Of a DNA stretch of 64,000 nucleotides, positions 1 to 64,000 are shown in pieces. The notes beneath the pieces were generated by a model that had not been told where the DNA came from, did no database searches, and worked only from the letters and a program-made list of their open reading frames with translations. Position 1 is the first letter of the stretch; every line of letters begins with the position of its first letter. The translations under genes and the position numbers were made by a program. The DNA is from Thermoplasmatota archaeon (GTDB taxonomy: Archaea; Thermoplasmatota; JAKEGO01): assembly GCA_028279595.1 (NCBI GenBank), contig JANQNK010000008.1, positions 63,713 through 127,712 of the forward strand, in the 5' to 3' direction.

Positions 1-731
1 TCCGAATCAGTGGCGAACGCCAGCTCGACGTCCACCGAAAGGAACTCGTTGATGTGCCTTGTGGTGTCGTGGGACTCGGCCCTGAAGGCCGGTCCGAACT
101 CGAAGACCCTGTCGAGGCCCGAGGCCATGAGTATCTGCTTGTAGAGCTGAGGGCTCTGATTGAGGAACGCGTCCCTGCCGAAGTAGTCGACGTGGAAGAG
201 CTCGGTCCCTCCCTCGGTGGCCGTTGCGACTATCTTCGGGGTCGTGATCTCGACGAACCCGTCGTCGATCAGGCTCTGCCGCATGCCCTGGATGACGGCG
301 GCCTTGACCCTGAATATCCACGCCGGGTCCCCGGAGCGGAGGTCGAGGAACCTGTTGTCCAGCCTCGTGTCGAGGTCAGATTCCACCAGATCGGCGACGC
401 CGAGCGGGAGCGGTGTCTCCGCTGCCGATATCAGCTCGTAACCCTTTGCCAGGACCTCGAAGCCCATCTTGGCCTGGTCGCTCGCCTGAACGGTGCCCTG
501 CACGGAGATCACGCTCTCCCGCGTGACCGATGTGATGTCCTTGAAAAGGTCGGGGTCCATCTTCTTGATGACGGTGATCTGCATCCATTCGGTCCCCCTC
601 CGGAGACGGATGAACGCGATGCCGCCGAGGTTCCTGATGTCCTCCACCCATCCACCGACGAGGACCTCGCTGCCGTCGTCCGCCGGCGTGATACCAACTG
701 AATAATCGTTGCGTCCCGGAAGCTCGGACAT
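1..731 (-). CDS. aspS: Aspartyl-tRNA synthetase, N-terminal part (runs off the window start)
   Basis: Manual translation from ATG 731 (alternative 737): OB-fold 'VGGWVEDIRNLGGIAFIRLR', 'DTRLDNRFLDLR', 'ATEGGTELF', 'LNQSPQLYKQ', motif 2 'FRAESHDTTRHINEF'. Not in the ORF track. Confidence 0.95.
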   Translation of the reverse strand, partial: MSELPGRNDYSVGITPADDGSEVLVGGWVEDIRNLGGIAFIRLRRGTEWMQITVIKKMDPDLFKDITSVTRESVISVQGTVQASDQAKMGFEVLAKGYELISAAETPLPLGVADLVESDLDTRLDNRFLDLRSGDPAWIFRVKAAVIQGMRQSLIDDGFVEITTPKIVATATEGGTELFHVDYFGRDAFLNQSPQLYKQILMASGLDRVFEFGPAFRAESHDTTRHINEFLSVDVELAFATDS

Positions 732-733
732 GC

Positions 734-2176
734 TCATTTCCTCCTGAACCTGCCCTTCTTCTCGGGCGCCTCTTCCCTGCGGTCCCTGTAGGGCATACGG
801 CCTATGTGGGCCATGGCCTCCTCCAGTTCCCGTTTGGCCCTCATGCCATAGACGTATTCTAGGGTCCCGCCGATGATGAACAGGATCGCGGCGAGCATCG
901 CCAGGAGGTACCCTATCTCGACGCCCCATGCCATGGAGACCTCGGCTTCCTCCCAGCCCTCGATCTCGCCCTCGTAGGTGCCCTGGAACGGCGACGCCTC
1001 AAGTTTGGCGAAGACCTCGCCTCCGGCGTCGGGAAGGGCTGTATTGACCTTCGAGAAGATCACGATGAACACTATCAGGAATATCATGAGCAGGATGCCC
1101 GTCTTGATGAACTTCTTCCCGCGCCTCCACGGCTTGTTCCTGGTGAAACGGTAGAACATCGATATCGCGAATATCGAACCCCAGACGAGTCCCATGGGTA
1201 TGGGAATGTATCCTTCGAGCGGGTCCTCGGATACGTCGACCGTGTTGTTGGTGGCCGTGAAAGGTGAAACATCCATCTTGATCGGATCGAAGCCGTTGAC
1301 CTCGACGATCCTGGTCTCGCCCTCGGTCTCCCACGTTCCGCCCTGGGACCCGTCCTCCGGGGTGGCCTCGAGGTCGATGTAGTACCATGGGAGGAGGAAG
1401 GTCATGAAGAGTATTATCACCGCGGCGAGGGAGATGAAGGTGCCGATGTTGTAGTTCTTCCACTTCGTCGGCGGTGCGATGGCCTCCTGGCGGCCCTCAG
1501 AGAAGCCCCTTCTGGGTTTGTACACATCGGGGCCCTTCGGTCTCGGCGGCGGTCCCGACCTTCGCTGCCTGGGCTTCACAGGCCTCGGCGCGGGTGGACG
1601 GCGCTCCTTCGGGACATCATCCTCGTCCGGAGCCTCCTCCTCCGAGGGTTCCTCGTCAGGTGCGCGTTCCCCGAACTTGGGTTCGAACCTCGGGGGAGGA
1701 GCCGGTCCCTTAGCGGGCCCTGGCTCTTCCATCTCGGCGAAGTCGTCCTCGTCCACCGGCTCCTCCTGTACCGGAGCCGCCTTCGGTGCGGGGGCCGGTT
1801 CCTCGGGCCCCTTCGCCTCGGGAGGAGGGGTTCCCTGAGCGCCAACGGGCGCCGGGGCAGGAGCAACTGGCTCAGGCGGCACCTCGGACGGTGCTGGTGC
1901 TGCCGGGGGCGGTGGCTGTTCGGGCGGTGCCGGAGCTTCCGCAGCTGGCGGTGCGGGTTCAGGGGCCGATGCCGGTTCCGGTTCGGTCGGCTGTGCAGCC
2001 ACCGGCGTCGGCGGTGTTTCGGGTTCCGGCGTGGGAGGCGCCTCGGGCTCCTTCGGGGGAGCCTCCTGCGGCGCAGGGGCCTCTGCCTGCCCGTCCGCTG
2101 CCAAGGGTACATTGCACTTCCAGCAGTTACTGTCTGTGGACGCAACGAAGGCCCCACAGCTCGGACAACGCATCAT
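734..2176 (-). CDS. Membrane protein with N-terminal zinc ribbon, Pro/Glu-rich linker and ~4 TM segments
   Basis: CPSC...CWKC at the N-terminus, a long P/E/A-rich tract, and hydrophobic helices starting at 'FLLPWY'; abuts the aspS start. Confidence 0.8.
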   Translation of the reverse strand: MMRCPSCGAFVASTDSNCWKCNVPLAADGQAEAPAPQEAPPKEPEAPPTPEPETPPTPVAAQPTEPEPASAPEPAPPAAEAPAPPEQPPPPAAPAPSEVPPEPVAPAPAPVGAQGTPPPEAKGPEEPAPAPKAAPVQEEPVDEDDFAEMEEPGPAKGPAPPPRFEPKFGERAPDEEPSEEEAPDEDDVPKERRPPAPRPVKPRQRRSGPPPRPKGPDVYKPRRGFSEGRQEAIAPPTKWKNYNIGTFISLAAVIILFMTFLLPWYYIDLEATPEDGSQGGTWETEGETRIVEVNGFDPIKMDVSPFTATNNTVDVSEDPLEGYIPIPMGLVWGSIFAISMFYRFTRNKPWRRGKKFIKTGILLMIFLIVFIVIFSKVNTALPDAGGEVFAKLEASPFQGTYEGEIEGWEEAEVSMAWGVEIGYLLAMLAAILFIIGGTLEYVYGMRAKRELEEAMAHIGRMPYRDRREEAPEKKGRFRRK

Positions 2177-2236
2177 CCAACATGAATCTGGACCTAGGTT
2201 TAAAAAGATTGGGTATGGCCATTGCGGGGCCAGGCA

Positions 2237-4123
2237 TCATGCGTTTATGATCGCCGTGTAGATGAGTATGACCGGAATGCCCTCCTCGAGCACGATGTTG
2301 AATAGGTCCTTGCCGGTGGCCTTCTGGAGCAGGTCCTGAGGGAACGTGAAGACCACGGCACCCGGTTTGGTCTCCCCCGCCACCATCATCAGGACCTTGT
2401 CCGCCTGTCCGGCCTTCTCGGTACCGTAGACCTTCACACCGGCCTCCCTGCCCTTGCGGACGATGTCGTCGATGATGTCGGAGCCCTTCCCCTTCCTAGG
2501 GGTGGGGTCCACCGCCGTGAGAAGGGACTGTTTTGCCCGCTCCCTCCTCGGACCGTACAGGTAGACCAGATTGAGGTCCTTGCCGAGATGTTCGGCCAGG
2601 TTGAACAGCACCGGGAGGTCGGACTGCGAGAACGGTACCACCCCGAGGGGGATCAGCAGGTCCCCGCTGGTGTCGGAGGACGGTTCCACCGCACCTGGCG
2701 GGATTATGACCTGTCCCATGGAGGAGTAGTTCTTGACTATTGTGAAGTCCCGCTCCTCGAGCTTCTTGGGCTCGGGGAGGTCGGTCTTGTAGACCAGGGT
2801 ACGGTACGGATAGGGTATCTCCACTCCCGCTTCATCGAAGCCGTTCTTGATCGCCTTCATGAGGTCTCCGGACACCTGCCGCATGTCCCTGGCGTCGCGG
2901 ACCCAGTACCAGAGTTTCATGTTCACGCTCGATTCGCCGAACGCCTCGACCCGGACGAATGCCATCGGGTTCTTGATGACATGGGGTTGATCGTTCGCGG
3001 CCGCCAGCATCACCTTCTCCGCCAGGGCGATGTCGGACCCGTACGATATAGAGACGTCAACGGAGTCCCTCAGTCTGGGATTGTCATATGTGTAGTTCCA
3101 GACCTCCTGGGTGCCGACGAGCTGGTTCGGTATGATGACGAGCTCCCCGTCAGGCGTGGCCACCCTTGTGGACCGGAGGCCGATGTCGACGACGTCGCCC
3201 CACTTGTCGCCTATCTTTATCCTGTCGCCGATGGTGAATGGCTTGTCCACTGCGATCATTATCCCAGCGGCGAGGTTCGCGATGGTGTCCTGGAGACCGA
3301 ACGCGAGGGCGAAGCCGATCAGACCGAGGCTTGCAGCGACGGCGACGATGTCGACGCCCTGGGCGATCATCGCAATGCCAAGGGCGACGAGGATCGCGAT
3401 GTACTTGACGAGCTTCTCGACAGGGGATGGAGCATATTTTGTCTTCGGTTCGAGGTATATCTTGGCGCGCCGCAGGTAGACTATCAGGACCGCGGCGACG
3501 AAGAGGGCAGCGAGGAGGTATCCCGCGAGCATGAGTATGGGGACGAGGTAGCCGGCATACGGAAGCCTGCCGCCGAACTCGATCCTCAGGAGCTCGCTCA
3601 CGAGAATGACGATGAGCAGGCTCTTCAGGGGTCTGAGGACCATCTTGTATAGACGGAACTCCTCGCGTCTGTCGACATGCCCCTTGAGCAGCAGGTGGAT
3701 GAAGAACCGCGCCAGCGGTGAGAGGGCCAGCTGGATGAACAGGACGATGGCGAACGCCATCACGAGGATGTTTATGAGCCCTCCGGGGGTGATCGTGGCC
3801 TCGCCGAGAGTGTACCTCTCCCCCATGTCGACCCCGAGGACGTTGGTCGAGAGGAGAAGGAACGTGATGAAGATGACCCATCGGATGTAGGTCGTCAACG
3901 CCGTCCGGCTCAGGACCGAGAGGCGCCGGCTCTCGGGGTCCTCGCCCTTGCGCCCCCAGGTCTTGAAGAAGTACAATGAGATCCACCTGGCGAGGAGATC
4001 GGCCAGCATGAGGCCGATGAGAGTGAGCATCAGGAAGAGGATGAGGCTCCCCGCGGTAAGGGGTCCTCCGAGGAGGGGTGTATCGAGGAACTCTCCCAAC
4101 GCGTCGAACGGGCCAGCCATCAT
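2237..4123 (-). CDS. MscS-family mechanosensitive channel with a C-terminal USP-like extension
   Basis: 'LAFGLQDTIANLAAGIMI..DKPFTIGDRI...GDVVDIGLRSTRV.T.DGELVIIPN', 'FGESSVN', 'GVEIPYP'. Confidence 0.9.
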   Translation of the reverse strand: MMAGPFDALGEFLDTPLLGGPLTAGSLILFLMLTLIGLMLADLLARWISLYFFKTWGRKGEDPESRRLSVLSRTALTTYIRWVIFITFLLLSTNVLGVDMGERYTLGEATITPGGLINILVMAFAIVLFIQLALSPLARFFIHLLLKGHVDRREEFRLYKMVLRPLKSLLIVILVSELLRIEFGGRLPYAGYLVPILMLAGYLLAALFVAAVLIVYLRRAKIYLEPKTKYAPSPVEKLVKYIAILVALGIAMIAQGVDIVAVAASLGLIGFALAFGLQDTIANLAAGIMIAVDKPFTIGDRIKIGDKWGDVVDIGLRSTRVATPDGELVIIPNQLVGTQEVWNYTYDNPRLRDSVDVSISYGSDIALAEKVMLAAANDQPHVIKNPMAFVRVEAFGESSVNMKLWYWVRDARDMRQVSGDLMKAIKNGFDEAGVEIPYPYRTLVYKTDLPEPKKLEERDFTIVKNYSSMGQVIIPPGAVEPSSDTSGDLLIPLGVVPFSQSDLPVLFNLAEHLGKDLNLVYLYGPRRERAKQSLLTAVDPTPRKGKGSDIIDDIVRKGREAGVKVYGTEKAGQADKVLMMVAGETKPGAVVFTFPQDLLQKATGKDLFNIVLEEGIPVILIYTAIINA

Positions 4124-4209
4124 CCGGACATCGCAATGGCTGATTATAACCGTTCCGGCCCAGACCAAGCCGGAAAGATTTAATTACGTCGGACGCCATT
4201 GAGTCGTGC

Positions 4210-5178
4210 ATGACCCTGATGGACGGAGCCAAGACCACCATGCGGGTCTGTCTGGGCGTGAAACGTGGGGAACGCGTCCTTGTACTCACGGACAACACCC
4301 GGCAGCCCATAGCGGACGCCCTTTACCGGGCGGCCGTGGACCTCAACGCGGATGCGATGATGATGGTGATGCTGCCGAGGACCAGGCACGGCGAGGAGCC
4401 CGCGGACCCGGTCTCGCACTTCATGCGCTCGATGGACGTCATCGTCGCACCAACGGAGTATTCGATATCGCACACCCAGGCCCGGAAGAAGGCCAACGAC
4501 TCCGGGGCGAGGATCGCCACGATGCCAACGATCACCGAGGAGATGATGGGCAAGGGCGGCATGACCGCCGATTTCAAGGAGGTCAGGAAGGCCGTCGGAA
4601 AGGCCCATCGCAAGGCCCTCAAGTTCAAGGAGGTCGACGTCCGAACGGAACTTGGTACGGACCTCCACATCGTATTCGGCCGGAGGAAGTGGATAGAGGA
4701 CACCGGCGTCCTTCACAGGCGGGGTTCGTTCGGGAACCTCCCGGCGGGGGAGCTGTTCATCGCGCCCATGGAGGGCAAGACCAACGGGACACTGGTGGTC
4801 GACGGCTCCTTCGGGGGTATCGGGAAGGTCGACAGACCGATCAGGATCAAGGTCGAGGACGGCTTCGCCGAGAAGATAACCGGGGGCAAGAGCGCCAAGA
4901 AGCTCAGGGACGTCCTGAAGAAGCACGAGAAGCTGCTGGACGACCCTAAGATGGCGTACAACATCGCGGAGTTCGGGATCGGCCTCAATCCCAAGGCCAA
5001 GATAATCGGGAACCCGCTCGAGGACGAGAAGGTCATGGGTACCATCCACGTCGCCATCGGCGACAATTCCACATTCGGCGGAAAGGTGAAGGCCGGCATC
5101 CACATGGACGGGATCGTGAGTTCTCCCAATGTCGGATACGACGACAAGATGTTGATAGTCAATGGCGCCGTGAAGTGA
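4210..5178 (+). CDS. Aminopeptidase, peptidase M29-like (thermophilic metalloprotease)
   Basis: 'NLPAGELFIAP', 'NIAEFGIGLNP', 'LEDEKVMGTIHVAIGDN', 'HMDG'. Confidence 0.9.
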   Translation: MTLMDGAKTTMRVCLGVKRGERVLVLTDNTRQPIADALYRAAVDLNADAMMMVMLPRTRHGEEPADPVSHFMRSMDVIVAPTEYSISHTQARKKANDSGARIATMPTITEEMMGKGGMTADFKEVRKAVGKAHRKALKFKEVDVRTELGTDLHIVFGRRKWIEDTGVLHRRGSFGNLPAGELFIAPMEGKTNGTLVVDGSFGGIGKVDRPIRIKVEDGFAEKITGGKSAKKLRDVLKKHEKLLDDPKMAYNIAEFGIGLNPKAKIIGNPLEDEKVMGTIHVAIGDNSTFGGKVKAGIHMDGIVSSPNVGYDDKMLIVNGAVK

Positions 5179-5184
5179 GGACCC

Positions 5185-6828
5185 ATGAAGGTCTCGGTCC
5201 TCGACGGTTACACCGACGAACCGTCGTCCCTCGGCGTTCCACCATACATGGCCCCTCTTCCCAGATACATCGCCGGAGCGGTCGTCGATGCAGGGCATGA
5301 GGTCGAATACCTCACGATCGACGACAGACGGTCGGATACCCCTTTGTGGAAGGGGTCCGCAACGGCCGATGTCCTCATCGTCGTCGCCGGAGCTGTGGTC
5401 CCCGGGAGATACCTTGCGACGATGCCGGTATCCCCTAGGGAGGCGGAGGAGCTGTCGGATCACAATGGAGTGACCATACTGGCAGGATCGTGTGCAGCGA
5501 TGGGGATAGGGTCGCGCGGGAAGGGTCCGTCCCTCACACCGATCGAGCTCTCGGACCTCTACGATCACACAGTATCAATGGACCCGGACGCGTTCGTCCA
5601 CAACCTGCTCCACGGGGACCCTGAGAAGAGGCGCAGGACTCCGGAGGAATGGGACCGATGGGCGCTTAAGGGCGCTAGGATCGTCCGCGAGCGGCAGGAC
5701 CTGGACCACATGATGGTGGAGATAGAGGCGGCCCGGGGATGTGCCAGATATGGATCGGGCGGCTGTTCGTTCTGCATAGAGCCCCTAGCCGGAGAGCCGG
5801 TCTTCAGGGAACCCCAGGCCGTGGGCGAGGAGGTCGGGGCGCTCATGCTGTCGGGAGCCAGGTTCTTCAGGCTGGGCGGGGCCGATATCTTCTCGTACAA
5901 GGCCAAGGGCATCGACGAAGGCTGTCCGGAACCGGACCCCGGGTCGGTTGAGGACCTGTTGAATACGGTGTCCGCGAAGGGACCGTCGGTCTTCCACCTC
6001 GACAATGCGGACCCCGGGTTGATAGCAGCACATCCGGAACCCTCGAGAAGGATCCTGCGCTCGATCGTGGAGCACTGCACTTCGGGCAACGTGCTGTCCC
6101 TCGGCCTCGAGTCGGCGGACCCCGAGGTCATGGAGGCGAACAATCTCAACGCGACTGCGGAGGAGACGATGGACGCCGTCAGGACCATCAACGAGGTGGG
6201 ATCCGAACCGGGTCCAACGGGACTTCCCGTACTCCTCCCCGGTCTGAACTTCATAACCGGTCTGAGGGGCGAGTCGAAGGCCACGATGGATGCGAACACC
6301 GCCTTCCTCACGGAACTCATCGACGAGGGGCTCATGGTGCGGAGGATCAACATCAGGCAGGTGGTCTGGCGCGACGGAGAGGTCGGCCGATCGAGGTCCG
6401 CCTTCAAGTTCAAGGAATGGACCAGGGAGAACGTCGACGGACCGATGCTCGAGAGGGTTGCTCCCGAGGGACAGGTCCTCAAGGACGTCTACACCGAGGT
6501 CAGGATCGGTAACGTGGTATATGGAAGACAGCCCGCGAGCTACCCTATCCTTGTTGGCCTGGCATACGACGTCCCTCTCGGGCGTTTCATCGACGTTGCG
6601 GTGACGACCCACGGATTCAGGAGCATCACGGCGGTGGAGTACCCGCTGGACGTCAACTCGGCACCGATGGGAGCGTTGGGGTCGATCCCCGGGATCGGCA
6701 GGAAGAGGGCGGCCAGGCTCGTCCGCAGGCGCCCCTTCACGTTCAGGGAGGAGGTCGTTGACGCGCTGGAGGACGACGAGGTCGCGCGATCGCTCCTGAG
6801 GTACACTGGCCCCGACTGGCCCGCTTGA
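5185..6828 (+). CDS. Radical SAM protein with TRAM-like and C-terminal helix-hairpin-helix domains (COG1031-type)
   Basis: 'DGYTDEPSSLGVPPY', 'RGC-x7-CSFC', 'LDVNSAP..L..IPGIGRKRA'. Confidence 0.85.
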   Translation: MKVSVLDGYTDEPSSLGVPPYMAPLPRYIAGAVVDAGHEVEYLTIDDRRSDTPLWKGSATADVLIVVAGAVVPGRYLATMPVSPREAEELSDHNGVTILAGSCAAMGIGSRGKGPSLTPIELSDLYDHTVSMDPDAFVHNLLHGDPEKRRRTPEEWDRWALKGARIVRERQDLDHMMVEIEAARGCARYGSGGCSFCIEPLAGEPVFREPQAVGEEVGALMLSGARFFRLGGADIFSYKAKGIDEGCPEPDPGSVEDLLNTVSAKGPSVFHLDNADPGLIAAHPEPSRRILRSIVEHCTSGNVLSLGLESADPEVMEANNLNATAEETMDAVRTINEVGSEPGPTGLPVLLPGLNFITGLRGESKATMDANTAFLTELIDEGLMVRRINIRQVVWRDGEVGRSRSAFKFKEWTRENVDGPMLERVAPEGQVLKDVYTEVRIGNVVYGRQPASYPILVGLAYDVPLGRFIDVAVTTHGFRSITAVEYPLDVNSAPMGALGSIPGIGRKRAARLVRRRPFTFREEVVDALEDDEVARSLLRYTGPDWPA

Positions 6829-6889
6829 TCCTGCGGTGTCAACAACCATATATATCCAATTGCCGTTATTGGACACCGAGGTGTGCGCG

Positions 6890-8332
6890 ATGCCGGGATC
6901 AGATGTAGAGTCATTCTTCGACATAGAGAGGATGGACTATGTCGAGCAGGAGGGGGAGCCCGGCAAGGTCGCTACCGAGGTAGAGAGGAAGCCCGTGGTC
7001 ATCTCGCTGGGCGGATCGCTGTTCTACGAGGACGATGAGGACGGCGCTGCCGTCCTGGCGATCGACTACCTGAAGGACGCCGCGGAGTGGCTCAAGGGCA
7101 TTTCGAGGAGCTTCAAGGTGTTCGTCGTCGTCGGCGGAGGAAGGGCGGCCAAGGAGATGATCGTCGAGCTGCGCGACGAGGGCGTGAGCGAGTCGGCCCT
7201 CGACACCCTCGGGATCGACATGACCCGTGTGAACGCAAGGGTCCTCCGCTGCATTATGGACCTGCCCGGGCTTCGGGTACCCGAGGACTTCGACAGGGCC
7301 CTGGCGGAGAGCGCATACAACAAGACGGTGATAATGGGAGGCACACACCCCGGGCACACGACGGACGCCGTGGCTGCCATGCTTGCAGAGATAGTAGGAG
7401 CCGCGGTGTTGGTAATAGCGACGGACGTCGACGGGATCTTCAACGCCGATCCCAACGAGGTCCCGGACGCAAGGCTTTTCGACGAGCTCTCCCCGTCGGA
7501 CGTCTGCATCCTGTCCTCCGGATACGACGTGGGAGCCGGGTCCAAGGCGCCCATCGACCCCATGGCGGCCCGCATAATCGCTCGCTCTGGCATCAGGACC
7601 GTCATACTCAACGGAGCCGACCTCGACAATCTGGAGGCGGCGATCCGGGGAAGCGACTTCACCGGAACGTCCATCGAGGTCGAGGTGGAGAGCACCCTCG
7701 ACGGATCGGACGCCGCTGACATCGCCGATGCCAAGCGCAAGGAGATCGAGAAGAAGGCGAAGAAGAAAGGAAAGGGCAGGTCCGAGGATGACAAGGCCGA
7801 GGGGAAGAGATTGCTGCTCAAGAGCTTCTCCAAGGACGGTAAGAAGCCCAAGAAGAAGAAGCGGAAGAGGAAGGATCCAGAGGAAGAGACCGCTGAGGAG
7901 TCTCCGGAAGAGGAGCCAGAAGCCGTAGAGGGACATGAGCAGGAAGAGGTAGAGGAGAAGGAACCTGAAGAGGAGCCCGAGGACGAGGAACCCGGGGAGC
8001 CTGAGCAGGTAGAGGAGAAGGAACCGGAGGAGGAGCCCAAGGACGAGGCTCCGGATCCCGAAGTGTCTGAAGGCGGTGAGGAAGCCCCCGATCCCGAGGA
8101 GCCTGAGGGTGGTGAGAAGGCACCCGAGCCGGAGCCCGACGAGGAACCGGCCGAAGAGGAAACCCCCGAGGAGGGTGGGACCGAGGACGAGGATGGACCG
8201 GAGCCCGTGGGGGACCGAGCCGAAGATGACGCGGAGATCGAATGGTCGACGAGCGAGGATAAGGCCGACGGTCCCAAGAGGTCGTCCGACCAGGACTGGG
8301 ACCTTCCGAGCCTCGACGACGTCGAGGTCTAG
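6890..8332 (+). CDS. pyrH: UMP kinase with a ~210-aa Lys-rich then acidic C-terminal tail
   Basis: 'VVISLGGS', 'VVVGGGRAA', 'MGGTHPGHTTDAVAA', 'ATDVDGIF.ADP', 'PIDPMAA'. Confidence 0.9.
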   Translation: MPGSDVESFFDIERMDYVEQEGEPGKVATEVERKPVVISLGGSLFYEDDEDGAAVLAIDYLKDAAEWLKGISRSFKVFVVVGGGRAAKEMIVELRDEGVSESALDTLGIDMTRVNARVLRCIMDLPGLRVPEDFDRALAESAYNKTVIMGGTHPGHTTDAVAAMLAEIVGAAVLVIATDVDGIFNADPNEVPDARLFDELSPSDVCILSSGYDVGAGSKAPIDPMAARIIARSGIRTVILNGADLDNLEAAIRGSDFTGTSIEVEVESTLDGSDAADIADAKRKEIEKKAKKKGKGRSEDDKAEGKRLLLKSFSKDGKKPKKKKRKRKDPEEETAEESPEEEPEAVEGHEQEEVEEKEPEEEPEDEEPGEPEQVEEKEPEEEPKDEAPDPEVSEGGEEAPDPEEPEGGEKAPEPEPDEEPAEEETPEEGGTEDEDGPEPVGDRAEDDAEIEWSTSEDKADGPKRSSDQDWDLPSLDDVEV

Positions 8333-8391
8333 TTCGTTTTTTTTACTTTCGTCAGCGTGAGCCTTATCTAACGGGGAGGACATTCCCGTTC

Positions 8392-8709
8392 ATGTTCTCG
8401 ATGGTCGTCGGAACGTTCCCGGACGAGGAGACAGCGAAGGATATCATCAGGACCCTGGTCGATGAGAGGCTGATCGCCTGCGGATCGCTGTTCCCGTGCA
8501 CATCGATCTACACATGGGAGGGGAAGACCGAGGAGAACGGGGAGGTAATGGCGGTCATGAAGACGAGGACATCCCTCGCGGACGATGTCTGCGCCAGGAT
8601 CGTGGGGCTCCATCCGTACGACGTGCCCGAGGCGGTTTCCGTCCCGATAGGCACTGGACATCTCCAGTACCTGGAATGGATCGCGGATTCCACAATGGGA
8701 ATGAACTAG
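8392..8709 (+). CDS. cutA: Divalent cation tolerance protein CutA
   Basis: 'LVDERLIAC', 'SIYTWEG', 'HPYDVPE', 'YLEWI'. Confidence 0.93.
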   Translation: MFSMVVGTFPDEETAKDIIRTLVDERLIACGSLFPCTSIYTWEGKTEENGEVMAVMKTRTSLADDVCARIVGLHPYDVPEAVSVPIGTGHLQYLEWIADSTMGMN

Positions 8710-8766
8710 AAGTGGACCCACCCCACTTTGGGACGGATGAATCCTTTTCCGTAATACAGTGACCGC

Positions 8767-11469
8767 TCAGAGGAGATCGTCCTCGTCGTCCGATACCTCG
8801 GCGACCAGGTCCTCGAGGTCGCCCCAGTCCAGGACGTCCTCCTTCTTCTTCTTCTTCTCCCCTTCGGGCTCGGCCTCGACAGGTTCGAGCAGCACCTCGC
8901 CCTGGATCGGCTCCTCCGATTCGATGGGCTCGAACACCGTATCGTCCTCGGGAACGGGCTCCTCGACCGGTTCCGGTGCGGGTTCGTTAGGCGCCTTTTT
9001 CTTCTTCTTCTTCTTCTTCTTGGGCTTCGGCTCAGGCTTCTCCTCGACCGCGGCCGGTTCCAGGACAATGAGCTCGGGTCCGGTGTCGGGTTCCTTTGGC
9101 TCTGATGGGCGCGGCTTCGCCTCTGCGCCCTTCTTGAACTTCTTCTTCCTCTTCTTGACTGGCTCTTTGGGTTCGAGGACGGCCTCCTCGGCCGCTGCGG
9201 GTTCGAGAACGGGTGCCTCTTCCGGCTCCTTCTTTACGGGAGCCTTCGGTTTCGGCCTCGCCCTCTTCTTCTTCCAGACCGGCTTCTCCGGTTCCTCGGC
9301 CTTCTTCTCGAGAACGATGGGCTCGGCTGCCTCAAGAACGGGCGCCTCATCGGGCTCCTCGGCCTTGGGCTTTGGTGCCGGTTTCTTCGGGGCCTTCTTC
9401 TTCTTCTTGGGCTTGGGTTTGGGGGCCGGCTTCTTTGCGGTCGGTTCCGCTGCGGCCTCGACCGTCGCAGGTTCGATGACCGCTGGCTCATCCTTCCCCT
9501 CGGGCTTCACTGGTTCCAGGCCCACGGGCGCCAGCACGGGGATCTCGGTCTTCTCCTCCTTGCCCTTCTTGCCCTTCTTGCCCTTCTTTGGTGCCTTCGC
9601 CTTCTTTCCGGGCTTTCCGGCCGGAACAGGGGCCGCTGGCTTCTCGCCCTTCTTGCCCTTGCCCTTCTTCTCCTTCTTGCCCTTCTTGAACCTGCCCTTC
9701 TTTCCCTTATAGGGTTCGGCTTCCTCCGCGGGCGCCGGTGTCGGTGCCCCTGCACCGATGGGGGCTCCGGCCGGGAGCTTGATCCCGGGAGCGGCCTCCT
9801 CCTTCTTCTCGGGCTCCTCGGGGATCGCGTCGACGGCGACGACCTCGATGCCCTCGGCCTCGAGCTCCGCCTTCCGCTCGGGAGTGATGATCTTCTTCTT
9901 TGCCACAGGCTTCTCCGGGACCTCGCCCTCTGGCTTGGCCTCCTCTGGAGCCTCGCCCTCGCCTGCCTCGGCCTCACCCTCGGGTGTGACCGGCGCCTCT
10001 GCCTCGGGTGGCGTCTCCGGCTTGTCACGGAGCTGTGCTATGGCGAGGGTCGTCTTCTCGAGGCCCTTCTTCGCCTTGAGGTTCTCCGGGTCGATCCTCA
10101 GGGTCTCCTCGTAGGTGGCATTTGCCTCCTCGTATCGTTCGAGGTGCCTGAGCGTCAGGGCCTTGTTGTTGAGAACGTGAGTGTCACCAGGCTGGAGTTC
10201 GATGGCCTTGTCGTACATCACGAGGGCCTCGGCGTACTTCTCCTCCTTGAAGAATCCGTCCGCCTGCTCCTTGATACCGACGAAGTCTACCGCTGCCATC
10301 TTGTCGAGTACGAAGTTGCGCTCCCGGACCACGTCTGGACGGTCTGGTGCCTTCTCGATGGCGGTGTCCAGAACGGTCAGGGCCTCCTCGTACCGGCTCA
10401 GCATGCTCAGGGCCCTTCCCCGGCCGATGAGAGCGTCGATCTTGTTCGGGTCCTCGGCGATGAGAGCGTCGTAGCTTGCCAGGGCAAGCTCGTAGTTCCC
10501 GGCGTCGTAGTGTCCGGTGGCCTCAGCGAACTCGGGCCCCAGCTCGATCGCGGGCTCCTCCTCGATCACATCGATGTCCAGGACCTCGATGTCCATGATC
10601 TCCTCCTCGCCCTCGACCACTGCCTCGACCGCCTCGACGGTCACGGCCTCTCCCTCGAACTCGGCGCCTTCGGGCACCTCGCCCTCCATCGGGAACTCCC
10701 CTAGCTCCTCGACGGCCTCCTCGACCTCGACTGTCTCGGGCTCCGGAGGGGGTATGTACTCGTCCATTATCGTCCTGAACAGTGTTTCGCCGCCCATGAT
10801 GTCGTCCCATAGGGCGTCCTTCGGCTTCGCCTTGAAGTGCTTCTTCTTGGGAACGAACTCGATAGCCAGCCCGGTGGAGCGGTCCCTAACCTCGATACGC
10901 TCGTCCGGTGGTCCGGCCGGTTTGGGTGGTTGCTCGGCACCCTCGGGTGCAGCGGCTCCGTCCTCGGCCGGCGCCTCGGGAGGCGGCGGTGGCGGGGGCG
11001 GTGGCGGTGCTGCCCCGTCCGCAGGTGGCGGCGGGGGCGGCGGGGGTGCCGGAGCGGCGCCTTCTGCCGCCGGTGGTGAGGCGGCTTCTGCAGGGGGCGC
11101 CGGAGGAACTGGTTCCTCGGGTGCCGGCGCGGCCGTCGGCTCGGGCGCCGGCGGCTCCGTTGATTTGTGGAATTCGAAGGAGATGGTGTCCGATACCTTC
11201 TTGACCATCGCAGGACCGTCCTCTGGCTCGGACGGGGGGGTTGCGATGGGAGCCTCTATCGTGTCCTCAACGTCGGTGAATCCACCGGAATCTAGCAGAA
11301 GTCCCGAGTCATCCCTCTCGCGTTCCTGACAGGCAGCGTAAACATCCTCGTTGAGCTTCTCACAAAGACTGCAAAGGGCCTCCGGTTTCAGCATCTTGCA
11401 GGGGTCGGAGGGGAGATTATCGAGGAAGGTGTTTACCTCGTTCAGATCCTTGTTGACCATCACTTTCAC
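8767..11469 (-). CDS. TPR-repeat protein with poly-Pro, Lys-rich and acidic disordered regions
   Basis: Central TPRs ('GNYELALASYDALI', 'YEEAL..LD.AIE..P', 'LNNKALTL..LERYEEA'); GC-rich codon pattern on the minus strand. Confidence 0.85.
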   Translation of the reverse strand: MKVMVNKDLNEVNTFLDNLPSDPCKMLKPEALCSLCEKLNEDVYAACQERERDDSGLLLDSGGFTDVEDTIEAPIATPPSEPEDGPAMVKKVSDTISFEFHKSTEPPAPEPTAAPAPEEPVPPAPPAEAASPPAAEGAAPAPPPPPPPPADGAAPPPPPPPPPPEAPAEDGAAAPEGAEQPPKPAGPPDERIEVRDRSTGLAIEFVPKKKHFKAKPKDALWDDIMGGETLFRTIMDEYIPPPEPETVEVEEAVEELGEFPMEGEVPEGAEFEGEAVTVEAVEAVVEGEEEIMDIEVLDIDVIEEEPAIELGPEFAEATGHYDAGNYELALASYDALIAEDPNKIDALIGRGRALSMLSRYEEALTVLDTAIEKAPDRPDVVRERNFVLDKMAAVDFVGIKEQADGFFKEEKYAEALVMYDKAIELQPGDTHVLNNKALTLRHLERYEEANATYEETLRIDPENLKAKKGLEKTTLAIAQLRDKPETPPEAEAPVTPEGEAEAGEGEAPEEAKPEGEVPEKPVAKKKIITPERKAELEAEGIEVVAVDAIPEEPEKKEEAAPGIKLPAGAPIGAGAPTPAPAEEAEPYKGKKGRFKKGKKEKKGKGKKGEKPAAPVPAGKPGKKAKAPKKGKKGKKGKEEKTEIPVLAPVGLEPVKPEGKDEPAVIEPATVEAAAEPTAKKPAPKPKPKKKKKAPKKPAPKPKAEEPDEAPVLEAAEPIVLEKKAEEPEKPVWKKKRARPKPKAPVKKEPEEAPVLEPAAAEEAVLEPKEPVKKRKKKFKKGAEAKPRPSEPKEPDTGPELIVLEPAAVEEKPEPKPKKKKKKKKKAPNEPAPEPVEEPVPEDDTVFEPIESEEPIQGEVLLEPVEAEPEGEKKKKKEDVLDWGDLEDLVAEVSDDEDDLL

Positions 11470-11661
11470 CTGTTCGGAACGGCGGGAAGACTGGGGCGTC
11501 TCAATGTCTGTTTGCCCCTATACAGTGATACCCCTTATTTATGTTTCGGTAAAAAATTCGTCCTGGCCAGGGGGGGCCAGAGGCACCGGATTCGGTCCCC
11601 CGCCGGCCGACCGTCCCCGGGGACGAAAATGATAACTACATGCAGAACGGTCCTCGACCCG

Positions 11662-12498
11662 ATGTCCCGGATCGAACGATTGATCGGAGCGGGGAGGGAA
11701 CTTCCACTCTCGGGTCCGCTTGTGATGGGCATCGTCAACGCGACCCCCGACTCGTTCTTCGACGGAGGCAGATACAATGATATCGAGCGGGTTAGGTCTC
11801 GCATCGACCGCTTCCTCGAGGAGGGCGCCGACATCATAGACATCGGCGGGGAATCGACGAGGCCCGGCGCTGACCTCGTTCCCGTCGAAGAGGAGTTGAT
11901 GCGTATCGTTCCGGCCGTCGAGCATGCGGTCGGGAAGGGAGCCTTCGTCTCCGTCGACACGAGGAAGCCAGAGGTGGCCGGAAGGGTGCTTGGCATGGGA
12001 GCACACATGATCAACAGCGTTGAGGGGCTGAGGTCCCCCGAGCTGACTGGTCTTGTGGCGGATCACGGCGCATCCGTCACGATCATGCACATGAAGGGCG
12101 ATCCGCGGACGATGCAGGACGATCCGACATACGGGGATGTGGTCGAGGAGGTCCGCGGATATCTCGATGGTCAGGTAGGGATCGCCGTCGAAGCAGGCAT
12201 CGCCCGTGAGGGGATCGTCATCGACCCGGGGATCGGGTTCGGCAAGACACTCGAGCACAACCTGGCGATCCTGAACGGTCTCGACCGGTTCCTCGACATG
12301 GGTCAGCCCCTGATGATCGGGACGTCCAGGAAATCGGTCATCGGCAAGGTGCTGGACCTGCCGCCCGAAGAGAGGCTCGAGGGGTCCGTCGCCTCCTGCG
12401 TTATGGCTCTCGTGAAGGGTGCATCGATTTTCAGGGTCCACGACGTCCTGGAGACGAGGAGGGCCCTGGATATGGCACATTCGATAATGTCGGTGTAA
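11662..12498 (+). CDS. folP: Dihydropteroate synthase
   Basis: 'MGIVNATPDSFFDGG', 'DIGGESTRPG', 'DPGIGFGK', 'GTSRKS', 'RVHDV'. Confidence 0.95.
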   Translation: MSRIERLIGAGRELPLSGPLVMGIVNATPDSFFDGGRYNDIERVRSRIDRFLEEGADIIDIGGESTRPGADLVPVEEELMRIVPAVEHAVGKGAFVSVDTRKPEVAGRVLGMGAHMINSVEGLRSPELTGLVADHGASVTIMHMKGDPRTMQDDPTYGDVVEEVRGYLDGQVGIAVEAGIAREGIVIDPGIGFGKTLEHNLAILNGLDRFLDMGQPLMIGTSRKSVIGKVLDLPPEERLEGSVASCVMALVKGASIFRVHDVLETRRALDMAHSIMSV

Positions 12499-12504
12499 AG
12501 AGTG

Positions 12505-12810
12505 CTACTTCTTTGCCATCCTCTTCTTGCGTTCCTTCGCTGTAAAACCGGTTGCCTGGAACAGGAAATCGTTGTAGCGCCTGACAGTGTCCCCCGCGAT
12601 CTCGGGATCGACGGTCGGGTCCATCTCGGTCTCGACCTCGAGGACCTTCTTGGAGGCCATCCGGCAGCTCAGCTTCTTCAGGCCGCCGAATGATGAGATG
12701 AAATGATCCCCGTCCTTCTCGACGCTTCCGAATATCTCGCTCATGATGTTGTCCAGCCCGCGGTCCTCGAGCTGGTAGTGGTGACCCCTCTTGATGTCGT
12801 AATCCTGCAT
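12505..12810 (-). CDS. DUF5611-family protein
   Basis: 'YDIKRGH'...'YNDFL..ATGFTAKERKK' pattern. Confidence 0.75.
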   Translation of the reverse strand: MQDYDIKRGHHYQLEDRGLDNIMSEIFGSVEKDGDHFISSFGGLKKLSCRMASKKVLEVETEMDPTVDPEIAGDTVRRYNDFLFQATGFTAKERKKRMAKK

Positions 12811-12867
12811 GGACAACGGTACGGAATTGCTCTATAAAAATCTGTCCGCAATGGATCAGGTAGAACG

Positions 12868-13137
12868 TCATGCGTCGAACCCTGACTCGACGGACCGGAC
12901 GACCTCCCATGCGACGGTCTCATCGGGCGTCTTGACCAGCACCTTTCCCTCCTTGAAGAGGCTGTACTCGATCCCATCCGGTGAACGGATGACGAGCAGG
13001 ACACCTGCGTCCGTGAGGACCTCGTGCCCGGACGGGCAGAGCCTTTCCGCGATTTCATGGATATCCTGAGAGAATTCCCCGTCCGGACGGGCGACGTAGG
13101 CCTGACCGGAGTTGCACGATCTAAGGACCGAGTACAT
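12868..13137 (-). CDS. Small hypothetical protein
   Basis: 89 aa; overlaps the thiI stop; the 'YSLFKEGKVLVK' segment resembles small beta-sheet domains. Confidence 0.6.
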   Translation of the reverse strand: MYSVLRSCNSGQAYVARPDGEFSQDIHEIAERLCPSGHEVLTDAGVLLVIRSPDGIEYSLFKEGKVLVKTPDETVAWEVVRSVESGFDA

Positions 13138-13759
13138 GGACCTCCACCTCCTCGAGAGCGGAAACGGTCAGGTCACCGGGATCCATCTTTCCCTCCTCGG
13201 CGAGTATCCTGTCGAGCTGAGAACGAGTTGCTGGCTTGGGCGGTGCCATCATGCAGCAGATACCCGGAAGGGAGGATATCTCGAAGGTCCCGATATCCTT
13301 CGCGATGTTGATTATCTCCTCCTTGTCCATGGCGATCAGCGGGCGCAGGACCTGCACCGGGGAGGCCGAGTTCTCCGCGAGAAGGTTCTCAACGGTCTGG
13401 GACGCGACCTGGCCGACGGAGTCGCCGGTGACAAGGGCATCGTACCCCTCCTTTTCCGCGAGGGCGCCGGCCGTGCGGAGCATCATCCTCCGGCAGAGTA
13501 CGCATTGATACCGCCGTTCGCACTCGCGACCGATGGCCGACTGATTCTCCCCGTGTGGGATGACGTACAGCTTCATCTGGCGGTCGGTCCGGGACGCGAT
13601 GACCCTGCCAAGCGAAAGCACACGTTCAACGTAGTCCTCCTCGGTGAAGGGCCTGTTGTCGAAATGGGCGAGGTCGACGTCGAAGCCCTGCTTCGCGATG
13701 AGATAGGCCGCGACAGGGGAGTCGATCCCTCCGGACAGGAGCGCCAGGACTCGCATCAC
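13121..13759 (-). CDS. thiI: ThiI/TtuI-like tRNA sulfurtransferase, catalytic PP-loop domain only
   Basis: 'SGGIDS' PP-loop, 'CVLCRRMM', 'GDSVGQVASQT', 'RPLI.MDKEEII..A..IGT', distal 'CC'. Confidence 0.85.
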   Translation of the reverse strand: MMRVLALLSGGIDSPVAAYLIAKQGFDVDLAHFDNRPFTEEDYVERVLSLGRVIASRTDRQMKLYVIPHGENQSAIGRECERRYQCVLCRRMMLRTAGALAEKEGYDALVTGDSVGQVASQTVENLLAENSASPVQVLRPLIAMDKEEIINIAKDIGTFEISSLPGICCMMAPPKPATRSQLDRILAEEGKMDPGDLTVSALEEVEVHVLGP

Positions 13760-13891
13760 TGTCGGATTCGCCCGTGTCTAATAAAGGTATTTCCCGAATC
13801 CACAAGACCGTCGACCGGTCCGACATCGGTCCCACCAATACTGAAAACGTTAAGTAATCCGGACATCGATTGGCTGTCGGGACTGACCGTC

Positions 13892-14893
13892 ATGGCCCGG
13901 ATACTGTTCGTCTACCAGAAGATGCTCTCCTTCGTGCAGCACGACCGGGAGATCCTGGAGAGGGAGCACGAGCTCGTCGACTTCGAGTTCCCTCTGCAGC
14001 CGCCGTCAAGGCGCAAATCCGCGACTTGGATCCTGTCGCATGCCCGCCGGTTGAAGAGGGCGATGAGGGACGTCGATGGCACCTTCATATGGTTCGGCGA
14101 CATACCGACCGCGTTCGCCGTCAGGAGCGCCCGCAGGCTCGGGAAGAGGAGCATAGTGGTCGCCGGCGGATATGGCGCGGCGTACATCCATGGGACCGAT
14201 TATGGACTCCAGAACAGACAGTTCAGAAGACCCTTCGCCAAATACTCGTTCGAGAAGGCGGACCTCGTCGTCACGGTCTCGAAGCGGATGCGGAAGGACC
14301 TCCACAGATTCGCGAGGCCGAGGAAGGAAGTGATGATCTACAACGGTATCAGAACCGAACTGTATTCTCCCGGCAACAAGCATAGGAAGGTACTCTCTGT
14401 GGCAGAGATGACGCCGATCACTCGGTGGAAGAAGGGGATCGAGACCTACGTCAGGGCCGCGGAACACTTGCCAGACGTACCGTTCATTATGGTCGGAAGC
14501 AGCGTCGAGGGGACGGAGGAGGAGCTCAAGAGCATCGCATCCGACAACGTCGAGTTCAGGGGATTCATCCCCTTTGAAGAGCTTCTCGCGCTATTCCAGA
14601 CTTCTAAGGTATACGTTCAGGTGTCAGCCTACGAGAGCTTCGGTTACGCACCCGCTGAATCGATGCTGTGTGAGGGTGTTCCCGTGGTGACCAGACGGGG
14701 GGCCCTTCCGGAGGTCGTCGGGGACACCGGCTACTACGTACCATACGACGATCCGGTCAAGACCGCGAAGGCCGTCGAACTCGCCCTGGATTCGGACCTC
14801 GGGACCTGCGCCCGGGAACGAGTGCTCGAGAGGTTCTCGCTCGAGCGACGGCAGGAGCTCCTATTAGAAGCGGTCGGGAAGGTCCTTAGTTAG
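13892..14893 (+). CDS. Glycosyltransferase family 4 (GT-B)
   Basis: 'KGI', 'YESFGY...ESM', 'GALPEVVG'; start reassigned to MARILFV at 13892. Confidence 0.9.
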   Translation: MARILFVYQKMLSFVQHDREILEREHELVDFEFPLQPPSRRKSATWILSHARRLKRAMRDVDGTFIWFGDIPTAFAVRSARRLGKRSIVVAGGYGAAYIHGTDYGLQNRQFRRPFAKYSFEKADLVVTVSKRMRKDLHRFARPRKEVMIYNGIRTELYSPGNKHRKVLSVAEMTPITRWKKGIETYVRAAEHLPDVPFIMVGSSVEGTEEELKSIASDNVEFRGFIPFEELLALFQTSKVYVQVSAYESFGYAPAESMLCEGVPVVTRRGALPEVVGDTGYYVPYDDPVKTAKAVELALDSDLGTCARERVLERFSLERRQELLLEAVGKVLS

Positions 14894-14906
14894 GCTTCCT
14901 CCGATG

Positions 14907-17900
14907 TCACTGTAGGTACTGCTGGCAGGTGTGGCAGTAATGCATCCCGTACTGTGGATAGAACTCGGCAGCGTTGCTGCACGTGGGACAGACGACGGGC
15001 GGACCGGCAACGACCTCCGGTGTGTAGGGTTCGACCTCGCTGGGACTCTCCCCGCCCCCGCCGAGTGCCAATGCGAGCACGATAACTATGATGATGAATA
15101 TGAACATCCCGGGCAGAACGAACGACTGGAAGTCGTTGCTCGACTCGGACGAGCCCTCGCTCTCGGACCTAACCGTGACCGTGACCGATTCCGTCTCGGA
15201 CCAGAGTCCGTTCGCTCCCTGGACCTGGAACCTGATGGTGTTCACACCTATGGACAGGGAACCGGCCCCGACCACGAGGGTGTCGTCCTCGCCCAGGACA
15301 CCGAACTCGTCGGAGGTCCACCTGTAATTGACGATATCGCCGTTCTCCCCGTGGCCGGTGAGAGTTACCGTCCCGGAGAGGTAGACCGTCTGGGGGTCGA
15401 CGAGGTCGACAACTGCAACAGGGACCCGGTTGTCCACATCGACCATGACCGAGTCGGTTACTGATGTCAATTCCTCGTCGTCTACCGCTCGGACGTAGAT
15501 CGTATAGGTCCCGAGGTCCCATCTCGAGATGTCCAGGTTGATGGTCCATGAATCGGTCCCGACCGCGATGAACGGGTCGGCGAAGGAGTTGTCGCCCACG
15601 GATATCTCGATCTGATCGACACTCCCGTCAGGGTCCGAGGCGGTTCCCTCGATCGTTATGTTGTCAGCGAAGGGACCGTCGCCCGGTGGCAGGACGGTCA
15701 CGGAGGGTCTGCTGTCGCCGGAATTGTCCACCGTTACGCTTATGGAGTCATCGGTCGAACCCGCAGCATCATCGGTGGCCCTGACCTTGATCGATACGGC
15801 ACCGTCGTCCTCGGATGTGGTGTCCCAGACGAAGGACCATTCGGACCATGGATCCCCGGTCGAGTCGTCTGCGCAGTCCTGCCACGGACCGTCCCCGATC
15901 CTGATCCTGACAGTGTCGACCTCTCCATCGGTGTCGCTCGCTAGTCCCGATATGGTGACCGTTCCCAAGACGACCTCGCCGGAGCCGGGTTCAGAGATCT
16001 CGACATCGGGACGCTCGTTGGACTCGTCCTCGATCACCGTCAGGGTATGGTCGGTGTGGACGACGACCGGATCGTTGGCATCGTCGTCTATAACAGCGTA
16101 TAGGTAGTACTCGCCGCCGGGAACTGATGACACATCCCATAGATGGTCCATATCGTCGTCCTCGCTGAGACCCGCTGTGATGAGGACCTCATCCTCCGAG
16201 TTGCCGTCGTTGTAGACTGAGTTGGAATCCCGGTAGAGAGAGATCTCCGCATCGTCATCGGGATCGCTCGCGACCCACTCGATGAGGTATTCGGTCTGCT
16301 CGGCAAGGTCGATCTCCTCGTCCTCGTCTGTGAGCACGGTGAACGATATCTCCGGTGCCTCGTTGATCACCGTGACCGTTACCTCGGCGTGGCCCTTGGC
16401 ATCTCGTTCATCGGTTGCGCGGACGTGGATCGTGTGGTCGCCTGCGGAGTATCCGTCGGTGTCCCACTCGGCCGACCAGTTCCATGTGTCCGACGAGACC
16501 TTTGCGACGTCCACCGAGAGGGTCCCGCTGGAGAAGGTATCGTCATCGATGGCGACCTCTATTGAGTCGATCTCATCGTCATCGTCGGTGGCTTGGCCGC
16601 GGATGAGTACCGTGTCGTTGTGCTCGGAGCCTGTTTCCGGCTCGATGATCGTGACGGAGGGCACTGTATTGTCATTCTCGACGGTCACATCGACCGTAAG
16701 CGTATCCGTCCATTTGCCATCCGTGCTCTTGGCGCGGGCGTGGACCGTGAAGTCACCGTCCTCCCCGTGCGTGGTCTCCCATTCGAAGCCCCAATCGGAG
16801 TACGGGTCCGATGTCTCGGACCGGTCCTCGGCGTTCATCCAATCCCCGGAGCCTGGACTGGACCCGGAGGACATGATGGCGACCTCGACCGTTTCGATGT
16901 CGTCCTCCTCGTCGACGTCGGATGCGGTCCCTTCGATCTGGACGGTCCCGTAGATGTCGGAGCCGTCAGAGGGAGCATCGAGGGTGATCTCCGGAGGCGT
17001 CGCACCGCCGCCCGCGCCCTTCTCGACGACCTCGATGTCGAGCGGATCGGCATCGTTGTTGTCGTTGTCGGCATCCTTGGGGGAAACCGACGATAAACGG
17101 GCATGGAGGGTATGCTCGCCGATCTGCCCGGACGTGTTCCAGTCGAAGTAGACATCCGTCGACTCGCCGGAGCCGATATCCTCGAGTATGATCGAACCCA
17201 GGACCGTCGCGTTGTCTTCGGGGTCACCGTCGTACACGGAAAGATCGGCCTCCAGGGCCGCACCGTCTCCTATGTTCTTCACCCTGACAGCGATCTCTAC
17301 GATGTCATCCTCCTGGGGCCGCTCGTCGTCGACGCCCAACGAAGTGATGGTCAGGTCGGGCAGGTCACCCGACGAGGTCAAGGTCATGTTCGCGATGTTG
17401 CCCGGCATACCGTTGATGGAATAGTTCGTCCGGACCAGCGAGGAGTCCACCTGGTCCGGCGCGGTTAGATTGAAGGTGAGTGTCGGGAATGATTTCCAGT
17501 AATCCCCTGTATCGCCGTCGCCGGTGTAATTGATCCAGGTGCCGATGACCCATCTTCCGTCCGTATCATTGGCTGTGATGTTCGTCGGCTCGACGGTCGC
17601 GGTAAGGCCCGAGGCCTCCTTCGCGTCGCCGGTGATATCGATCGGCTCGGGCCAATCGCTCGGGATCAATACCTGCAGGTATACGACGTCAGGGGCGGTG
17701 GTTCCCGTCGGCGGACCGTGTGAGTCGCCATTCTGGCCCTGGTCGGTATAGAGGGTCTTCGTGTAATTGAGTGTGTACTCGAAGGTCCCGTGCGTTCCGA
17801 GCTGGAGCGTCGATGGACCGTCGACCACACCTGTGTTCAGGTCCAACGCTCGCTGGACCGCGCCGACGCTGTCGACCGTTCCCCACCCGTACTGATTGTT

Positions 17901-19247
17901 CGGGCTGTACGGCTCGAAGGGATCGGGGCTGTCGCCCCACTCATGTCTGCTCGTCTCGTGGAGGATCTGCTTGATGTGATCTACATTGTCATCCGGTGCG
18001 AGGTCGGGATTCGCCTGAAGCATCAGGGCTGCCAGGCCCGCCACGTGCGGACAGGACATGGATGAACCCGACTGGGATGACGACCCGGTGTCGCCCGAGG
18101 TACCACGGGCGGAGTCGATCCCGGAGCCCGGGGCCATGACGTCCGGCTTTATCCTGCCGTCGCCCGTCGGACCGCGGGATGACGAGATAGCACGGTTCCC
18201 GTTGTCGTTCACCCATCCGACCGTGATCGCCCTCCTGCTGTCCGCCGGGAAGGTCACCGAGCCAGCGTGGGCAGCGACCTGGGCGTTCCCGTTGCCGACG
18301 GCGACAGTGGAAACGATACCGGCGTCGACCGCACGGTCCACAGCTCGGCTCACGACCGAGTTCCCGTCGTTGGTCGCCCCGGGTATGGTGATCGCGCCGC
18401 CGAGCGACATCGACATGACGTCGATTCCGAAACGGTCCTTGTTGTCGATGGTCCAGTTTATCCCGTGGATTATGTCGTCTGCCGTACCCCCGCCACCGTC
18501 AAGGACGATTACCCCCACGAGGTACGCCTGTGGTGCCATCCCGACATCCACGGCGTCGGTGCCGCCGGTTCCGGCCGCGATGCCAGCGCAATGGGACCCA
18601 TGGTTACCGGTGTCGTACGGGTCCGTCTCGCCCCTGCTGCCACTCCTCGCATCGTAGAAACCGATGACCTTGGTGTCGTTCGTCGTGTCGTTGTCATCGA
18701 GGTCGTCGAGATACTCATGATCCCCATTGATCCCGGTGTCAAGGACCGCGATGGTCATGTTCTCGCCCTTGAACCCGTAATCGTCATGGACGACGTCACC
18801 GCCGATCGCGGGTACCGAACTCGCGAGCATCGGGTAGAGTATTACACTGGGTTCTAGCCAATCGAGACCTGGGATGTTTACCAGGTCATCGAGGGAATCC
18901 AGCGGCACGGTCGCGGCTAGGGAGTCGAACCTGTGCCAGATGTCGGTGATCGTCCCGCCCAGGTCCTCGATGTAATCACGGTCGCCCCTGTCGAGCGAGT
19001 CGAGCCTCATGAGGACGCGGATGAACCCATCCGGAGCTGGCGAGGCGCCGAGCTCGTCCATCTCATCGGGGTGTTCTGCAAGGTAGATGAGTGAGCCGTC
19101 CACGTGCTCCGATGTTGATAACGAAAAGTACTGCGGCCGGGCATCATCTCCGCCGTCGGTCGAAGAACCGCTCTGGAGAGGAGCCAGCAGGATCGAGACC
19201 ATGAGCACCACGGTCAGGATCGTGAACATTCGATTTACGGTGACCAT
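14907..19247 (-). CDS. Secreted, membrane-anchored subtilisin (S8) protease with CARDB and several Ig-like domains, a C-terminal TM and a zinc ribbon
   Basis: Signal peptide; triad motifs 'VLDTG', 'HGSHCAG', 'SGSSMSCPHVAG'; 'PDLTITS' CARDB; repeated 'I.G.ASD.D' Ig units. Confidence 0.92.
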   Translation of the reverse strand: MVTVNRMFTILTVVLMVSILLAPLQSGSSTDGGDDARPQYFSLSTSEHVDGSLIYLAEHPDEMDELGASPAPDGFIRVLMRLDSLDRGDRDYIEDLGGTITDIWHRFDSLAATVPLDSLDDLVNIPGLDWLEPSVILYPMLASSVPAIGGDVVHDDYGFKGENMTIAVLDTGINGDHEYLDDLDDNDTTNDTKVIGFYDARSGSRGETDPYDTGNHGSHCAGIAAGTGGTDAVDVGMAPQAYLVGVIVLDGGGGTADDIIHGINWTIDNKDRFGIDVMSMSLGGAITIPGATNDGNSVVSRAVDRAVDAGIVSTVAVGNGNAQVAAHAGSVTFPADSRRAITVGWVNDNGNRAISSSRGPTGDGRIKPDVMAPGSGIDSARGTSGDTGSSSQSGSSMSCPHVAGLAALMLQANPDLAPDDNVDHIKQILHETSRHEWGDSPDPFEPYSPNNQYGWGTVDSVGAVQRALDLNTGVVDGPSTLQLGTHGTFEYTLNYTKTLYTDQGQNGDSHGPPTGTTAPDVVYLQVLIPSDWPEPIDITGDAKEASGLTATVEPTNITANDTDGRWVIGTWINYTGDGDTGDYWKSFPTLTFNLTAPDQVDSSLVRTNYSINGMPGNIANMTLTSSGDLPDLTITSLGVDDERPQEDDIVEIAVRVKNIGDGAALEADLSVYDGDPEDNATVLGSIILEDIGSGESTDVYFDWNTSGQIGEHTLHARLSSVSPKDADNDNNDADPLDIEVVEKGAGGGATPPEITLDAPSDGSDIYGTVQIEGTASDVDEEDDIETVEVAIMSSGSSPGSGDWMNAEDRSETSDPYSDWGFEWETTHGEDGDFTVHARAKSTDGKWTDTLTVDVTVENDNTVPSVTIIEPETGSEHNDTVLIRGQATDDDDEIDSIEVAIDDDTFSSGTLSVDVAKVSSDTWNWSAEWDTDGYSAGDHTIHVRATDERDAKGHAEVTVTVINEAPEISFTVLTDEDEEIDLAEQTEYLIEWVASDPDDDAEISLYRDSNSVYNDGNSEDEVLITAGLSEDDDMDHLWDVSSVPGGEYYLYAVIDDDANDPVVVHTDHTLTVIEDESNERPDVEISEPGSGEVVLGTVTISGLASDTDGEVDTVRIRIGDGPWQDCADDSTGDPWSEWSFVWDTTSEDDGAVSIKVRATDDAAGSTDDSISVTVDNSGDSRPSVTVLPPGDGPFADNITIEGTASDPDGSVDQIEISVGDNSFADPFIAVGTDSWTINLDISRWDLGTYTIYVRAVDDEELTSVTDSVMVDVDNRVPVAVVDLVDPQTVYLSGTVTLTGHGENGDIVNYRWTSDEFGVLGEDDTLVVGAGSLSIGVNTIRFQVQGANGLWSETESVTVTVRSESEGSSESSNDFQSFVLPGMFIFIIIVIVLALALGGGGESPSEVEPYTPEVVAGPPVVCPTCSNAAEFYPQYGMHYCHTCQQYLQ

Positions 19248-19358
19248 GTTGGCAACTCTAGGACTCTTCTAATAAGAATATTGCCTAATCCTTGTTACAA
19301 TCGGAAGAGGGGACACCGACATTAAAATACCCGAGATCCATTCGATGACGGTGGTATC

Positions 19359-19793
19359 ATGAAACACGTCATCGTCTACTGGTCAAGATACGGGAACGGG
19401 AAGAAGGTCGTGGAACAGCTCGCAAAGGTCCTCGAGGAGAGGGGCGACGAGACCACCGTCATGACGACCGACGAGGCCGATCCCAAGTCGTTGCCCGACG
19501 CCGACATCTACGTGTTCTCAGCAGCGCAGGAGATGTTCAACCTCCAGAAGAACATGAGGAAGTTCATGAAGAGCCTCAAGGGTATGGACGGGAAGAACTT
19601 CGGCATCATCAACACGCATTCTATGCCGGAGAAGAACCAACTTGCCAAGATGGAGAAGATGCTCTCCGCTGCTGGAATGAAGAAGGCGGCCGGAGTCCAC
19701 ATCAGGGTCGAAGGGGATGCAAAGGACGCCCAGGGCCTCCCTGAAGGATGGGAAGCCAAGGTCGAGAAGTTCGCCGATAAGTTGACAGGGTGA
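19359..19793 (+). CDS. Flavodoxin-like protein
   Basis: 'IVYWSRYGNGKKV' FMN-binding loop. Confidence 0.85.
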   Translation: MKHVIVYWSRYGNGKKVVEQLAKVLEERGDETTVMTTDEADPKSLPDADIYVFSAAQEMFNLQKNMRKFMKSLKGMDGKNFGIINTHSMPEKNQLAKMEKMLSAAGMKKAAGVHIRVEGDAKDAQGLPEGWEAKVEKFADKLTG

Positions 19794-19799
19794 TCCGAC

Positions 19800-20783
19800 G
19801 TGAAGGCCGCATTGTGCACGAGGTACGGACCTCCAGAGGTATTGAAGATCGGGGAAGTGGACACACCAGTACCGAAGGACGACGAGATGAGGATAAAGAT
19901 ACATGCTACTACGGTAACCTCAGGAGACGCGAGGATGCGTGGTTTCGACGTCCCACCGCTTGTCGGGATCCCGTATCGCCTGATCGTAGGTATCACGAAA
20001 CCCAGGAAACCGATCCTCGGGTTCAGCCTTGCGGGGGAGATCGACAAGGTCGGGAAGGACGTCAAACGGTTCAAGGTCGGCGACAAGGTCTTCGGTTCCG
20101 TGGGATTCAGCGGCGGGACGTATGCCGAATACAAGGTCCTGCCGGAGAAGGCCGTGATCACGACCCTGCCGGAGAACGCGTCATATGGTGAGTCGGCCGC
20201 GATCATGTTCGGCGGGATGACGTCGCTACATTTCCTGAGGAAGGCGGACATCCAGAAGGGACAGAAGGTGCTCATCTACGGAGCCTCCGGAAGCCTGGGA
20301 ACGGCCGCGGTCCAGCTCGCGAAACACTTCGGAGCCGAGGTGACCGGCGTCTGCAGCACGGCCAATGTTGAACTTGTCGAGTCGCTTGGCGCTGACAAGG
20401 TCATCGATTACAAGAAGGAGGACTTCAAGGGGGTCAGGGAGACCTACGATGTCATCTACGACACCGTCGGATACAGCCCTTACTCCTGGAGCGTCAGGTC
20501 TCTGAAGAAGGATGGGGTCTACCTTCGAGCTGTCAACATGACATTGGTCATCGTACTCAGAGGTCTCTGGACGAAAATGGTCAAACGTCGCAAGGTCGTT
20601 GGTGGAGTGGCTAGTGAGACGGTCGAGGACATCGAGTTCCTGAAGGGACTGATCGAGTCGGGAGTGCTGACACCGGTGGTCGACAGGACCTACCCGTTGG
20701 AGAAGATCGTCGAGGCTCACACTTACGTCGACAAGGGCCATAAGAAGGGGAACGTCGTCATTACGGTCGGGGAATTCGAATGA
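19800..20783 (+). CDS. NAD(P)-dependent oxidoreductase, MDR / quinone-reductase-like (copy 1)
   Basis: 'YGPPEVL', 'GASGSLG', 'VIDYKKEDF', 'GHKKGNVVI'. Confidence 0.9.
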   Translation: MKAALCTRYGPPEVLKIGEVDTPVPKDDEMRIKIHATTVTSGDARMRGFDVPPLVGIPYRLIVGITKPRKPILGFSLAGEIDKVGKDVKRFKVGDKVFGSVGFSGGTYAEYKVLPEKAVITTLPENASYGESAAIMFGGMTSLHFLRKADIQKGQKVLIYGASGSLGTAAVQLAKHFGAEVTGVCSTANVELVESLGADKVIDYKKEDFKGVRETYDVIYDTVGYSPYSWSVRSLKKDGVYLRAVNMTLVIVLRGLWTKMVKRRKVVGGVASETVEDIEFLKGLIESGVLTPVVDRTYPLEKIVEAHTYVDKGHKKGNVVITVGEFE

Positions 20784-21754
20784 AGGCCATGGCGTTCCCG
20801 AGGTACGGCCCACCTGAGGTCATGGCCATGGCCGATATCGAGAAGCCAGTACCGCAGGAGAATGAGTTGTTGATCCGCGTCCACGCATCCACCGTAACCA
20901 CTGCGGAGATCGCTTCGTTGACGGGCAGCCCGTTCATCGCCCGGCTGGCGACGGGTCTGTTCAAGCCGAAGCAGAAGGTGCTCGGGGTCGAGGTCTCTGG
21001 AGAGATCGAAGCCGTAGGCGCATCGGTATCCCGATTTACAGTGGGCGAACAGGTCTTCGCCTACTGCGGTTTCAACGGTCATGCTGAATACATCTGCATG
21101 GCCGAGGACGGGATCGTGATCAGGAAACCAGAGAACGTCGGTCACGGAGAGGCGGCCGCCGCGGTGGATGGTATGCTTACAGCGATTCCCTTCATGAGGG
21201 ACAAGGGTGACGTCCAGAAGGGGGACCAGGTCCTCATCAACGGTGCTTCAGGGTCCATTGGAACATTCGCCGTTCAGTTGGGGAAGTACTACGGTGCCCA
21301 CGTCACCGGCGTTTGCAGCACCGGGAACGTCGATCTCGTCAAATCAATAGGTGCAGACGAGGTGATCGACTACAAGAAAGAGGATTTCACTAGCACTGGA
21401 CAGACATATGACGTCATCTTCGACACCGTGAACAAGAGTTCGTTCGGTAAATGCAAGGGTGCCTTGACCGAGGGTGGAGTGTATCTCACCACTTTCCCCA
21501 CTCTACCGGTCATGGTCCGAAGGTTGGTACCAGGAAAGAAGGGTAGAAAGAGGGCTGTCTTCCACGCAGCGGGACTGAGGAAACCCAGGGAGAAGATCAT
21601 GGACATGGTCTTCATCAAGGACCTGCTGGAACAGGGGAAGGTGAGGTCGGTGATCGACAGGACGTATCCTCTTGAGAAGGTCCCAGAAGCCTACGAATAT
21701 ATCGAGAAGGGCCACAAGAAGGGGAATGTCGTGATCAAGGTCAGCGAAGATTGA
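20780..21754 (+). CDS. NAD(P)-dependent oxidoreductase, MDR / quinone-reductase-like (copy 2)
   Basis: Same motifs as copy 1; ATGA overlap. Confidence 0.9.
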   Translation: MKAMAFPRYGPPEVMAMADIEKPVPQENELLIRVHASTVTTAEIASLTGSPFIARLATGLFKPKQKVLGVEVSGEIEAVGASVSRFTVGEQVFAYCGFNGHAEYICMAEDGIVIRKPENVGHGEAAAAVDGMLTAIPFMRDKGDVQKGDQVLINGASGSIGTFAVQLGKYYGAHVTGVCSTGNVDLVKSIGADEVIDYKKEDFTSTGQTYDVIFDTVNKSSFGKCKGALTEGGVYLTTFPTLPVMVRRLVPGKKGRKRAVFHAAGLRKPREKIMDMVFIKDLLEQGKVRSVIDRTYPLEKVPEAYEYIEKGHKKGNVVIKVSED

Positions 21755-21780
21755 TCGACCATGTTGCGAGCGTAGGAGCA

Positions 21781-21828
21781 GGACGTTTGTATCTCCTGAC
21801 GAGAAGCCAAACGTCCGGGCCAGTCGAT
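21781..21828 (-). repeat. Partial type-B tRNA-linked structured element; 48-bp exact repeat of 22899-22946
   Basis: ggacgtttgtatctcctgacgagaagccaaacgtccgggccagtcgat occurs at both positions. Confidence 0.9.
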
Positions 21829-21870
21829 TCAAGCTGAAGAGTGCATGGGGCCCTGACCGATCGTTCCTCT

Positions 21871-22722
21871 CTACGACTCGCATACCTTCTCGCCCTTAAC
21901 GCCGATCGTAATATCCTTGATAGGGACATTGACTCCAGCGTCTGCCATCGCAGCCTTTACGACCTGTCCGAGGCCGAAACAGCAGGGGACCTCCATGTGC
22001 GCTACGGTGATCGATCTCAGGTCATTGTGTTCCATTATGGCTGCGAATTTCCTCTGGTAGAACTCCGCGTCGTCCAGCTTGGGGCATCCGACGAGAAGCA
22101 CTTTTCCCTTCAGGATATCCGTATGGAAGTTCGGGTATGCGAACGGGACGCAGTCTGCTGTGATGAGCAGGTCCGCGTTCCTCAGGTATGGTGCGTTCGG
22201 CGGGACGAGCATGGTTTGGACAGGCCATTGCCTGAGTTCGGTAGCCTGCCTCGGGGATGGACCACTTTCCGTTGATGGCCTGTCATGGGAAAGGTCGAGG
22301 ACAGCCGACCCGGGGCATTGGTGCGGGGTCTGGGGCGTCTCGTTACACTCTCCACCTCCCACGACCTCGGCAGGGGGCTCGATGCCCTGCTCCTCAAGGT
22401 ACTCAATTGCCTCGCTGAGGAACTCCTCCTCTCCGTGCTCCTTGAGGTGCAACAGGTGCGCTATCATCGTATTCGGCCCCGCCTTAATTATGTTCTCCAT
22501 GACCCGTCTCTCTTCGTATGGTTCCGCTTCCCGTTCCTCGATCTCGATCGCATCCTCAGGGCAATGGCCTATGCAAGCCCCCAGGCCGTCGCAGAAGAGG
22601 TCGCTGATGAGACGGACCTTGCCGTCTATTATCTGCAGGGCGCCCTCTGGACAGTTCGGTATGCAGTCCCCGCAACCAGTGCATTTCTCCTCGTCGATCT
22701 TGATGATCTTTCTGGTCGTCAA
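21871..22722 (-). CDS. 4Fe-4S dicluster ferredoxin-domain protein
   Basis: 'CTGCGDCIPNCP', 'CDGLGACIGHCP', 'QWPVQ', 'GCPKLDD', 'MEVPCC'; probable TTG start behind GGTGA. Confidence 0.9.
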   Translation of the reverse strand: MTTRKIIKIDEEKCTGCGDCIPNCPEGALQIIDGKVRLISDLFCDGLGACIGHCPEDAIEIEEREAEPYEERRVMENIIKAGPNTMIAHLLHLKEHGEEEFLSEAIEYLEEQGIEPPAEVVGGGECNETPQTPHQCPGSAVLDLSHDRPSTESGPSPRQATELRQWPVQTMLVPPNAPYLRNADLLITADCVPFAYPNFHTDILKGKVLLVGCPKLDDAEFYQRKFAAIMEHNDLRSITVAHMEVPCCFGLGQVVKAAMADAGVNVPIKDITIGVKGEKVCES

Positions 22723-22879
22723 TTTATCACCCACTTCTTCCATTTTGACATTGCTGTGGATCCCCATCGGCCATCCTACTTGATCCCCGACCGGAATGGA
22801 TACGCGGGACAGTTCGGCGATCCTCCTGTAGCTGACTCTGGCACCCGCCCTCGGATATTTATATTGATTCACGAACAAA

Positions 22880-23019
22880 TGGTGCGGGGGGAGGGACCGG
22901 ACGTTTGTATCTCCTGACGAGAAGCCAAACGTCCGGGCCAGTCGATGCGAAGCATCGACGTCTAGAAGCAACCATCAGCATCACCACTCGAGTACATTCT
23001 TCAGTTGACGTGAGAGTGG
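22880..23019 (-). repeat. Type-B tRNA-linked structured element ending in a 17-bp copy of the tRNA-Leu 3' end
   Basis: Hairpins gtcgatgc/gcatcgac and ccggacgtttg/caaacgtccgg; ends tccctccccccgcacca; homologous to 54022-54164 and 53741-53885. Confidence 0.85.
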
Positions 23020-23177
23020 TGGTGCGGGGGGAGGGATTCGACCTAGATGATGCTGCGCATCATCAGGGTTTGGAAAGACATCGCTGACAGATCGCTCTTT
23101 CCAAACACCCTTTTCAAGAGCGGGTTCTGAATCCACACTAGCACCATTCCTCCAATTACTCACAATTCAAAACGGAA
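23020..23177 (-). repeat. Type-A tRNA-linked structured element ending in a 22-bp copy of the tRNA-Leu 3' end
   Basis: 23020-23041 is identical to 23178-23199; hairpins tttggaaaga/tctttccaaa and gatgatgc/gcatcatc; homologous to 53623-53740. Confidence 0.85.
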
Positions 23178-23264
23178 TGGTGCGGGGGGAGGGATTCGAA
23201 CCCTCGGACCGCTAAGGACAGGGTCCTAAGCCCTGCGCCATTGGCCAGGCTAGGCTACCCCCGC
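23178..23264 (-). tRNA. tRNA-Leu (anticodon TAG), CCA encoded
   Basis: GCGGGGG acceptor, CAGGG-CTTAGGA-CCCTG anticodon arm, long variable arm, GGTTCGAATCC. Confidence 0.96.
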
Positions 23265-23302
23265 AGGGAGCGTTGATGTATCGCGTCAGGTATTAATATC
23301 AT

Positions 23303-23491
23303 TGCGGGGGGACCGGTCGGCCAATGGCCTCTGTCATTGCGGTATTGGTTCGATCTTGCGTTGGAGAACCCGGCGACGGTTGGGTTGCGTAAGGAATGAA
23401 GTAACGGGAAGCATGAAGGACCGATACGGGAAGAACACCTCTGGAGGTCGTTCACCTCCCGGGTGGGTTCCACCCGCTAGGCTACCCCCGC
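23303..23491 (-). ncRNA. Putative tRNA-Leu-derived structured RNA (acceptor-stem mimic with a long internal region)
   Basis: Starts with the first 16 nt of tRNA-Leu(TAG), ends CCCCCGCA, has internal hairpins and an upstream TATA-like box. Confidence 0.45.
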
Positions 23492-23541
23492 AACCTGTCA
23501 ATGCTAACGAGAATACACTATATATCAATTTCATGAGGAGG

Positions 23542-24210
23542 TCATGAACATAACCACTTCACGACGTTGTTCATGAAGGTGTCGCTGTGCCGGTCGTCGG
23601 AATTTGGGAACGTCCTATCGAATATCTCGTCGAGGTCCGGGCACCTGTCGAGCAGACGTTCCTTGTTGTCGCGTATCGCCATGAGTGCATCGTGCTTGCA
23701 GATCTCCGGATGGGACTGGCATGTGAGGATGTTCTCACCATAACTTAGAACCTGGTACAGACAATCGTCGTGGGCGGCCAGGACGACGGCATCGTCCGGC
23801 TTCTCCACGACCTCATCGCCGTTGAGGCTCAGGAAGTACGGGTCCACGAGACCGGCGAAGACGGGGTGGTCCTCTAGAACTGTGATCCCGTGCCATCCGA
23901 AGAAGCGCTTCTCACGCTTTCCGATCCTTCCGCCGAAGGCATGGCCGATGAGCTGGTGGGCAGCGCATGAACCGAATATCCGCTTCTTCCCGGCCGAGTT
24001 GATGAACTCGATCTCCCTCTGGTGGTAATCGAGGAGCCCCTCGGATAGGTCGTAGTAGTCGCCGGTCAGGATGAACGCGTCGAAGTCCGAGGCGTCCGGG
24101 AATTCCGATCCGGTGACCACTGGAAAGGTTTCGTGTTCGACGTCCTCGAGATAGCCGGTGAAGAAGCGGGCAAGACCTGCACTGTTCTCGATTATCGCGA
24201 TCCTTGTCAT
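23542..24210 (-). CDS. Class I glutamine amidotransferase-like protein
   Basis: 'GSCAAHQLI..AFGG' nucleophile elbow; 'QSHPE'. Confidence 0.88.
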   Translation of the reverse strand: MTRIAIIENSAGLARFFTGYLEDVEHETFPVVTGSEFPDASDFDAFILTGDYYDLSEGLLDYHQREIEFINSAGKKRIFGSCAAHQLIGHAFGGRIGKREKRFFGWHGITVLEDHPVFAGLVDPYFLSLNGDEVVEKPDDAVVLAAHDDCLYQVLSYGENILTCQSHPEICKHDALMAIRDNKERLLDRCPDLDEIFDRTFPNSDDRHSDTFMNNVVKWLCS

Positions 24211-24229
24211 CCAACCCGTATAATCGACC

Positions 24230-24532
24230 TCAAAGGAAAAGGATTTCCCTATAGAGATGGCCCGTGTCGATAAGGTAGATCAGGAGTAGGACTTGGAGGA
24301 ACAGGATCGCCATCGCCTTCACGATGAAGCTCGCTTTCCTCGTCTTGTGATGGAAGGCGGCCATCCCGATGAAGATGCCTGCGATGCCCCCGACGAGCCC
24401 GATGGTGAGGAGTGTGGCCTCTGGGATGCGCCGTCTCCGGCGTCTGGCCTTGGACTTGTCAACGCCCATTGCCACGAGACCGACCACATTGATGACGATG
24501 AGATAGTACAGGAGATACCTTTCGAGCATCAT
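24230..24532 (-). CDS. DUF1294-family membrane protein
   Basis: 'MGVDKSKA....RRIPE..L.....GG..G...GM..F.HKTRK'. Confidence 0.88.
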   Translation of the reverse strand: MMLERYLLYYLIVINVVGLVAMGVDKSKARRRRRRIPEATLLTIGLVGGIAGIFIGMAAFHHKTRKASFIVKAMAILFLQVLLLIYLIDTGHLYREILFL

Positions 24533-24658
24533 CGTCGATATGGACCACCTGGTCATAATGCTTTCAGTGGAAAACCTCACATTTCCCTGAAAAAGCACTG
24601 GCCATAAAGGATAAGTAGCCAGGACCCGATACAGCTACAATGAGTTGGGGGACTCAGT

Positions 24659-27600
24659 ATGGGGATTATTCTAATTGAGAAGGATAGCGACAGCTCCGAG
24701 AGCGAGGACACCGTCACCATCTCGATCCAGGAGGCGGTCGACAAGCTCGAGGACCTGGAGAAGAAGTTGGAACAACCGGTGGAGACGACAGCTACACCAG
24801 ATAACGGTTTCACTGACCTCGATGACGAAGGACCGGTGGATGGTCTGGAAGATGAGCCAGAACTACCTCCGAAAGACCCTGATGAGGGGCCTGAGCAGGC
24901 ACCCGATGATATTCCCGAAGGGCCAGATGTCCCGAGGAAGACTAAGAAACCCACCCCCTCGAAGGGTTGGCTCTCAGGGAGCTTCAGCCAGAAGGAGACC
25001 ATCGGCATCGTCGTGCTGTTCCTCATCGGCATCGTCGCGGCAGCGTTCATCCTGGCGGTCCCCCCCGAGGACAGGATGCGGATGGACGGCGAGTTCGACG
25101 ACTGGGACGATGCGAACAGGGTCTCCGACGACACCATGGACGTCGATAAGGCGGGGATCGACATCGTGTCCACCGCCATCAAGTCCGAGAACTCTCACCT
25201 CTACTTCCTCATCGAAGTTAGGGGGACGATCTTCCCTTCGGGTGAAGGCGGACAGATGGCACACATCTTCATCGACAGCAACGGGAACCAGGACGGTTAC
25301 TCGATCATGGGTATCTATGCGGACTACATGGTGGAGGTCTACGGCGAGAACGGCAAGGTCCGTTCCTCGTCCTACTTCAAGTTCATGCCCATGGACAATT
25401 CGTCCAGATCGCAGATGAACTGGAACAACTGGACGTACCTTGGAGGCGTGGAAGCCGCGGCCGAGGGAGACATGCTCGAGGTGGGGATGCCCTACCACAA
25501 CGGGGATGACGCAAAGGTGCTCTTCCACATGTCCGACACCGAGGGTAACCAAGACACCTCGTGGATCCTCCCGATCAAGAGCGGTGCGGACCATGTCCCG
25601 ATTATGGTGGAGAGTGGACCGACGCTGCCAGTTGGCTCTAATCTCACGGAGGGTGAACATACCCTGCTCGAGATAACTCTCGAATCGGTCAGGGGGTCAT
25701 CGACCGTCGAATCGATCTCCATCGCTCACAAGGGGAATGCCCTCGATGAGGATATCGGGACCCTGACCCTTGTTTCGGCAGGAACCCCGATCGCATTCTC
25801 CAGCATTGTGAACGGCACCGCGACCTTCGACCTGAACAAGTTCGAGTTCATGGACCGCACCACGCTCTACGTCGATGTGGAGGTCATGGCCTCGGGTTCG
25901 GAAAGGGTACTGGACCTCGCCCTGGACAAGGTGCGCTCGAGCGCAGCGACGACGACATACGATGTCGAGAATGGCGCATGGTATCTGATCGGACCTTCAC
26001 AGTATTACCGCATAGACGGTCTGTTCGCCGAATGGAACGACACGGGACTCGATCCCGTCGGAGATGCTCCGGCGGACATCGATATCGACGGTTACAAGGC
26101 AGCCCGAACCGACTTCAGCACCTATTTCTATCTCTCGGTGGACGGAGAGATGGCCGCAGGCACCCAGGTTCCGCTCAGGAGCCCCGTGGTGGTCCCGGGA
26201 GCCGTGGGATCGCAGGACCAGCGACCGCTTCCGGTGATGACCGGAGAGGACGCGGTCTATATATTCCTCGAGGTCCAACCTGCGGTCTTCGGCTACCACC
26301 CAGCAGGATTCCCCGTTACCGCGAACAGGATGGTCAGGATAGCCGGGATTGACGGCGAGGTGACGACGACGGAGTACTTCAGTTTCGCCGGGACGGACCC
26401 GCTGGATTGGGCATGGGATGAGATACATACCCCAGTGAACGCTGCGGTCAACGGGGACAGCATGGAATCCTCCCTGAACATGGACCTGCAGGAGTTCCAG
26501 GCGTACTTCCACATCGTGGATTGGCGCAATGGATCGGGGGATTTCTCCGAGGACGTCGTGACGATATCGAAGCTTGCTGGCATCGACGATCCCTTTGCGA
26601 TAACCATCGACGGAGCCGCCTATCAGTCACTCACCGGCGAGAACTGGACCTCCCTCAATTCTCCGGGGTCCGGACAGACGTTCGTGAGCACCGCCGCAGG
26701 CTCCGGAACGACGGCCGGATACCTCTATGTCCTGAGAAGCGACGGAGCGGTATTCGTCACGAGGAACGCGGTGGACGGTTGGTATCGGTATGGCTACGGC
26801 GCTCCCGGTCTGCCGGCATCGGACACGTTCGTCGATATCGCGGTCGGCTCGGGGACCACTGTTGGTTACGTCTACATTCTGAGAGCTGACGGGACCGTCT
26901 ATGTTACCAGGAATGCCGTGGACGGCTGGTACGAGTACGGTTACAATTCACCGGACCTCCCTGACAGCGACGGCTACGTCGGAATTGCTGCTGGCTCCGG
27001 TACGACCGCCGGTTACGTCTACGTCCTCCGGAACGACGGAGCGACGTTCTTCACATCGAACGGCGTCGGTGGATGGGGACAGTACGGTTACGGCTCACCG
27101 ACCATCCCGTCGTCGACGGCCTATGTCGATATCGCAGCAGGGACCGGGAACACTGCAGGTTACATCTATGTTCTCGAAAACGACGGCGATGTCTACGTCG
27201 CACGGAACGGTGTCGAGGGATGGTATCAATGGGGCTACGGTGAACCGGACATCGATCCGAGCTCCGCATACGTGGAGATCGACGTCAATGACAACGGCGA
27301 CGCCTACGTTCTGAGGAACGATGGCAACGTATACTTCAGTGACAGTGCCGTGCAGGGGTGGTACAGATACGGATATGGCAGTCCGGCGCTGACGTCGAGC
27401 TCAGGCTACGTCGGTGTCGCCGCTGGATCTGGTAACACTATCGGTTACACATATCTGCTCAACAATGACGGAACGGCATATGTCACGAGGAATGCCGTGG
27501 ACGGATGGTACGAGTACGGTTACGGAAGCCCGTACCTGCTCACTGTCTCCTCCTTCGTCGACATCGCCTCCGATACCGGCGCCGTATTCACGCTCAGGAA

Positions 27601-28318
27601 CAACGGTAGCGTCTACAGGTCGGACAACGGGTCCGCATGGAGCCACCTCGCGGACGCGGGGACGGACACGTCGTGGACCTCCATCGCTTCCGGTGAGATA
27701 GCGCACATCTTCACCATGAGGAACGACGGGACCGTCGTTCGGATCCATAACACGACGGGCTCGATAACGTCGTGGGGGGATTGCGGTTCGGATACATCAT
27801 GGGTCTCCCTCGCGTCCGATGGAACCTATCTGTACGCTCTGAGGGCGGATGGGACCACGGCCTATTCGAGTGTTTCTACGGCGAGCTGGTCGTCGAAGGG
27901 CGACGCCGGGACCGGGGGCTCATGGGTATCGATAGGAACGCTCTCTGGCGAGACCTACGTCTACGCAATGCGGAACGACAGGAGCGTCTATCGTTCCCTT
28001 ACAGGAACGTCAACCACCTGGACGTCTTGGGCACCCGCAGGTTCCGACACCTCATGGGTCTCGATCGCGGTGAGTCCGAACTACGTATTCGCCCTTCGTT
28101 CCGACGGCAGGGTGGACAGAGCTACCCAGGCGCCAAGCCCGGTCTGGAACACATCATTCGGAAACCTGGGAGACGATGGTGCCGTCGCCCTAGACACGAT
28201 AGTCAGCGAACTGGCGTTCATGCTCCTCCCGATATTCATGCTTGTCGCGGTGACGCACTTCAACAGACGGAGGAGGAATAAATCGAATTCAAGGTCAAAC
28301 AGAGGTGATGGAAGATGA
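24659..28318 (+). CDS. Large surface protein with tandem beta-propeller-like repeats, an N-terminal TM and a C-terminal TM plus basic tail
   Basis: Repeats 'GY.YVLR.DG.VYV.RN.V.GWY.YGYG' and 'SWVSIA....YA.R.DG'; ends 'VSELAFMLLPIFMLVAVTHFNRRRR'. Confidence 0.85.
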   Translation: MGIILIEKDSDSSESEDTVTISIQEAVDKLEDLEKKLEQPVETTATPDNGFTDLDDEGPVDGLEDEPELPPKDPDEGPEQAPDDIPEGPDVPRKTKKPTPSKGWLSGSFSQKETIGIVVLFLIGIVAAAFILAVPPEDRMRMDGEFDDWDDANRVSDDTMDVDKAGIDIVSTAIKSENSHLYFLIEVRGTIFPSGEGGQMAHIFIDSNGNQDGYSIMGIYADYMVEVYGENGKVRSSSYFKFMPMDNSSRSQMNWNNWTYLGGVEAAAEGDMLEVGMPYHNGDDAKVLFHMSDTEGNQDTSWILPIKSGADHVPIMVESGPTLPVGSNLTEGEHTLLEITLESVRGSSTVESISIAHKGNALDEDIGTLTLVSAGTPIAFSSIVNGTATFDLNKFEFMDRTTLYVDVEVMASGSERVLDLALDKVRSSAATTTYDVENGAWYLIGPSQYYRIDGLFAEWNDTGLDPVGDAPADIDIDGYKAARTDFSTYFYLSVDGEMAAGTQVPLRSPVVVPGAVGSQDQRPLPVMTGEDAVYIFLEVQPAVFGYHPAGFPVTANRMVRIAGIDGEVTTTEYFSFAGTDPLDWAWDEIHTPVNAAVNGDSMESSLNMDLQEFQAYFHIVDWRNGSGDFSEDVVTISKLAGIDDPFAITIDGAAYQSLTGENWTSLNSPGSGQTFVSTAAGSGTTAGYLYVLRSDGAVFVTRNAVDGWYRYGYGAPGLPASDTFVDIAVGSGTTVGYVYILRADGTVYVTRNAVDGWYEYGYNSPDLPDSDGYVGIAAGSGTTAGYVYVLRNDGATFFTSNGVGGWGQYGYGSPTIPSSTAYVDIAAGTGNTAGYIYVLENDGDVYVARNGVEGWYQWGYGEPDIDPSSAYVEIDVNDNGDAYVLRNDGNVYFSDSAVQGWYRYGYGSPALTSSSGYVGVAAGSGNTIGYTYLLNNDGTAYVTRNAVDGWYEYGYGSPYLLTVSSFVDIASDTGAVFTLRNNGSVYRSDNGSAWSHLADAGTDTSWTSIASGEIAHIFTMRNDGTVVRIHNTTGSITSWGDCGSDTSWVSLASDGTYLYALRADGTTAYSSVSTASWSSKGDAGTGGSWVSIGTLSGETYVYAMRNDRSVYRSLTGTSTTWTSWAPAGSDTSWVSIAVSPNYVFALRSDGRVDRATQAPSPVWNTSFGNLGDDGAVALDTIVSELAFMLLPIFMLVAVTHFNRRRRNKSNSRSNRGDGR

Positions 28319-31300
28319 AGGCATTTTGGATACTGTTAAGCATGATAGTCATTGTCATGCTGCTTGCATCCGGTACAGCACCGGGTGAGACATGGTCGCA
28401 GTCGACGGACACTGATTTCGGAGCCGGTGAAACGATCGGGACCGTGATATCGGATGGCTCGGTAGAGCTGGATATGGCACCAGTCCTGAATTGGATGAAC
28501 ACGAGCGCCATCAATTCCGACGTCTACGGGAGGATGGTCTCGACCGCAGGCGACGTCAACGGGGACGGGTGCGATGATCTGATGGCATACAGGTCATCCG
28601 ATGGAGGGACAGTTGACCTCTATTACGGTGACTTTTCCTCTCTCTCGGGTTCCCCCGATTGGAGTTACTCGGGCGGTAGTGGAGCCGGCTTCTTCGGGCT
28701 TTCGATGGACGGAGGAGGCGACGTGAACGGCGATGGATACGACGACATCCTCATCGGAGATTACGGCAACGATTCCGTCGCAACCGATGCTGGAATGGTC
28801 CATGTGTTCTATGGTTCCGCTTCAGGCATCCAGATCGACAACCGATGGAACGCGACCGGCAACGGCACCAAGGACGACCGTTTCGGAAGCTCGGTCTCCT
28901 TCGCGGGGGACGTGAACGGGGACGGTTACGACGACATCCTGGTAGGTGAGCCCCGATTCGGCGAAGTGGGAGACAACGAGGGAAGGACCTACCTGTTCCT
29001 CGGTTCCGCAACCGGACCATCCGCAACCTGGGATTGGAACACGACCGGTGGTTATGCCCTAGCCCAGTATGGAGGCTCCGTCTCGGGTTCTGGTGACGTC
29101 AACGGGGATGGGTACGACGACGTTGTGATCGGTGCTTCGAGGAACCGAAGCAATCGAGGGTGTGTCCATGTATTCCTGGGATCGGCCTCGGGTCTCTCAA
29201 CGGATCCGGCGATCATAATCGATGGAGAAGAGTCGGGCCAGGTGTTCGGTTCGACCGTTGCCGGTGTCGGAGATGTCAACGGGGATGGGTATGACGACAT
29301 CCTGGTCGGAGTGCCCTACAACGACGAGGTACATCCCAACGGGGGCAAGATCAACGTCTACCCGGGGTCGATCGATGGGATCCGAATGGAACCGTTGTGG
29401 ACAGTTCACGGAAGGTTCGAGAGTGATATCCTCGGGGCCAGCAATATCCGGGCCACGGGCGACCTGAACCAGGACGGATACGATGACCTCCTGATCGGTT
29501 CGCCGAACGATGATTCGAACGATGGCGTCGGTACCGTGTACCTCTTCCTCGGTTCTAGCCTTGGTCCTACTCCGGGACCAGTCTGGTCAATGGGAGGCGA
29601 GAGTTCCGGAGACCGGTTCGGGTATGCCGTCTCGGGTGTTGGCGACATCGACGGTGACGGATTCCCGGGTTTCCTGATAAGCGCGGATATGAGCGACGAG
29701 AAGGACGGCAACGCGGGAAAGGTCTATCACTACGAGATGTCCGATGTCGAGATCGACTCTATTTCTCAATTCTGGTACTTCAATGCGACCGTGGGAGACG
29801 ACAGACGGTTCGCCGATGAGGTCAAGGTGATCGGGGACGTCAATGCTGACGGATATTCCGACGTTGCCGTTGCCCATGCGAATTACGGTTGGGTGCACGT
29901 CTATCATGGATCACCCTCGGGGCCAAGCCCTATCCCCGATTGGAGTAAAAGCGGGAATTCTACCGGAGAAGCATACGGTAGTGGCATCGGTGCCGGAGAT
30001 GTCAACGGAGATGGTTACTTCGACCTGATCGTCGGTGCACTCGCCAACGATGAGAACGGCTCATGGGGTGGAATGGCATACGTGTACCTCGGATCCGATC
30101 AGGGGCTCGAGACCACGGCCCATTGGAACGTCTCCGGAGCTCCGTCATCGGAGCTGGGTCGGTCCGTTGCCGGTGGTGATATCAATGGTGACGGTTACGA
30201 CGATATCCTGATCGGCGCCTCGGGTAATAATTCCAATAGAGGGGTCACATACCTGTTCTATGGCGGTCCTAACAGACCGGCAAAGATCGCGGATTGGAAG
30301 CGTGAAGGTAGTTCCACAAGCGACAAGCATGGATATCTGGTAACCGTCGTTGGAGACCGCGATGCCGATGGTTACGAGGATTTCCTGGTATCGAATGACG
30401 CCTACAATTCATACTCGGGTATAGTATGGCAATACTTCGGGAGCGAGACCTCCGTAGATGAAAGTTCCAGCAGGACCGGTGAATCGTCAGGTGATCAATA
30501 CGGTGTATCGATGTCGGGGATCGGGGACGTCAATGGTGACGGCTATGACGACATCGCGATCGGCGCTCCTTACAATGACAGCGGAGGGATAAGCGCAGGC
30601 AAGGTCTACATTACCTACGGCGGACTGTTGTCACCGTCGCTGGAACCTGACCGGACCATCCAGGGAGGCCTTGGGGACAGACTCGGTGGGGCGGTGAGCG
30701 GAGGGGACATCAATGGTGATGGTTTCGACGACCTCGCTGTCGGACACCAAACTTCAGACTCCGATCCCGTGCTGATCTACTTTGGTTCGGAGGACGGGGT
30801 AAGAACGTACCCTGACGTCCGGATCACCCCTGGATTCAGGAGTCGGATGTTCGGAGGCCAATTGGCATGCGGGGACGTGACCAACGACGGGATAGATGAA
30901 ATCATCAACGGGGATCCCAGGGCCGGCAACCCGGCCCGCGGAAGGGTCACCGGCCATGGCCTCCCGCTCCGCTTACATTACGGATACTACATCTCTGGCA
31001 TCTTCAACATTGACGACAAGTCCGTTGTCTGGGACAGGGTAGATTGGGATCCCGGGTCCGTTCCGGACGGCACGGATGTGGCCTTCCAGATCGGGGTCAG
31101 CGACGATGCGACACATTGGACGTTCTACGGGCCTGACGGAACCGATGGAACCTGGTTCTCGGGAGCCAGCATCGATGTGCCCGGAGGTGCGCGAGGTGAA
31201 TACTGGCGCTACAGGATGCGTCTGGAAGGTCTCTCAGCTGTCTCGCCTGTCGTGGACAGTGTAAGTGTCCATTATTCGACCTACGAGGAACCGGATGTCA

Positions 31301-31815
31301 TGCTTGGCTCACCCAACGGTGGGGAGGACCTCATGGAGGGAGGATCCCACATCGTCACCTGGAGTACGACGGGGGATGTCGAGCCCGTCGTCGCCCTCCA
31401 TTACTCCACCGACGGAGGGACCTCGTGGCAGGAGATCGCTGCAGAGACCTCCGATACCGGACATTACAACTGGTCCGTTCCGAGCGTGGAGACGGCCACG
31501 GGGCTTGTGAGGGTGACCGCCTATGGGATGGACGGAACGATGGTGATGGACGTCTCGGACATGACGTTCGCGATCGATCCACCGGCGAACTGGCAGTTGC
31601 CGGGATCCGGAAGCGGTGACGGTACCGGAGATGGGACTGGTGGTGGAGATCAGACTGGAACTCCAGACCGGACGATCTCGTCCGATGACAAGGCTGAGGT
31701 CGGAGCTCTATGGATCGCCATTGCGGTCGAAGGCATTGCCATTGCCGTATTGTCGATCATTCTCATTGTTCTCGTAATCAGAAAGATGGAGTTCAAGAGG
31801 AGGAGAAAGAGATGA
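28315..31815 (+). CDS. FG-GAP (integrin-alpha-like) repeat surface protein
   Basis: More than 12 'GDVNGDGYDD' repeats; signal peptide; C-terminal 'SPNGGE' domain plus TM. Confidence 0.92.
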   Translation: MKAFWILLSMIVIVMLLASGTAPGETWSQSTDTDFGAGETIGTVISDGSVELDMAPVLNWMNTSAINSDVYGRMVSTAGDVNGDGCDDLMAYRSSDGGTVDLYYGDFSSLSGSPDWSYSGGSGAGFFGLSMDGGGDVNGDGYDDILIGDYGNDSVATDAGMVHVFYGSASGIQIDNRWNATGNGTKDDRFGSSVSFAGDVNGDGYDDILVGEPRFGEVGDNEGRTYLFLGSATGPSATWDWNTTGGYALAQYGGSVSGSGDVNGDGYDDVVIGASRNRSNRGCVHVFLGSASGLSTDPAIIIDGEESGQVFGSTVAGVGDVNGDGYDDILVGVPYNDEVHPNGGKINVYPGSIDGIRMEPLWTVHGRFESDILGASNIRATGDLNQDGYDDLLIGSPNDDSNDGVGTVYLFLGSSLGPTPGPVWSMGGESSGDRFGYAVSGVGDIDGDGFPGFLISADMSDEKDGNAGKVYHYEMSDVEIDSISQFWYFNATVGDDRRFADEVKVIGDVNADGYSDVAVAHANYGWVHVYHGSPSGPSPIPDWSKSGNSTGEAYGSGIGAGDVNGDGYFDLIVGALANDENGSWGGMAYVYLGSDQGLETTAHWNVSGAPSSELGRSVAGGDINGDGYDDILIGASGNNSNRGVTYLFYGGPNRPAKIADWKREGSSTSDKHGYLVTVVGDRDADGYEDFLVSNDAYNSYSGIVWQYFGSETSVDESSSRTGESSGDQYGVSMSGIGDVNGDGYDDIAIGAPYNDSGGISAGKVYITYGGLLSPSLEPDRTIQGGLGDRLGGAVSGGDINGDGFDDLAVGHQTSDSDPVLIYFGSEDGVRTYPDVRITPGFRSRMFGGQLACGDVTNDGIDEIINGDPRAGNPARGRVTGHGLPLRLHYGYYISGIFNIDDKSVVWDRVDWDPGSVPDGTDVAFQIGVSDDATHWTFYGPDGTDGTWFSGASIDVPGGARGEYWRYRMRLEGLSAVSPVVDSVSVHYSTYEEPDVMLGSPNGGEDLMEGGSHIVTWSTTGDVEPVVALHYSTDGGTSWQEIAAETSDTGHYNWSVPSVETATGLVRVTAYGMDGTMVMDVSDMTFAIDPPANWQLPGSGSGDGTGDGTGGGDQTGTPDRTISSDDKAEVGALWIAIAVEGIAIAVLSIILIVLVIRKMEFKRRRKR

Positions 31816-34800
31816 GGATCAATTGGACGTTAGTAGTGATGGCACTCTTCGCTTTCGCCCTGTTGGGGATAGTGGAGGCTGACACGATCACCCACACATC
31901 GGACATCGATTTCGAAGGTGGTGTTTTCGACAGGACCGAGGTCTACGGATCAGGACAGGATGCCGTCATACGGAGTGAATTCATCCCGAGCGGGAACTGG
32001 GATGAGTACGCAGGCGAGATCGAGGAGAGGAAGGACCACGCGATGGTCTACGATTCGGGAGCGGACCGGATCATCGTATTCGGCGGATGGGACGAGGAGT
32101 GCGATAAGGACGATACATGGATGTATGATGTGACCACGAACACGTGGGAACTGAGGAACCCGACGGTCTCGCCACAGGGGAGAACCGACCATAGTATGGT
32201 ATACCACCCGGAAGCTGAAAGGACCGTTCTTTTCGGTGGTTTCGGCTACAATCGGAACGTGCGATTCGATGACACCTGGACATACGATTCCTCGACGAAC
32301 ACATGGGAGGACATGGACCCGTCAATCGCTCCTTCGCACCGGTATGGACATTTCATGGTCTATGATCCGTCGACAGACGTGATCGTCCTGTTCGGGGGTT
32401 ACGACCGAGAGAGGAACAGGCAGTTGAACGATACTTGGACATACGACATCCACTCGAACACCTGGACGGAACTACATCCTGACACATCACCTGTCAATAG
32501 ATACGGCCACGTGATGGCCTATGACCCTTATGAAGGAGTGGTGGTCCTGTTCGGTGGGGTCACGACATCTCCGACCATACGTTTCAACGACACATGGGAG
32601 TTCAATGTGACGACGAGCACATGGACCGAGACCAGCCCTTTCAATTCACCATCGCAAAGATACGGGTCCGCTGCTGCCTACTATCCGTCCGAGCGGTCGC
32701 TCGCCATACATGGTGGAAGGAACTTCGTTGGTGCGGAATATCTTTGGTTCTACAATGCGTCGAACGATACTTGGACGGAAAGGACGACTGCTGAACATCC
32801 TTATGCCGAGATCGATCACCAGATGGTCTATGATCCGATATCGGATTCATTGATCGTCTTCGGCGGTGACAGGTCCTACGAGGTCAACGAACTATGGTCG
32901 TACAACGGGACCACATGGGTGAGATTGGACCCTATTCGATGGCCGAGTGCCCGTTACGGCCACTCTCTCGTCTACGCGAGGAACGAGGAGGTCAACATCC
33001 TTTTCGGTGGTTATGCTGGTGGGACCGGGAACATGAACGACACCTGGGAATACCGTGCTGGGACCAGGACATGGTCCAGGGTCGAGACCACGGGAGCACC
33101 CCGAGCAAGATACTTACACAGGGCGTGTTACGATTCGGATGAGGGCGTCATTGTCGTATTCGGTGGCTATTCTGGTTCGACCTACATGCATGACACCTGG
33201 GAATACGACCCTGCCACCCGTACATGGGAGAACACCACATCTGCGGAGCATCCCTCCGCAAGATATCAGCATAATATGGCCTACGATTCTTCGGATGCGT
33301 CGTGCGTCATGTTCGGCGGAAGGACGAAGGATATGCTATACAACAACGAGACTTGGATGTACAATGCCGGTGGCGACAAGTGGAAGAACGTCACCGGGGA
33401 TGGACCAATGAGACGGGTAGCACATTCGATGGCCTATCATGGTTCCATTGGGAACATAGTGGTCTATGGGGGGTATGGTACAGGGTCCGTGGACTTCCAG
33501 GACACATGGGAGTTCGACTCTAGCCTGGAACAGTGGACGAACATGACCCCTGCGACGTCACCCGGGAGACGGGACTTCAATGCCATGGTCTATGATTCAT
33601 ACAACAAGAGGATATTGATGTACGGTAGCTCATCCGACGATGACAAACAGTTGAAGGTATGGATGTATTATGATTATCTTGGGACCAGATACTGGTATGA
33701 TGCGAACGATTACAACGACGCTTCCGTATTCGCCTATCATGCGGCATCATACGATAGTTCCGAGAGAGCAATGATCATTTTCGGTGGATATAAGAATGAA
33801 TTCCTTGACTCTACATGGCACTATTACTATCCGAGCAGTCAATGGGAATTGGCAACTGATTATCCTTCTCCGATGGCTCGAAGATACGGCATCATGGTTT
33901 ACTCGAGGGAGGAGGATTCCATGTATCTGTTCGGTGGCGAGACGGACACAGGCTTTCAAGCGGACATTTGGAGATTCGACCTCGGATCGAAGGAATGGAC
34001 CTTTGAACATGAGAACGACCATAATCGTCCAGGAATTCGTACGTATACAGAGATCGATTACATCCCAGATACGGGGGAGATCGTCCTCTATGGAGGTTTC
34101 AATGATGGTGATATCGATGGAGCCTTGTGGTTCTATGACACGGAGCTGCACAGTTGGAGCGGATACCAACCGGTGACACGACCGGAGGAAAGATATCGGA
34201 CTGGGATGGCCTATGATGCTGACAGGAAGGTCGTTGTCGTGTTCGGAGGAGGACAATCCGGTATGGGATATAGATGGAACGATACGTGGGAATTCGACAT
34301 CGTGGGCAACGAATGGACGAACACCACACCCTCATTCTCACCTCCCAGAACCTATGACCATTCGATGTGCTGGGACCCGATCTCGGGAAAGGTCCTGATG
34401 ACAGGGGGAACACCAGGCGTCGGCTCCAACTCCGTGATCTGGGCCTACGATTCGATGAACGATACATGGGAGGTGTTCGGCCGCGGGCCGGAGACCTACA
34501 ATTACGAGATCTTCGTCGATCACCAGACGGGTCTCCTATATGGATTCGGAGGCCTGTTCAATGAATTCCCGCACCCGTCAACGTTCGTATGGTACAGGGA
34601 GACCAACAAATGGGAGATCATCGATCCACTCACATTTCCCGCCTTTAAGTCATTTCACTACTCCTCTTACGGATTCGATCCATGGAAGGGAAGAGCATTG
34701 ATGTTCGGTGGACGAGTCTATGATGGTGGAGATTATCATAAGGTGGATAACACGTATCTCCTCAACCTCAGAGCTCACCATTCGTACGGAACCTATACGT

Positions 34801-35609
34801 CGCCCGTGATCGGAAATCACGCCGAAGGTTCCGTTCACTGGCAGTCCATGAGCTGGAACCCGGTCGAACAGCCTAAAGATACCACGGTGAGGATGCAGAT
34901 ATGCGTCAACGATGAGGGCATCCCAACTGATTTCGTCGGCCCCGACGGGAGCGCCGATACCTATTACACGAACCCCCTGGGAGAGACCCTTTGGGACGGA
35001 CACTCGGGATCGAACCTGTGGTATCGGATCCATTTCGAATCCACCGACGGTTCCTCGACAGCGACCGTAGCGGACGTTACGATCGTCTACGTAACATACG
35101 ATCCTCCTCAGGCTGCACTACTATCCCCGAACGGCGGAGAGGACCTCATGGAAAGCGGGAGCCATGTGATAACCTGGTCCACATCGGGTGACGTCGAGCC
35201 CCTTGTCGATCTCCATTTCACGATCGATGGTGGCGGAACGTGGACAACTATCGCGACCGACGTTCCTAACACTGGCTACTATAACTGGACCGTACCAACA
35301 GTCGAATCAGCGACTGCACTCGTCAGAGTGACGGTCTACGGTTTGGAAGGATCACAGGCGATGGATGTCTCCGACATGACTTTCGCCATCGACCCACCGG
35401 CGAACTGGCAGATACCGGGAAGCGGGGATGGCACGGGCGATGGGACCGGTGGTGGTGACCAGCCCGGAACTCCTGACCGGACGACCTCTTCCGAGGACAG
35501 GACAGAGGTCGGACCATTGTGGCTCGCCATCTCAATTGAAGCTATCGCTATCGTTGCATTAACTCTCATACTGATCGTGATTCGGATCGAACGGAGGAGT
35601 AAAGGATGA
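31812..35609 (+). CDS. Kelch-repeat surface protein
   Basis: Many 'R..H.M.YD......LFGG......DTW.Y' repeats; start reassigned to ATG 31812 (ATGA overlap). Confidence 0.92.
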   Translation: MRINWTLVVMALFAFALLGIVEADTITHTSDIDFEGGVFDRTEVYGSGQDAVIRSEFIPSGNWDEYAGEIEERKDHAMVYDSGADRIIVFGGWDEECDKDDTWMYDVTTNTWELRNPTVSPQGRTDHSMVYHPEAERTVLFGGFGYNRNVRFDDTWTYDSSTNTWEDMDPSIAPSHRYGHFMVYDPSTDVIVLFGGYDRERNRQLNDTWTYDIHSNTWTELHPDTSPVNRYGHVMAYDPYEGVVVLFGGVTTSPTIRFNDTWEFNVTTSTWTETSPFNSPSQRYGSAAAYYPSERSLAIHGGRNFVGAEYLWFYNASNDTWTERTTAEHPYAEIDHQMVYDPISDSLIVFGGDRSYEVNELWSYNGTTWVRLDPIRWPSARYGHSLVYARNEEVNILFGGYAGGTGNMNDTWEYRAGTRTWSRVETTGAPRARYLHRACYDSDEGVIVVFGGYSGSTYMHDTWEYDPATRTWENTTSAEHPSARYQHNMAYDSSDASCVMFGGRTKDMLYNNETWMYNAGGDKWKNVTGDGPMRRVAHSMAYHGSIGNIVVYGGYGTGSVDFQDTWEFDSSLEQWTNMTPATSPGRRDFNAMVYDSYNKRILMYGSSSDDDKQLKVWMYYDYLGTRYWYDANDYNDASVFAYHAASYDSSERAMIIFGGYKNEFLDSTWHYYYPSSQWELATDYPSPMARRYGIMVYSREEDSMYLFGGETDTGFQADIWRFDLGSKEWTFEHENDHNRPGIRTYTEIDYIPDTGEIVLYGGFNDGDIDGALWFYDTELHSWSGYQPVTRPEERYRTGMAYDADRKVVVVFGGGQSGMGYRWNDTWEFDIVGNEWTNTTPSFSPPRTYDHSMCWDPISGKVLMTGGTPGVGSNSVIWAYDSMNDTWEVFGRGPETYNYEIFVDHQTGLLYGFGGLFNEFPHPSTFVWYRETNKWEIIDPLTFPAFKSFHYSSYGFDPWKGRALMFGGRVYDGGDYHKVDNTYLLNLRAHHSYGTYTSPVIGNHAEGSVHWQSMSWNPVEQPKDTTVRMQICVNDEGIPTDFVGPDGSADTYYTNPLGETLWDGHSGSNLWYRIHFESTDGSSTATVADVTIVYVTYDPPQAALLSPNGGEDLMESGSHVITWSTSGDVEPLVDLHFTIDGGGTWTTIATDVPNTGYYNWTVPTVESATALVRVTVYGLEGSQAMDVSDMTFAIDPPANWQIPGSGDGTGDGTGGGDQPGTPDRTTSSEDRTEVGPLWLAISIEAIAIVALTLILIVIRIERRSKG

Positions 35610-38600
35610 AACCTATCTATATCGCAGTATTGTTCGTCTTGGTCCTGGTCTGCGTGTCAATGACCTCGGCGAACTGTGCCGGGGGAACGCTGACCGACGA
35701 GGCTGCTGATTTCCAGTATGGAACGCACCTTGGAAGCCATGTGGACAACGATGTCATCAAGCTGGACCTTGCACCGGACATATGGTGGACATACAGGGGA
35801 AACGACACCCTGGCCGAACTTGGCCACGTTGTGACCTCTGCGGGGGATGTCAACGGTGACGGGTTCGGCGATATGATAGTGACCGCACCATACGGCGCGA
35901 TCCCAGGTAATGTCACGGTCTTCTACGGGTCGGAAAGGGGTCTGGGTTTCGAACCTGATTGGAACATGTCGGGGGAGGGATCCCTGGCGTATTTCGGGAT
36001 CTCAGCCTCTTCGGCCGGTGACGTTAACGGTGATGGCTATGATGATATCATAGTCGGAGCCGAGCTGACCTCCGAGGGATACTCCATGGACGGGAAGGCG
36101 TACATATACCACGGATCCACGTCAGGGTTGCTATTGACGGCAAACTGGACCGTCAACGGAACCGACGATAACGATTTCCTTGGCCATGCCGTCTCTGGAG
36201 CGGGTGATGTCAATGGTGATGGATACGATGATGTCATCGTGGCCGTAGCAATGGACGACGACAACTATACGAATGCGGGAAAGGTCTACTGCTATCACGG
36301 ATCCGCATCGGGTGTGTCCGATACCCCCGCATGGAACGCCACTCACGGGGGGTATGATGAACGATACGGTTTGATGGTCTCTTCGGCTGGTGATATGAAC
36401 GGTGATGGGTTCGACGATGTCCTGGCTGGAACGTACCTTGCGGCTGATTCAGCAGGTATGGTCCACCTCTTCTACGGATCGGAATCAGGCCTATCCAGAA
36501 CGGTTGGCTGGAACTTCACGGGAGCGGATCCTGGAGACGAGATGGGGTGGTCAGCCACGGAGCTCGGGGACGTCAATGGAGACGGATTCGACGACATCGC
36601 CATCTCCGCCCCATTGACGGACGCGGACGTCGGGGATGACGGACTTGTCCTGGTATTCCACGGTTCACCAAACGGACCGGGGACCGAGCCGAACTGGTTC
36701 AAGATGGGAGAGGACGCGGATGTTCTGGGATATTGCACAATGGACCGTATCGGAGATGTCAACGGCGATGGATTCGATGACCTTGTCATCGGAAGCGCGG
36801 CCTCCAAGAACTTCCAATCCGGGGATGGACGTGTCGACCTTTTTCTCGGATCGAGGTATGGGCTGTCGCGGGACCCGGTATGGACGGACATCGGATCGGG
36901 GTATCATCTAGGTTACGGTAGGTCGGTAGCAGGAGGGGATATCGACGGTGATGGTAACGCCGAGATATTCGTGGGAGAACCGGATAATGATGAGAGAGGG
37001 GTCGGGATCGGAAAGGTCTACGTTTACAGGATCAACGCTTCGGCCGATGACGGGATCACAGAGAGATGGTCGTTGAATGGCAGGTACGAGTACGCCTATC
37101 TCGGATCGAGCATCTCGATGAGAGGCGATGTCAATGGCGATGGTTACGACGACATCATTGCTGGCTCATGGAAGAAGAACACGGTCTACATGTACCCTGG
37201 AACGCCTTACGGACCGAGGACTGCATGGTCATGGCGGGTGTTCGGAGAGTCGAACGGGGACCAGTTCGGTCGCTCGCTGGCATCCGGAGGAGATGTCAAC
37301 GGTGATGGTTATGACGACGTCCTCGTCGGAGCATACCTCAACGACAATAACGGGAATTATGCAGGAGCCATCTATCTCTACTATGGATCTCCTGGTGGAC
37401 CGTCCACGACACCAGATTGGATGTTCAATGGATCCGGTGCAGGCGACTACTTCGGCTATGCGATAGCCATCCATGGGGACGTGAACGGAGACGGATATTC
37501 GGACATCCTTGCGAGTGCACCGAACCGCGACTCCGGGAACGGTACGGTGTATCTCTTCTACGGATCAGCGAATGGACCCAGTACCAGTGATGACTGGAAC
37601 CTCACGGTAGGTGTCCAACAGGAAAAGCTCGGAACGGGTCTCGACTTTGCAGGGGATGTGAACGCGGACGGATATGACGATATCGTGATCGGTGGTCCCG
37701 AGGCATATTCCAACGATGGGATGTTGCTATTGTACCTTGGTACCGCGACCGACCCGACATGGGAAATGACATCGTCTCCTTCAGGTGGCGATTACTATGG
37801 CATGGAAGTTGCCGGGATAGGCGACATCAACGGGGATGGGTTCGACGATATTGCCGTAGGCGAACCGTACAACGATACTGCAGGCGAGAACGCTGGTAGG
37901 GTGTTCATATTCTTCGGGGAAATTGGAGGAGTTGACATCCACGACGTTCCCTGGTACAATGGAACGATGGAATACGCAAACATGGGTAAATGGATCTCGG
38001 GTATCGGGGACATCGATGGGGATGGCTGTGATGAGTTCATCGTGACCCACGATATTGCCTACGGGACGGTCCAGATGTTCAAAGGAGCTCACCGGAGGGA
38101 TGATATCGCCGTCCACTGGGTCGATAAGGGTGAAAGGGTGGCCGGTAGTTTCGGTGAAGCCCTGGACGGTGGTGGAGACACGAACGGCGACGGTTATCCG
38201 GAGTTCGCCATAGGAGATCCGGCATACTGGGCTGAAGACACCTGGGGCGGGAAGATCTACCTGTACGGCCATCCGGACCGGATGGCTTCATCGACGTACA
38301 TCTCCGAGCCGTTCAGCGGTTCGACGGCAGGATCGGTAAGGTTCAAGAGTCTGATGTGGTCACCAACCGATCAACCTGAAGGAACATCGGTAGCGATGCA
38401 GATAGGAACAAGTCATGACGGAAAGGAGTGGGTGTTCAACGGCCCGGACGGCACGATGAGCTCCTGGTACGATGACATCGGTGGTGGCCAGGTCCATGGA
38501 GGTCCATACGGCAACTTCTGGTGCTACAAGCTCAGACTGTCCGGTGGCGGGAACATCCACACTCCCACGGTGAGTTCAGTGAGCGTCAACTACCTGGAGT

Positions 38601-39106
38601 ACGAACCTGCATCTGTCAAGCTACACTCGCCGAACGGCGGGGAGGACCTCATGGAGAACGGATCGCATATCGTGACCTGGACGGTCTCCGGAGACCATGA
38701 GAACGTCGTGATGCTGCACTGCTCGATCGACGGTGGAGCCACATGGAGCGATATCATCGGTGAGACACCTGACACCGGTCACTACAATTGGTCGGTCCCG
38801 TCCGTCGAGACAGCGACCGGACTGGTAAGGGTGATTGGGTTCGGTATGGATGGACGACAGGTCTCAGATGTCTCAGATATGACATTCGCCATCGATCCGC
38901 CCGCGAACTGGCAGCTGCCAGGAAGCGGTAGCGGAGATGGCACCGGAAACGATGGAGGAGGCGGAACATCCGGAACTCCAGACCAGACGCCGACAGATGA
39001 CACCGCCGAGACGGGAACCCTCTGGATAGTGGTAGCAAGCGAGGCGGTGGCTATAACGATACTGACCATCGTCCTGGCAGTGATGATCATCAGAAAACGC
39101 AAGTGA
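35606..39106 (+). CDS. FG-GAP repeat surface protein, paralog of 28315-31815
   Basis: Same repeats, same C-terminal module and same length (1166 aa). Confidence 0.92.
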   Translation: MKPIYIAVLFVLVLVCVSMTSANCAGGTLTDEAADFQYGTHLGSHVDNDVIKLDLAPDIWWTYRGNDTLAELGHVVTSAGDVNGDGFGDMIVTAPYGAIPGNVTVFYGSERGLGFEPDWNMSGEGSLAYFGISASSAGDVNGDGYDDIIVGAELTSEGYSMDGKAYIYHGSTSGLLLTANWTVNGTDDNDFLGHAVSGAGDVNGDGYDDVIVAVAMDDDNYTNAGKVYCYHGSASGVSDTPAWNATHGGYDERYGLMVSSAGDMNGDGFDDVLAGTYLAADSAGMVHLFYGSESGLSRTVGWNFTGADPGDEMGWSATELGDVNGDGFDDIAISAPLTDADVGDDGLVLVFHGSPNGPGTEPNWFKMGEDADVLGYCTMDRIGDVNGDGFDDLVIGSAASKNFQSGDGRVDLFLGSRYGLSRDPVWTDIGSGYHLGYGRSVAGGDIDGDGNAEIFVGEPDNDERGVGIGKVYVYRINASADDGITERWSLNGRYEYAYLGSSISMRGDVNGDGYDDIIAGSWKKNTVYMYPGTPYGPRTAWSWRVFGESNGDQFGRSLASGGDVNGDGYDDVLVGAYLNDNNGNYAGAIYLYYGSPGGPSTTPDWMFNGSGAGDYFGYAIAIHGDVNGDGYSDILASAPNRDSGNGTVYLFYGSANGPSTSDDWNLTVGVQQEKLGTGLDFAGDVNADGYDDIVIGGPEAYSNDGMLLLYLGTATDPTWEMTSSPSGGDYYGMEVAGIGDINGDGFDDIAVGEPYNDTAGENAGRVFIFFGEIGGVDIHDVPWYNGTMEYANMGKWISGIGDIDGDGCDEFIVTHDIAYGTVQMFKGAHRRDDIAVHWVDKGERVAGSFGEALDGGGDTNGDGYPEFAIGDPAYWAEDTWGGKIYLYGHPDRMASSTYISEPFSGSTAGSVRFKSLMWSPTDQPEGTSVAMQIGTSHDGKEWVFNGPDGTMSSWYDDIGGGQVHGGPYGNFWCYKLRLSGGGNIHTPTVSSVSVNYLEYEPASVKLHSPNGGEDLMENGSHIVTWTVSGDHENVVMLHCSIDGGATWSDIIGETPDTGHYNWSVPSVETATGLVRVIGFGMDGRQVSDVSDMTFAIDPPANWQLPGSGSGDGTGNDGGGGTSGTPDQTPTDDTAETGTLWIVVASEAVAITILTIVLAVMIIRKRK

Positions 39107-39232
39107 GTCCCCCAACTCACGAAATGTCGAGCCATCAATGCCAGCCAGAGGTACTGGACAGTCACGCCTTAGGCAACGTTTTTATACCATTATCCAGGTA
39201 TGGACGAATACGACCCCAGAGGAGGTTAGGAC

Positions 39233-39505
39233 ATGGCAGAGGAGAACACTGTCTTCATAGGCAAGAAACCAGCAATGAACTACGTGCTCGCCGTCGTAAC
39301 CCAGTTCAACGCAGGTATCGACGAGATCACGATCAAGGCCAGGGGTAGGTCCATCAGCCGTGCTGTGGACGTAGCAGAGATTGTCAGGAACAGGTTCGTG
39401 CAGGACTGTACGGTGAAGGATATCAACATCTCAACGGAGTCTCTGGAACGCGAAGAGGGGAACATGGCGAACGTCTCGTCCATCGAGATAATCCTCGCGA
39501 AGTGA
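39233..39505 (+). CDS. albA: DNA/RNA-binding protein Alba
   Basis: 'VFIGKKP.MNYVLA', '[15 protein letters not shown]', 'VSSIEI'. Confidence 0.97.
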
Positions 39506-39572
39506 GGCTTTCCGACTATTCAATTATTTATATGAGGACGAACCTCTAAAATCAAGAAGGTAAGTGGTGAGA

Positions 39573-39866
39573 ATGGCAAGGAAATCACACGGGCTCAGGT
39601 GCGGTACGCGGAAGGTCTTCCGCAAGAACCCGCGACAGCGGGGGCACATAGCTATAACCAGAAGGCTGCAGACCTTCGAGGTCGGGGACAGGGTAGCAAT
39701 AGTGATAGACCCGGCCTTCCAGAGAGGGATGCCCCACAGGCGTTTCCAGGGGTTGACCGGCATCGTCCGGACGACCCAGGGAAGGGCGTACGTGGTGGAC
39801 GTCCCGATGGGGAAGTCGAAGAAGACGGTCGTATCTCACCCAGTGCATCTCAAGAGGCTCGAATAG
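39573..39866 (+). CDS. rpl21e: 50S ribosomal protein L21e
   Basis: 'S.G.R..TR', 'GMPHRRFQG.TG', 'PVHLK'. Confidence 0.96.
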   Translation: MARKSHGLRCGTRKVFRKNPRQRGHIAITRRLQTFEVGDRVAIVIDPAFQRGMPHRRFQGLTGIVRTTQGRAYVVDVPMGKSKKTVVSHPVHLKRLE

Positions 39867-39888
39867 ATCCTAGAAGGGGGGGCAAAGA

Positions 39889-40206
39889 ATGGAGAAGTAT
39901 GTCACGCTGCCAGAGGTCAAGAAGATGCTCGAGGACGCGGGCGAGGACAGGGAACTCAGCTACGAGCAGAGGACCGCCCTGCAGCACGCCGCGACCTTCG
40001 TGAAGCTCTCACCGACCAAGGCGAAACAGCTGGTGAAGAAGCTCGTCAAGATCGAGCGCGTCAACGATTACTACGCCTGCAAGATAGCTGACATTCTTCC
40101 CAGGGAGCCCACCGAGGTAAGGGCCGTCTTCATGAAGGAGCGGTACGAGCTCACGGACGAGGAGATCAAGCAGATAATCGAGATCGTCGAGGGATACGTG
40201 GACTGA
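39889..40206 (+). CDS. rpoF: RNA polymerase subunit Rpo4 (F)
   Basis: 'ELSYEQR.AL.HA', 'KIADILP....EVRAV'; conserved position after rpl21e. Confidence 0.92.
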   Translation: MEKYVTLPEVKKMLEDAGEDRELSYEQRTALQHAATFVKLSPTKAKQLVKKLVKIERVNDYYACKIADILPREPTEVRAVFMKERYELTDEEIKQIIEIVEGYVD

Positions 40207-40754
40207 TGGAAGATTACGCTTACGTTCTGGATTTCCTGCCTCACGGAAGGCCCGACGCCAAGAGGTACCAGTCGTCCCCCATCGCGTACGGGATAGGCGA
40301 CAGGGAGTTCAAGCTCCTGGAGCTGATACCGAAGGATGACGCGATGATCCAGATCGGGGACCGTGTCTACATCGGCAAGGACCTGGAGCTTCGCGACAGG
40401 ATCCTCCACGTCAAGCGCAGGATCGGGTTCAAGGACCTCACTGGAGCTGCCCAGAGCGAACTGGCGTTCATCCTGGAACAGGTGATCAACGACGAGGAGC
40501 CCAGATTCATCGAATTCATCAACAACGCGCACTGGATCAGCACAAGATACCACATGCTTGAGATCCTGCCGGGACTGGGGAAGAAGACGCTCAAGCAGAT
40601 CCTCGAGGAGCGCAAGCGCGAGAAGTTCAAGGACTTCGAGGACCTCATCGAGCGGGTCCCGAGCGTCAGGCACCCGCAGCACCTCATCGCCAAGAGGATC
40701 GAGCAGGAGCTCTCCGACGCCCACCAGAAGTACAGGCTCTTCGTGGCGCACTGA
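40206..40754 (+). CDS. DUF655-family putative RNA-binding protein
   Basis: 'EDYAYVLDFLP.G', 'H.LE.LPG.GKK'; conserved synteny. Confidence 0.92.
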   Translation: MEDYAYVLDFLPHGRPDAKRYQSSPIAYGIGDREFKLLELIPKDDAMIQIGDRVYIGKDLELRDRILHVKRRIGFKDLTGAAQSELAFILEQVINDEEPRFIEFINNAHWISTRYHMLEILPGLGKKTLKQILEERKREKFKDFEDLIERVPSVRHPQHLIAKRIEQELSDAHQKYRLFVAH

Positions 40755-40807
40755 CCCCATTTATCGCGGTAATAGATTTATATCACCCAACCGAGGTTAG
40801 GGATACG

Positions 40808-41569
40808 ATGAGACGCGACGACGGCTGGTCCGACCGACCGCTATGGGACGACCCATACACCCGCCCCCGCAGTTACAGGGTATCGTTCGACAGCGGAGGT
40901 GACCCGTACACCAGGCCCCGAAGGAAGGCAGGGATCCTCAAGTTCAGTGCGACCGAACTCAACCAGCTGTTCCATGCGACGGCCATTCTCACGCTGGCCT
41001 TCGGTATCAATTTCGCGGCCGGTAACTGGGACCTCCTCCCCTACACGATAGTGCTGATATTCCCGGCGGTGGCGTCCGGATTCATCCTTCACGAGATGGG
41101 CCACAAGTACTTCGCGCAGAGGTACGGCGCCTGGTCCGAGTTCAGGGCATACTACATGGGCCTGCTTTTCGCATTGATGCTGTCCCCGATGATCATCTTC
41201 GCCGCTCCCGGCGCCGTGATGATAAGCGGATACCTCCGCAAGAAGGAGATCGGCATCCTGTCCCTGGCGGGACCGATGGTCAACCTCTCGATAGTCCTCG
41301 CCTGCATCCCCGCATATATCCTGATAACGGCAGGTCGGTTCGGCTCCATCGCCGGCATGGACCCCGATCCCGACATGAGCGGATTCGGATTGCTGGCTGG
41401 TGCGATATTCTACATGGTCTGGATAAACATACTGCTGGCAGGGTTCAACCTCATCCCGGTCCCGCCCCTGGACGGCTCAAAGGTCCTCAGGTGGAACGCC
41501 GGCGTCTACCTCGCCGCCTTCATCCTCGTCTATGTCGTCGCCGACGCCCTTCTCAGCATCGGGGCGTGA
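40808..41569 (+). CDS. Site-2 protease (M50) membrane metalloprotease
   Basis: 'HEMGH', 'AGP..N', 'FNLIPVPPLDG'. Confidence 0.93.
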   Translation: MRRDDGWSDRPLWDDPYTRPRSYRVSFDSGGDPYTRPRRKAGILKFSATELNQLFHATAILTLAFGINFAAGNWDLLPYTIVLIFPAVASGFILHEMGHKYFAQRYGAWSEFRAYYMGLLFALMLSPMIIFAAPGAVMISGYLRKKEIGILSLAGPMVNLSIVLACIPAYILITAGRFGSIAGMDPDPDMSGFGLLAGAIFYMVWINILLAGFNLIPVPPLDGSKVLRWNAGVYLAAFILVYVVADALLSIGA

Positions 41570-42610
41570 GACCTTCCTGACAGGGCGCTTCCTCTTCTTA
41601 ACGGACCTCTTCCGCTTCCTCGCGGCGGCCTTCTGAGCATCCAGTTCCGGTCCGATCATGTACTTGTAGAGCAGGGCCCAGAATATCATGACCCAGGTGA
41701 TGAATATTATCTCGCCGAGGTAGGCGTGCCCCCACAGGAGAGTACCGAACTCGGGATCCTTCGAATCCCCCATCCCGTTGTAATACCCCATGAGGATCAG
41801 TATGACCATACGGAGCATGTTTGCGAGGTAGGCGGTGATCACACCGAGGAACAGGATCGCGACGACCTTGAGGTTGTAGCGCCTGTACTCGACGAGGACC
41901 AGGGCGAGGAAGGCGGAGATGAAGATGATGGTCGAATACATTCCAGAGCAGGCGAAGGCGACGATTACCTTCTGGCTGACGCCGTCGGCGTCGGTGAACG
42001 AGAGTGTTGGACCCGAGGCCGAGTTCGTGATCCCCAGCAGATCGAGCATGAAGGAGAGTGGCTGAACGATGAGCGTCCCCGCGAACGGGGTCGCTCCCTC
42101 GTCGGGGTCGCCAGAGATGATCCGATAGGCCTTGAGAGGGGCGACGAGCAGCACGAAAACGAAGAAGAACAGGAGCAGGGCGAAGTCCCGTTCGAGCCGG
42201 AACGTCCTCGGGATCCTGTCGTAGGCGAGGAAGAGGACGCCGAGAACGATCGTAGCGCCGTCGAATCCCTGCAGGTCCAGGGCATTGCCCATCCGATAGT
42301 TGTAGGCGAAAACGAGGATTATCAGACCGATCCCGTATATGGGAAAGAGCAGCTTTCGGTGACGGAGCCCGATCAGATCGATGAGCCGCTGAGAACCGAA
42401 CGCTCGCCGGCCCTCCGTGACGGCGACCGGTCGGACGACGCCCTTCCCGTATGTGAGGAACATGTAGGTAGCCGCTCCGATGACCATCATGATGAACGCA
42501 ACGAGTCGTGCCACCGGAGTGAACTCCGATGCCTTCTGGTTCATGAGCGCCACGCTCAGCCCGCCCAGGGCCACGATCGCTGCCACGATCCTCAAATAGA
42601 CGCGCTTCAA
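41477..42610 (-). CDS. Archaeosortase/exosortase-family membrane transpeptidase
   Basis: Multi-TM; catalytic Cys 'ACSG', Arg 'AN.LR', His 'WGH'. Confidence 0.85.
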   Translation of the reverse strand: MKRVYLRIVAAIVALGGLSVALMNQKASEFTPVARLVAFIMMVIGAATYMFLTYGKGVVRPVAVTEGRRAFGSQRLIDLIGLRHRKLLFPIYGIGLIILVFAYNYRMGNALDLQGFDGATIVLGVLFLAYDRIPRTFRLERDFALLLFFFVFVLLVAPLKAYRIISGDPDEGATPFAGTLIVQPLSFMLDLLGITNSASGPTLSFTDADGVSQKVIVAFACSGMYSTIIFISAFLALVLVEYRRYNLKVVAILFLGVITAYLANMLRMVILILMGYYNGMGDSKDPEFGTLLWGHAYLGEIIFITWVMIFWALLYKYMIGPELDAQKAAARKRKRSVKKRKRPVRKVSRPDAEKGVGDDIDEDEGGEVDAGVPPEDL

Positions 42611-42698
42611 GACGGTCCTCCGTTGCTACGGTTGAGTGACGGCATCCACGATAAACCTTTTTCCAACTGGGACGATCGAAATGGTCGTTTCGGGGTGT

Positions 42699-44630
42699 TC
42701 AGTCCCACGGCATGTAGTTGTTCTCGCCCTCGGAGGTGACATGATACTCGAAGGCGGGATCCCCGACCAATCCGTACATCACGATCTCCTTCCAATGCGC
42801 TCCGTCATCACCGGAAGGTATGGTGAAGGGATCCACTCCGGGGTGTTTGTCGAGGTACCTGTTCTCGGAGAGCCGCAGGACCTCACCCATGGGGTACTCC
42901 TCGTCGAGGGTGTACTTGGCTGTACTGGCGAACCAGAGGTTGTTGAGGTCCCAGTTGTGGTCGTTGGAGACCTCTCCGACGAGGGCCCACCCGTCCTGAC
43001 CGATGTTGGAATAGCTTACCTCGGTCGCGGCGATCAATCCCACGGCGCCGGCGTACATCCAGTTGGTAGCGAACACACGGTCCATGTCTATCGGGTCGCC
43101 TCCGTAGCTCAGGCCGTGTATCTTCGAGTTCTCGCAGGAGAAGAGGAGGGTGACCTGGGGCGGCACGAACATATCGCGGGCAGCGTCTCCCTCGATCATC
43201 TCGGTCCCGTAGTACTCGGTCGTTATTGGATCGTAGTACCGCCAGGTGTAGAGAGTGCCATGCCAGGACCCGTGACCCCGGTAGACCAGGTGACCTCCCA
43301 GCTGGGCCGTGGCCTCCACGTCCATGTCTCCTGGGATCCCGACAACGAGATCGCCTTCCACCGAACCGCCGGGGGTTCCGATGTAATCGAACGTATAGCT
43401 CTCGTCATCGTAATCCCTGGAGGCGAACAGACCAGGGGTGTTCTGTCCCCGCATGTCAGCCACCTCGAACCCATTGGCGGCGATACCGTGGGACCTCCAG
43501 TTCTCCGTCCTGGTCTCTCCGTTGGAGAAGTCCACGGTGACGGTATCAGCGAGGTCGTAGTATCTGAACGTCCTGACGAGCTGGTTCGACAGCCCCTGGA
43601 TGTTGTAATTGACCATTCGACCAACCCCGGCGTCCATGTCGGAGTTGTCGTCGTCGAGGAACCCATATACCGAGTCGCTCGAGGAGTAGTCGGGTTCGCT
43701 GTTCGACCAGTCGGGACATTCGAACTGTGGCACTGCCTCCGCCGATCCGACGAGCGCGATACTGTTTATTGGACCGTATTCGGCCGACATGTTCCTGAAC
43801 AGGTTAAGAAGGCCCATCTGCCATAGGTTAAGACCCGGATCGTCCGGTGGGATCAGGTTCTCGTACTCTGTCGGGACATTCTCGAGGGTCAGCGGTTCCG
43901 GCTCCGTGATGACGTAACCCATCCTGTACATCGCCAAGGCCGCGGATGTGAGTGCGAGGTGTTTTATGTGATAGGAACTGTTCACGCCGCCGAACTCCGT
44001 GTACATGTCCTTGTAGTCCTCGGGATTGGCCACGACCACATAATCAGCGTCCAGGCCGCTACCCCAGAGGGAGAGCCAGACGTCCTCTTGGGATCCATAG
44101 GTCTGCTTGCCGGGGACGATGATCTGGTTGTTGAGCCTCGACAGCGGCGCCATCCAGAGGGCCTCTTCGTAGCTGGCTGCGGTCATCGGAGCGTCGAATC
44201 CCTTGAAGTCCATCAGTGAGTCCTTGGAGTACTCGAAGGCCGTGACGTTCAGTCCAAGGTCCTCGACCTGGCCGGCGATGGTGTTCTCGAGACCATCGTG
44301 ACCGAAGACGTAGACCGGGACATCGAGATCGAGCATTTCGAGGGTCCACAATGAATGGTCGTCCAGACCGTCCGCGGGAACGAAATAGAGCGGATTGTAG
44401 TGAGGGTCGTCGACCGCACCGCGAACTGCGAGGTTCGACAGACCGACCGTTACTATCCTCTCCTCCTCGGTCGCCGGTATCTGGGCGACGATGATGTATT
44501 CACTCCCAAGCTCGGTCGTGGGATTGTAATCGCCCTTGTCCTCGTCATCGTCCTGAGGGATGATGAAGAACAGTGCAGCTAACAATATCACGACTGCTGT
44601 AAGCGCGAAAGCTTTCGTTGACCAGGCCAC
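42699..44630 (-). CDS. Peptidase C25 (gingipain-like) secreted protein
   Basis: N-terminal anchor; 'SDSVYG..D', 'VGR', His 'RGHG', Cys 'FSC', 'YGLVGDP'. Confidence 0.8.
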   Translation of the reverse strand: MAWSTKAFALTAVVILLAALFFIIPQDDDEDKGDYNPTTELGSEYIIVAQIPATEEERIVTVGLSNLAVRGAVDDPHYNPLYFVPADGLDDHSLWTLEMLDLDVPVYVFGHDGLENTIAGQVEDLGLNVTAFEYSKDSLMDFKGFDAPMTAASYEEALWMAPLSRLNNQIIVPGKQTYGSQEDVWLSLWGSGLDADYVVVANPEDYKDMYTEFGGVNSSYHIKHLALTSAALAMYRMGYVITEPEPLTLENVPTEYENLIPPDDPGLNLWQMGLLNLFRNMSAEYGPINSIALVGSAEAVPQFECPDWSNSEPDYSSSDSVYGFLDDDNSDMDAGVGRMVNYNIQGLSNQLVRTFRYYDLADTVTVDFSNGETRTENWRSHGIAANGFEVADMRGQNTPGLFASRDYDDESYTFDYIGTPGGSVEGDLVVGIPGDMDVEATAQLGGHLVYRGHGSWHGTLYTWRYYDPITTEYYGTEMIEGDAARDMFVPPQVTLLFSCENSKIHGLSYGGDPIDMDRVFATNWMYAGAVGLIAATEVSYSNIGQDGWALVGEVSNDHNWDLNNLWFASTAKYTLDEEYPMGEVLRLSENRYLDKHPGVDPFTIPSGDDGAHWKEIVMYGLVGDPAFEYHVTSEGENNYMPWD

Positions 44631-44770
44631 GTGATCACCTTGTTCAAATGATAATTCAGGATATTAATAAGGTTTCTCCTTATTACTGGACATTTAAAGC
44701 CAGTGTTTTAACAACCATGGATTTACGGTTTATTAACAAATGTGGGGCACGATGCCAGAGCTGGGCTCCC

Positions 44771-46171
44771 TCAGTACGTCTTGGCGAACAGGACCGCATT
44801 GCCGGCGGCACCGCATTCGGAGCACTGCTTCTCCTCGCGGGGTGTGCCGTCGGGATCGAGCCAGACACCGAGCATCGTCATGTCGAGGAACTCCTCCATC
44901 GCGGTCCCACACGCTTCGTTGGTACACCAGCCGAGCTTGACTATGCCCTCCGGCTCGGCGTCGCGGGCGCGGTCGAACTCGTGGATGCCAGCAGCCAGAG
45001 CCTCCTCCGCACGCTCCTTGAGCCGAGCCGCATATGCGTCGAGCTCCCCTCGGATCGCGTCGGCCAGGCCCTCCACCTGGAGCTTCTTCTTTCCCTCGCC
45101 CTTGGGAAGATCGCGGATCGCCAGATCGACCGTCGCCTCTTCCATCTCGCGCGGGCCTATCTCGAGTCGCAGGGGAACTCCCCTCAGTTCCCAGTGATAG
45201 TACTTGTTGCCAGGCCTGAGGTCCCTGCCGTCGTACTTGACCCGGAGTCCAGCATCTATGAGCTCGTCCCTGAGCTTCTCGCAGTATCCCTCGACGTCCG
45301 GGCCGTCGCGCTTGATGATCGGGACTATCACGACCTGATAGGGAGCGATGGACGGAGGGAGCTTGATGCCGCGGTCATCGCTGTGAACGCCGACGACGGC
45401 ACCCAGTACCCGCTCGCTCATGCCGTAGGTCGTCTGGTGTACGTACGGATGCTCTCCGTCCTCGTTCTCGTAGGTGATGTCGTAGGGAATGGCGAAATTG
45501 TCCTTGTAGTGGTGGATGGAACCGAGCTGCATCGTCCGGCCCGAGGGCATCAGGGCATCGATGCCTATGGTGAAGAACGCTCCTGCGAACTTGTCCCAGT
45601 CCGGCCGCTTTGCGAGCAGGCAAGGCAGCGAGAGGTCGTTGAAGAATCGTTCCTTGATCTCGAGGTCCTCCTCGATCTGGCGCTGGGCGTCGTCGTAGTC
45701 GACGTGGGCGGTGTGCGACTCGAAGAAGTGGATCTGCCTCACCCTGATGAAAGCTCTGGTCATCTTGGTCTCGTAACGGAACGTCGTACCGATCTGGTAG
45801 GTCTTGAGCGGAAGGTCGGTGTGTGAACGGACCCAGAGCGAGAACATCGGATACATGGCCGTCTCGCTCGTCGGCCTGAGGAGCATGGGAACGTCGAGCT
45901 CGTTGGTCCCCCCGTGGGTCACCCAGTAGACCTCGGCGTCGAAGCCCTTGATGTGCTCCGCCTCCTTGGCGAACTCGGTCTTCGGGATGAGCACCGGGAA
46001 GGCCAGCTCGTCGTGGTCCGTCCGCTCCATCTCGCGGTGGATGAGCGAGTCGATGTGCTTCATCACCTTCCAGCCGTAAGGCTTCCAGACGTTCATCCCC
46101 TTGATGGGGTATCGCTTGTCGCAGAGGTCGGCCTCCTCCACTATGTCGTTGTACCAGTCGTTGAAGTCCAT
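44771..46171 (-). CDS. proS: Prolyl-tRNA synthetase (archaeal/eukaryotic type)
   Basis: 'LRPTSET.MY', 'FRYE', 'QTTYGMSER', C-terminal 'AKTY'. Confidence 0.97.
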   Translation of the reverse strand: MDFNDWYNDIVEEADLCDKRYPIKGMNVWKPYGWKVMKHIDSLIHREMERTDHDELAFPVLIPKTEFAKEAEHIKGFDAEVYWVTHGGTNELDVPMLLRPTSETAMYPMFSLWVRSHTDLPLKTYQIGTTFRYETKMTRAFIRVRQIHFFESHTAHVDYDDAQRQIEEDLEIKERFFNDLSLPCLLAKRPDWDKFAGAFFTIGIDALMPSGRTMQLGSIHHYKDNFAIPYDITYENEDGEHPYVHQTTYGMSERVLGAVVGVHSDDRGIKLPPSIAPYQVVIVPIIKRDGPDVEGYCEKLRDELIDAGLRVKYDGRDLRPGNKYYHWELRGVPLRLEIGPREMEEATVDLAIRDLPKGEGKKKLQVEGLADAIRGELDAYAARLKERAEEALAAGIHEFDRARDAEPEGIVKLGWCTNEACGTAMEEFLDMTMLGVWLDPDGTPREEKQCSECGAAGNAVLFAKTY

Positions 46172-46183
46172 TGGACCACCCTG

Positions 46184-47545
46184 TTACGCCTCGTCGAAGG
46201 CGAATAATCCCTTTCCGGTATAACTTCTTTGCCTTGCGAGGGCCATCTGCTCAGCCCTCTCGAAAATCCCGTCCACGTCGCTCGTGTCCGCGAGGTACTC
46301 GACGTCCTTCCTGACGAGCTCCATCCGGTCGGTCATCGAGGCCGCGAACTCCTCGTCGGCGCGGAACATCTCGAGGAAGCTGTCCATGAGCTCATTCTTG
46401 ACATACCTCCTGGAGTTGTGGGTGTAGGCTCCCATGCTCGCGAGGAGGGCCTTGCTCGGTCCCTTCGTCGAACCGGCCCGCATGGTAAGGAAGGAAGGGA
46501 ACCGGAACTTCACGTAGCCATGGTACTCGTTCTGCTTGGCGACGGCGACGCCGGCTGTCATGAGTTTGATGGCATAGGCCCATAGCGAGAAATCCTGGGT
46601 CGCCCGTGCCCGGTTGAGCATCAGGTCGGCCTCGGTGATCGCGTCGAAGGCCCTGGCCAGATCGTCGGGATCGGTGTACTTGTACGGAGCATTCTCCTCG
46701 ACCCAGAGCAGGAACCGATCGGGGGTCTCATCGAGCTTGTTGTAAGCCTGGAGGGCCTTTTCGGGGTCTGTCGTCTTGAATATGGTCGCGAGGACCTCGA
46801 ACACGTCCCGGCGTTCGTCGCGGTAACCGATGGCGTCGAGGTCATCGATGGTGATCGTCGATCCGACATCGAGGTTCCGGCAGATGGTCTCGAGGTCGTT
46901 GACGGCAGAACGCATGTCCCCGCTCGCCCTCTCAGCGAACTCGTCCAGGGCCTCCTGTTCGAAAGAGTAGCCCTCCACCTCGGCCATCTCCCGGATCGCC
47001 TTCTTCAGTGACGGCTTCGGGACCTTCGTGAACTTGATGGTGAGACAGAGGGACTTGAGCGGCGCTCCGGTCCTCCTGGTCAGATTGTAGAGGTCGTTGA
47101 CTATGAGGATTATCGGGTGCTTTGTCCCCTTGATCGTGTCGATGATGGCCTTCTTCCCGCCACGGTCCCCCATACCACCGGAGGCCTCGTGGAGATTATC
47201 GGCCTCGTCGAGTACGATGAGCTTGTACTGGCCCTCGCTGGAGTCGAGGTAGTCCCCGGACACGGTGAAGGTTCCGTGGGTGGCCCCGCGCATCGCAACC
47301 TCCTTGATCCGGTTCGCGTTCCGCGCGTCTGAGGCGTTCATCTCCACCACCGACCAACCCATGTCATTGGCGAGGGCCAGGGCTGCGCTGGTCTTCCCTA
47401 TCCCGGCGGTGCCGGCAAGGATCACTGCCTTCTTGGGGCTGTTCGCCCAGTCCTCGGCCCACGACCTCAAAGTCTCGACGGCCTTTCCGTTCCCGACGAT
47501 GTCATCGAGGCTCCTGGGTCGATACTTCTCGGTCCAAGAGTCCAT
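46184..47545 (-). CDS. rfcL: Replication factor C large subunit
   Basis: 'WTEKYRP', Walker A 'GTAGIGKTS', 'EMNASD.R', 'LDEADN', 'GDMRSAVNDL'. Confidence 0.95.
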   Translation of the reverse strand: MDSWTEKYRPRSLDDIVGNGKAVETLRSWAEDWANSPKKAVILAGTAGIGKTSAALALANDMGWSVVEMNASDARNANRIKEVAMRGATHGTFTVSGDYLDSSEGQYKLIVLDEADNLHEASGGMGDRGGKKAIIDTIKGTKHPIILIVNDLYNLTRRTGAPLKSLCLTIKFTKVPKPSLKKAIREMAEVEGYSFEQEALDEFAERASGDMRSAVNDLETICRNLDVGSTITIDDLDAIGYRDERRDVFEVLATIFKTTDPEKALQAYNKLDETPDRFLLWVEENAPYKYTDPDDLARAFDAITEADLMLNRARATQDFSLWAYAIKLMTAGVAVAKQNEYHGYVKFRFPSFLTMRAGSTKGPSKALLASMGAYTHNSRRYVKNELMDSFLEMFRADEEFAASMTDRMELVRKDVEYLADTSDVDGIFERAEQMALARQRSYTGKGLFAFDEA

Positions 47546-47724
47546 CTTGTTCCGGTATCGTGAGTGCGGCTTAAATAATTCACCAAGGGGTTGGATGAAA
47601 GTCGGTTCCGAAAAGGGGGGTTAAATGGCATTTTGAAGCGTATTTTCACCATTTCGGACGGTGTTAACATCAAAGCCTATATATATGGAATTCTGAATTA
47701 AACGGACATCGGAGGAAAACGGAC

Positions 47725-47901
47725 ATGCCTATGGTGTGGGAGTGCCCAAACTGCGGCCACGTGAACATGCACGAGGTATCGGGTTTCAACAGGGTACGGA
47801 ACCGACGAGTGAGCACCTGCGACAAATGCGGCGAACCACACCCGGAAGGATTCTACATGGTCGAGCCGGACTCACGCGGTGGCGGGGTTATGCCCCGTTG
47901 A
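47725..47901 (+). CDS. Small zinc-ribbon protein (58 aa, below the ORF-track cutoff)
   Basis: MPMVWECPNCGH...TCDKCGE; GGAGG at 47711 and a TATA-like run near 47678. Confidence 0.7.
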   Translation: MPMVWECPNCGHVNMHEVSGFNRVRNRRVSTCDKCGEPHPEGFYMVEPDSRGGGVMPR

Positions 47902-48344
47902 CCCTGATAGTTCCCGCTCCTCTCGGCGTACATCTTCTCGACGGCGGTCGTCATCTCGAGTATCACCATCTGGAGGTAACGGTCTCCCACGTTGATCTTG
48001 ATCGGGTTCGGACCGGCATTGAACCCGCTCATCGTGAGGGTTCCGTTGAAACCCGAGTCGACGACGCCGAAGGATGAGAGCATTCCCTTCCGGACCCATG
48101 AGGACCGGAGCCAAAGGTTCCCGACGAGGTCCTTCGGCATGTCTATGACCTCCAGGGTCGAGACGAGCATCCACTCCCCGGGGAGGAGCTGGAAATCGCC
48201 CTCCGGCTGGACCTCACCGTCGAGCATTATCTCCTTGATCCTGAGGTCGATGCCGTTGGGTGTGAGGTTCTTCTCCTCGAACGGGTCGACGATCGGATGG
48301 TCCTTCATTCGGGCAAGGATATCCCTGTCGCTGAGAACTGCCAT
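47853..48344 (-). CDS. dcd: dCTP deaminase / dUTPase-family protein
   Basis: 'LSDRDI', 'PNGIDLR', 'RSS..R.G', 'VDSGF.G.L', 'YQGQRG'. Confidence 0.9.
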   Translation of the reverse strand: MAVLSDRDILARMKDHPIVDPFEEKNLTPNGIDLRIKEIMLDGEVQPEGDFQLLPGEWMLVSTLEVIDMPKDLVGNLWLRSSWVRKGMLSSFGVVDSGFNGTLTMSGFNAGPNPIKINVGDRYLQMVILEMTTAVEKMYAERSGNYQGQRGITPPPRESGSTM

Positions 48345-48491
48345 GGACCGAGATGGGAGCCAGAGATATAATCCTTGCTCCGTCTTGACTGTGCCGCTCC
48401 ATTGATGAGACGCGTTGGCCCCCGGACCGCGCCGGGGGCGAGCGCGTCAGTCAACCGCAAAACGTTATAGTGCCAAACGATATCATCCAAC

Positions 48492-48565
48492 GGGCCCGTG
48501 AGGTAGTCTGGATATCCTGCCGGCCTTCGGAGCCGGCCACCAGGGTTCGAATCCCTGCGGGTCCG
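48492..48565 (+). tRNA. tRNA-Arg (anticodon TCG)
   Basis: GGGCCCG/CGGGTCC acceptor; CCGGC-CTTCGGA-GCCGG; CAGGG-TTCGAAT-CCCTG; no encoded CCA. Confidence 0.93.
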
Positions 48566-48579
48566 TTTCCCCTCTAACT

Positions 48580-49566
48580 TCAGTTTTCGGCACTTTCAGA
48601 CCGTTTTCTGGCATATCGATTCACCTCTATACGATTTTGAGTTTGTCGGGTACCCGGTTGTGCATATTCTTGATGCATCAACTGGAGTCCTAATTTAACG
48701 TCATCGAACTTAATTCCGAGATATTTGATCGTCGTTTCAGTATTCGTATGACCAAGAGCATAACTTACAACAGCGACATTCTTTGTAGCATCGTACATCC
48801 TACGACCAAAAGTACGCCGTAGATCGTGAGCAGTGAATTCGATGCCTGAATTCACAGACACACGATGAACCAATTCATCGATAGCAGTACGCCGATATCC
48901 GACGATTTGATTCTTTCGTCTATGGACAATTAAACTACCATCATCGTAAACTGGTAACCCAGGAAATTTCATTGAAGCGATTTGCTTTTGTAAACCACGA
49001 TATTCAAAATATGTATTTAGAATATCAATGGTATCAGGATGAAATGGGAGATCCCGCTCCTTTCCATCTTTGTATCCTTTTCCACGTACCCGAATTCGTT
49101 CACGTTTCACATCTACTTCATCAAGGCGCATTCGAAGAGTATCAACACGACGTAATCCCAATTGTAACATTAAGTGAATGACAATTTCTTCAGTAGGTGC
49201 TTGAGCTACAGCTAAAACCCGATCAACCTCATCAGGAGTCAACCAACGACCAACCCGCTGATGTTCCGGAAAATATATTCGATATTTTTAAAGTACATCA
49301 TTTCCAAGAAATTTGAGATATAAATTTATTACACGATAATGCCATTCCTTAAGACCCAACGAGTCAAGTACTTGACCGACATCCTCAAGAGTCCAAACTT
49401 CAGGTAAGGACATCTCGTTACGATCTGAATATTCACAGACACGTTGAATTACTGACCTATAATCTCGAATTGTATTATTGGATACGCCCTTGGCTCGAAG
49501 CTCTCTCTCCCACCGATCAAGGTCTTCCGTTTGAATCGCTATCATCGGGACCACTTCAACAGGCAT
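48580..49566 (-). pseudogene. Tyrosine recombinase/integrase interrupted by one in-frame TAA (49288-49290)
   Basis: ORFs 49288-49566 and 48580-49242 share a frame and read ...NDVL*KYRIYFPEHQRVGRWLTPDEV; R (GLRR), K (RGKG), HxxR (HDLRR), LGH and Y (TIKY) are present. Confidence 0.85.
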
Positions 49567-49657
49567 CTACGCATGGTAATACTCATACGTATATAAATGT
49601 TATTATCACGTAATTATACGGAAAACTACCATATATCGACATGATATATATCCAATA

Positions 49658-49816
49658 ATGCCCCGATATGTTTCAATTTCAGTCCCAATAGGACTTGTAA
49701 ATGAAATCGACCAATTCATTAAAGACCACCCCGAAGCTGGATATACATCACGCCCTGACCTTGTCAAGGATGCATTACGCCGTACAATGATTGATTTACG
49801 CTCAACCTATCATTAA
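49658..49816 (+). CDS. Ribbon-helix-helix (CopG-like) DNA-binding protein, 52 aa
   Basis: MPRYVSISVPIGLVNEIDQFIKDHPEAGYTSRPDLVKDALRR...; divergent from the integrase; not in the ORF track. Confidence 0.8.
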   Translation: MPRYVSISVPIGLVNEIDQFIKDHPEAGYTSRPDLVKDALRRTMIDLRSTYH

Positions 49817-49864
49817 TTACATCCCATCACCAAGAATATCCACCCCACGAATCTTAAATCAACA

Positions 49865-50647
49865 TTGACCTTTTTTTTACAATCAACAATACATTTTAGT
49901 ATTCAAAACCTATATAATTTTATGATTTCATTTCCACCAATCGAACTCTCGTTCAAATATATTTACTACCTAAGTACACTTGGCATTTTTTTTCTTGGTT
50001 TATACGCTTTAAAACAAGGTATTGATCAACTTTCCTTACTAAAAAAACAACATCAAACGAAAATTGAATCAGAACAATTACGCATCAAATTATCCAATCT
50101 ACGAATAAAAAGAGAAGCAATCATCTTTGCTTTAACCCAAAATCAATATTTCGAAGAAGAGATAATACCACTTTATGAAGAATTAAAAGAATCAATAGAC
50201 CTTAAAAACATGAAATATTTTAAAAACGCTACATTAACCATTGAAGGTAATCGAATAAAATTCCACCATAAAACTACGAAAGTCCCAATTGAAGAAAACA
50301 AAATGATAGAAGAACTATCACCAAAATTATCTGTTCTTTATAACAAAATGGGAACATTCGCCATGTATTTCTGTACCGGAATTGCAGACGAACAAACAGG
50401 TTATCATTCTTGTGGTAAGCTCTATATAACAATCATTAAAGACCTCTCCCCACTATTTATCAATATAAATAAAAAAGACAACAACACCATCGATCAATCA
50501 ATCTACCAAATCAAACTCTTCATGAAATGGGAATTGACATCAATTCAAGAAGATTTTATCGAAAATCTCCAGAATCAACTTGAAAAAGGAAAAAACATTG
50601 TTGATATCAACATACCAATTCTTGGGTTATCAAACACTGAACCATAA
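49865..50647 (+). CDS. Hypothetical protein with an N-terminal TM (island cargo)
   Basis: 260-aa AT-rich ORF with one hydrophobic helix; start uncertain. Confidence 0.65.
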   Translation: MTFFLQSTIHFSIQNLYNFMISFPPIELSFKYIYYLSTLGIFFLGLYALKQGIDQLSLLKKQHQTKIESEQLRIKLSNLRIKREAIIFALTQNQYFEEEIIPLYEELKESIDLKNMKYFKNATLTIEGNRIKFHHKTTKVPIEENKMIEELSPKLSVLYNKMGTFAMYFCTGIADEQTGYHSCGKLYITIIKDLSPLFININKKDNNTIDQSIYQIKLFMKWELTSIQEDFIENLQNQLEKGKNIVDINIPILGLSNTEP

Positions 50648-50822
50648 ATTCCCTTAGCACATTCACATTTCAACCGATTCATCGGCTTTAAAACCAAACA
50701 CACCCACCCCAATTCAAACGTAGTCTCAAAGATCATCATGGAACCTTTTCTCAAATTCACAACAATCTTATCGGACATTACCAGATATGCGACATTTCAA
50801 GAAATCCTTTGATAATAGTTAA

Positions 50823-50857
50823 GCGGCTCAACTTGATATTTATTCACGTTGAGCCGC
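50823..50857. terminator. Inverted repeat (10-bp stem), possible terminator between convergent island units
   Basis: gcggctcaac ... gttgagccgc. Confidence 0.45.
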
Positions 50858-50923
50858 CCGTTTCGCACACTCCAATAGGAGTATACATTTAACATTCTAA
50901 GATTATTTAACCCTTTCCCTAAG

Positions 50924-51007
50924 TGCGGGGGATGGGATTTGAACCCACGAACTCCTATGGATTAGTGTGCGAAACTAACGCCGTTGACCAAGCTTAGCTA
51001 CCCCCGC
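50924..51007 (-). tRNA. Non-canonical tRNA: tRNA-Leu body with Ala anticodon CGC
   Basis: GCGGGGG TA GCT AAGCTTGGTCAAC GGC G TTAGT TT-CGC-AC ACTAA TCCATAGGAGTTC GTGGG TTCAAAT CCCAT CCCCCGC A; aligns without gaps to host tRNA-Leu(CAG). Confidence 0.9.
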
Positions 51008-51011
51008 ACAT

Positions 51012-51338
51012 TCACGCTTTTTTCTGATATTCTACATCATCCTCGTCCTCTATAAACAACCAACTATGAACATCCTCTCCACTCTTAATCACTTTAACAA
51101 TTTCAACTGGACTTAAATTCATTAACCGATTAACCTCTTCAAAGTAATCAACCATATTCTCTTCGGTTAAATCAAATTTATTTGCTAAATGATAATCCAA
51201 GTACATTACAGCCATCCTAACTACTGCATTCTGATTCAATTTTTTACCTTGATGATACTCATAATATGATCTAATTCGTTCAATCCATTGTGAAGTTCCT
51301 TTTGATACACGAACAGTTGTATATTCAATATCAAACAT
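51012..51338 (-). CDS. Putative RHH-like DNA-binding protein immediately upstream of the island tRNA
   Basis: N-terminal 'YTTVRVSK.T...I..IR......L.QN.VVRMA' beta-alpha-alpha pattern; GGGGG upstream of the ATG. Confidence 0.65.
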   Translation of the reverse strand: MFDIEYTTVRVSKGTSQWIERIRSYYEYHQGKKLNQNAVVRMAVMYLDYHLANKFDLTEENMVDYFEEVNRLMNLSPVEIVKVIKSGEDVHSWLFIEDEDDVEYQKKA

Positions 51339-51963
51339 ATATTGGATATACCCCCCTTATTATTTATAATTATCCCTGAGTGTGCCATATAATATACAAC
51401 ACAAACAACCATCTTGTAGCAACCCCTTTTCTCACGTTTTTTTACGCTAGAGTAGGGTTTATCGAAGGTTTTTACTCAAAATATGTAAAATGTGTAGCAA
51501 CCTGCCGACCTTAAATTAGATTCATAGGGGGCCCCTGCGGGGCCCCAGGTCGGCCCCCTCCCCACGGAGGTCGTGAGGGACAACGTAACCGAGAAGAAAG
51601 ATTGAGAACGACAAGAACAACTGTCCCTCTTACGGCCTCCTTGGATAGGGTATGCTTTGATCCTCAAAGACGACTGCTATGGCTATTAGATTTGATATTC
51701 AATATAAAGACAAGCCACCCACGATACCCGGGACAGGCAGACCTTCAGCCTGGTCCCGAATCTATCTCCCGCCTTCGTCGCTTTCCACGTTCGAGACGGG
51801 TACACGTGGAAACCGACGCCCCAATACTTGGATGCCCTTGCAAGTATCAAACCAACCATAATTACCAAATTAATATTCAATTTGTATAAATTTAGTCAAA
51901 CAACTAATAAACTTACCATTCAATACAATGTTGGGACCAATCTCGTGGTCTCAAGGTGAAAGT

Positions 51964-52926
51964 ATGAAACATATATTGATAGGAATATGCATTGTATTGG
52001 GAATATTATTGTTGATTGGTAACACCCAAGGGGATCTAATTACCGTCGATGATAGTGGAGGGAAAGACCATTTAACAATACAGGCCGCTGTCGACGCAGC
52101 ATCCAACAACGACAACATCAAGGTGTATGCAGGAACATACGCCGAAACTGTTAATATTACCAACAAAGACATCAATATTTACAACAATCCAGGCGACACC
52201 GTCACTGTTACTGGTGGAGGAGGTTCTACTGATTGGGGTTTCAACATTGTTGATGGTGATGGATTATGGATTGAAGGAATTGACATTGATGATGTAATAC
52301 ACGGAATTCGAGTCGAATCTACTGACGGTATACGTATCGAATATGTTAACATTACAAATATTGACTACACCGGAATTAGATTAAAAGAATGTTCTGATTA
52401 TTGGATCGAACATATATTCGTCGATGGTACCAACACACCCGCAAACGACGGATACGGCATTTACATTTTCTCAACTGATGATACAAATGGAGATAACATG
52501 TGGGGTGACTGTCGAGATTTAACCATTCAAGACATGGGAAAATCAGGAATCCGTATCGAATGGCATACTGGGACTGGTGCTAGCGACATTGTCCTACGTG
52601 ATATTCTAATTGATAACGTTGGAGAAAATGGATTCCATATTAAACGCTCAAAAAATATCAGAATCGTAGATTGTACAACGGATAATACAGGAGAATATGG
52701 AGTCAAATTGATGAATTGCGCTGGTGACGCTAGTAATCCAATCGAAGTTTGGGAAAGCGACTGCTATGCGCATGACTCATATGCAGGTGGATATGACAAT
52801 GTAGGTGAAGACTGGGATAAAAACTACTACGAAGGAGGAACAGGAGATTATACTATGGATGGTGATGCGGGTGCAACTGATACACGTCAAGTTCAAACCG
52901 CATATGATGTGGATCCGTGGCCATAA
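51964..52926 (+). CDS. Secreted right-handed beta-helix (pectin-lyase/NosD-like) protein
   Basis: Signal peptide; 'TIQAAVDAA...D.I.V.AGTY.E.V.I'; repeated 'GIRL/GIYI/GFHI' coils. Confidence 0.85.
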   Translation: MKHILIGICIVLGILLLIGNTQGDLITVDDSGGKDHLTIQAAVDAASNNDNIKVYAGTYAETVNITNKDINIYNNPGDTVTVTGGGGSTDWGFNIVDGDGLWIEGIDIDDVIHGIRVESTDGIRIEYVNITNIDYTGIRLKECSDYWIEHIFVDGTNTPANDGYGIYIFSTDDTNGDNMWGDCRDLTIQDMGKSGIRIEWHTGTGASDIVLRDILIDNVGENGFHIKRSKNIRIVDCTTDNTGEYGVKLMNCAGDASNPIEVWESDCYAHDSYAGGYDNVGEDWDKNYYEGGTGDYTMDGDAGATDTRQVQTAYDVDPWP

Positions 52927-53074
52927 CAGTGTTTACTGAGGGGATATATTCCCCTCACTTTCATTTTTTACGGACCCCGAAGACGACGATAGAGATAATA
53001 CACTACTCCAAGGATGACTATCCATGCAATACAAACTGGAGGATTGAATTCCACAATCAATATCATAATATCAC

Positions 53075-53593
53075 CTACGTATTTACTGCATCTGAGACTA
53101 CTTTCTCTCCAACGACAGTTCCTGATTTCTCTACTTTGACCTTTTTCAATTTCACTCCTTGTTTCTTCACTAGCTCCTGATCAATTTTATAGAAATATTC
53201 GCCACCAATCGATTTTGCAGACATGATTGAATGACGACCTTGGCGTCGATATTTTTGTGGAACTTCTTCCTTTGTAACGTAACCGCGTCGACGAAGAATA
53301 TCCCAGAAACGGACCTCGTCTTCATTCACTGCACCAATCTTCAAGGCTATCTCAAGAAGATCATCATTGACGTCTGCATTGCCATCGATGATGTCCTCGA
53401 TAGGGAAGCTCTCGTGGATTGGATTAACGAACTTGGTCCACAGACTGCCTTTGGTATAAGCAGAATCGAACACCGTTCCAACCTGAGAACTGACCTTACG
53501 ATTCTTGAAGTTGTCTCCTTCTATCATTATCTCGAAACGAATCTTGTAAAGTGCTTTGGAATAGATCTTCACCTTGCCACGGATGTTGAACAT
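53075..53593 (-). CDS. Hypothetical protein (island cargo)
   Basis: 172-aa ORF with no recognised motif. Confidence 0.55.
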   Translation of the reverse strand: MFNIRGKVKIYSKALYKIRFEIMIEGDNFKNRKVSSQVGTVFDSAYTKGSLWTKFVNPIHESFPIEDIIDGNADVNDDLLEIALKIGAVNEDEVRFWDILRRRGYVTKEEVPQKYRRQGRHSIMSAKSIGGEYFYKIDQELVKKQGVKLKKVKVEKSGTVVGEKVVSDAVNT

Positions 53594-53622
53594 AGTGCAA
53601 ATGACAGAGGTGGATTGGAACC

Positions 53623-53740
53623 GTGGATCTAGGACCGGCTCCAGAATCGGGTCTTCGGGAAAAATTCTAGATCATATTGACGATTCCCGAAGCCGGACGG
53701 CCCGTAGGGTCGTCAAGGTCGAATCCCCTCTTCCGCAACA
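53623..53740 (+). repeat. Type-A tRNA-linked structured element (diverged copy)
   Basis: gtggat...acc.gctc..gaa..gggt; hairpins cttcgggaa/ttcccgaag and gacggccc/gggtcgtc; ends aggtcgaatcccctcttccgcaaca. Confidence 0.75.
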
Positions 53741-53885
53741 CCGTTCTCACGTCTCCTATCGATCGTACTCGAAGGGCGTTGCTCCATGACACCATCAAAC
53801 GTCGATTCCCTTGCTTCGGGAATCGACTGGCCCGTGGATTCCATATCGTCTCCGAATTGTGGAATCCCCGGTCCCTGCGGGTCCG
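53741..53885 (+). repeat. Type-B element ending in the tRNA-Arg 3'-end copy (right att)
   Basis: ctcacgtc...gtactcga; hairpin gtcgattccc/gggaatcgac, then tggccc, hairpin ggattcca/tggaatcc, then ccggtccc-tgcgggtccg. Confidence 0.8.
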
Positions 53886-53934
53886 CCTTTCCCCAAACGA
53901 TAATATAACCCTACATTGTTGCATGGAACCCCGT

Positions 53935-54021
53935 GCGGGGGTAGCCAAGCCAGGTCAACGGCGCTAGATTCAGGGTCTAGTCCTTAGCGGTCCGAGGGTT
54001 CGAATCCCTTCCCCCGCACCA
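53935..54021 (+). tRNA. tRNA-Leu (anticodon CAG), CCA encoded
   Basis: CTAGA-TTCAGGG-TCTAG arm, long variable arm, GGTTCGAATCC. Confidence 0.96.
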
Positions 54022-54164
54022 CCACCTTCTCGTCATTTCTAGATTATACTCAGGTGGTGGTGCTGGAAGATGCTTCTAGACGTCGATCCCCTTACCGCAG
54101 GGATCGACTGGCCCGGACGTTTGGCTTCTCGTCAATTCATTTCAAACGTCCGGTCCCTCCCCCC
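54022..54164 (+). repeat. Type-B tRNA-linked structured element
   Basis: Homologous to the reverse complement of 22880-23019, including tgcttctagacgtcgat...atcgactggcccggacgtttggcttctcgtca...caaacgtccggtccctcccccc. Confidence 0.85.
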
Positions 54165-54265
54165 AGGACCGCTCCTACTCCTCTATCCAATTCCTATCTC
54201 GATTGGTCTCTTGAGATTGATAGATGGACCAATCAATTATTAGGACAGCACGCGTATTACGTATC

Positions 54266-55549
54266 ATGACAGGAGTACCCGGACCGCCGATGATCATCCA
54301 CGCCAGCCTGGTGCGAAGCCTCGATGGTTGGGTCAGGAACGTGATCGGTGAGTCCGATGCGGCGATCAGGGATGCGATCGAGGCCCCGGCGATCGATGCC
54401 CATCGGCATGGGGTCGAGCTCTACGAGGACATCGTCAAGGACGGATACAACACGAGGTTCATGGGCGTGGCCAGACTGGAGAATCCGTACACGACCGTTT
54501 CTGATATCGCCGCGATGCTCGGGATCGAGGTCATCGACAATGACCAGCCCCTCTACTTCAGTGGTGCAGCGCCTGCCGAGGCCGCATCCTCCCTGATGAA
54601 GGACATAGATGCCGGAGTTTGCGACCTGGGGGTCATAGCGACCCATGATGCGATACAATCGATCAGATTGCTTCATGATCGGGATTATCTTCAGAGCCTC
54701 CTGGGAATCCACAACGGCCGCAAACCGATCGATCTGTACGAGGAGTTCGCGGGTTTCCTGATGAACAGGCTCTGCATGGACAAATCGGATTTCTGGAGAT
54801 ATGCCGATGCTTCTGCAGAGAACAGCAGGCAAGCGTACCAGGAGCAATTCGGTGTGGACCCGAAGCGACAGCCCGAGGAAAAGCGCATGGAGACCCTGAC
54901 CGAGACCGGCTTGTTCAGGTTCGGGGACAGTGCCAGGGTGAATGTGGACTCCAGCGGTTTCATCGTTGTCGCGAGCCCAGAGATCGTGAAGGAATATGAC
55001 ATAAAGACCCGAACCGGCCTTCTGGGGTCCCATCACATAGCGAACTACAGCAAGGACCCTTACAAGTTCCTCCATTACGGTCATCTGGAGAAGGCGGGAC
55101 ATCTGGCATTCGAACAGGCGGGCATCAACTTCAAGGCGCTCTATCACGAGTTCAATCCTTCTAGAAGGGTCATGTTCGACCCCTATTCAGCCTGGCCGAG
55201 CCAGGAGGCCGTATCCTGCAGACTGCTCATCGCGGACCACAGGGATGACCTGTTCGAGATAGCTGCCAGTTCGAAACATCTATTGACCTTCGCAGGCAAC
55301 TTCGGCGACCTTGCCTCTCCCTGGAACGGACACGGAGTGGAGATGATGTGCATGGGCCATGAACGGATCCAGGACAAGGGGATGGACCTCTTCACATGGG
55401 TCGGGAACGGTGGCGCAAGCAAGAAGCAGGGTGTTGTGGTGATGGGCGATCCGAACATGCCCGAGTTGGAACAGAAGGAGTTCCAGTATGTCCGGACGGA
55501 CAGGATCGATGCCGGAATACCGTTCGAATCTCAGAAGATAGTCTGTTGA
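54266..55549 (+). CDS. Divergent thiolase-fold protein
   Basis: Degenerate thiolase/SCP2-type motifs: 'DAGVCDLGVIA', 'FRFGDSA..VDSSGFIVVAS', 'AFEQAGI', 'GNGG...GVVVMG'. Confidence 0.6.
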   Translation: MTGVPGPPMIIHASLVRSLDGWVRNVIGESDAAIRDAIEAPAIDAHRHGVELYEDIVKDGYNTRFMGVARLENPYTTVSDIAAMLGIEVIDNDQPLYFSGAAPAEAASSLMKDIDAGVCDLGVIATHDAIQSIRLLHDRDYLQSLLGIHNGRKPIDLYEEFAGFLMNRLCMDKSDFWRYADASAENSRQAYQEQFGVDPKRQPEEKRMETLTETGLFRFGDSARVNVDSSGFIVVASPEIVKEYDIKTRTGLLGSHHIANYSKDPYKFLHYGHLEKAGHLAFEQAGINFKALYHEFNPSRRVMFDPYSAWPSQEAVSCRLLIADHRDDLFEIAASSKHLLTFAGNFGDLASPWNGHGVEMMCMGHERIQDKGMDLFTWVGNGGASKKQGVVVMGDPNMPELEQKEFQYVRTDRIDAGIPFESQKIVC

Positions 55550-55655
55550 TCGACCGGTCATGACCGTTGGATCAAGGTTAACTCATCTCGACCTCAGGTC
55601 ACTTACCGAACTGCATCCATTAGTGTACGAGGCGGAGTATCACTCGTTGAGGTCT

Positions 55656-56063
55656 TCACCGGTTCGTCATGTTGTAGGCCGGTTTCTGACCGTTCATTTC
55701 CTGGAACCGCGCGATCAATCGTCGCTCGATCTTCTCGGCGGCCCCCTTGGGCAGTTCCTTGTAGGCGAAACCGTGGGGGCGCTTGTCGATGAGCTTCTTC
55801 AAGCGGATGCCCTTGGCGTTCGAAGGGCCCGGGCTCAGATAGGAGTACCAACGATCGTAGAAGCCGTTCTTCGTCTCGACCTTCCCGATCTTGACGATAT
55901 CGCTCCGACCCCAGGAATAGTCGATCGTCCCGTCCATGATGGTGATGATGTAGATACCGATCTTCTTCGGGACCTTGCTCCTGTCTTCGAGTACGAAGGG
56001 GATAGGCGCGGTGAAACCTTCCTCCTGAAGCGTGGTTGAATCCATTGAATGGTAAAATGTCAC
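55656..56063 (-). CDS. GIY-YIG-like nuclease
   Basis: 'GIY'...'VKIG'...'R..SY'...'E..LI..F'...'PAYN'. Confidence 0.7.
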   Translation of the reverse strand: MTFYHSMDSTTLQEEGFTAPIPFVLEDRSKVPKKIGIYIITIMDGTIDYSWGRSDIVKIGKVETKNGFYDRWYSYLSPGPSNAKGIRLKKLIDKRPHGFAYKELPKGAAEKIERRLIARFQEMNGQKPAYNMTNR

Positions 56064-56141
56064 CTACTATTTTTTGATTTGGATGGTCGCGGAGACCGGA
56101 TCCGGTCAGAAAAAGGGATGTCAATCTGTTTATCCCGCCCT

Positions 56142-57206
56142 TCAATCGGCGGCAACCGTGAAGGTGGACCTGTAATCGTTCGAATCACCGGATATATCGG
56201 GGATGTCTATCTCGTAACGTATCCAGATGTAATTGTTGATGGCAGTGAAGTCGGCATTGTTCCATATACCATCGGCATCGTCCACCACCGAGGATTTGGA
56301 ACCGTGCTCGTTGGGATCGTCGGTCCCCCCAGGTGCCTGATTGGACTCGTAATACTCGAAATCGATCTCTCCGTCGATGGGTATCTGTTCCAATGTCGTC
56401 GGGCTCTCGAAGTGGTCGTCGATGAACGTCACGGCGAAGCTGTCGGTCGGGTTGCTTCCAGCATTCTGGACGACCAGCCAGTGTGTGTTAGGTCCATCCC
56501 CGGAGCTCACGTCCCTCGTGCCGGGGTTGGAGTCGGGGAAGTTCCAATCGTAAGGATCGACGGTATCCACCGGGATGCCGTCCTGACGGTAGACACCGGC
56601 GATCTGGATGGCCGACCTGACATTGAAGTTGGCTCCTGTTGACGCATTCAGTCCGTCATCATCCTCGATGACGAGTTCGACGTAATGTTCGACCCCGCTG
56701 GAGCTTCCCGTCAGCGTGCTTGGAACTGTCCAGACGAAGCCCTCGTCGGTGCCGCCGGCTGAATCTGTGATGAATGCGAAGCCGTCGTCCTGGGTCCCTG
56801 TCGGATCGATCACGAACTCCGTCGGTCCCGGAGAGGCGTCCCAGACACCGGTCCATTGGAGGACCTGTGTTCCGCCATTGTCAGCGCCTTCGTAGACGGT
56901 CAATGTACAGGACGATTGGACGATCTCGTCGTCGTCGTCGCCGTTGGCCTCGTAGAACTTGGCGTCGAACTCGATGGTGTCGGCACCGCTGTTGTCAACA
57001 GTCGTGGGGTTCACGGTCATGGTAACGGTACCGACCTGTGTGAAGTTGGGGGCGACGTTGTTGACTCCACCGGTGGCGGAGTGTCCGGAGACCAGGATGG
57101 ACACGGGTACCATGGCCAGGATAATAACTGATCCTACGACTAGTACCATCTTCGATTGCCTACTGCAATCTATCGTTTTCGCACCCCCGTACACCTCTGG
57201 AACCAC
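56142..57206 (-). CDS. Secreted acidic beta-rich protein, paralog of 58686-59711
   Basis: Signal-like N-terminus; long near-identical blocks with 58686-59711; start uncertain. Confidence 0.8.
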   Translation of the reverse strand: MVPEVYGGAKTIDCSRQSKMVLVVGSVIILAMVPVSILVSGHSATGGVNNVAPNFTQVGTVTMTVNPTTVDNSGADTIEFDAKFYEANGDDDDEIVQSSCTLTVYEGADNGGTQVLQWTGVWDASPGPTEFVIDPTGTQDDGFAFITDSAGGTDEGFVWTVPSTLTGSSSGVEHYVELVIEDDDGLNASTGANFNVRSAIQIAGVYRQDGIPVDTVDPYDWNFPDSNPGTRDVSSGDGPNTHWLVVQNAGSNPTDSFAVTFIDDHFESPTTLEQIPIDGEIDFEYYESNQAPGGTDDPNEHGSKSSVVDDADGIWNNADFTAINNYIWIRYEIDIPDISGDSNDYRSTFTVAAD

Positions 57207-57285
57207 CTATGGCAGGTTGGTTGTAACAGGTATGGTGTTGGGGGTATTTCAGAGTTCCGAATCCGAGGGTGTGGCGGCGCTGAGA

Positions 57286-58410
57286 TCACCGACGGATCTC
57301 GTGCTTCGGCGGGAGCTCGTGTCTCTCAGGTTCATGCTCCCTTTCCGGTTCGTCGTACCACTTCTTGTCATCGGAACGTTCTGGTCCCCGATCGTCGCCG
57401 CGGCCGTGTCCCATCTCGTCCCTCGGGTCCCGGTCCCTCTCGTCGAATCCGCGGTCGAAGTCCCGATCGTCGGATCGTCTCTCCCGGCGTTCGGGTTCGT
57501 CGCGACGGTCGTGATTACGGTCGTCGAGACGCCGGTCGTCATAGCCACGGTCATCACGATATTCGTCCCTGGGCCCATCCCGGGGATCGTCCCTATAATG
57601 TCGGTCGTCCCTCCTCCTATCATCCCGGTAATCCCTTTCGTCACGGCGATGGTCGCGCCTGTCATCCGGGCGGGGCCTGGACCTACGTTCGTCGTACCCG
57701 CGGCGTGGGGTCCGGGTCAAGGCCCGGTCCATCTTCGATGCGCTTCTGAAGGCCAGCAGGGCCAGGACCGATGCGATACCGCCCATGATGAAGAGGAAGA
57801 AGCCCCAGTTCGGATACCAGTCGCCGAGGTCGCCGTCGCCCTGGAAGGATTCCCAGGGACCATCGCTGGTCGGAGGATCCTCCCAGTCCTCGTTGTAGGC
57901 ATCCACATGGGCAGTGGAATAGTACGCCGCACCGCCGAAGGATACGAGGATGCTGATGATGATCAGCAACATGATGAGCTTCTCGAACCCATCGCTGCGG
58001 TATCTCTGGAAGCCAGACATCAGCATCAGCAGGAAGGTTAGTCCGGCGATGCCGACAGCGGTGTAGATGACATCCACGAATCCCAGGTAGAACTTGCCGA
58101 CCTCGGTATCATCGTAATAGGCCCAGTCACGGACCGGTTCGTCGGCGCCGTGGTTAACCACGTAATCTGAATATTCGTCCCTGTCGCCGAGGTCGCTCTC
58201 GATGGTGTACCACGGAGCGTAGATCGAGCCGATCAGGAATCCCATGGCGAAGAACATGAAGACCGTCGCGATTACATACCTCGATGAGGCCCGCCCCTTG
58301 AAGCCCCGGCCGCTCGCTCCGTGGACCGGCGCTCCGCACCTCGCGCATTCGTACGAATCAGCACGTATCCTCTTTCCGCAATTCTGACAGAAGATCGTAT
58401 CCCGTTCCAT
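57286..58410 (-). CDS. Zinc-ribbon plus 4-TM membrane protein with an Arg/Asp-rich tail
   Basis: CQNC...CARC; 'YAPWY'; C-terminal RDDRR-like repeats. Confidence 0.8.
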   Translation of the reverse strand: MERDTIFCQNCGKRIRADSYECARCGAPVHGASGRGFKGRASSRYVIATVFMFFAMGFLIGSIYAPWYTIESDLGDRDEYSDYVVNHGADEPVRDWAYYDDTEVGKFYLGFVDVIYTAVGIAGLTFLLMLMSGFQRYRSDGFEKLIMLLIIISILVSFGGAAYYSTAHVDAYNEDWEDPPTSDGPWESFQGDGDLGDWYPNWGFFLFIMGGIASVLALLAFRSASKMDRALTRTPRRGYDERRSRPRPDDRRDHRRDERDYRDDRRRDDRHYRDDPRDGPRDEYRDDRGYDDRRLDDRNHDRRDEPERRERRSDDRDFDRGFDERDRDPRDEMGHGRGDDRGPERSDDKKWYDEPEREHEPERHELPPKHEIRR

Positions 58411-58685
58411 CCGTTCACCCCACGCTCGGATATAGCATGAGTGATTGATAATACTGTTGGGCAAATGATATAAAGGGTGGACCGGAAATAGAGGTTGCAG
58501 AAATATTGATGGCCATGCACTTGCTGGCCAAATCGGACCACTTTTTCCATTAGAATAATCCAATTTGCCTTGAAACTGCCGAAAACATGAGTTTTTTTAA
58601 GAATGAAGTCGAGGTTGTACCATGGACAGTCTTTATATAGGATTAATCGGTTACACATATCCCGAATATGGGAGGGTGGCAAGAC

Positions 58686-59711
58686 ATGGAAAAGATAAGG
58701 GTTCTCCAGGCAATGTTGATATGCGCAGTGTTGGTCGTTACCGCGGTGCCGTTCAGCCTTGTCATGGGAGATGGTTCGACAGGCGGAGTTAACAACGTGG
58801 ATCCGAACTTCACGGAGACGAGCTGCGTTGCGATGACAGTGGTTCCGTCTAGTGTTGATAACAGTGGAACAGACACGATCGAGTTCGACGCGACGTTCTA
58901 CGACGGGAACGGAGACACGGATACCGAGATAAATCAGGGTTCCTGTACCCTGACGGTCTACGAGGGAGCCGACAGTGGCGGCACCCAGATCATACAGTGG
59001 ACCGGCACCTGGGACGTAGCCCCGGGCGGTACCGAGTTCGTCCTTGATCCTACGGGAACGCAAGGCGATGGTTACGCATTCCTCGCGGATGCCGCCGGTG
59101 ATACCGATCCCGGTTTCGTATGGACCGTACCGAACACATTGACCGGTAGCGCGGCCGGCGTACAGCATTACGTCGAGCTGGTCATCGTGGATGACGATGC
59201 GGGTTCCGCTTCGAGTGGAGCGAACTTCGACGTCACCGCGGCTATCCAGGTCACTGGTATCTACCAGGACGATGGAACGGCGGTCGACACGACGTCCCCG
59301 TACGACTGGAACTTCCCGGCATCGGATCCGGGTTCGACCGGAGTCAGCTCTGGAGACGGTACCAACGAGTACTGGCTCGTTGTCCAGAACACCGGAAGCG
59401 ATCCGACTGATAGCTTCTCGGTCACGTTCACGGACGACGACTTCACAAGCGTGACGACGTCGGAGACCATCGACATCGATGGCGAGATCGACTTCGAGTA
59501 CTACGAGTCGTCCCAGGCCCCTGGTGGAACTGATGATCCCGACGAGCACGGAAGTACATCGTCGGTCACAGATGATGCGGACGGTATCTGGGCAAACGCC
59601 GACTTCACGGCCCTGAACTACTACATGTGGATCAGGTACGAGATCGATATCCCGACCGTTATCGGAGACGCAAACGATTACACCACAGCGTTCACGGTCG
59701 CCGAGGACTGA
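58686..59711 (+). CDS. Secreted acidic beta-rich protein, paralog of 56142-57206
   Basis: Signal peptide; ends 'WIRYEIDIP....DANDYTTAFTVAED'. Confidence 0.82.
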   Translation: MEKIRVLQAMLICAVLVVTAVPFSLVMGDGSTGGVNNVDPNFTETSCVAMTVVPSSVDNSGTDTIEFDATFYDGNGDTDTEINQGSCTLTVYEGADSGGTQIIQWTGTWDVAPGGTEFVLDPTGTQGDGYAFLADAAGDTDPGFVWTVPNTLTGSAAGVQHYVELVIVDDDAGSASSGANFDVTAAIQVTGIYQDDGTAVDTTSPYDWNFPASDPGSTGVSSGDGTNEYWLVVQNTGSDPTDSFSVTFTDDDFTSVTTSETIDIDGEIDFEYYESSQAPGGTDDPDEHGSTSSVTDDADGIWANADFTALNYYMWIRYEIDIPTVIGDANDYTTAFTVAED

Positions 59712-59862
59712 TCCAGTCCCCGCCTGACCTGGGAACGCATCAAGGCGTACGACCTGATACGCAACCTTGGTATGCCCATTCCAGATGGGTGGTGGCCGAA
59801 CAGGTCACCGAACGGATGGGCAGACCGGTAAAAGGTTATGTACGAGGAGGTCGGTGACTGAT

Positions 59863-62025
59863 ATGATGTTGGGTGGGACCGCACCAAGGCGAATGAGAGC
59901 GAGATGGCTGCTGCCTATTGCCATCCTGCTTGCCCTCGCTCTCCTTCCAGGAGTGGCCGCCCAGGGATCAAGACCGACCGTATCTCACCTTGATGGGCCC
60001 ATTCGTACGGTTTCGATGTACTACGGGGCGGGAGCCTCGGAGACCGATCACTGGGTCGACACGAGCGTTCTGATCAGGAACCAGGATCCCAACGCGACCA
60101 CGTTCTTCATGCTCCAGCCGAACAGCAATGTCTACAACAACGGCAGTGTTGCGAACGGAACGGGTTGGTATCTACGTCTCAGATTGTTCAATTCGAACGG
60201 GACATTGCATACCGACCTCGGTTTCCTGACGGACGATACCGCGGTGGGACACCTGTACCTGAATCCCTTCGAGGTCTATTCGCTACAATCCAGCGTTCAC
60301 GTTCCCCAGGGACTGACCGTCGGATACGAGTACTCGAGCTCGATAACCGTCGGCGGCAGACCCGATTTCGATCCGGAGGAACCGGGTGCGACATCCGTGA
60401 CCAGTTTCAACTTCCGCACCTACATCAACCCGACATTGGCATATTACATCTCGGGGCGAGTGTACCAGCCAGATAGCTGGGAACCGGCCCCTAGTTCTAA
60501 GATAACCCTCACGAACGTCCGGTCGGGCGAAAGCGTTAGCCTCACGGCGGATGGACAGGGACGATACAGCTTCGACCTGATGTCGCTCCCTAGCGGATAC
60601 ATGGACAATGACGAGATCCGGGTAAGGGCGACCAGTGGGTCCCTGGGAGGCTCGAACTCGACCTACGTGAACATCGTCACTACACCCGTCCTGGGCGAGT
60701 ATGGACGGGACTGCGATATATTCCTTCTCGAGGAGGAAGAGGAGGAGTCGTTCTGGGACCTCCTAGCTCTATGGTTCCTGAATTTATTCACATGGATCCT
60801 GATAATAATCATAGTGATCCTCGTTATCCTCATAGTAGTATACAGACAACGGACTCGTGGCAGAGGAACTACCGCCCACGAAAAGGAGCTCGAGGCCGAC
60901 CTCAGCGCCACCCAGAAGGAGGTCAAGGAGCTCAAGCGGAAGATCAGCAGAAAGGACGCCGAGATGGGCAAGAAGAAGATGACCTGGGCACAGGTCAAGC
61001 CCGACGAGGCCGAGGAGGAGCCCGAGGTCAAGGCGAAACCCATCGGGAAACCGGTGAAGAAGCCATCAGCAAAGAAGGCGCCTGTCAAGAAGAGGGCACC
61101 AGCCAAGAGCCCGGCCAAAAAGAAGCGCACACCCCCGGTCGCTCCGGCCGCCGTGGCGACCAAGAAGAAGAAGAAGAAGCGCAAGGTGGTCGAGGAACCG
61201 GAGGAAGAGGTCGACTTCCAGGACGAGCTCGGCAAGGAGATCGACTTCGAGGTGCCGGACTGGCTCGAGAAGAAGATCACCCCGGAGGCGGAGGCGCCTG
61301 CGAAGGACATCGAGGACCAGCCCTGGCTGGTACCGGACGAAGCCGAGCCGGACGAAGCGGTGGTCGATGGCACCGGATTCGAGGTACCGGACTGGCTCGA
61401 GAAGGAGATGGCGACGATACCCGAGGAGAAGGCCTCGAAGGACGTCGGATTCGAGTCGCAGCCCTGGCTGGAGCCCGAGGATGACATCGAACCCGAGGAG
61501 CTGATAGGCGGAGTGGCCGGGCCGGACGATCTGGGGCTCGACCCCGATCTCGAGGAGCCGGTCGACGAGCTGCCCGACATGCCATACGAGGGACCTCCCG
61601 AGGATGAGCCTGCGGAGATGCCCGAACCACCCGAGGAGGCCCCGATCGAGGAGCCTTCGATACCCGAGGAACCGCCGATGGACATCCCGGAAGAGCCCGC
61701 TGATGTAGCGCCACCCGAGAGCGAGACGGAACCGGGATTCGACGATCTGCTCGGAGACCTCGACGAGATCGGTCTTGAGGACGACAGCCACATCGTCGAG
61801 CACGATCTCGACGTCGAGGACACCGGCCCGGAGATCGAGCCCGTTCCTTCGGTGGACGACGAACTGGGCCCGCTCATAGTCGAAGAGGCCCCTCCGGACC
61901 TGGACCTCGGGGACCTGGACACAGATGAGCTGGATGTCGAGCCAGAGGAACCGGAGGCCGACGTCGACAGCGAGTTCCAGGAGAAGGCGAAGGACATAGA
62001 GAAGCTCCTGGACCAGCTCGATTGA
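59863..62025 (+). CDS. Single-pass membrane protein: extracellular domain with a carboxypeptidase-regulatory-like fold and a long Lys-rich then acidic cytoplasmic tail
   Basis: Signal peptide; 'ISGRVY...A...ITL.N......TAD..G.Y.F'; TM; coiled coil; low-complexity tail. Confidence 0.8.
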   Translation: MMLGGTAPRRMRARWLLPIAILLALALLPGVAAQGSRPTVSHLDGPIRTVSMYYGAGASETDHWVDTSVLIRNQDPNATTFFMLQPNSNVYNNGSVANGTGWYLRLRLFNSNGTLHTDLGFLTDDTAVGHLYLNPFEVYSLQSSVHVPQGLTVGYEYSSSITVGGRPDFDPEEPGATSVTSFNFRTYINPTLAYYISGRVYQPDSWEPAPSSKITLTNVRSGESVSLTADGQGRYSFDLMSLPSGYMDNDEIRVRATSGSLGGSNSTYVNIVTTPVLGEYGRDCDIFLLEEEEEESFWDLLALWFLNLFTWILIIIIVILVILIVVYRQRTRGRGTTAHEKELEADLSATQKEVKELKRKISRKDAEMGKKKMTWAQVKPDEAEEEPEVKAKPIGKPVKKPSAKKAPVKKRAPAKSPAKKKRTPPVAPAAVATKKKKKKRKVVEEPEEEVDFQDELGKEIDFEVPDWLEKKITPEAEAPAKDIEDQPWLVPDEAEPDEAVVDGTGFEVPDWLEKEMATIPEEKASKDVGFESQPWLEPEDDIEPEELIGGVAGPDDLGLDPDLEEPVDELPDMPYEGPPEDEPAEMPEPPEEAPIEEPSIPEEPPMDIPEEPADVAPPESETEPGFDDLLGDLDEIGLEDDSHIVEHDLDVEDTGPEIEPVPSVDDELGPLIVEEAPPDLDLGDLDTDELDVEPEEPEADVDSEFQEKAKDIEKLLDQLD

Positions 62026-62072
62026 GATCGGCTGACGAGATTATTTATCACCTGAAACGATTACTTTGAGCC

Positions 62073-62741
62073 ATGCCCAGGACCGTGAAGATACTCGAAG
62101 GCCTTCATGCGGTCGGTGGCAGCGGGATATCCTCCACCGGGGACTGCATGGTATACCTGATCGAGGCCTTCGACGGATACGTCCTGATAGACGCGGGAGT
62201 GGATGCCGGGGCCATCGTGGACAACATCGCATCCATCGGGATCCGTCCGGTGTCGATACAGGCTCTCATCCTGACCCACTGCCACATCGACCATGTCGGC
62301 GGAGCGAAGATGTTCGAGGACCTGGGGGCGGAAGTATTGGCGCACCCGCTGGACGCTGACGCCATCGAGAGCGGGGACCCGGTCAGGCTTGCTCTCGACT
62401 ACTATTCAGTCCTGTACTCGTCCGTTAATGTGACAAGAAAGGTCGAGGACAACGAAAGGCTGTCATACCATCCGTTCGAGATAGAGGTCATACACACGCC
62501 GGGCCACACCCCCGGAAGCATCTCGCTGGCGGTCGAGATGGATGGCCATAAGGTCCTTTTCGGACAGGACATCCACGGACCGTTCAACGATTCCTGGGAT
62601 TCGTCGATACCCGAGTGGAGGAGATCGATGGAACGTCTTATTGACATGGACGCAGACATCCTCTGTGAGGGTCATTACGGCATTATTCGGCCCTCAGAGA
62701 ACGTCCGCGAGTTCATCCAGGGATTCCTCGGGACGTATTGA
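62073..62741 (+). CDS. MBL-fold metallo-hydrolase
   Basis: 'THCHIDHVGG', 'TPGHTPGS', 'QD', 'EGH'. Confidence 0.93.
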   Translation: MPRTVKILEGLHAVGGSGISSTGDCMVYLIEAFDGYVLIDAGVDAGAIVDNIASIGIRPVSIQALILTHCHIDHVGGAKMFEDLGAEVLAHPLDADAIESGDPVRLALDYYSVLYSSVNVTRKVEDNERLSYHPFEIEVIHTPGHTPGSISLAVEMDGHKVLFGQDIHGPFNDSWDSSIPEWRRSMERLIDMDADILCEGHYGIIRPSENVREFIQGFLGTY

Positions 62742-62756
62742 GAGCGCTCCCGACGA

Positions 62757-63812
62757 TCATCTGAAGAAACGTTTCTGACGGCGCAACCTGTACTGGGATG
62801 TGTTCTCGCCGAGCTGTTCGGCCAGCTGTACAAGGGCTTCCCTCTGACGGGGATCGAGCTGCTGCGGGACGTTCACCATGATCCGCACGCGGAGGTCGCC
62901 GCGGTTACCAGCCCTGTCAGGGAATCCCTTTCCATTGAGAAGGAGCTCCTGGCCGACCTGGGTCCCGGCCGGTATCTCCAGGGAGAGGGGTCCGTCGAGG
63001 CCCGATACGACCGTATCGGACCCGAGAGCAGCTTGCGCGAACGAGACATGAGCGTCCGTGATGAGGTCGAGACCGTCCCGTTCGAACTCCGGCTGGTCGC
63101 GTACCCGGACGACGACGAGGAGGTCGCCCGGCTCCCCGCCGAACAGACCGCCGTGGCCGCGGCCCTTTACAGTGATGACCTCGTCGGGCTCCACCCCGAT
63201 GGGGACCTGTACCGGTTCGGCCATCTCCAGCTCCGTCATCCCGTCGCCGCCGCATGCTCCGCAGGGATCGTCGATGATCTTGCCGGTGCCGTTGCACTTG
63301 GTGCAAGGTTCGGACCGGGTCGATATCCCCGAACCGGTCGCCGACCTGAATGTCACCTCCCCCCATCCCCGGCATGATGTGCACATGTGGTAGGCGACCC
63401 CCTGTTCGGCTCCCGTCCCGTTGCAATCCGAACACGCTATCCGGCGTGAGACGGTGGCGTGGGCCTCGGTACCTGTCAGGATGTCCCCGATGTCTATCAT
63501 GACCTCTGTGACGATGTTCTTCCCCCTGCGGGGCCGGTCCTTCTCCCTCTCGGAGAAAACGCTGAAGAGGTCCTCGAATCGGTCAACGACGGCACCGCTA
63601 CCCACCTTCTGGAGAGCGGCGTCGTACTCTAGCCTCTTGACGCTGTCCCTCAGGACCTCGTACGCCTCCACTATCCTCTTGAAGGTCTCGGCCGCTTCGC
63701 TGGAGGGATTCCTGTCCGGATGGTACTGTCTCGCCAGCTCCCTGTAGGCCTTCCTGATCCTCCTGTCGGAGGCGTCCCTGTCGAGGCCGAGAACGGTGTA
63801 ATGGTCTTCCAT
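62757..63812 (-). CDS. dnaJ: DnaJ chaperone (J-domain, Zn finger, C-terminal domain; short G/F region)
   Basis: 'YHPD'; four CxxCxGxG motifs. Confidence 0.93.
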   Translation of the reverse strand: MEDHYTVLGLDRDASDRRIRKAYRELARQYHPDRNPSSEAAETFKRIVEAYEVLRDSVKRLEYDAALQKVGSGAVVDRFEDLFSVFSEREKDRPRRGKNIVTEVMIDIGDILTGTEAHATVSRRIACSDCNGTGAEQGVAYHMCTSCRGWGEVTFRSATGSGISTRSEPCTKCNGTGKIIDDPCGACGGDGMTELEMAEPVQVPIGVEPDEVITVKGRGHGGLFGGEPGDLLVVVRVRDQPEFERDGLDLITDAHVSFAQAALGSDTVVSGLDGPLSLEIPAGTQVGQELLLNGKGFPDRAGNRGDLRVRIMVNVPQQLDPRQREALVQLAEQLGENTSQYRLRRQKRFFR

Positions 63813-63890
63813 GGTATGGGCGGGATATTGACAGTATGACTATTTAATGGGTTACCCGTGCGGACCGTTCCGTGAGGGGTGGTTGGAAAT

Positions 63891-63932
63891 GAAAAGAAAA
63901 AAAAGGGGGGGAGAGGCGCTTGCGCGCCTCCC
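63891..63932 (-). terminator. Hairpin plus U-tract terminator
   Basis: Minus strand aggcgc-GCAA-gcgcct followed by a C-run and a long T-run, just after a stop codon. Confidence 0.6.
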
Positions 63933-63953
63933 TTGTTCTTTGCCTCTGCCGAC

Positions 63954-64000
63954 TCAGTCCTCTTCGCTCTTCCGGCGGACAACTACCACGACTGCTGCTA
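63954..64000 (-). CDS. C-terminus of a membrane-anchored protein (truncated by the window end)
   Basis: Reads ...AAVVVVVRRKSEED*. Confidence 0.5.
   Translation of the reverse strand, partial: AAVVVVVRRKSEED

Follow-up and report, generated by a model that had tools for sequence, protein, structure and literature searches.

Modules behind tRNA-Leu(TAG)

The window analysed here, a stretch of 64,000 nt from a Thermoplasmatota archaeon (contig JANQNK010000008.1, assembly GCA_028279595.1), carries on its minus strand a tRNA-Leu(TAG) gene that is followed directly by two units, A1 and B1 (Table 1). [quoted passage not shown] The repeated "core" consists of the last 22 nt of the tRNA, from T-loop position 55 to the CCA; all 22 nt are common to the first and second copies, and the third shares 17 exact nt. 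These three copies confirm the A and B units that a first-pass annotation had placed behind this tRNA. Its layout was right as to the repeats and their spacing, but a unit is better seen as starting with a hairpin (H1) whose 5' arm is the tRNA-end copy that lies before it.

In A1, H1 comprises 10 bp (GCACCATTCC/GGAATGGTGC; arms 23183..23174 and 23150..23141), with a 5' arm formed by the tRNA-Leu(TAG) end GCACCA and the four flank bases TTCC. On its 3' side lies a four-way junction closed by GGATTCAGA/TCGAATCC (23134..23126 with 23041..23034), the closure being an inverted copy of the T-loop and T-stem paired with the direct copy. The junction holds the hairpins P2 (23125..23122/23110..23107), P3 (23106..23096/23078..23068) and P4 (23067..23057/23053..23042), and the unit ends in its right core, a 22-nt tRNA-end copy (23041..23020). 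In B1, H1 has 12 bp (23025..23014 with 22989..22978, GCACCACCACTC/GAGTGGTGATGC), starts with GCACCA and carries the loop motif CACGTCAA. It is followed by H2 (22959..22952 with 22948..22941), by H3 (22936..22926 with 22907..22897), whose loop motif is CTCGTCA, and by a right core of 17 nt (22896..22880).

Table 1. tRNA genes and modules in the window, with the evidence for each
Feature	Position	Strand	Evidence
Partial B	21761..21828	-	68-nt repeat, 90% identical to B1 (22879-22946); R1 match 21764-21864, E=1e-6
Unit B1, 140 nt	22880..23019	-	fold; model R1 150 bits; covariation
Unit A1, 158 nt	23020..23177	-	fold; model R2 146.9 bits; P3 and P4 covariation
tRNA-Leu(TAG), array anchor	23178..23264	-	ARAGORN; Rfam tRNA 56.5 bits
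tRNA-Arg(TCG)	48491..48566	+	ARAGORN; 14-nt identity with the B2 end
Unit A2	53598..53740	+	R2 95.8 bits at 53609-53740, model positions 36-167; GC profile
Unit B2	53741..53888	+	R1 146.8 bits (match 53729-53886); repeat D4; sequence
tRNA-Leu(CAG), anchor of B3	53935..54021	+	ARAGORN
Unit B3	54022..54168	+	R1 170.3 bits (match 54010-54168); sequence

Further copies in the window

Covariance models for B (R1) and A (R2) were built from the genome's own unit copies and searched on the window, where they recovered the previously reported recurrences of A, B and a partial B. In the partial B, H2 is represented by its 3' strand; H3 is next, and the degenerate core finishes in GCAACA. B3 lies directly 3' of tRNA-Leu(CAG), has an H1 formed by GCACCACCACCT/AGGTGGTGGTGC and a right core that stops short after CCCTCCCCCC. 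A2 lacks its 5' part, including H1, and has a core that ends in CCGCAACA. The H1 of B2 pairs with this GCAACA core of A2, and the right core of B2 (53872-53885) is an exact copy of the last 14 nt of tRNA-Arg(TCG). The terminal piece had been described as variable (Leu, Arg or a "gcaaca" form), and both the Arg end on B2 and the "gcaaca" ends are indeed real. Given that B2 pairs on its left with GCAACA and bears a tRNA-Arg core on its right, two tRNA ends are combined in one unit, which argues for exchange between loci.

A2 abuts the right edge of an AT-rich island that begins at the 3' end of tRNA-Arg(TCG) and extends from 48567 to ~53597 (30-46% GC versus 56-61% around it). The island contains a tyrosine integrase gene (48583-49563, minus strand) with an in-frame TAA, which therefore looks like a pseudogene. 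Its closest counterpart in the analysis, with 57% identity, is encoded by a 14.5-kb island that occupies tRNA-Pro(TGG) on contig C7; there, the related island separates the tRNA from its native module. No intact right-hand repeat of the tRNA-Arg(TCG) island was found next to A2. The GC content of A2 and B2 is host-like, and the last gene of the island starts 20 nt from A2. The host-like GC, the loss of H1 from A2 and the parallel at tRNA-Pro point to A2-B2 being a displaced tRNA-Arg array with a partly deleted junction. From the sequence, tRNA-Arg(TCG) is thus the probable original anchor of the pair, from which the ~5-kb island now separates it.

Some side observations were made in the same regions. 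The module ends at 53718-53740 and 21761-21782 carry GCAACA, not GCACCA, on differing acceptor-like sequences (CTTCCGCA and CGCTCGCA). The assembly, which is 86% complete, contains no tRNA that ends in either way. The island also holds an 85-nt tRNA (50923-51007, minus strand) with a leucine-type acceptor stem and long extra arm. Its anticodon, CGC, is one for the alanine codon GCG, and charging of the tRNA by LeuRS, if it occurred, would lead to mistranslation. Odd "allo-tRNAs" that it resembles have been reported from mobile elements. Finally, the 3' half of B1 and the partial B bracket a single gene for an Fe-S protein (4Fe-4S dicluster; Pfam Fer4; 21871-22746, minus strand; whole segment 21761-22946), the bracketing pieces sharing 48 identical nt and 68 nt at 90%. 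A gene between two B ends is a cassette-like arrangement. In a scan with the Fe-S protein, no tRNA was found near the relatives of this gene in 80 metagenomic loci (<=64% identity).

Structure and covariation

The modules have a common anatomy. They are ~140-175 bp long, gene-less, and arranged head to tail behind a tRNA. The 5' arm of H1 (10-12 bp) combines 4-9 flank bases with the final bases of whatever lies before the module, be it the tRNA itself or the tRNA-end copy of another module, and the H1 loop contains a conserved CGTCAAT-like motif. The inner hairpins vary freely in sequence and keep their geometry. B has H2 and H3, the latter with the loop motif again; in A the hairpins form the four-way junction, which is closed where an inverted T-loop/T-stem copy pairs with the direct one. 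The 3' end is a direct copy of the local tRNA, starting at T-loop position 55 in A and in the 3' strand of the T-stem in B.

Pairing is maintained to a high degree in both types. Among 44 B units from 6 genomes, 93.8% of the cells pair and 31 of 33 pairs show double-sided (compensatory) change; the observed pairing was matched by none of 500 shuffles, and slid partners pair at 42-51%. For 27 A units, P3 pairs at 94.5% and P4 at 98.3%, with double-sided change in 25 of 29 pairs. The loop motif CGTC[AG] is found in 35 of the 41 H1 loops and 29 of the 41 H3 loops of full B units. The module structure is under selection. The hairpins that had been quoted as kept while their sequence changes are present and covarying, and the covariation that the first-pass annotation had named as a test of its proposal is strong in A as well as in B.

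Modules across the genome

The assembly comprises 2.29 Mb in 21 contigs, is 86% complete and has 42 tRNA genes. Seventeen of these are followed, 97-230 nt downstream, by a copy of their own last 13 nt (<=2 mismatches), where ~0.1 would be expected by chance according to our own estimate. The tRNA genes with modules number at least 17, and probably ~22, of the 42, that is, about half. Based on model searches and blastn, A occurs behind the tRNAs for Leu(TAA), Gly(TCC), Gly(GCC), Ser(GCT), Arg(TCT), Thr(CGT), Ser(GGA) and Val(TAC), and twice each behind tRNA-Lys(CTT), tRNA-Cys and one unassigned tRNA; by the same searches B occurs behind tRNA-Leu(TAA), Gly(TCC), Gly(GCC) and Gly(CCC). A shorter module type, with H1 and an H3-like hairpin only, follows the Glu, Asp, Gln, Met and Arg(CCG) tRNAs. 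A recurrence at many more tRNA genes, another test named beforehand, is thus observed in this genome and also in others (see below).

The modules lie on the strand of the tRNA and the array begins at its last base. All strong model matches fall in such arrays with three exceptions, namely a copy that follows a 3' fragment of a tRNA, a copy at the end of a contig, and A2-B2, the pair displaced by the island. A full B unit away from any called tRNA (locus L006; contig C18 of this genome, G000, 304418-304595) has on its left a 29-nt fragment that resembles a tRNA 3' half and ends in CACTCACACCA, and on its right a Leu-type core.

At each locus the terminal copy agrees with the tRNA found there, and so does the complement in H1 or, in A, the longer inverted copy. 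A precedes B in 8 of 8 mixed arrays, which are not independent of each other. B units are mosaic, with a shared H1 combined with differing H3 types and vice versa. Over 8 arrays of this genome, the end copies have decayed to 14 mismatches in distal versus 3 in proximal positions, as insertion of new units beside the tRNA would predict.

Modules in related genomes

B was detected in 3 of 3 genomes of the class of the window, in all 16 genomes sampled from another family of this phylum, with 5 to at least 18 copies each, and in one further family. The model search did not find it in ~130 other genomes of the phylum, a search that can miss whole genomes (G009 scored negative yet has fragments). 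Since arrays are often located at contig ends in the metagenome-assembled genomes G001, G009 and G038, copy numbers are underestimated. Many of the contig breaks that such assemblies show at tRNA loci are due to the modules. Units in the relatives again follow tRNA genes immediately, in this case those for Gly, Leu, Ser and Arg, and tandem units are frequent.

An orthologous tRNA-Gly(GCC) locus, with flanks conserved on both sides, differs among three species of one genus: the first has a single unit, the second has two, and the third has two together with a 55-nt insert. For the extra unit of G029, the closest candidate donor copy is 89% identical. Ordinary unequal crossing-over between direct repeats could be an alternative source of such changes in copy number. 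In another family (locus L273, G137:C213, 700-960), an A-B array behind tRNA-Gly(TCC) is flanked by a repeat that consists of the tRNA end together with 21 nt of trailer (CTCATTATTGTYTAATTGTCC) and recurs after the last unit. A weaker similarity to the trailer exists in the window (9 of 13 nt after tRNA-Leu(TAG), and TTTCCCC after tRNA-Arg). No empty site was found; G009, a congener of G137, carries module fragments at contig ends and offers no clean one.

DNA or RNA

The first-pass annotation had left two readings next to each other, non-autonomous mobile or recombining DNA on the one hand and RNAs co-transcribed with the tRNA on the other. In the form of the second considered here, the tRNA-end copy paired with its inverted copy would be a processing signal by which small RNAs are released. 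Modules on the tRNA strand without a gap, the strong covariation and the maintenance of the structure across whole families would all suit it, as does the lack of a long T-run between tRNA and unit in GC-rich genomes. A T-run of at least 5 directly follows the core in only 6 of 41 B units, so read-through transcription is possible. In addition, the A hairpins have 15 G-U versus 2 A-C mismatches, as a sense-strand RNA would show, and the E. coli tRNA-linked repeats (TLRs), which share the hallmark of the modules, include three processed RNAs, RrA/B/F (PMC8144298). If the modules are RNAs, they would constitute an abundant new class of tRNA-linked small RNAs.

However, the B stems are 92% Watson-Crick and have 23 G-U versus 26 A-C among 1349 cells, compared with 22 versus 0 in the acceptor and T stems of the tRNAs of this genome. 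The lack of a G-U excess in B means that complementarity is kept symmetrically on both strands. In the predicted folds both strands of the array fold equally well; treated as single-stranded DNA, the tRNA end with A and B (310 nt) gave z = -7.4 for the sense and -9.8 for the antisense strand. With Rfam 15, the units had no match at E<=1, the tRNA model included, and only true tRNAs matched, which does not support the earlier suggestion of "tRNA-mimic" RNAs. Runs of T5-T7 directly after each core in some relatives also speak against the RNA reading, and neither the duplication of a 21-nt trailer nor the decay of distal cores is expected for a signal that every unit needs.

Known kinds of RNA were considered as well: by eye, we saw no bulge-helix-bulge, C/D-box or H/ACA element, and the H1 stems are perfect, without pockets. 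Overall, the evidence leans to a DNA-level element over an RNA. Of the two readings, the DNA one has been strengthened by the absence of a G-U excess in B, the changes by whole units, the trailer duplication and the boundary in the T-loop; the RNA one is now less favoured, with the 15 versus 2 in A standing on its side. We do not think that the modules are primarily RNA genes, and regard release of small RNAs from them as rather unlikely.

Mobility and recombinases

tRNA genes are classic landing sites for mobile DNA. Seven tyrosine recombinases are encoded in this genome, and integrase islands occupy its tRNA-Arg(TCG), Pro(TGG), Leu(GAG) and Leu(CAA) genes. The 18-nt repeat of the tRNA-Pro(TGG) island begins at T-loop position 56 and the repeat of unit A at position 55. 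The modules might be passive scars, that is, leftover att sites and end fragments of larger integrase elements that went into and out of tRNA genes many times, having no structure-dependent role; the islands in the genome and the start of their direct repeats in the T-loop, like that of unit A, are in line with this. But three or four hairpins are kept by compensatory change across archaeal classes, the interiors of the units are unlike the island ends, and unit lengths are tightly kept (140-148 nt here and 161-165 nt in one family of relatives), all of which makes an origin as mere scars highly improbable.

Candidate enzymes were sought in the genomes that bear modules. The Y1/HUH transposase (PF01797) was not found in five of the six such genomes tested (G000, G001, G019, G029 and G038; completeness of these 73-97%), which does not support the HUH substrates suggested previously and led us to reject mobilisation of the IS200/IS605 or RAYT type. 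An IS110/bridge-RNA system was rejected because its DEDD recombinase (PF01548) was not found in five of six (G000, G001, G002, G029 and G038), and a casposon or mini-casposon because Cas1 (PF01867) was not found in G000 and the unit ends are not mutual inverted repeats. The integrase of the islands was discarded as the general enzyme, its family occurring in 0 of 16 genomes of the other module-rich family.

As to genes in cis, a tblastn search with the seven integrases against 34 array loci of relatives gave one weak match, and clustering of open reading frames over 63 loci returned orthologous neighbours only and no recurrent gene. Adjacency, which had been proposed as a tally, is thus evident for tRNAs, with units directly behind them, and not for integrases, which show no linkage to the arrays. 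Plasmids and phages contained no copy by blastn; in viral contigs, the matches of two pattern scans were rejected by the models as chance and a third scan gave none. Near-identical copies at different loci were not found. With no enzyme found and no clear sign of recent movement, the case for mobility is built on anatomy and comparison.

Interpretation

The family of modules is real, abundant and structurally constrained. Our preferred reading, to which we assign a probability of roughly 0.45, is that the modules are insertion cassettes moved site-specifically at the DNA level, which fold back and form a lineage-wide family with A and B as two types. Whole units would be inserted, lost and shuffled through site-specific recombination at the tRNA-end copies. 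The process would be akin to that of integrase elements with a crossover in the T-loop: each new unit would enter beside the tRNA and push the older ones outward. The structure recognised would be the direct and inverted tRNA-end copies together with the hairpins, probably as extruded or single-stranded DNA, and a recombinase acting in trans, hypothetical at present, would be required. The boundary shared with integrase islands, the gain and loss of units, the trailer duplication and the age gradient along the arrays are what favour a DNA-level reading. The 100% prevalence in one family and the long-term conservation of structure are as compatible with a host function as with a selfish element.

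It is also conceivable that the modules are cis-acting DNA elements of the host with no mobility of their own (e.g., a protein-binding platform, a terminator, an insulator or a spare attachment site), inherited vertically and altered only when units are duplicated, cross over unequally or undergo gene conversion with the adjacent tRNA. Their presence in all 16 genomes of one family and all 3 of the window's class, the occurrence of B behind Gly and Leu tRNAs in distant families, the conserved loop motif of H1 and H3, the symmetry of G-U and A-C mismatches, and the fact that no transposase or linked integrase was found are consistent with such elements. Nevertheless, ~20 different tRNAs have the same module types behind them, in each case with a core and an inverted copy that fit the tRNA, which requires transfer between loci. 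The mosaic units argue in the same direction, as does B2, with its foreign left core and tRNA-Arg right core. Moreover, the island at tRNA-Pro entered the real tRNA and not the module behind it, so a role as decoy is not evident. We thus consider immobile host elements quite improbable.

To our knowledge, the region just behind archaeal tRNA genes is almost unstudied. In at least three lineages of archaea, the family is present at about one in two tRNA loci, and compensatory change has kept its structure over long evolutionary distances. If the modules are DNA cassettes, they would imply a recombination machinery unseen by current annotation and a novel route by which DNA can be docked at tRNA genes.

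Comparison with known systems

No description of archaeal tRNA-linked modules of this kind was found in the literature searched, and Rfam, plasmid and phage resources gave no match; this is apparently an undescribed family. The claim of a new family made at the outset therefore holds within the searches made, the threshold of E<=1 in Rfam included. Like REP, BIME and REPIN sequences and the palindromic elements of IS200/IS605, the modules are short, gene-less, folding repeats with compensatory change and no internal transposase. REP elements, unlike the modules, are dispersed between genes, are not tied to tRNA ends and have no copy of the end of a neighbour.

With the att duplications of tyrosine integrases the modules share a repeat of the 3' part of the tRNA that begins in the T-loop, an intact tRNA, the stacking of units at one site and a stronger decay of distal copies. 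This last feature also matches the pattern of tycheposons, tRNA-integrating elements in which new arrivals push older ones outward (bioRxiv 10.1101/2020.12.28.424599). They differ from integrase elements in being only 140-170 bp long, gene-less and devoid of an integrase, and in having an inverted copy and conserved hairpins; moreover, the integrase family of the islands was not found in the other module-rich lineage.

Recombination sites that are defined by the structure of a single strand are known from the attC sites of integrons (PMC4792948) and from the folded attP of the CTX phage (PMC3442271, PMC3089051). As in those, the structure of the modules is conserved while the sequence is free, direct and inverted copies of the target can fold into a duplex like the target, and cassettes pile up at one anchor. 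By analogy, the modules may be recombined as single strands. Unlike in integrons and CTX, no IntI-type integrase or other recombinase lies next to the arrays, and the anchor is a tRNA end instead of attI or dif. The R/L box pattern and the conserved extrahelical bases of attC were not seen in the units. A more specific version of the cassette reading would be an integron- or CTX-like system anchored at tRNAs. Tiny circles, probably single-stranded, would fold their direct and inverted ends into a mimic of the tRNA-gene duplex, and a host recombinase would read the CGTCAAT loops and recombine the circles into the T-loop region. The outcome would be stacks of gene-less and occasionally gene-bearing cassettes, of which the Fe-S gene segment (21761-22946) could be an example. 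In this detailed form we hold it to be unlikely.

The closest analogue, judged by description, are the TLRs of E. coli (Egan and Landy 1978; Rudd 1999; described in PMC8144298). This family has 22 members distributed over ten loci. Each member closes with 18-19 bp of the tRNA or 5S rRNA that precedes it, and most are of unknown function (PMC8144298). In both systems the unit follows its tRNA or rRNA gene immediately and in the orientation of that gene, measures ~100-180 nt, occurs one to five times per locus and ends with the gene's 3'-terminal sequence. The modules show this hallmark with 22 and 17 nt at tRNA-Leu(TAG) and with 13-nt copies at 17 of 42 tRNAs. While the first-pass annotation was correct about the A and B units, it missed this close analogy, along with the inverted tRNA-end copy and the genome-wide scale. 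The modules differ from TLRs in their inverted tRNA-end copy and their covarying multi-hairpin core, neither of which has been reported for TLRs. In addition, TLRs are bacterial, whereas the present family is archaeal, comprises several module types in a fixed order and is attached to about half of all tRNAs. Whether they are DNA or RNA, the modules are an archaeal counterpart to the tRNA-linked repeats of E. coli, which have been unexplained for 45 years.

What the first reader, a model, noticed from the sequence alone, without database searches (positions are those of the whole stretch)
50924..51007. Mobile-island tRNA with leucine identity but alanine anticodon (CGC): candidate GCG Ala->Leu mistranslator
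Seen: an intact 84-nt cloverleaf that aligns without gaps to host tRNA-Leu(CAG) at 53935. It has the same GCGGGGG/CCCCCGC acceptor, the A73 discriminator, a Leu-type D-loop (AAGCTTGGTCAAC vs AAGCCAGGTCAAC) and a 13-nt variable region with TAG at the same position. The anticodon stem differs from the host's but is fully paired (TTAGT/ACTAA), and the T-stem also differs in a pairing-compatible way, which argues for selection rather than decay. The loop is TT-CGC-AC versus host TT-CAG-GG. There is no G3:U70 pair. Known: archaeal LeuRS recognises A73, the D-loop and the variable-arm loop (A47c/G47d) rather than the anticodon, while AlaRS needs G3:U70. Natural mistranslating tRNAs exist in bacteria (allo-tRNAs, the Streptomyces tRNA-ProA/ProRSx pair). 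Inference: this tRNA would be charged with Leu and decode GCG. GCG is common in the GC-rich host genes but appears only a handful of times in the AT-rich island ORFs, so the tRNA could act as a proteome-scrambling toxin, an anti-virus or addiction factor, or a decoy. I know of no described archaeal example.
Basis: partly seen in the sequence, partly recalled or inferred. Interest (0 to 1): 0.95.

Follow-up and report, generated by a model that had tools for sequence, protein, structure and literature searches.

The report
Restrained leucine-type alanine-reading archaeal tRNA
A small mobile element in a marine archaeon carries a transfer RNA built like a leucine tRNA but reading an alanine codon, placed between a likely repressor gene and a small RNA that pairs with it, which suggests a code-misreading RNA kept under lock; none of this is yet shown by experiment.

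Summary
50924-51007(-) is an intact, extra tRNA with archaeal Leu determinants, no G3:U70 and a CGC anticodon. Its host has all five tRNA-Leu genes, a true tRNA-Ala(CGC) and an archaeal LeuRS. (1) Forty bases downstream lies a TATA-led small RNA complementary to the tRNA's anticodon loop and variable arm (0 of 3000 shuffles match as well). An unrelated archaeal locus has a Leu-body tRNA with an AGC anticodon and its own matching partner. (2) The gene ending 4 bases upstream encodes an RHH-like protein. In 8 of 12 loci of this family a tRNA gene or its 5' part starts within 11 bases of the stop; five have 8-base GGU loops like frameshift suppressor SufJ. Best reading (0.45): a restrained miscoding tRNA that inserts Leu at GCG when released; toxin-antitoxin use is inferred (0.3). 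Low GCG use in the island is mostly a GC effect. Expression and charging are untested. This scan noted similar tRNA-antisense pairs before on other DNA, bacterial and archaeal (mostly unchecked). I found no paper describing them.

The parts
50924..51007 (-). Extra tRNA with archaeal Leu body and CGC anticodon (anticodon at 50969-50971, variable arm 50949-50961); no encoded CCA
50860..50882 (-). Antisense segment: 8 exact bases against the variable arm (folded into a 5-bp hairpin) plus 12 exact bases against the anticodon arm, with the GCG codon single-stranded
   Evidence: (I24)
50821..50860 (-). Strong hairpin closing the predicted small RNA (terminator or stabiliser; inferred)
   Evidence: I16; whole RNA z=-5.8
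50904..50910 (-). TATA-like box (TTAAATA) with purine-rich upstream bases, 21 nt before the antisense segment; same spacing as in L197 (inferred promoter)
   Evidence: sequence
51012..51338 (-). 108-aa RHH-like protein; its stop lies 4 nt before the tRNA; family members usually precede an irregular tRNA
51362..51369 (-). TATA-like box about 25-30 nt before the RHH start codon; would drive an RHH-tRNA co-transcript (inferred)
   Evidence: sequence
48552..48565 (+). Left attachment repeat, the 3' end of host tRNA-Arg(TCG) (48492-48565)
   Evidence: D4
53872..53885 (+). Right attachment repeat (14 bp identical)
   Evidence: D4
48580..49566 (-). Tyrosine integrase broken by one in-frame TAA at codon 93 (49288-49290), where the intact C7 paralogue has Gln
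49658..49816 (+). Small 52-aa gene divergent from the integrase, shared with sister elements on C7 and C19 (CopG/RHH-like by eye; no Pfam hit)
49865..50647 (+). 260-aa AT-rich cargo ORF of unknown function, convergent with the cassette
51498..51839 (.). Non-coding block conserved in the C7 and C19 sister elements
51928..52926 (+). Beta-helix cargo protein with a hydrophobic N-terminus
53075..53593 (-). 172-aa ORF, 84% identical to the C-terminal part of a 416-aa ORF of the C7 element
53935..54021 (+). Host tRNA-Leu(CAG), outside the element; closest relative of the odd tRNA

Best explanation
The gene is the effector of a three-part mobile cassette: RHH-like regulator, miscoding tRNA, antisense RNA. 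Shown: the layout, the complementarity and the family associations. Inferred steps: (a) the RHH gene and tRNA are co-transcribed and the RHH dimer represses that promoter; (b) the tRNA is processed by host enzymes and charged with leucine by host LeuRS, probably weakly because its variable arm is irregular; (c) the small RNA offers a single-stranded GCG to the anticodon loop, then invades the weak anticodon stem and covers the LeuRS determinants, so it blocks both charging and decoding, in trans or by folding back in the precursor; (d) when restraint is lost, the tRNA competes with host tRNA-Ala(CGC) and puts Leu at GCG codons, which occur in 99% of the long host ORFs counted. The likely purpose is a toxin-antitoxin-like addiction or abortive-defence effect, but that last step is the least certain (about 0.3).
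For: Leu determinants are kept and G3:U70 is absent (PMC9976931, PMC4005665); host has LeuRS, AlaRS, five tRNA-Leu and a true tRNA-Ala(CGC). Compensatory stem changes. All four of positions 35-38 differ from tRNA-Leu(CAG), and the loop shares its first six bases with the host Ala(CGC) loop. Partner: 20 exact bases in two blocks, 0 of 3000 dinucleotide shuffles; none of 3810 genome windows scores as high; duplex -32.9 kcal/mol against -20.1 for the next host tRNA and -13.7 for true tRNA-Ala(CGC). Independent case L197: Leu body, AGC anticodon, own partner (20 bases, 0 of 3000), same hairpin-codon-hairpin design and TATA spacing; cognate duplexes -32.9 and -36.3, crossed -18.8 and -12.7. Both anticodon arms are weak (-0.1 and +0.6 against -2.0 and -5.9 for host Leu). 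RHH family: tRNA within 11 nt of the stop in 8 of 12 loci against 1 of 42 ordinary host tRNAs with an ORF stop that close upstream; five have 8-nt GGU loops like SufJ (PMC4238358); one is shown to be extra to a normal Thr(GGU) gene; elsewhere the slot holds a NYN nuclease gene or an IS6 transposase. Homodimer model: score 0.68, best control 0.01, contacts agree 84% or more, pLDDT 62 or more; the mark was reached by 20 of 30 solved dimers and 1 of 23 monomers; it may pass by likeness to known RHH dimers.
Against: No expression, processing or charging data exist. This exact cassette was seen in one genome and one run. The variable-arm stem is irregular, so leucylation may be poor. The element's integrase is broken, so the cassette may be decaying. 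GCG is not specifically avoided in the island. The class I family members (L261, L266, L267) show no antisense partner, and four RHH loci have no tRNA. The tRNA types behind the RHH gene vary, as a processing signal would also allow. Only two antisense pairs were tested. An earlier, later-checked finding of the same kind had its bold reading put at 15 in 100 (e1-1577399; not my test).
Confidence: 0.45

Rival explanations
1. Selected but non-decoding RNA. The tRNA fold serves as a cleavage signal for the RHH message, or as a decoy that binds LeuRS, ribosomes or a tRNA nuclease without delivering leucine; the antisense RNA tunes that role or keeps a by-product harmless.
For: tRNAs of three different bodies sit at the same place behind RHH genes, many with irregular loops. 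Anticodon stem and variable arm are weak. Some allo-tRNAs near toxin-antitoxin genes were inactive in translation yet two variants killed cells (PMC5389517). An unchecked note reports antisense partners next to Leu tRNAs in a DPANN archaeon (e1-4918362).
Against: Here the loop is a regular 7-base loop with U33 and A37, and A73 and the A-G loop are kept. The partner covers exactly the decoding and charging surfaces. L197 has tRNA and partner with no RHH gene directly upstream.
Confidence: 0.27
2. Low-level adaptive or self-serving recoding: the tRNA is tolerated and tunes the proteome under stress, or recodes the element's own genes, and is not a toxin.
For: tRNA-ProX mistranslation raised antibiotic tolerance (PMC10404621). 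The only GCG of the integrase aligns with Leu in the C7 paralogue.
Against: That site is in a poorly conserved N-terminal stretch and is a single case. The island has only four GCG codons. No dedicated synthetase is encoded.
Confidence: 0.12
3. Relic: a captured tRNA-Leu that drifted after the element was immobilised; the partner is a left-over duplication.
For: The integrase carries a nonsense codon; no close homologue of this tRNA was found.
Against: 18 differences leave every stem pair intact, three by double change. The partner matches the derived anticodon arm, not the Leu ancestor. The same design recurs in L197, and the RHH link recurs in unrelated samples.
Confidence: 0.13
4. Assembly or sequencing artefact.
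For: The only holder run may be the source of the genome.
Against: A second assembly of depth 22.5 is identical over 3.7 kb; the partner repeats the same anticodon bases 100 nt away; four adjacent loop bases differ from Leu.
Confidence: 0.02

Closest known systems
Nematode nev-tRNAs (PMC3333845)
   Same: Class II tRNAs derived from tRNA-Leu with non-Leu anticodons; charged with Leu and decode the foreign codon as Leu in vitro.
   Different: Eukaryotic, chromosomal, Gly or Ile anticodons; the abstract mentions no regulator, antisense RNA or mobile element.
tRNA-ProX / ProRSx of Streptomyces and Kitasatospora (PMC10404621)
   Same: Natural dual-identity tRNAs that mistranslate, including Ala codons; toxic when expressed in E. 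coli.
   Different: Pro body, bacterial, typically beside a dedicated ProRS isoform. Here: Leu body, host synthetase, RHH gene and antisense RNA.
Allo-tRNAs and irregular tRNA polycistrons (Mukai et al., PMC5389517)
   Same: Irregular tRNAs with mismatched anticodons found near toxin-antitoxin and transposon genes.
   Different: Defined by 8/4 or 9/3 folds, bacterial; the text has no mention of antisense partners. This tRNA has a standard 7/5 fold.
Frameshift suppressor tRNA-SufJ (PMC4238358)
   Same: Five family loci carry Thr-like GGU tRNAs whose loop is expanded to 8 bases by an insertion 5' of the anticodon.
   Different: SufJ is a mutant of a chromosomal tRNA (own knowledge); these are natural cassette genes. 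The window's tRNA itself has a 7-base loop.
CreTA RNA toxin-antitoxin of archaea and bacteria (PMC8501985, PMC9458426) and type I antisense systems
   Same: RNA-level toxin acting on translation, or an antisense RNA antidote.
   Different: CreT sequesters host tRNA and is repressed by Cascade; type I antidotes target a toxin mRNA. Here the proposed toxin is itself a tRNA and the antidote pairs with it.
Cryptic integrated elements of archaea (PMC6563490)
   Same: 5.3-kb element with tyrosine integrase, tRNA 3' end repeat, RHH genes, no hallmark viral or conjugation genes recognised.
   Different: Ordinary as a carrier; my term search of that paper showed no passenger miscoding tRNAs.

Membership tests
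Archaeal tRNA-Leu identity (LeuRS substrate) | Discriminator A73 | tested here: met
   rule from PMC9976931
Archaeal tRNA-Leu identity (LeuRS substrate) | A47c-G47d at the variable-loop tip and U47h at its base | tested here: met
   A-G at the same offset as in four of five host Leu arms (fifth arm is one base longer); U present
Archaeal tRNA-Leu identity (LeuRS substrate) | Regular variable-arm stem presenting that loop | tested here: inconclusive
   One bulge or mismatch; alternative registers possible
Archaeal tRNA-Leu identity (LeuRS substrate) | Leucylation by LeuRS | not testable with these tools
   Host LeuRS present; needs an assay
tRNA-Ala | G3:U70 pair | tested here: not met
   G3:C70; no G:U pair in the acceptor stem
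tRNA-Ala | NGC anticodon in a 7-base loop | tested here: met
Allo-tRNA | 8/4 or 9/3 acceptor/T-stem fold | tested here: not met
   Standard 7/5 fold
tRNA-ProX system | Pro body and adjacent ProRSx | tested here: not met
   Leu body; no synthetase recognised among the island ORFs
nev-tRNA | Leu-derived class II body with non-Leu, non-Ser anticodon | tested here: met
   works-like only
nev-tRNA | Nematode-specific lineage | tested here: not met
   Archaeal host
Toxin-antitoxin system (type I-like) | Adjacent separately promoted RNA complementary to the effector RNA | tested here: met
   By sequence only; transcription not shown
Toxin-antitoxin system (type I-like) | Effector inhibits growth and the partner neutralises it | not testable with these tools
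   Needs expression in an archaeal host
Ribbon-helix-helix regulator (51012-51338) | Strand-helix-helix N-terminus forming an intertwined dimer | tested here: inconclusive
   No Pfam RHH hit; TraM N-domain Z 4.5, rmsd 2.2 over 49 residues; nearest named Atlas clusters include MetJ and RHH_1 at 0.86-0.88; dimer model 0.68 vs control 0.01, interface residues 4-51
Cryptic integrated element | Integrase plus direct repeat of a tRNA 3' end | tested here: met
   integrase broken

The most novel reading that the evidence does not exclude
An undescribed class of toxin-antitoxin-like cassettes on archaeal mobile DNA in which the toxin is a miscoding tRNA (Ala->Leu missense here, +1 frameshift in relatives), restrained by an RHH autorepressor and by a codon-mimic antisense RNA that blocks both the anticodon and the synthetase determinants.
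Probability: 0.3. Interest if true: 0.93.

Novelty: new variant of a known kind. Interest (0 to 1): 0.8.

Why it matters
I found no natural, dedicated mistranslating tRNA described from archaea in the papers searched, and no tRNA controlled by its own antisense RNA. If the cassette works as inferred, mobile elements use the genetic code itself as a weapon or addiction device, with exchangeable missense and frameshift tRNAs behind one regulator family. It would also offer a natural route by which ambiguous decoding can enter a genome under control, and a 68-base RNA that switches off one tRNA selectively. The whole cassette is about 550 bases, so each step can be tested cheaply.

Tried and rejected
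Pattern scans for Leu-body tRNAs with non-Leu anticodons: viral contigs gave chance hits or ordinary phage tRNAs. No further case in 400 genomes of the host phylum (stricter pattern), 301 genomes of the phylum of a Bathyarchaeia genome or 37 genomes of another class (only tRNA-Ser): not found in those searched, not absent. The metagenome scan gave six hits: L197 (kept), L194 (Leu body, CGA, one base from CAA, core-gene context, no partner; set aside), two G73 tRNA-Ser and two non-tRNAs. No RNA holder was listed. Two IS6 relatives of the L197 transposase carry no tRNA. Sister elements on C7 and C19 carry no odd tRNA. GCG avoidance as self-protection: rejected. A 15-base match near the L262 tRNA (p=0.008) lies inside the RHH coding region and was treated as chance. 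The tRNA-Ala(AGC) call in L265 is a false call within a tRNA-Trp intron region. In one search I mistakenly paired the L197 tRNA with its own complement; one search is the corrected test. Foldseek found no significant match for the RHH-like protein. Four paper searches found no description of tRNA-antisense cassettes; subscription journals are largely missing.

Full report
Observation. The window holds four tRNA genes. The one at 51007->50924 (minus strand) folds as a complete class II cloverleaf and scores 50.3 bits against Rfam tRNA, level with host tRNA-Leu(CAG). It is 66/84 identical to that gene without gaps. Of the 18 differences, six form three double changes in stems and one makes a wobble; all 20 stem pairs remain paired. 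It has A73, G3:C70, a Leu-type D-loop, a 13-base variable region and the loop UU-CGC-AC. A Logan contig of 28 kb at depth 22.5 matches 47800-51527 exactly; that run, a coral metagenome, may be the source of the genome, so this rules out an assembler slip but is not independent support.

Host. The genome has all five tRNA-Leu genes and an intron-containing tRNA-Ala(CGC) with G3:U70, an archaeal-type LeuRS and an archaeal AlaRS. The odd gene is therefore extra, and GCG is not an orphan codon. GCG makes up 31% of host Ala codons and occurs in 99% of the long ORFs counted.

Identity. Archaeal LeuRS depends on A73, on A47c and G47d in the variable loop and on U47h; AlaRS depends on G3:U70 (PMC9976931, PMC4005665). 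The odd tRNA keeps A73, the A-G at the host offset and the U, and lacks G3:U70. Its variable stem has one bulge or mismatch, which may lower charging. Leu identity is thus likely but is an inference.

Carrier. The gene lies in a 5.3-kb AT-rich element bounded by a 14-bp repeat of the tRNA-Arg(TCG) 3' end. Its tyrosine integrase has one in-frame TAA where the intact C7 paralogue has Gln, so the element is probably immobile now. Related elements on C7 and C19 share the integrase, a small divergent gene and a non-coding block, but have no odd tRNA. They give the right control for codon use: GCG is 4 of 48 Ala codons here and 13 of 90 there (p=0.42), and 18% in low-GC host genes.

Antisense partner. 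Notes from this scan on bacterial loci prompted me to look for one. On the tRNA's strand, 41 bases past its 3' end, positions 50882->50860 are complementary to the variable arm (8 exact bases) and the anticodon arm (12 exact bases). No dinucleotide shuffle of 3000 reached the observed 20 bases (maximum 18), and none of 3810 genome windows reached the alignment score. The duplex is -32.9 kcal/mol; the next host tRNA gives -20.1 and true tRNA-Ala(CGC) -13.7. A TATA-like box lies 21 bases upstream and a strong hairpin follows. The predicted 68-base RNA folds as a small 5' hairpin, a single-stranded stretch that shows the GCG codon, and a long hairpin (z=-5.8). If read as a trailer of the tRNA precursor, fold-back and cloverleaf forms are about equal in energy (-71.0 and -70.8).

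An independent case. An intron-proof pattern scan of metagenomes found L197: a Leu-body tRNA with anticodon AGC, next to an IS6 transposase (67% identical to one labelled Thermoplasmatota) and a NYN-domain gene. It recurs in three assemblies, possibly of related samples. A divergent TATA-led segment matches its own anticodon arm and variable arm (10+10 exact bases, 0 of 3000 shuffles) and folds the same way, showing GCU. Cognate duplexes are -32.9 and -36.3; crossed ones -18.8 and -12.7. Both tRNAs have unusually weak anticodon arms, which would ease invasion. Host Leu tRNAs and L194 have no such partner; among about 50 phage tRNAs two reached p<0.02, one a tandem copy. Two pairs are few, but they share design and not sequence.

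Upstream regulator. The 108-aa ORF stops 4 bases before the tRNA. A profile search found about 20 distant homologues. Structure evidence points to an RHH fold without proving it: weak matches to TraM and RHH antitoxins, MetJ/RHH_1 neighbours, and a homodimer model scoring 0.68 against a best control of 0.01, contacts agreeing 84% or more, pLDDT 62 or more (mark reached by 20 of 30 solved dimers, 1 of 23 monomers; possibly from likeness to known dimers). I fetched contexts by rank and contig length, blind to content. In 8 of 12 independent loci a tRNA gene starts 1-11 bases after the stop: the window, L261, L262, L264 (cut by the contig end), L265, L266, L267 and L276 (5' half only). Among 42 ordinary host tRNAs only one has an ORF stop that close. 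Five are Thr-like GGU tRNAs with an extra base 5' of the anticodon (in L264 the loop is cut off), the form of frameshift suppressor SufJ (PMC4238358); G827 has a normal Thr(GGU) gene as well. L267 is an Arg-type ACG tRNA with an irregular stem. L265 carries an insertion in a TCG loop and may be its host's own gene; without it the count is 7 of 12. In the other loci the slot holds a NYN nuclease gene, an IS6 transposase or nothing. The class I members show no antisense partner.

Mechanism. The simplest account of all three parts is a miscoding tRNA under double restraint: a repressor in the antitoxin position and an RNA that covers the anticodon and the LeuRS determinants. Released, it would put Leu at GCG codons across the proteome. 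I give 0.45 to restrained misdecoding and about 0.3 to a toxin-antitoxin role. The main rival (0.27) is a selected but non-decoding RNA, such as a processing signal or decoy; the variety of tRNA bodies fits it, while the regular loop and the partner's target fit it less well. Adaptive recoding (0.12), relic (0.13) and artefact (0.02) follow.

Known and new. Nematode nev-tRNAs are the closest functional precedent, tRNA-ProX the closest prokaryotic one, and allo-tRNAs the precedent for proximity to toxin-antitoxin genes. This gene fails membership of each. Term searches of reviews on archaeal codes and on mistranslation showed no archaeal case, and four searches found no antisense-controlled tRNA. 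This scan has noted like pairs on other DNA, including a Gemmatimonadota Leu/CGC gene with a 3' antisense copy and an IS6-borne case in an ammonia-oxidising archaeon. These are mostly unchecked notes and are not counted as support. The RHH-tRNA family with SufJ-like members did not appear among them. Verdict: a real, selected cassette; new variant of natural miscoding tRNAs; function untested; interest 0.8.

Noticed in passing
L261:406-478, L262:311-384, L264:929-966, L266:5270-5342, L276:1827-1870: Natural Thr-like tRNAs with an 8-base GGU anticodon loop (U73 where complete) directly behind RHH-family genes; candidates for +1 frameshift suppression at ACC-N.
   Followed up: partly
L267:909-980: Arg-type tRNA with anticodon ACG (A34 is unusual in archaea, own knowledge) and a bulged anticodon stem behind an RHH-family gene.
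   Followed up: partly
L265:5285-5393: tRNA with TCG anticodon, A73 and an insertion of about 37 bases in the loop, behind an RHH-family gene; intron status unresolved.
   Followed up: partly
window 51498-51839; G000 C7:12624-12767; C19:189952-190273: GC-rich, hairpin-rich non-coding block conserved in three integrated elements; possible origin or RNA; no Rfam match at gathering level.
   Followed up: no
window 53780-53880 and 54005-54100: Repeats of about 90 bases flank tRNA-Leu(CAG) and recur next to other tRNA-Leu genes (C14, C7, C18), some carrying copies of the tRNA 3' end.
   Followed up: no
window 52984-54164: Run X1 holds variant contigs about 85-90% alike here, from sister elements or strains.
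   Followed up: no
L194:3319-3404: Leu-body archaeal tRNA with CGA (Ser) anticodon, one base from CAA, in a core-gene context with no partner; error or point mutant.
   Followed up: partly
L029:729-810, L051, L052, L210, L218: Phage tRNAs with Trp or Asn anticodons and apparently long variable regions.
   Followed up: no
L059:959-989, L060:1501-1531: Degenerate tRNA-Ser(CGA)-like remnants in two related genomes.
   Followed up: no
L269:19-928, L197:2609-3172: NYN-domain nuclease genes overlap an RHH-family gene (L268-L270) or flank the tRNA-antisense pair (L197).
   Followed up: no
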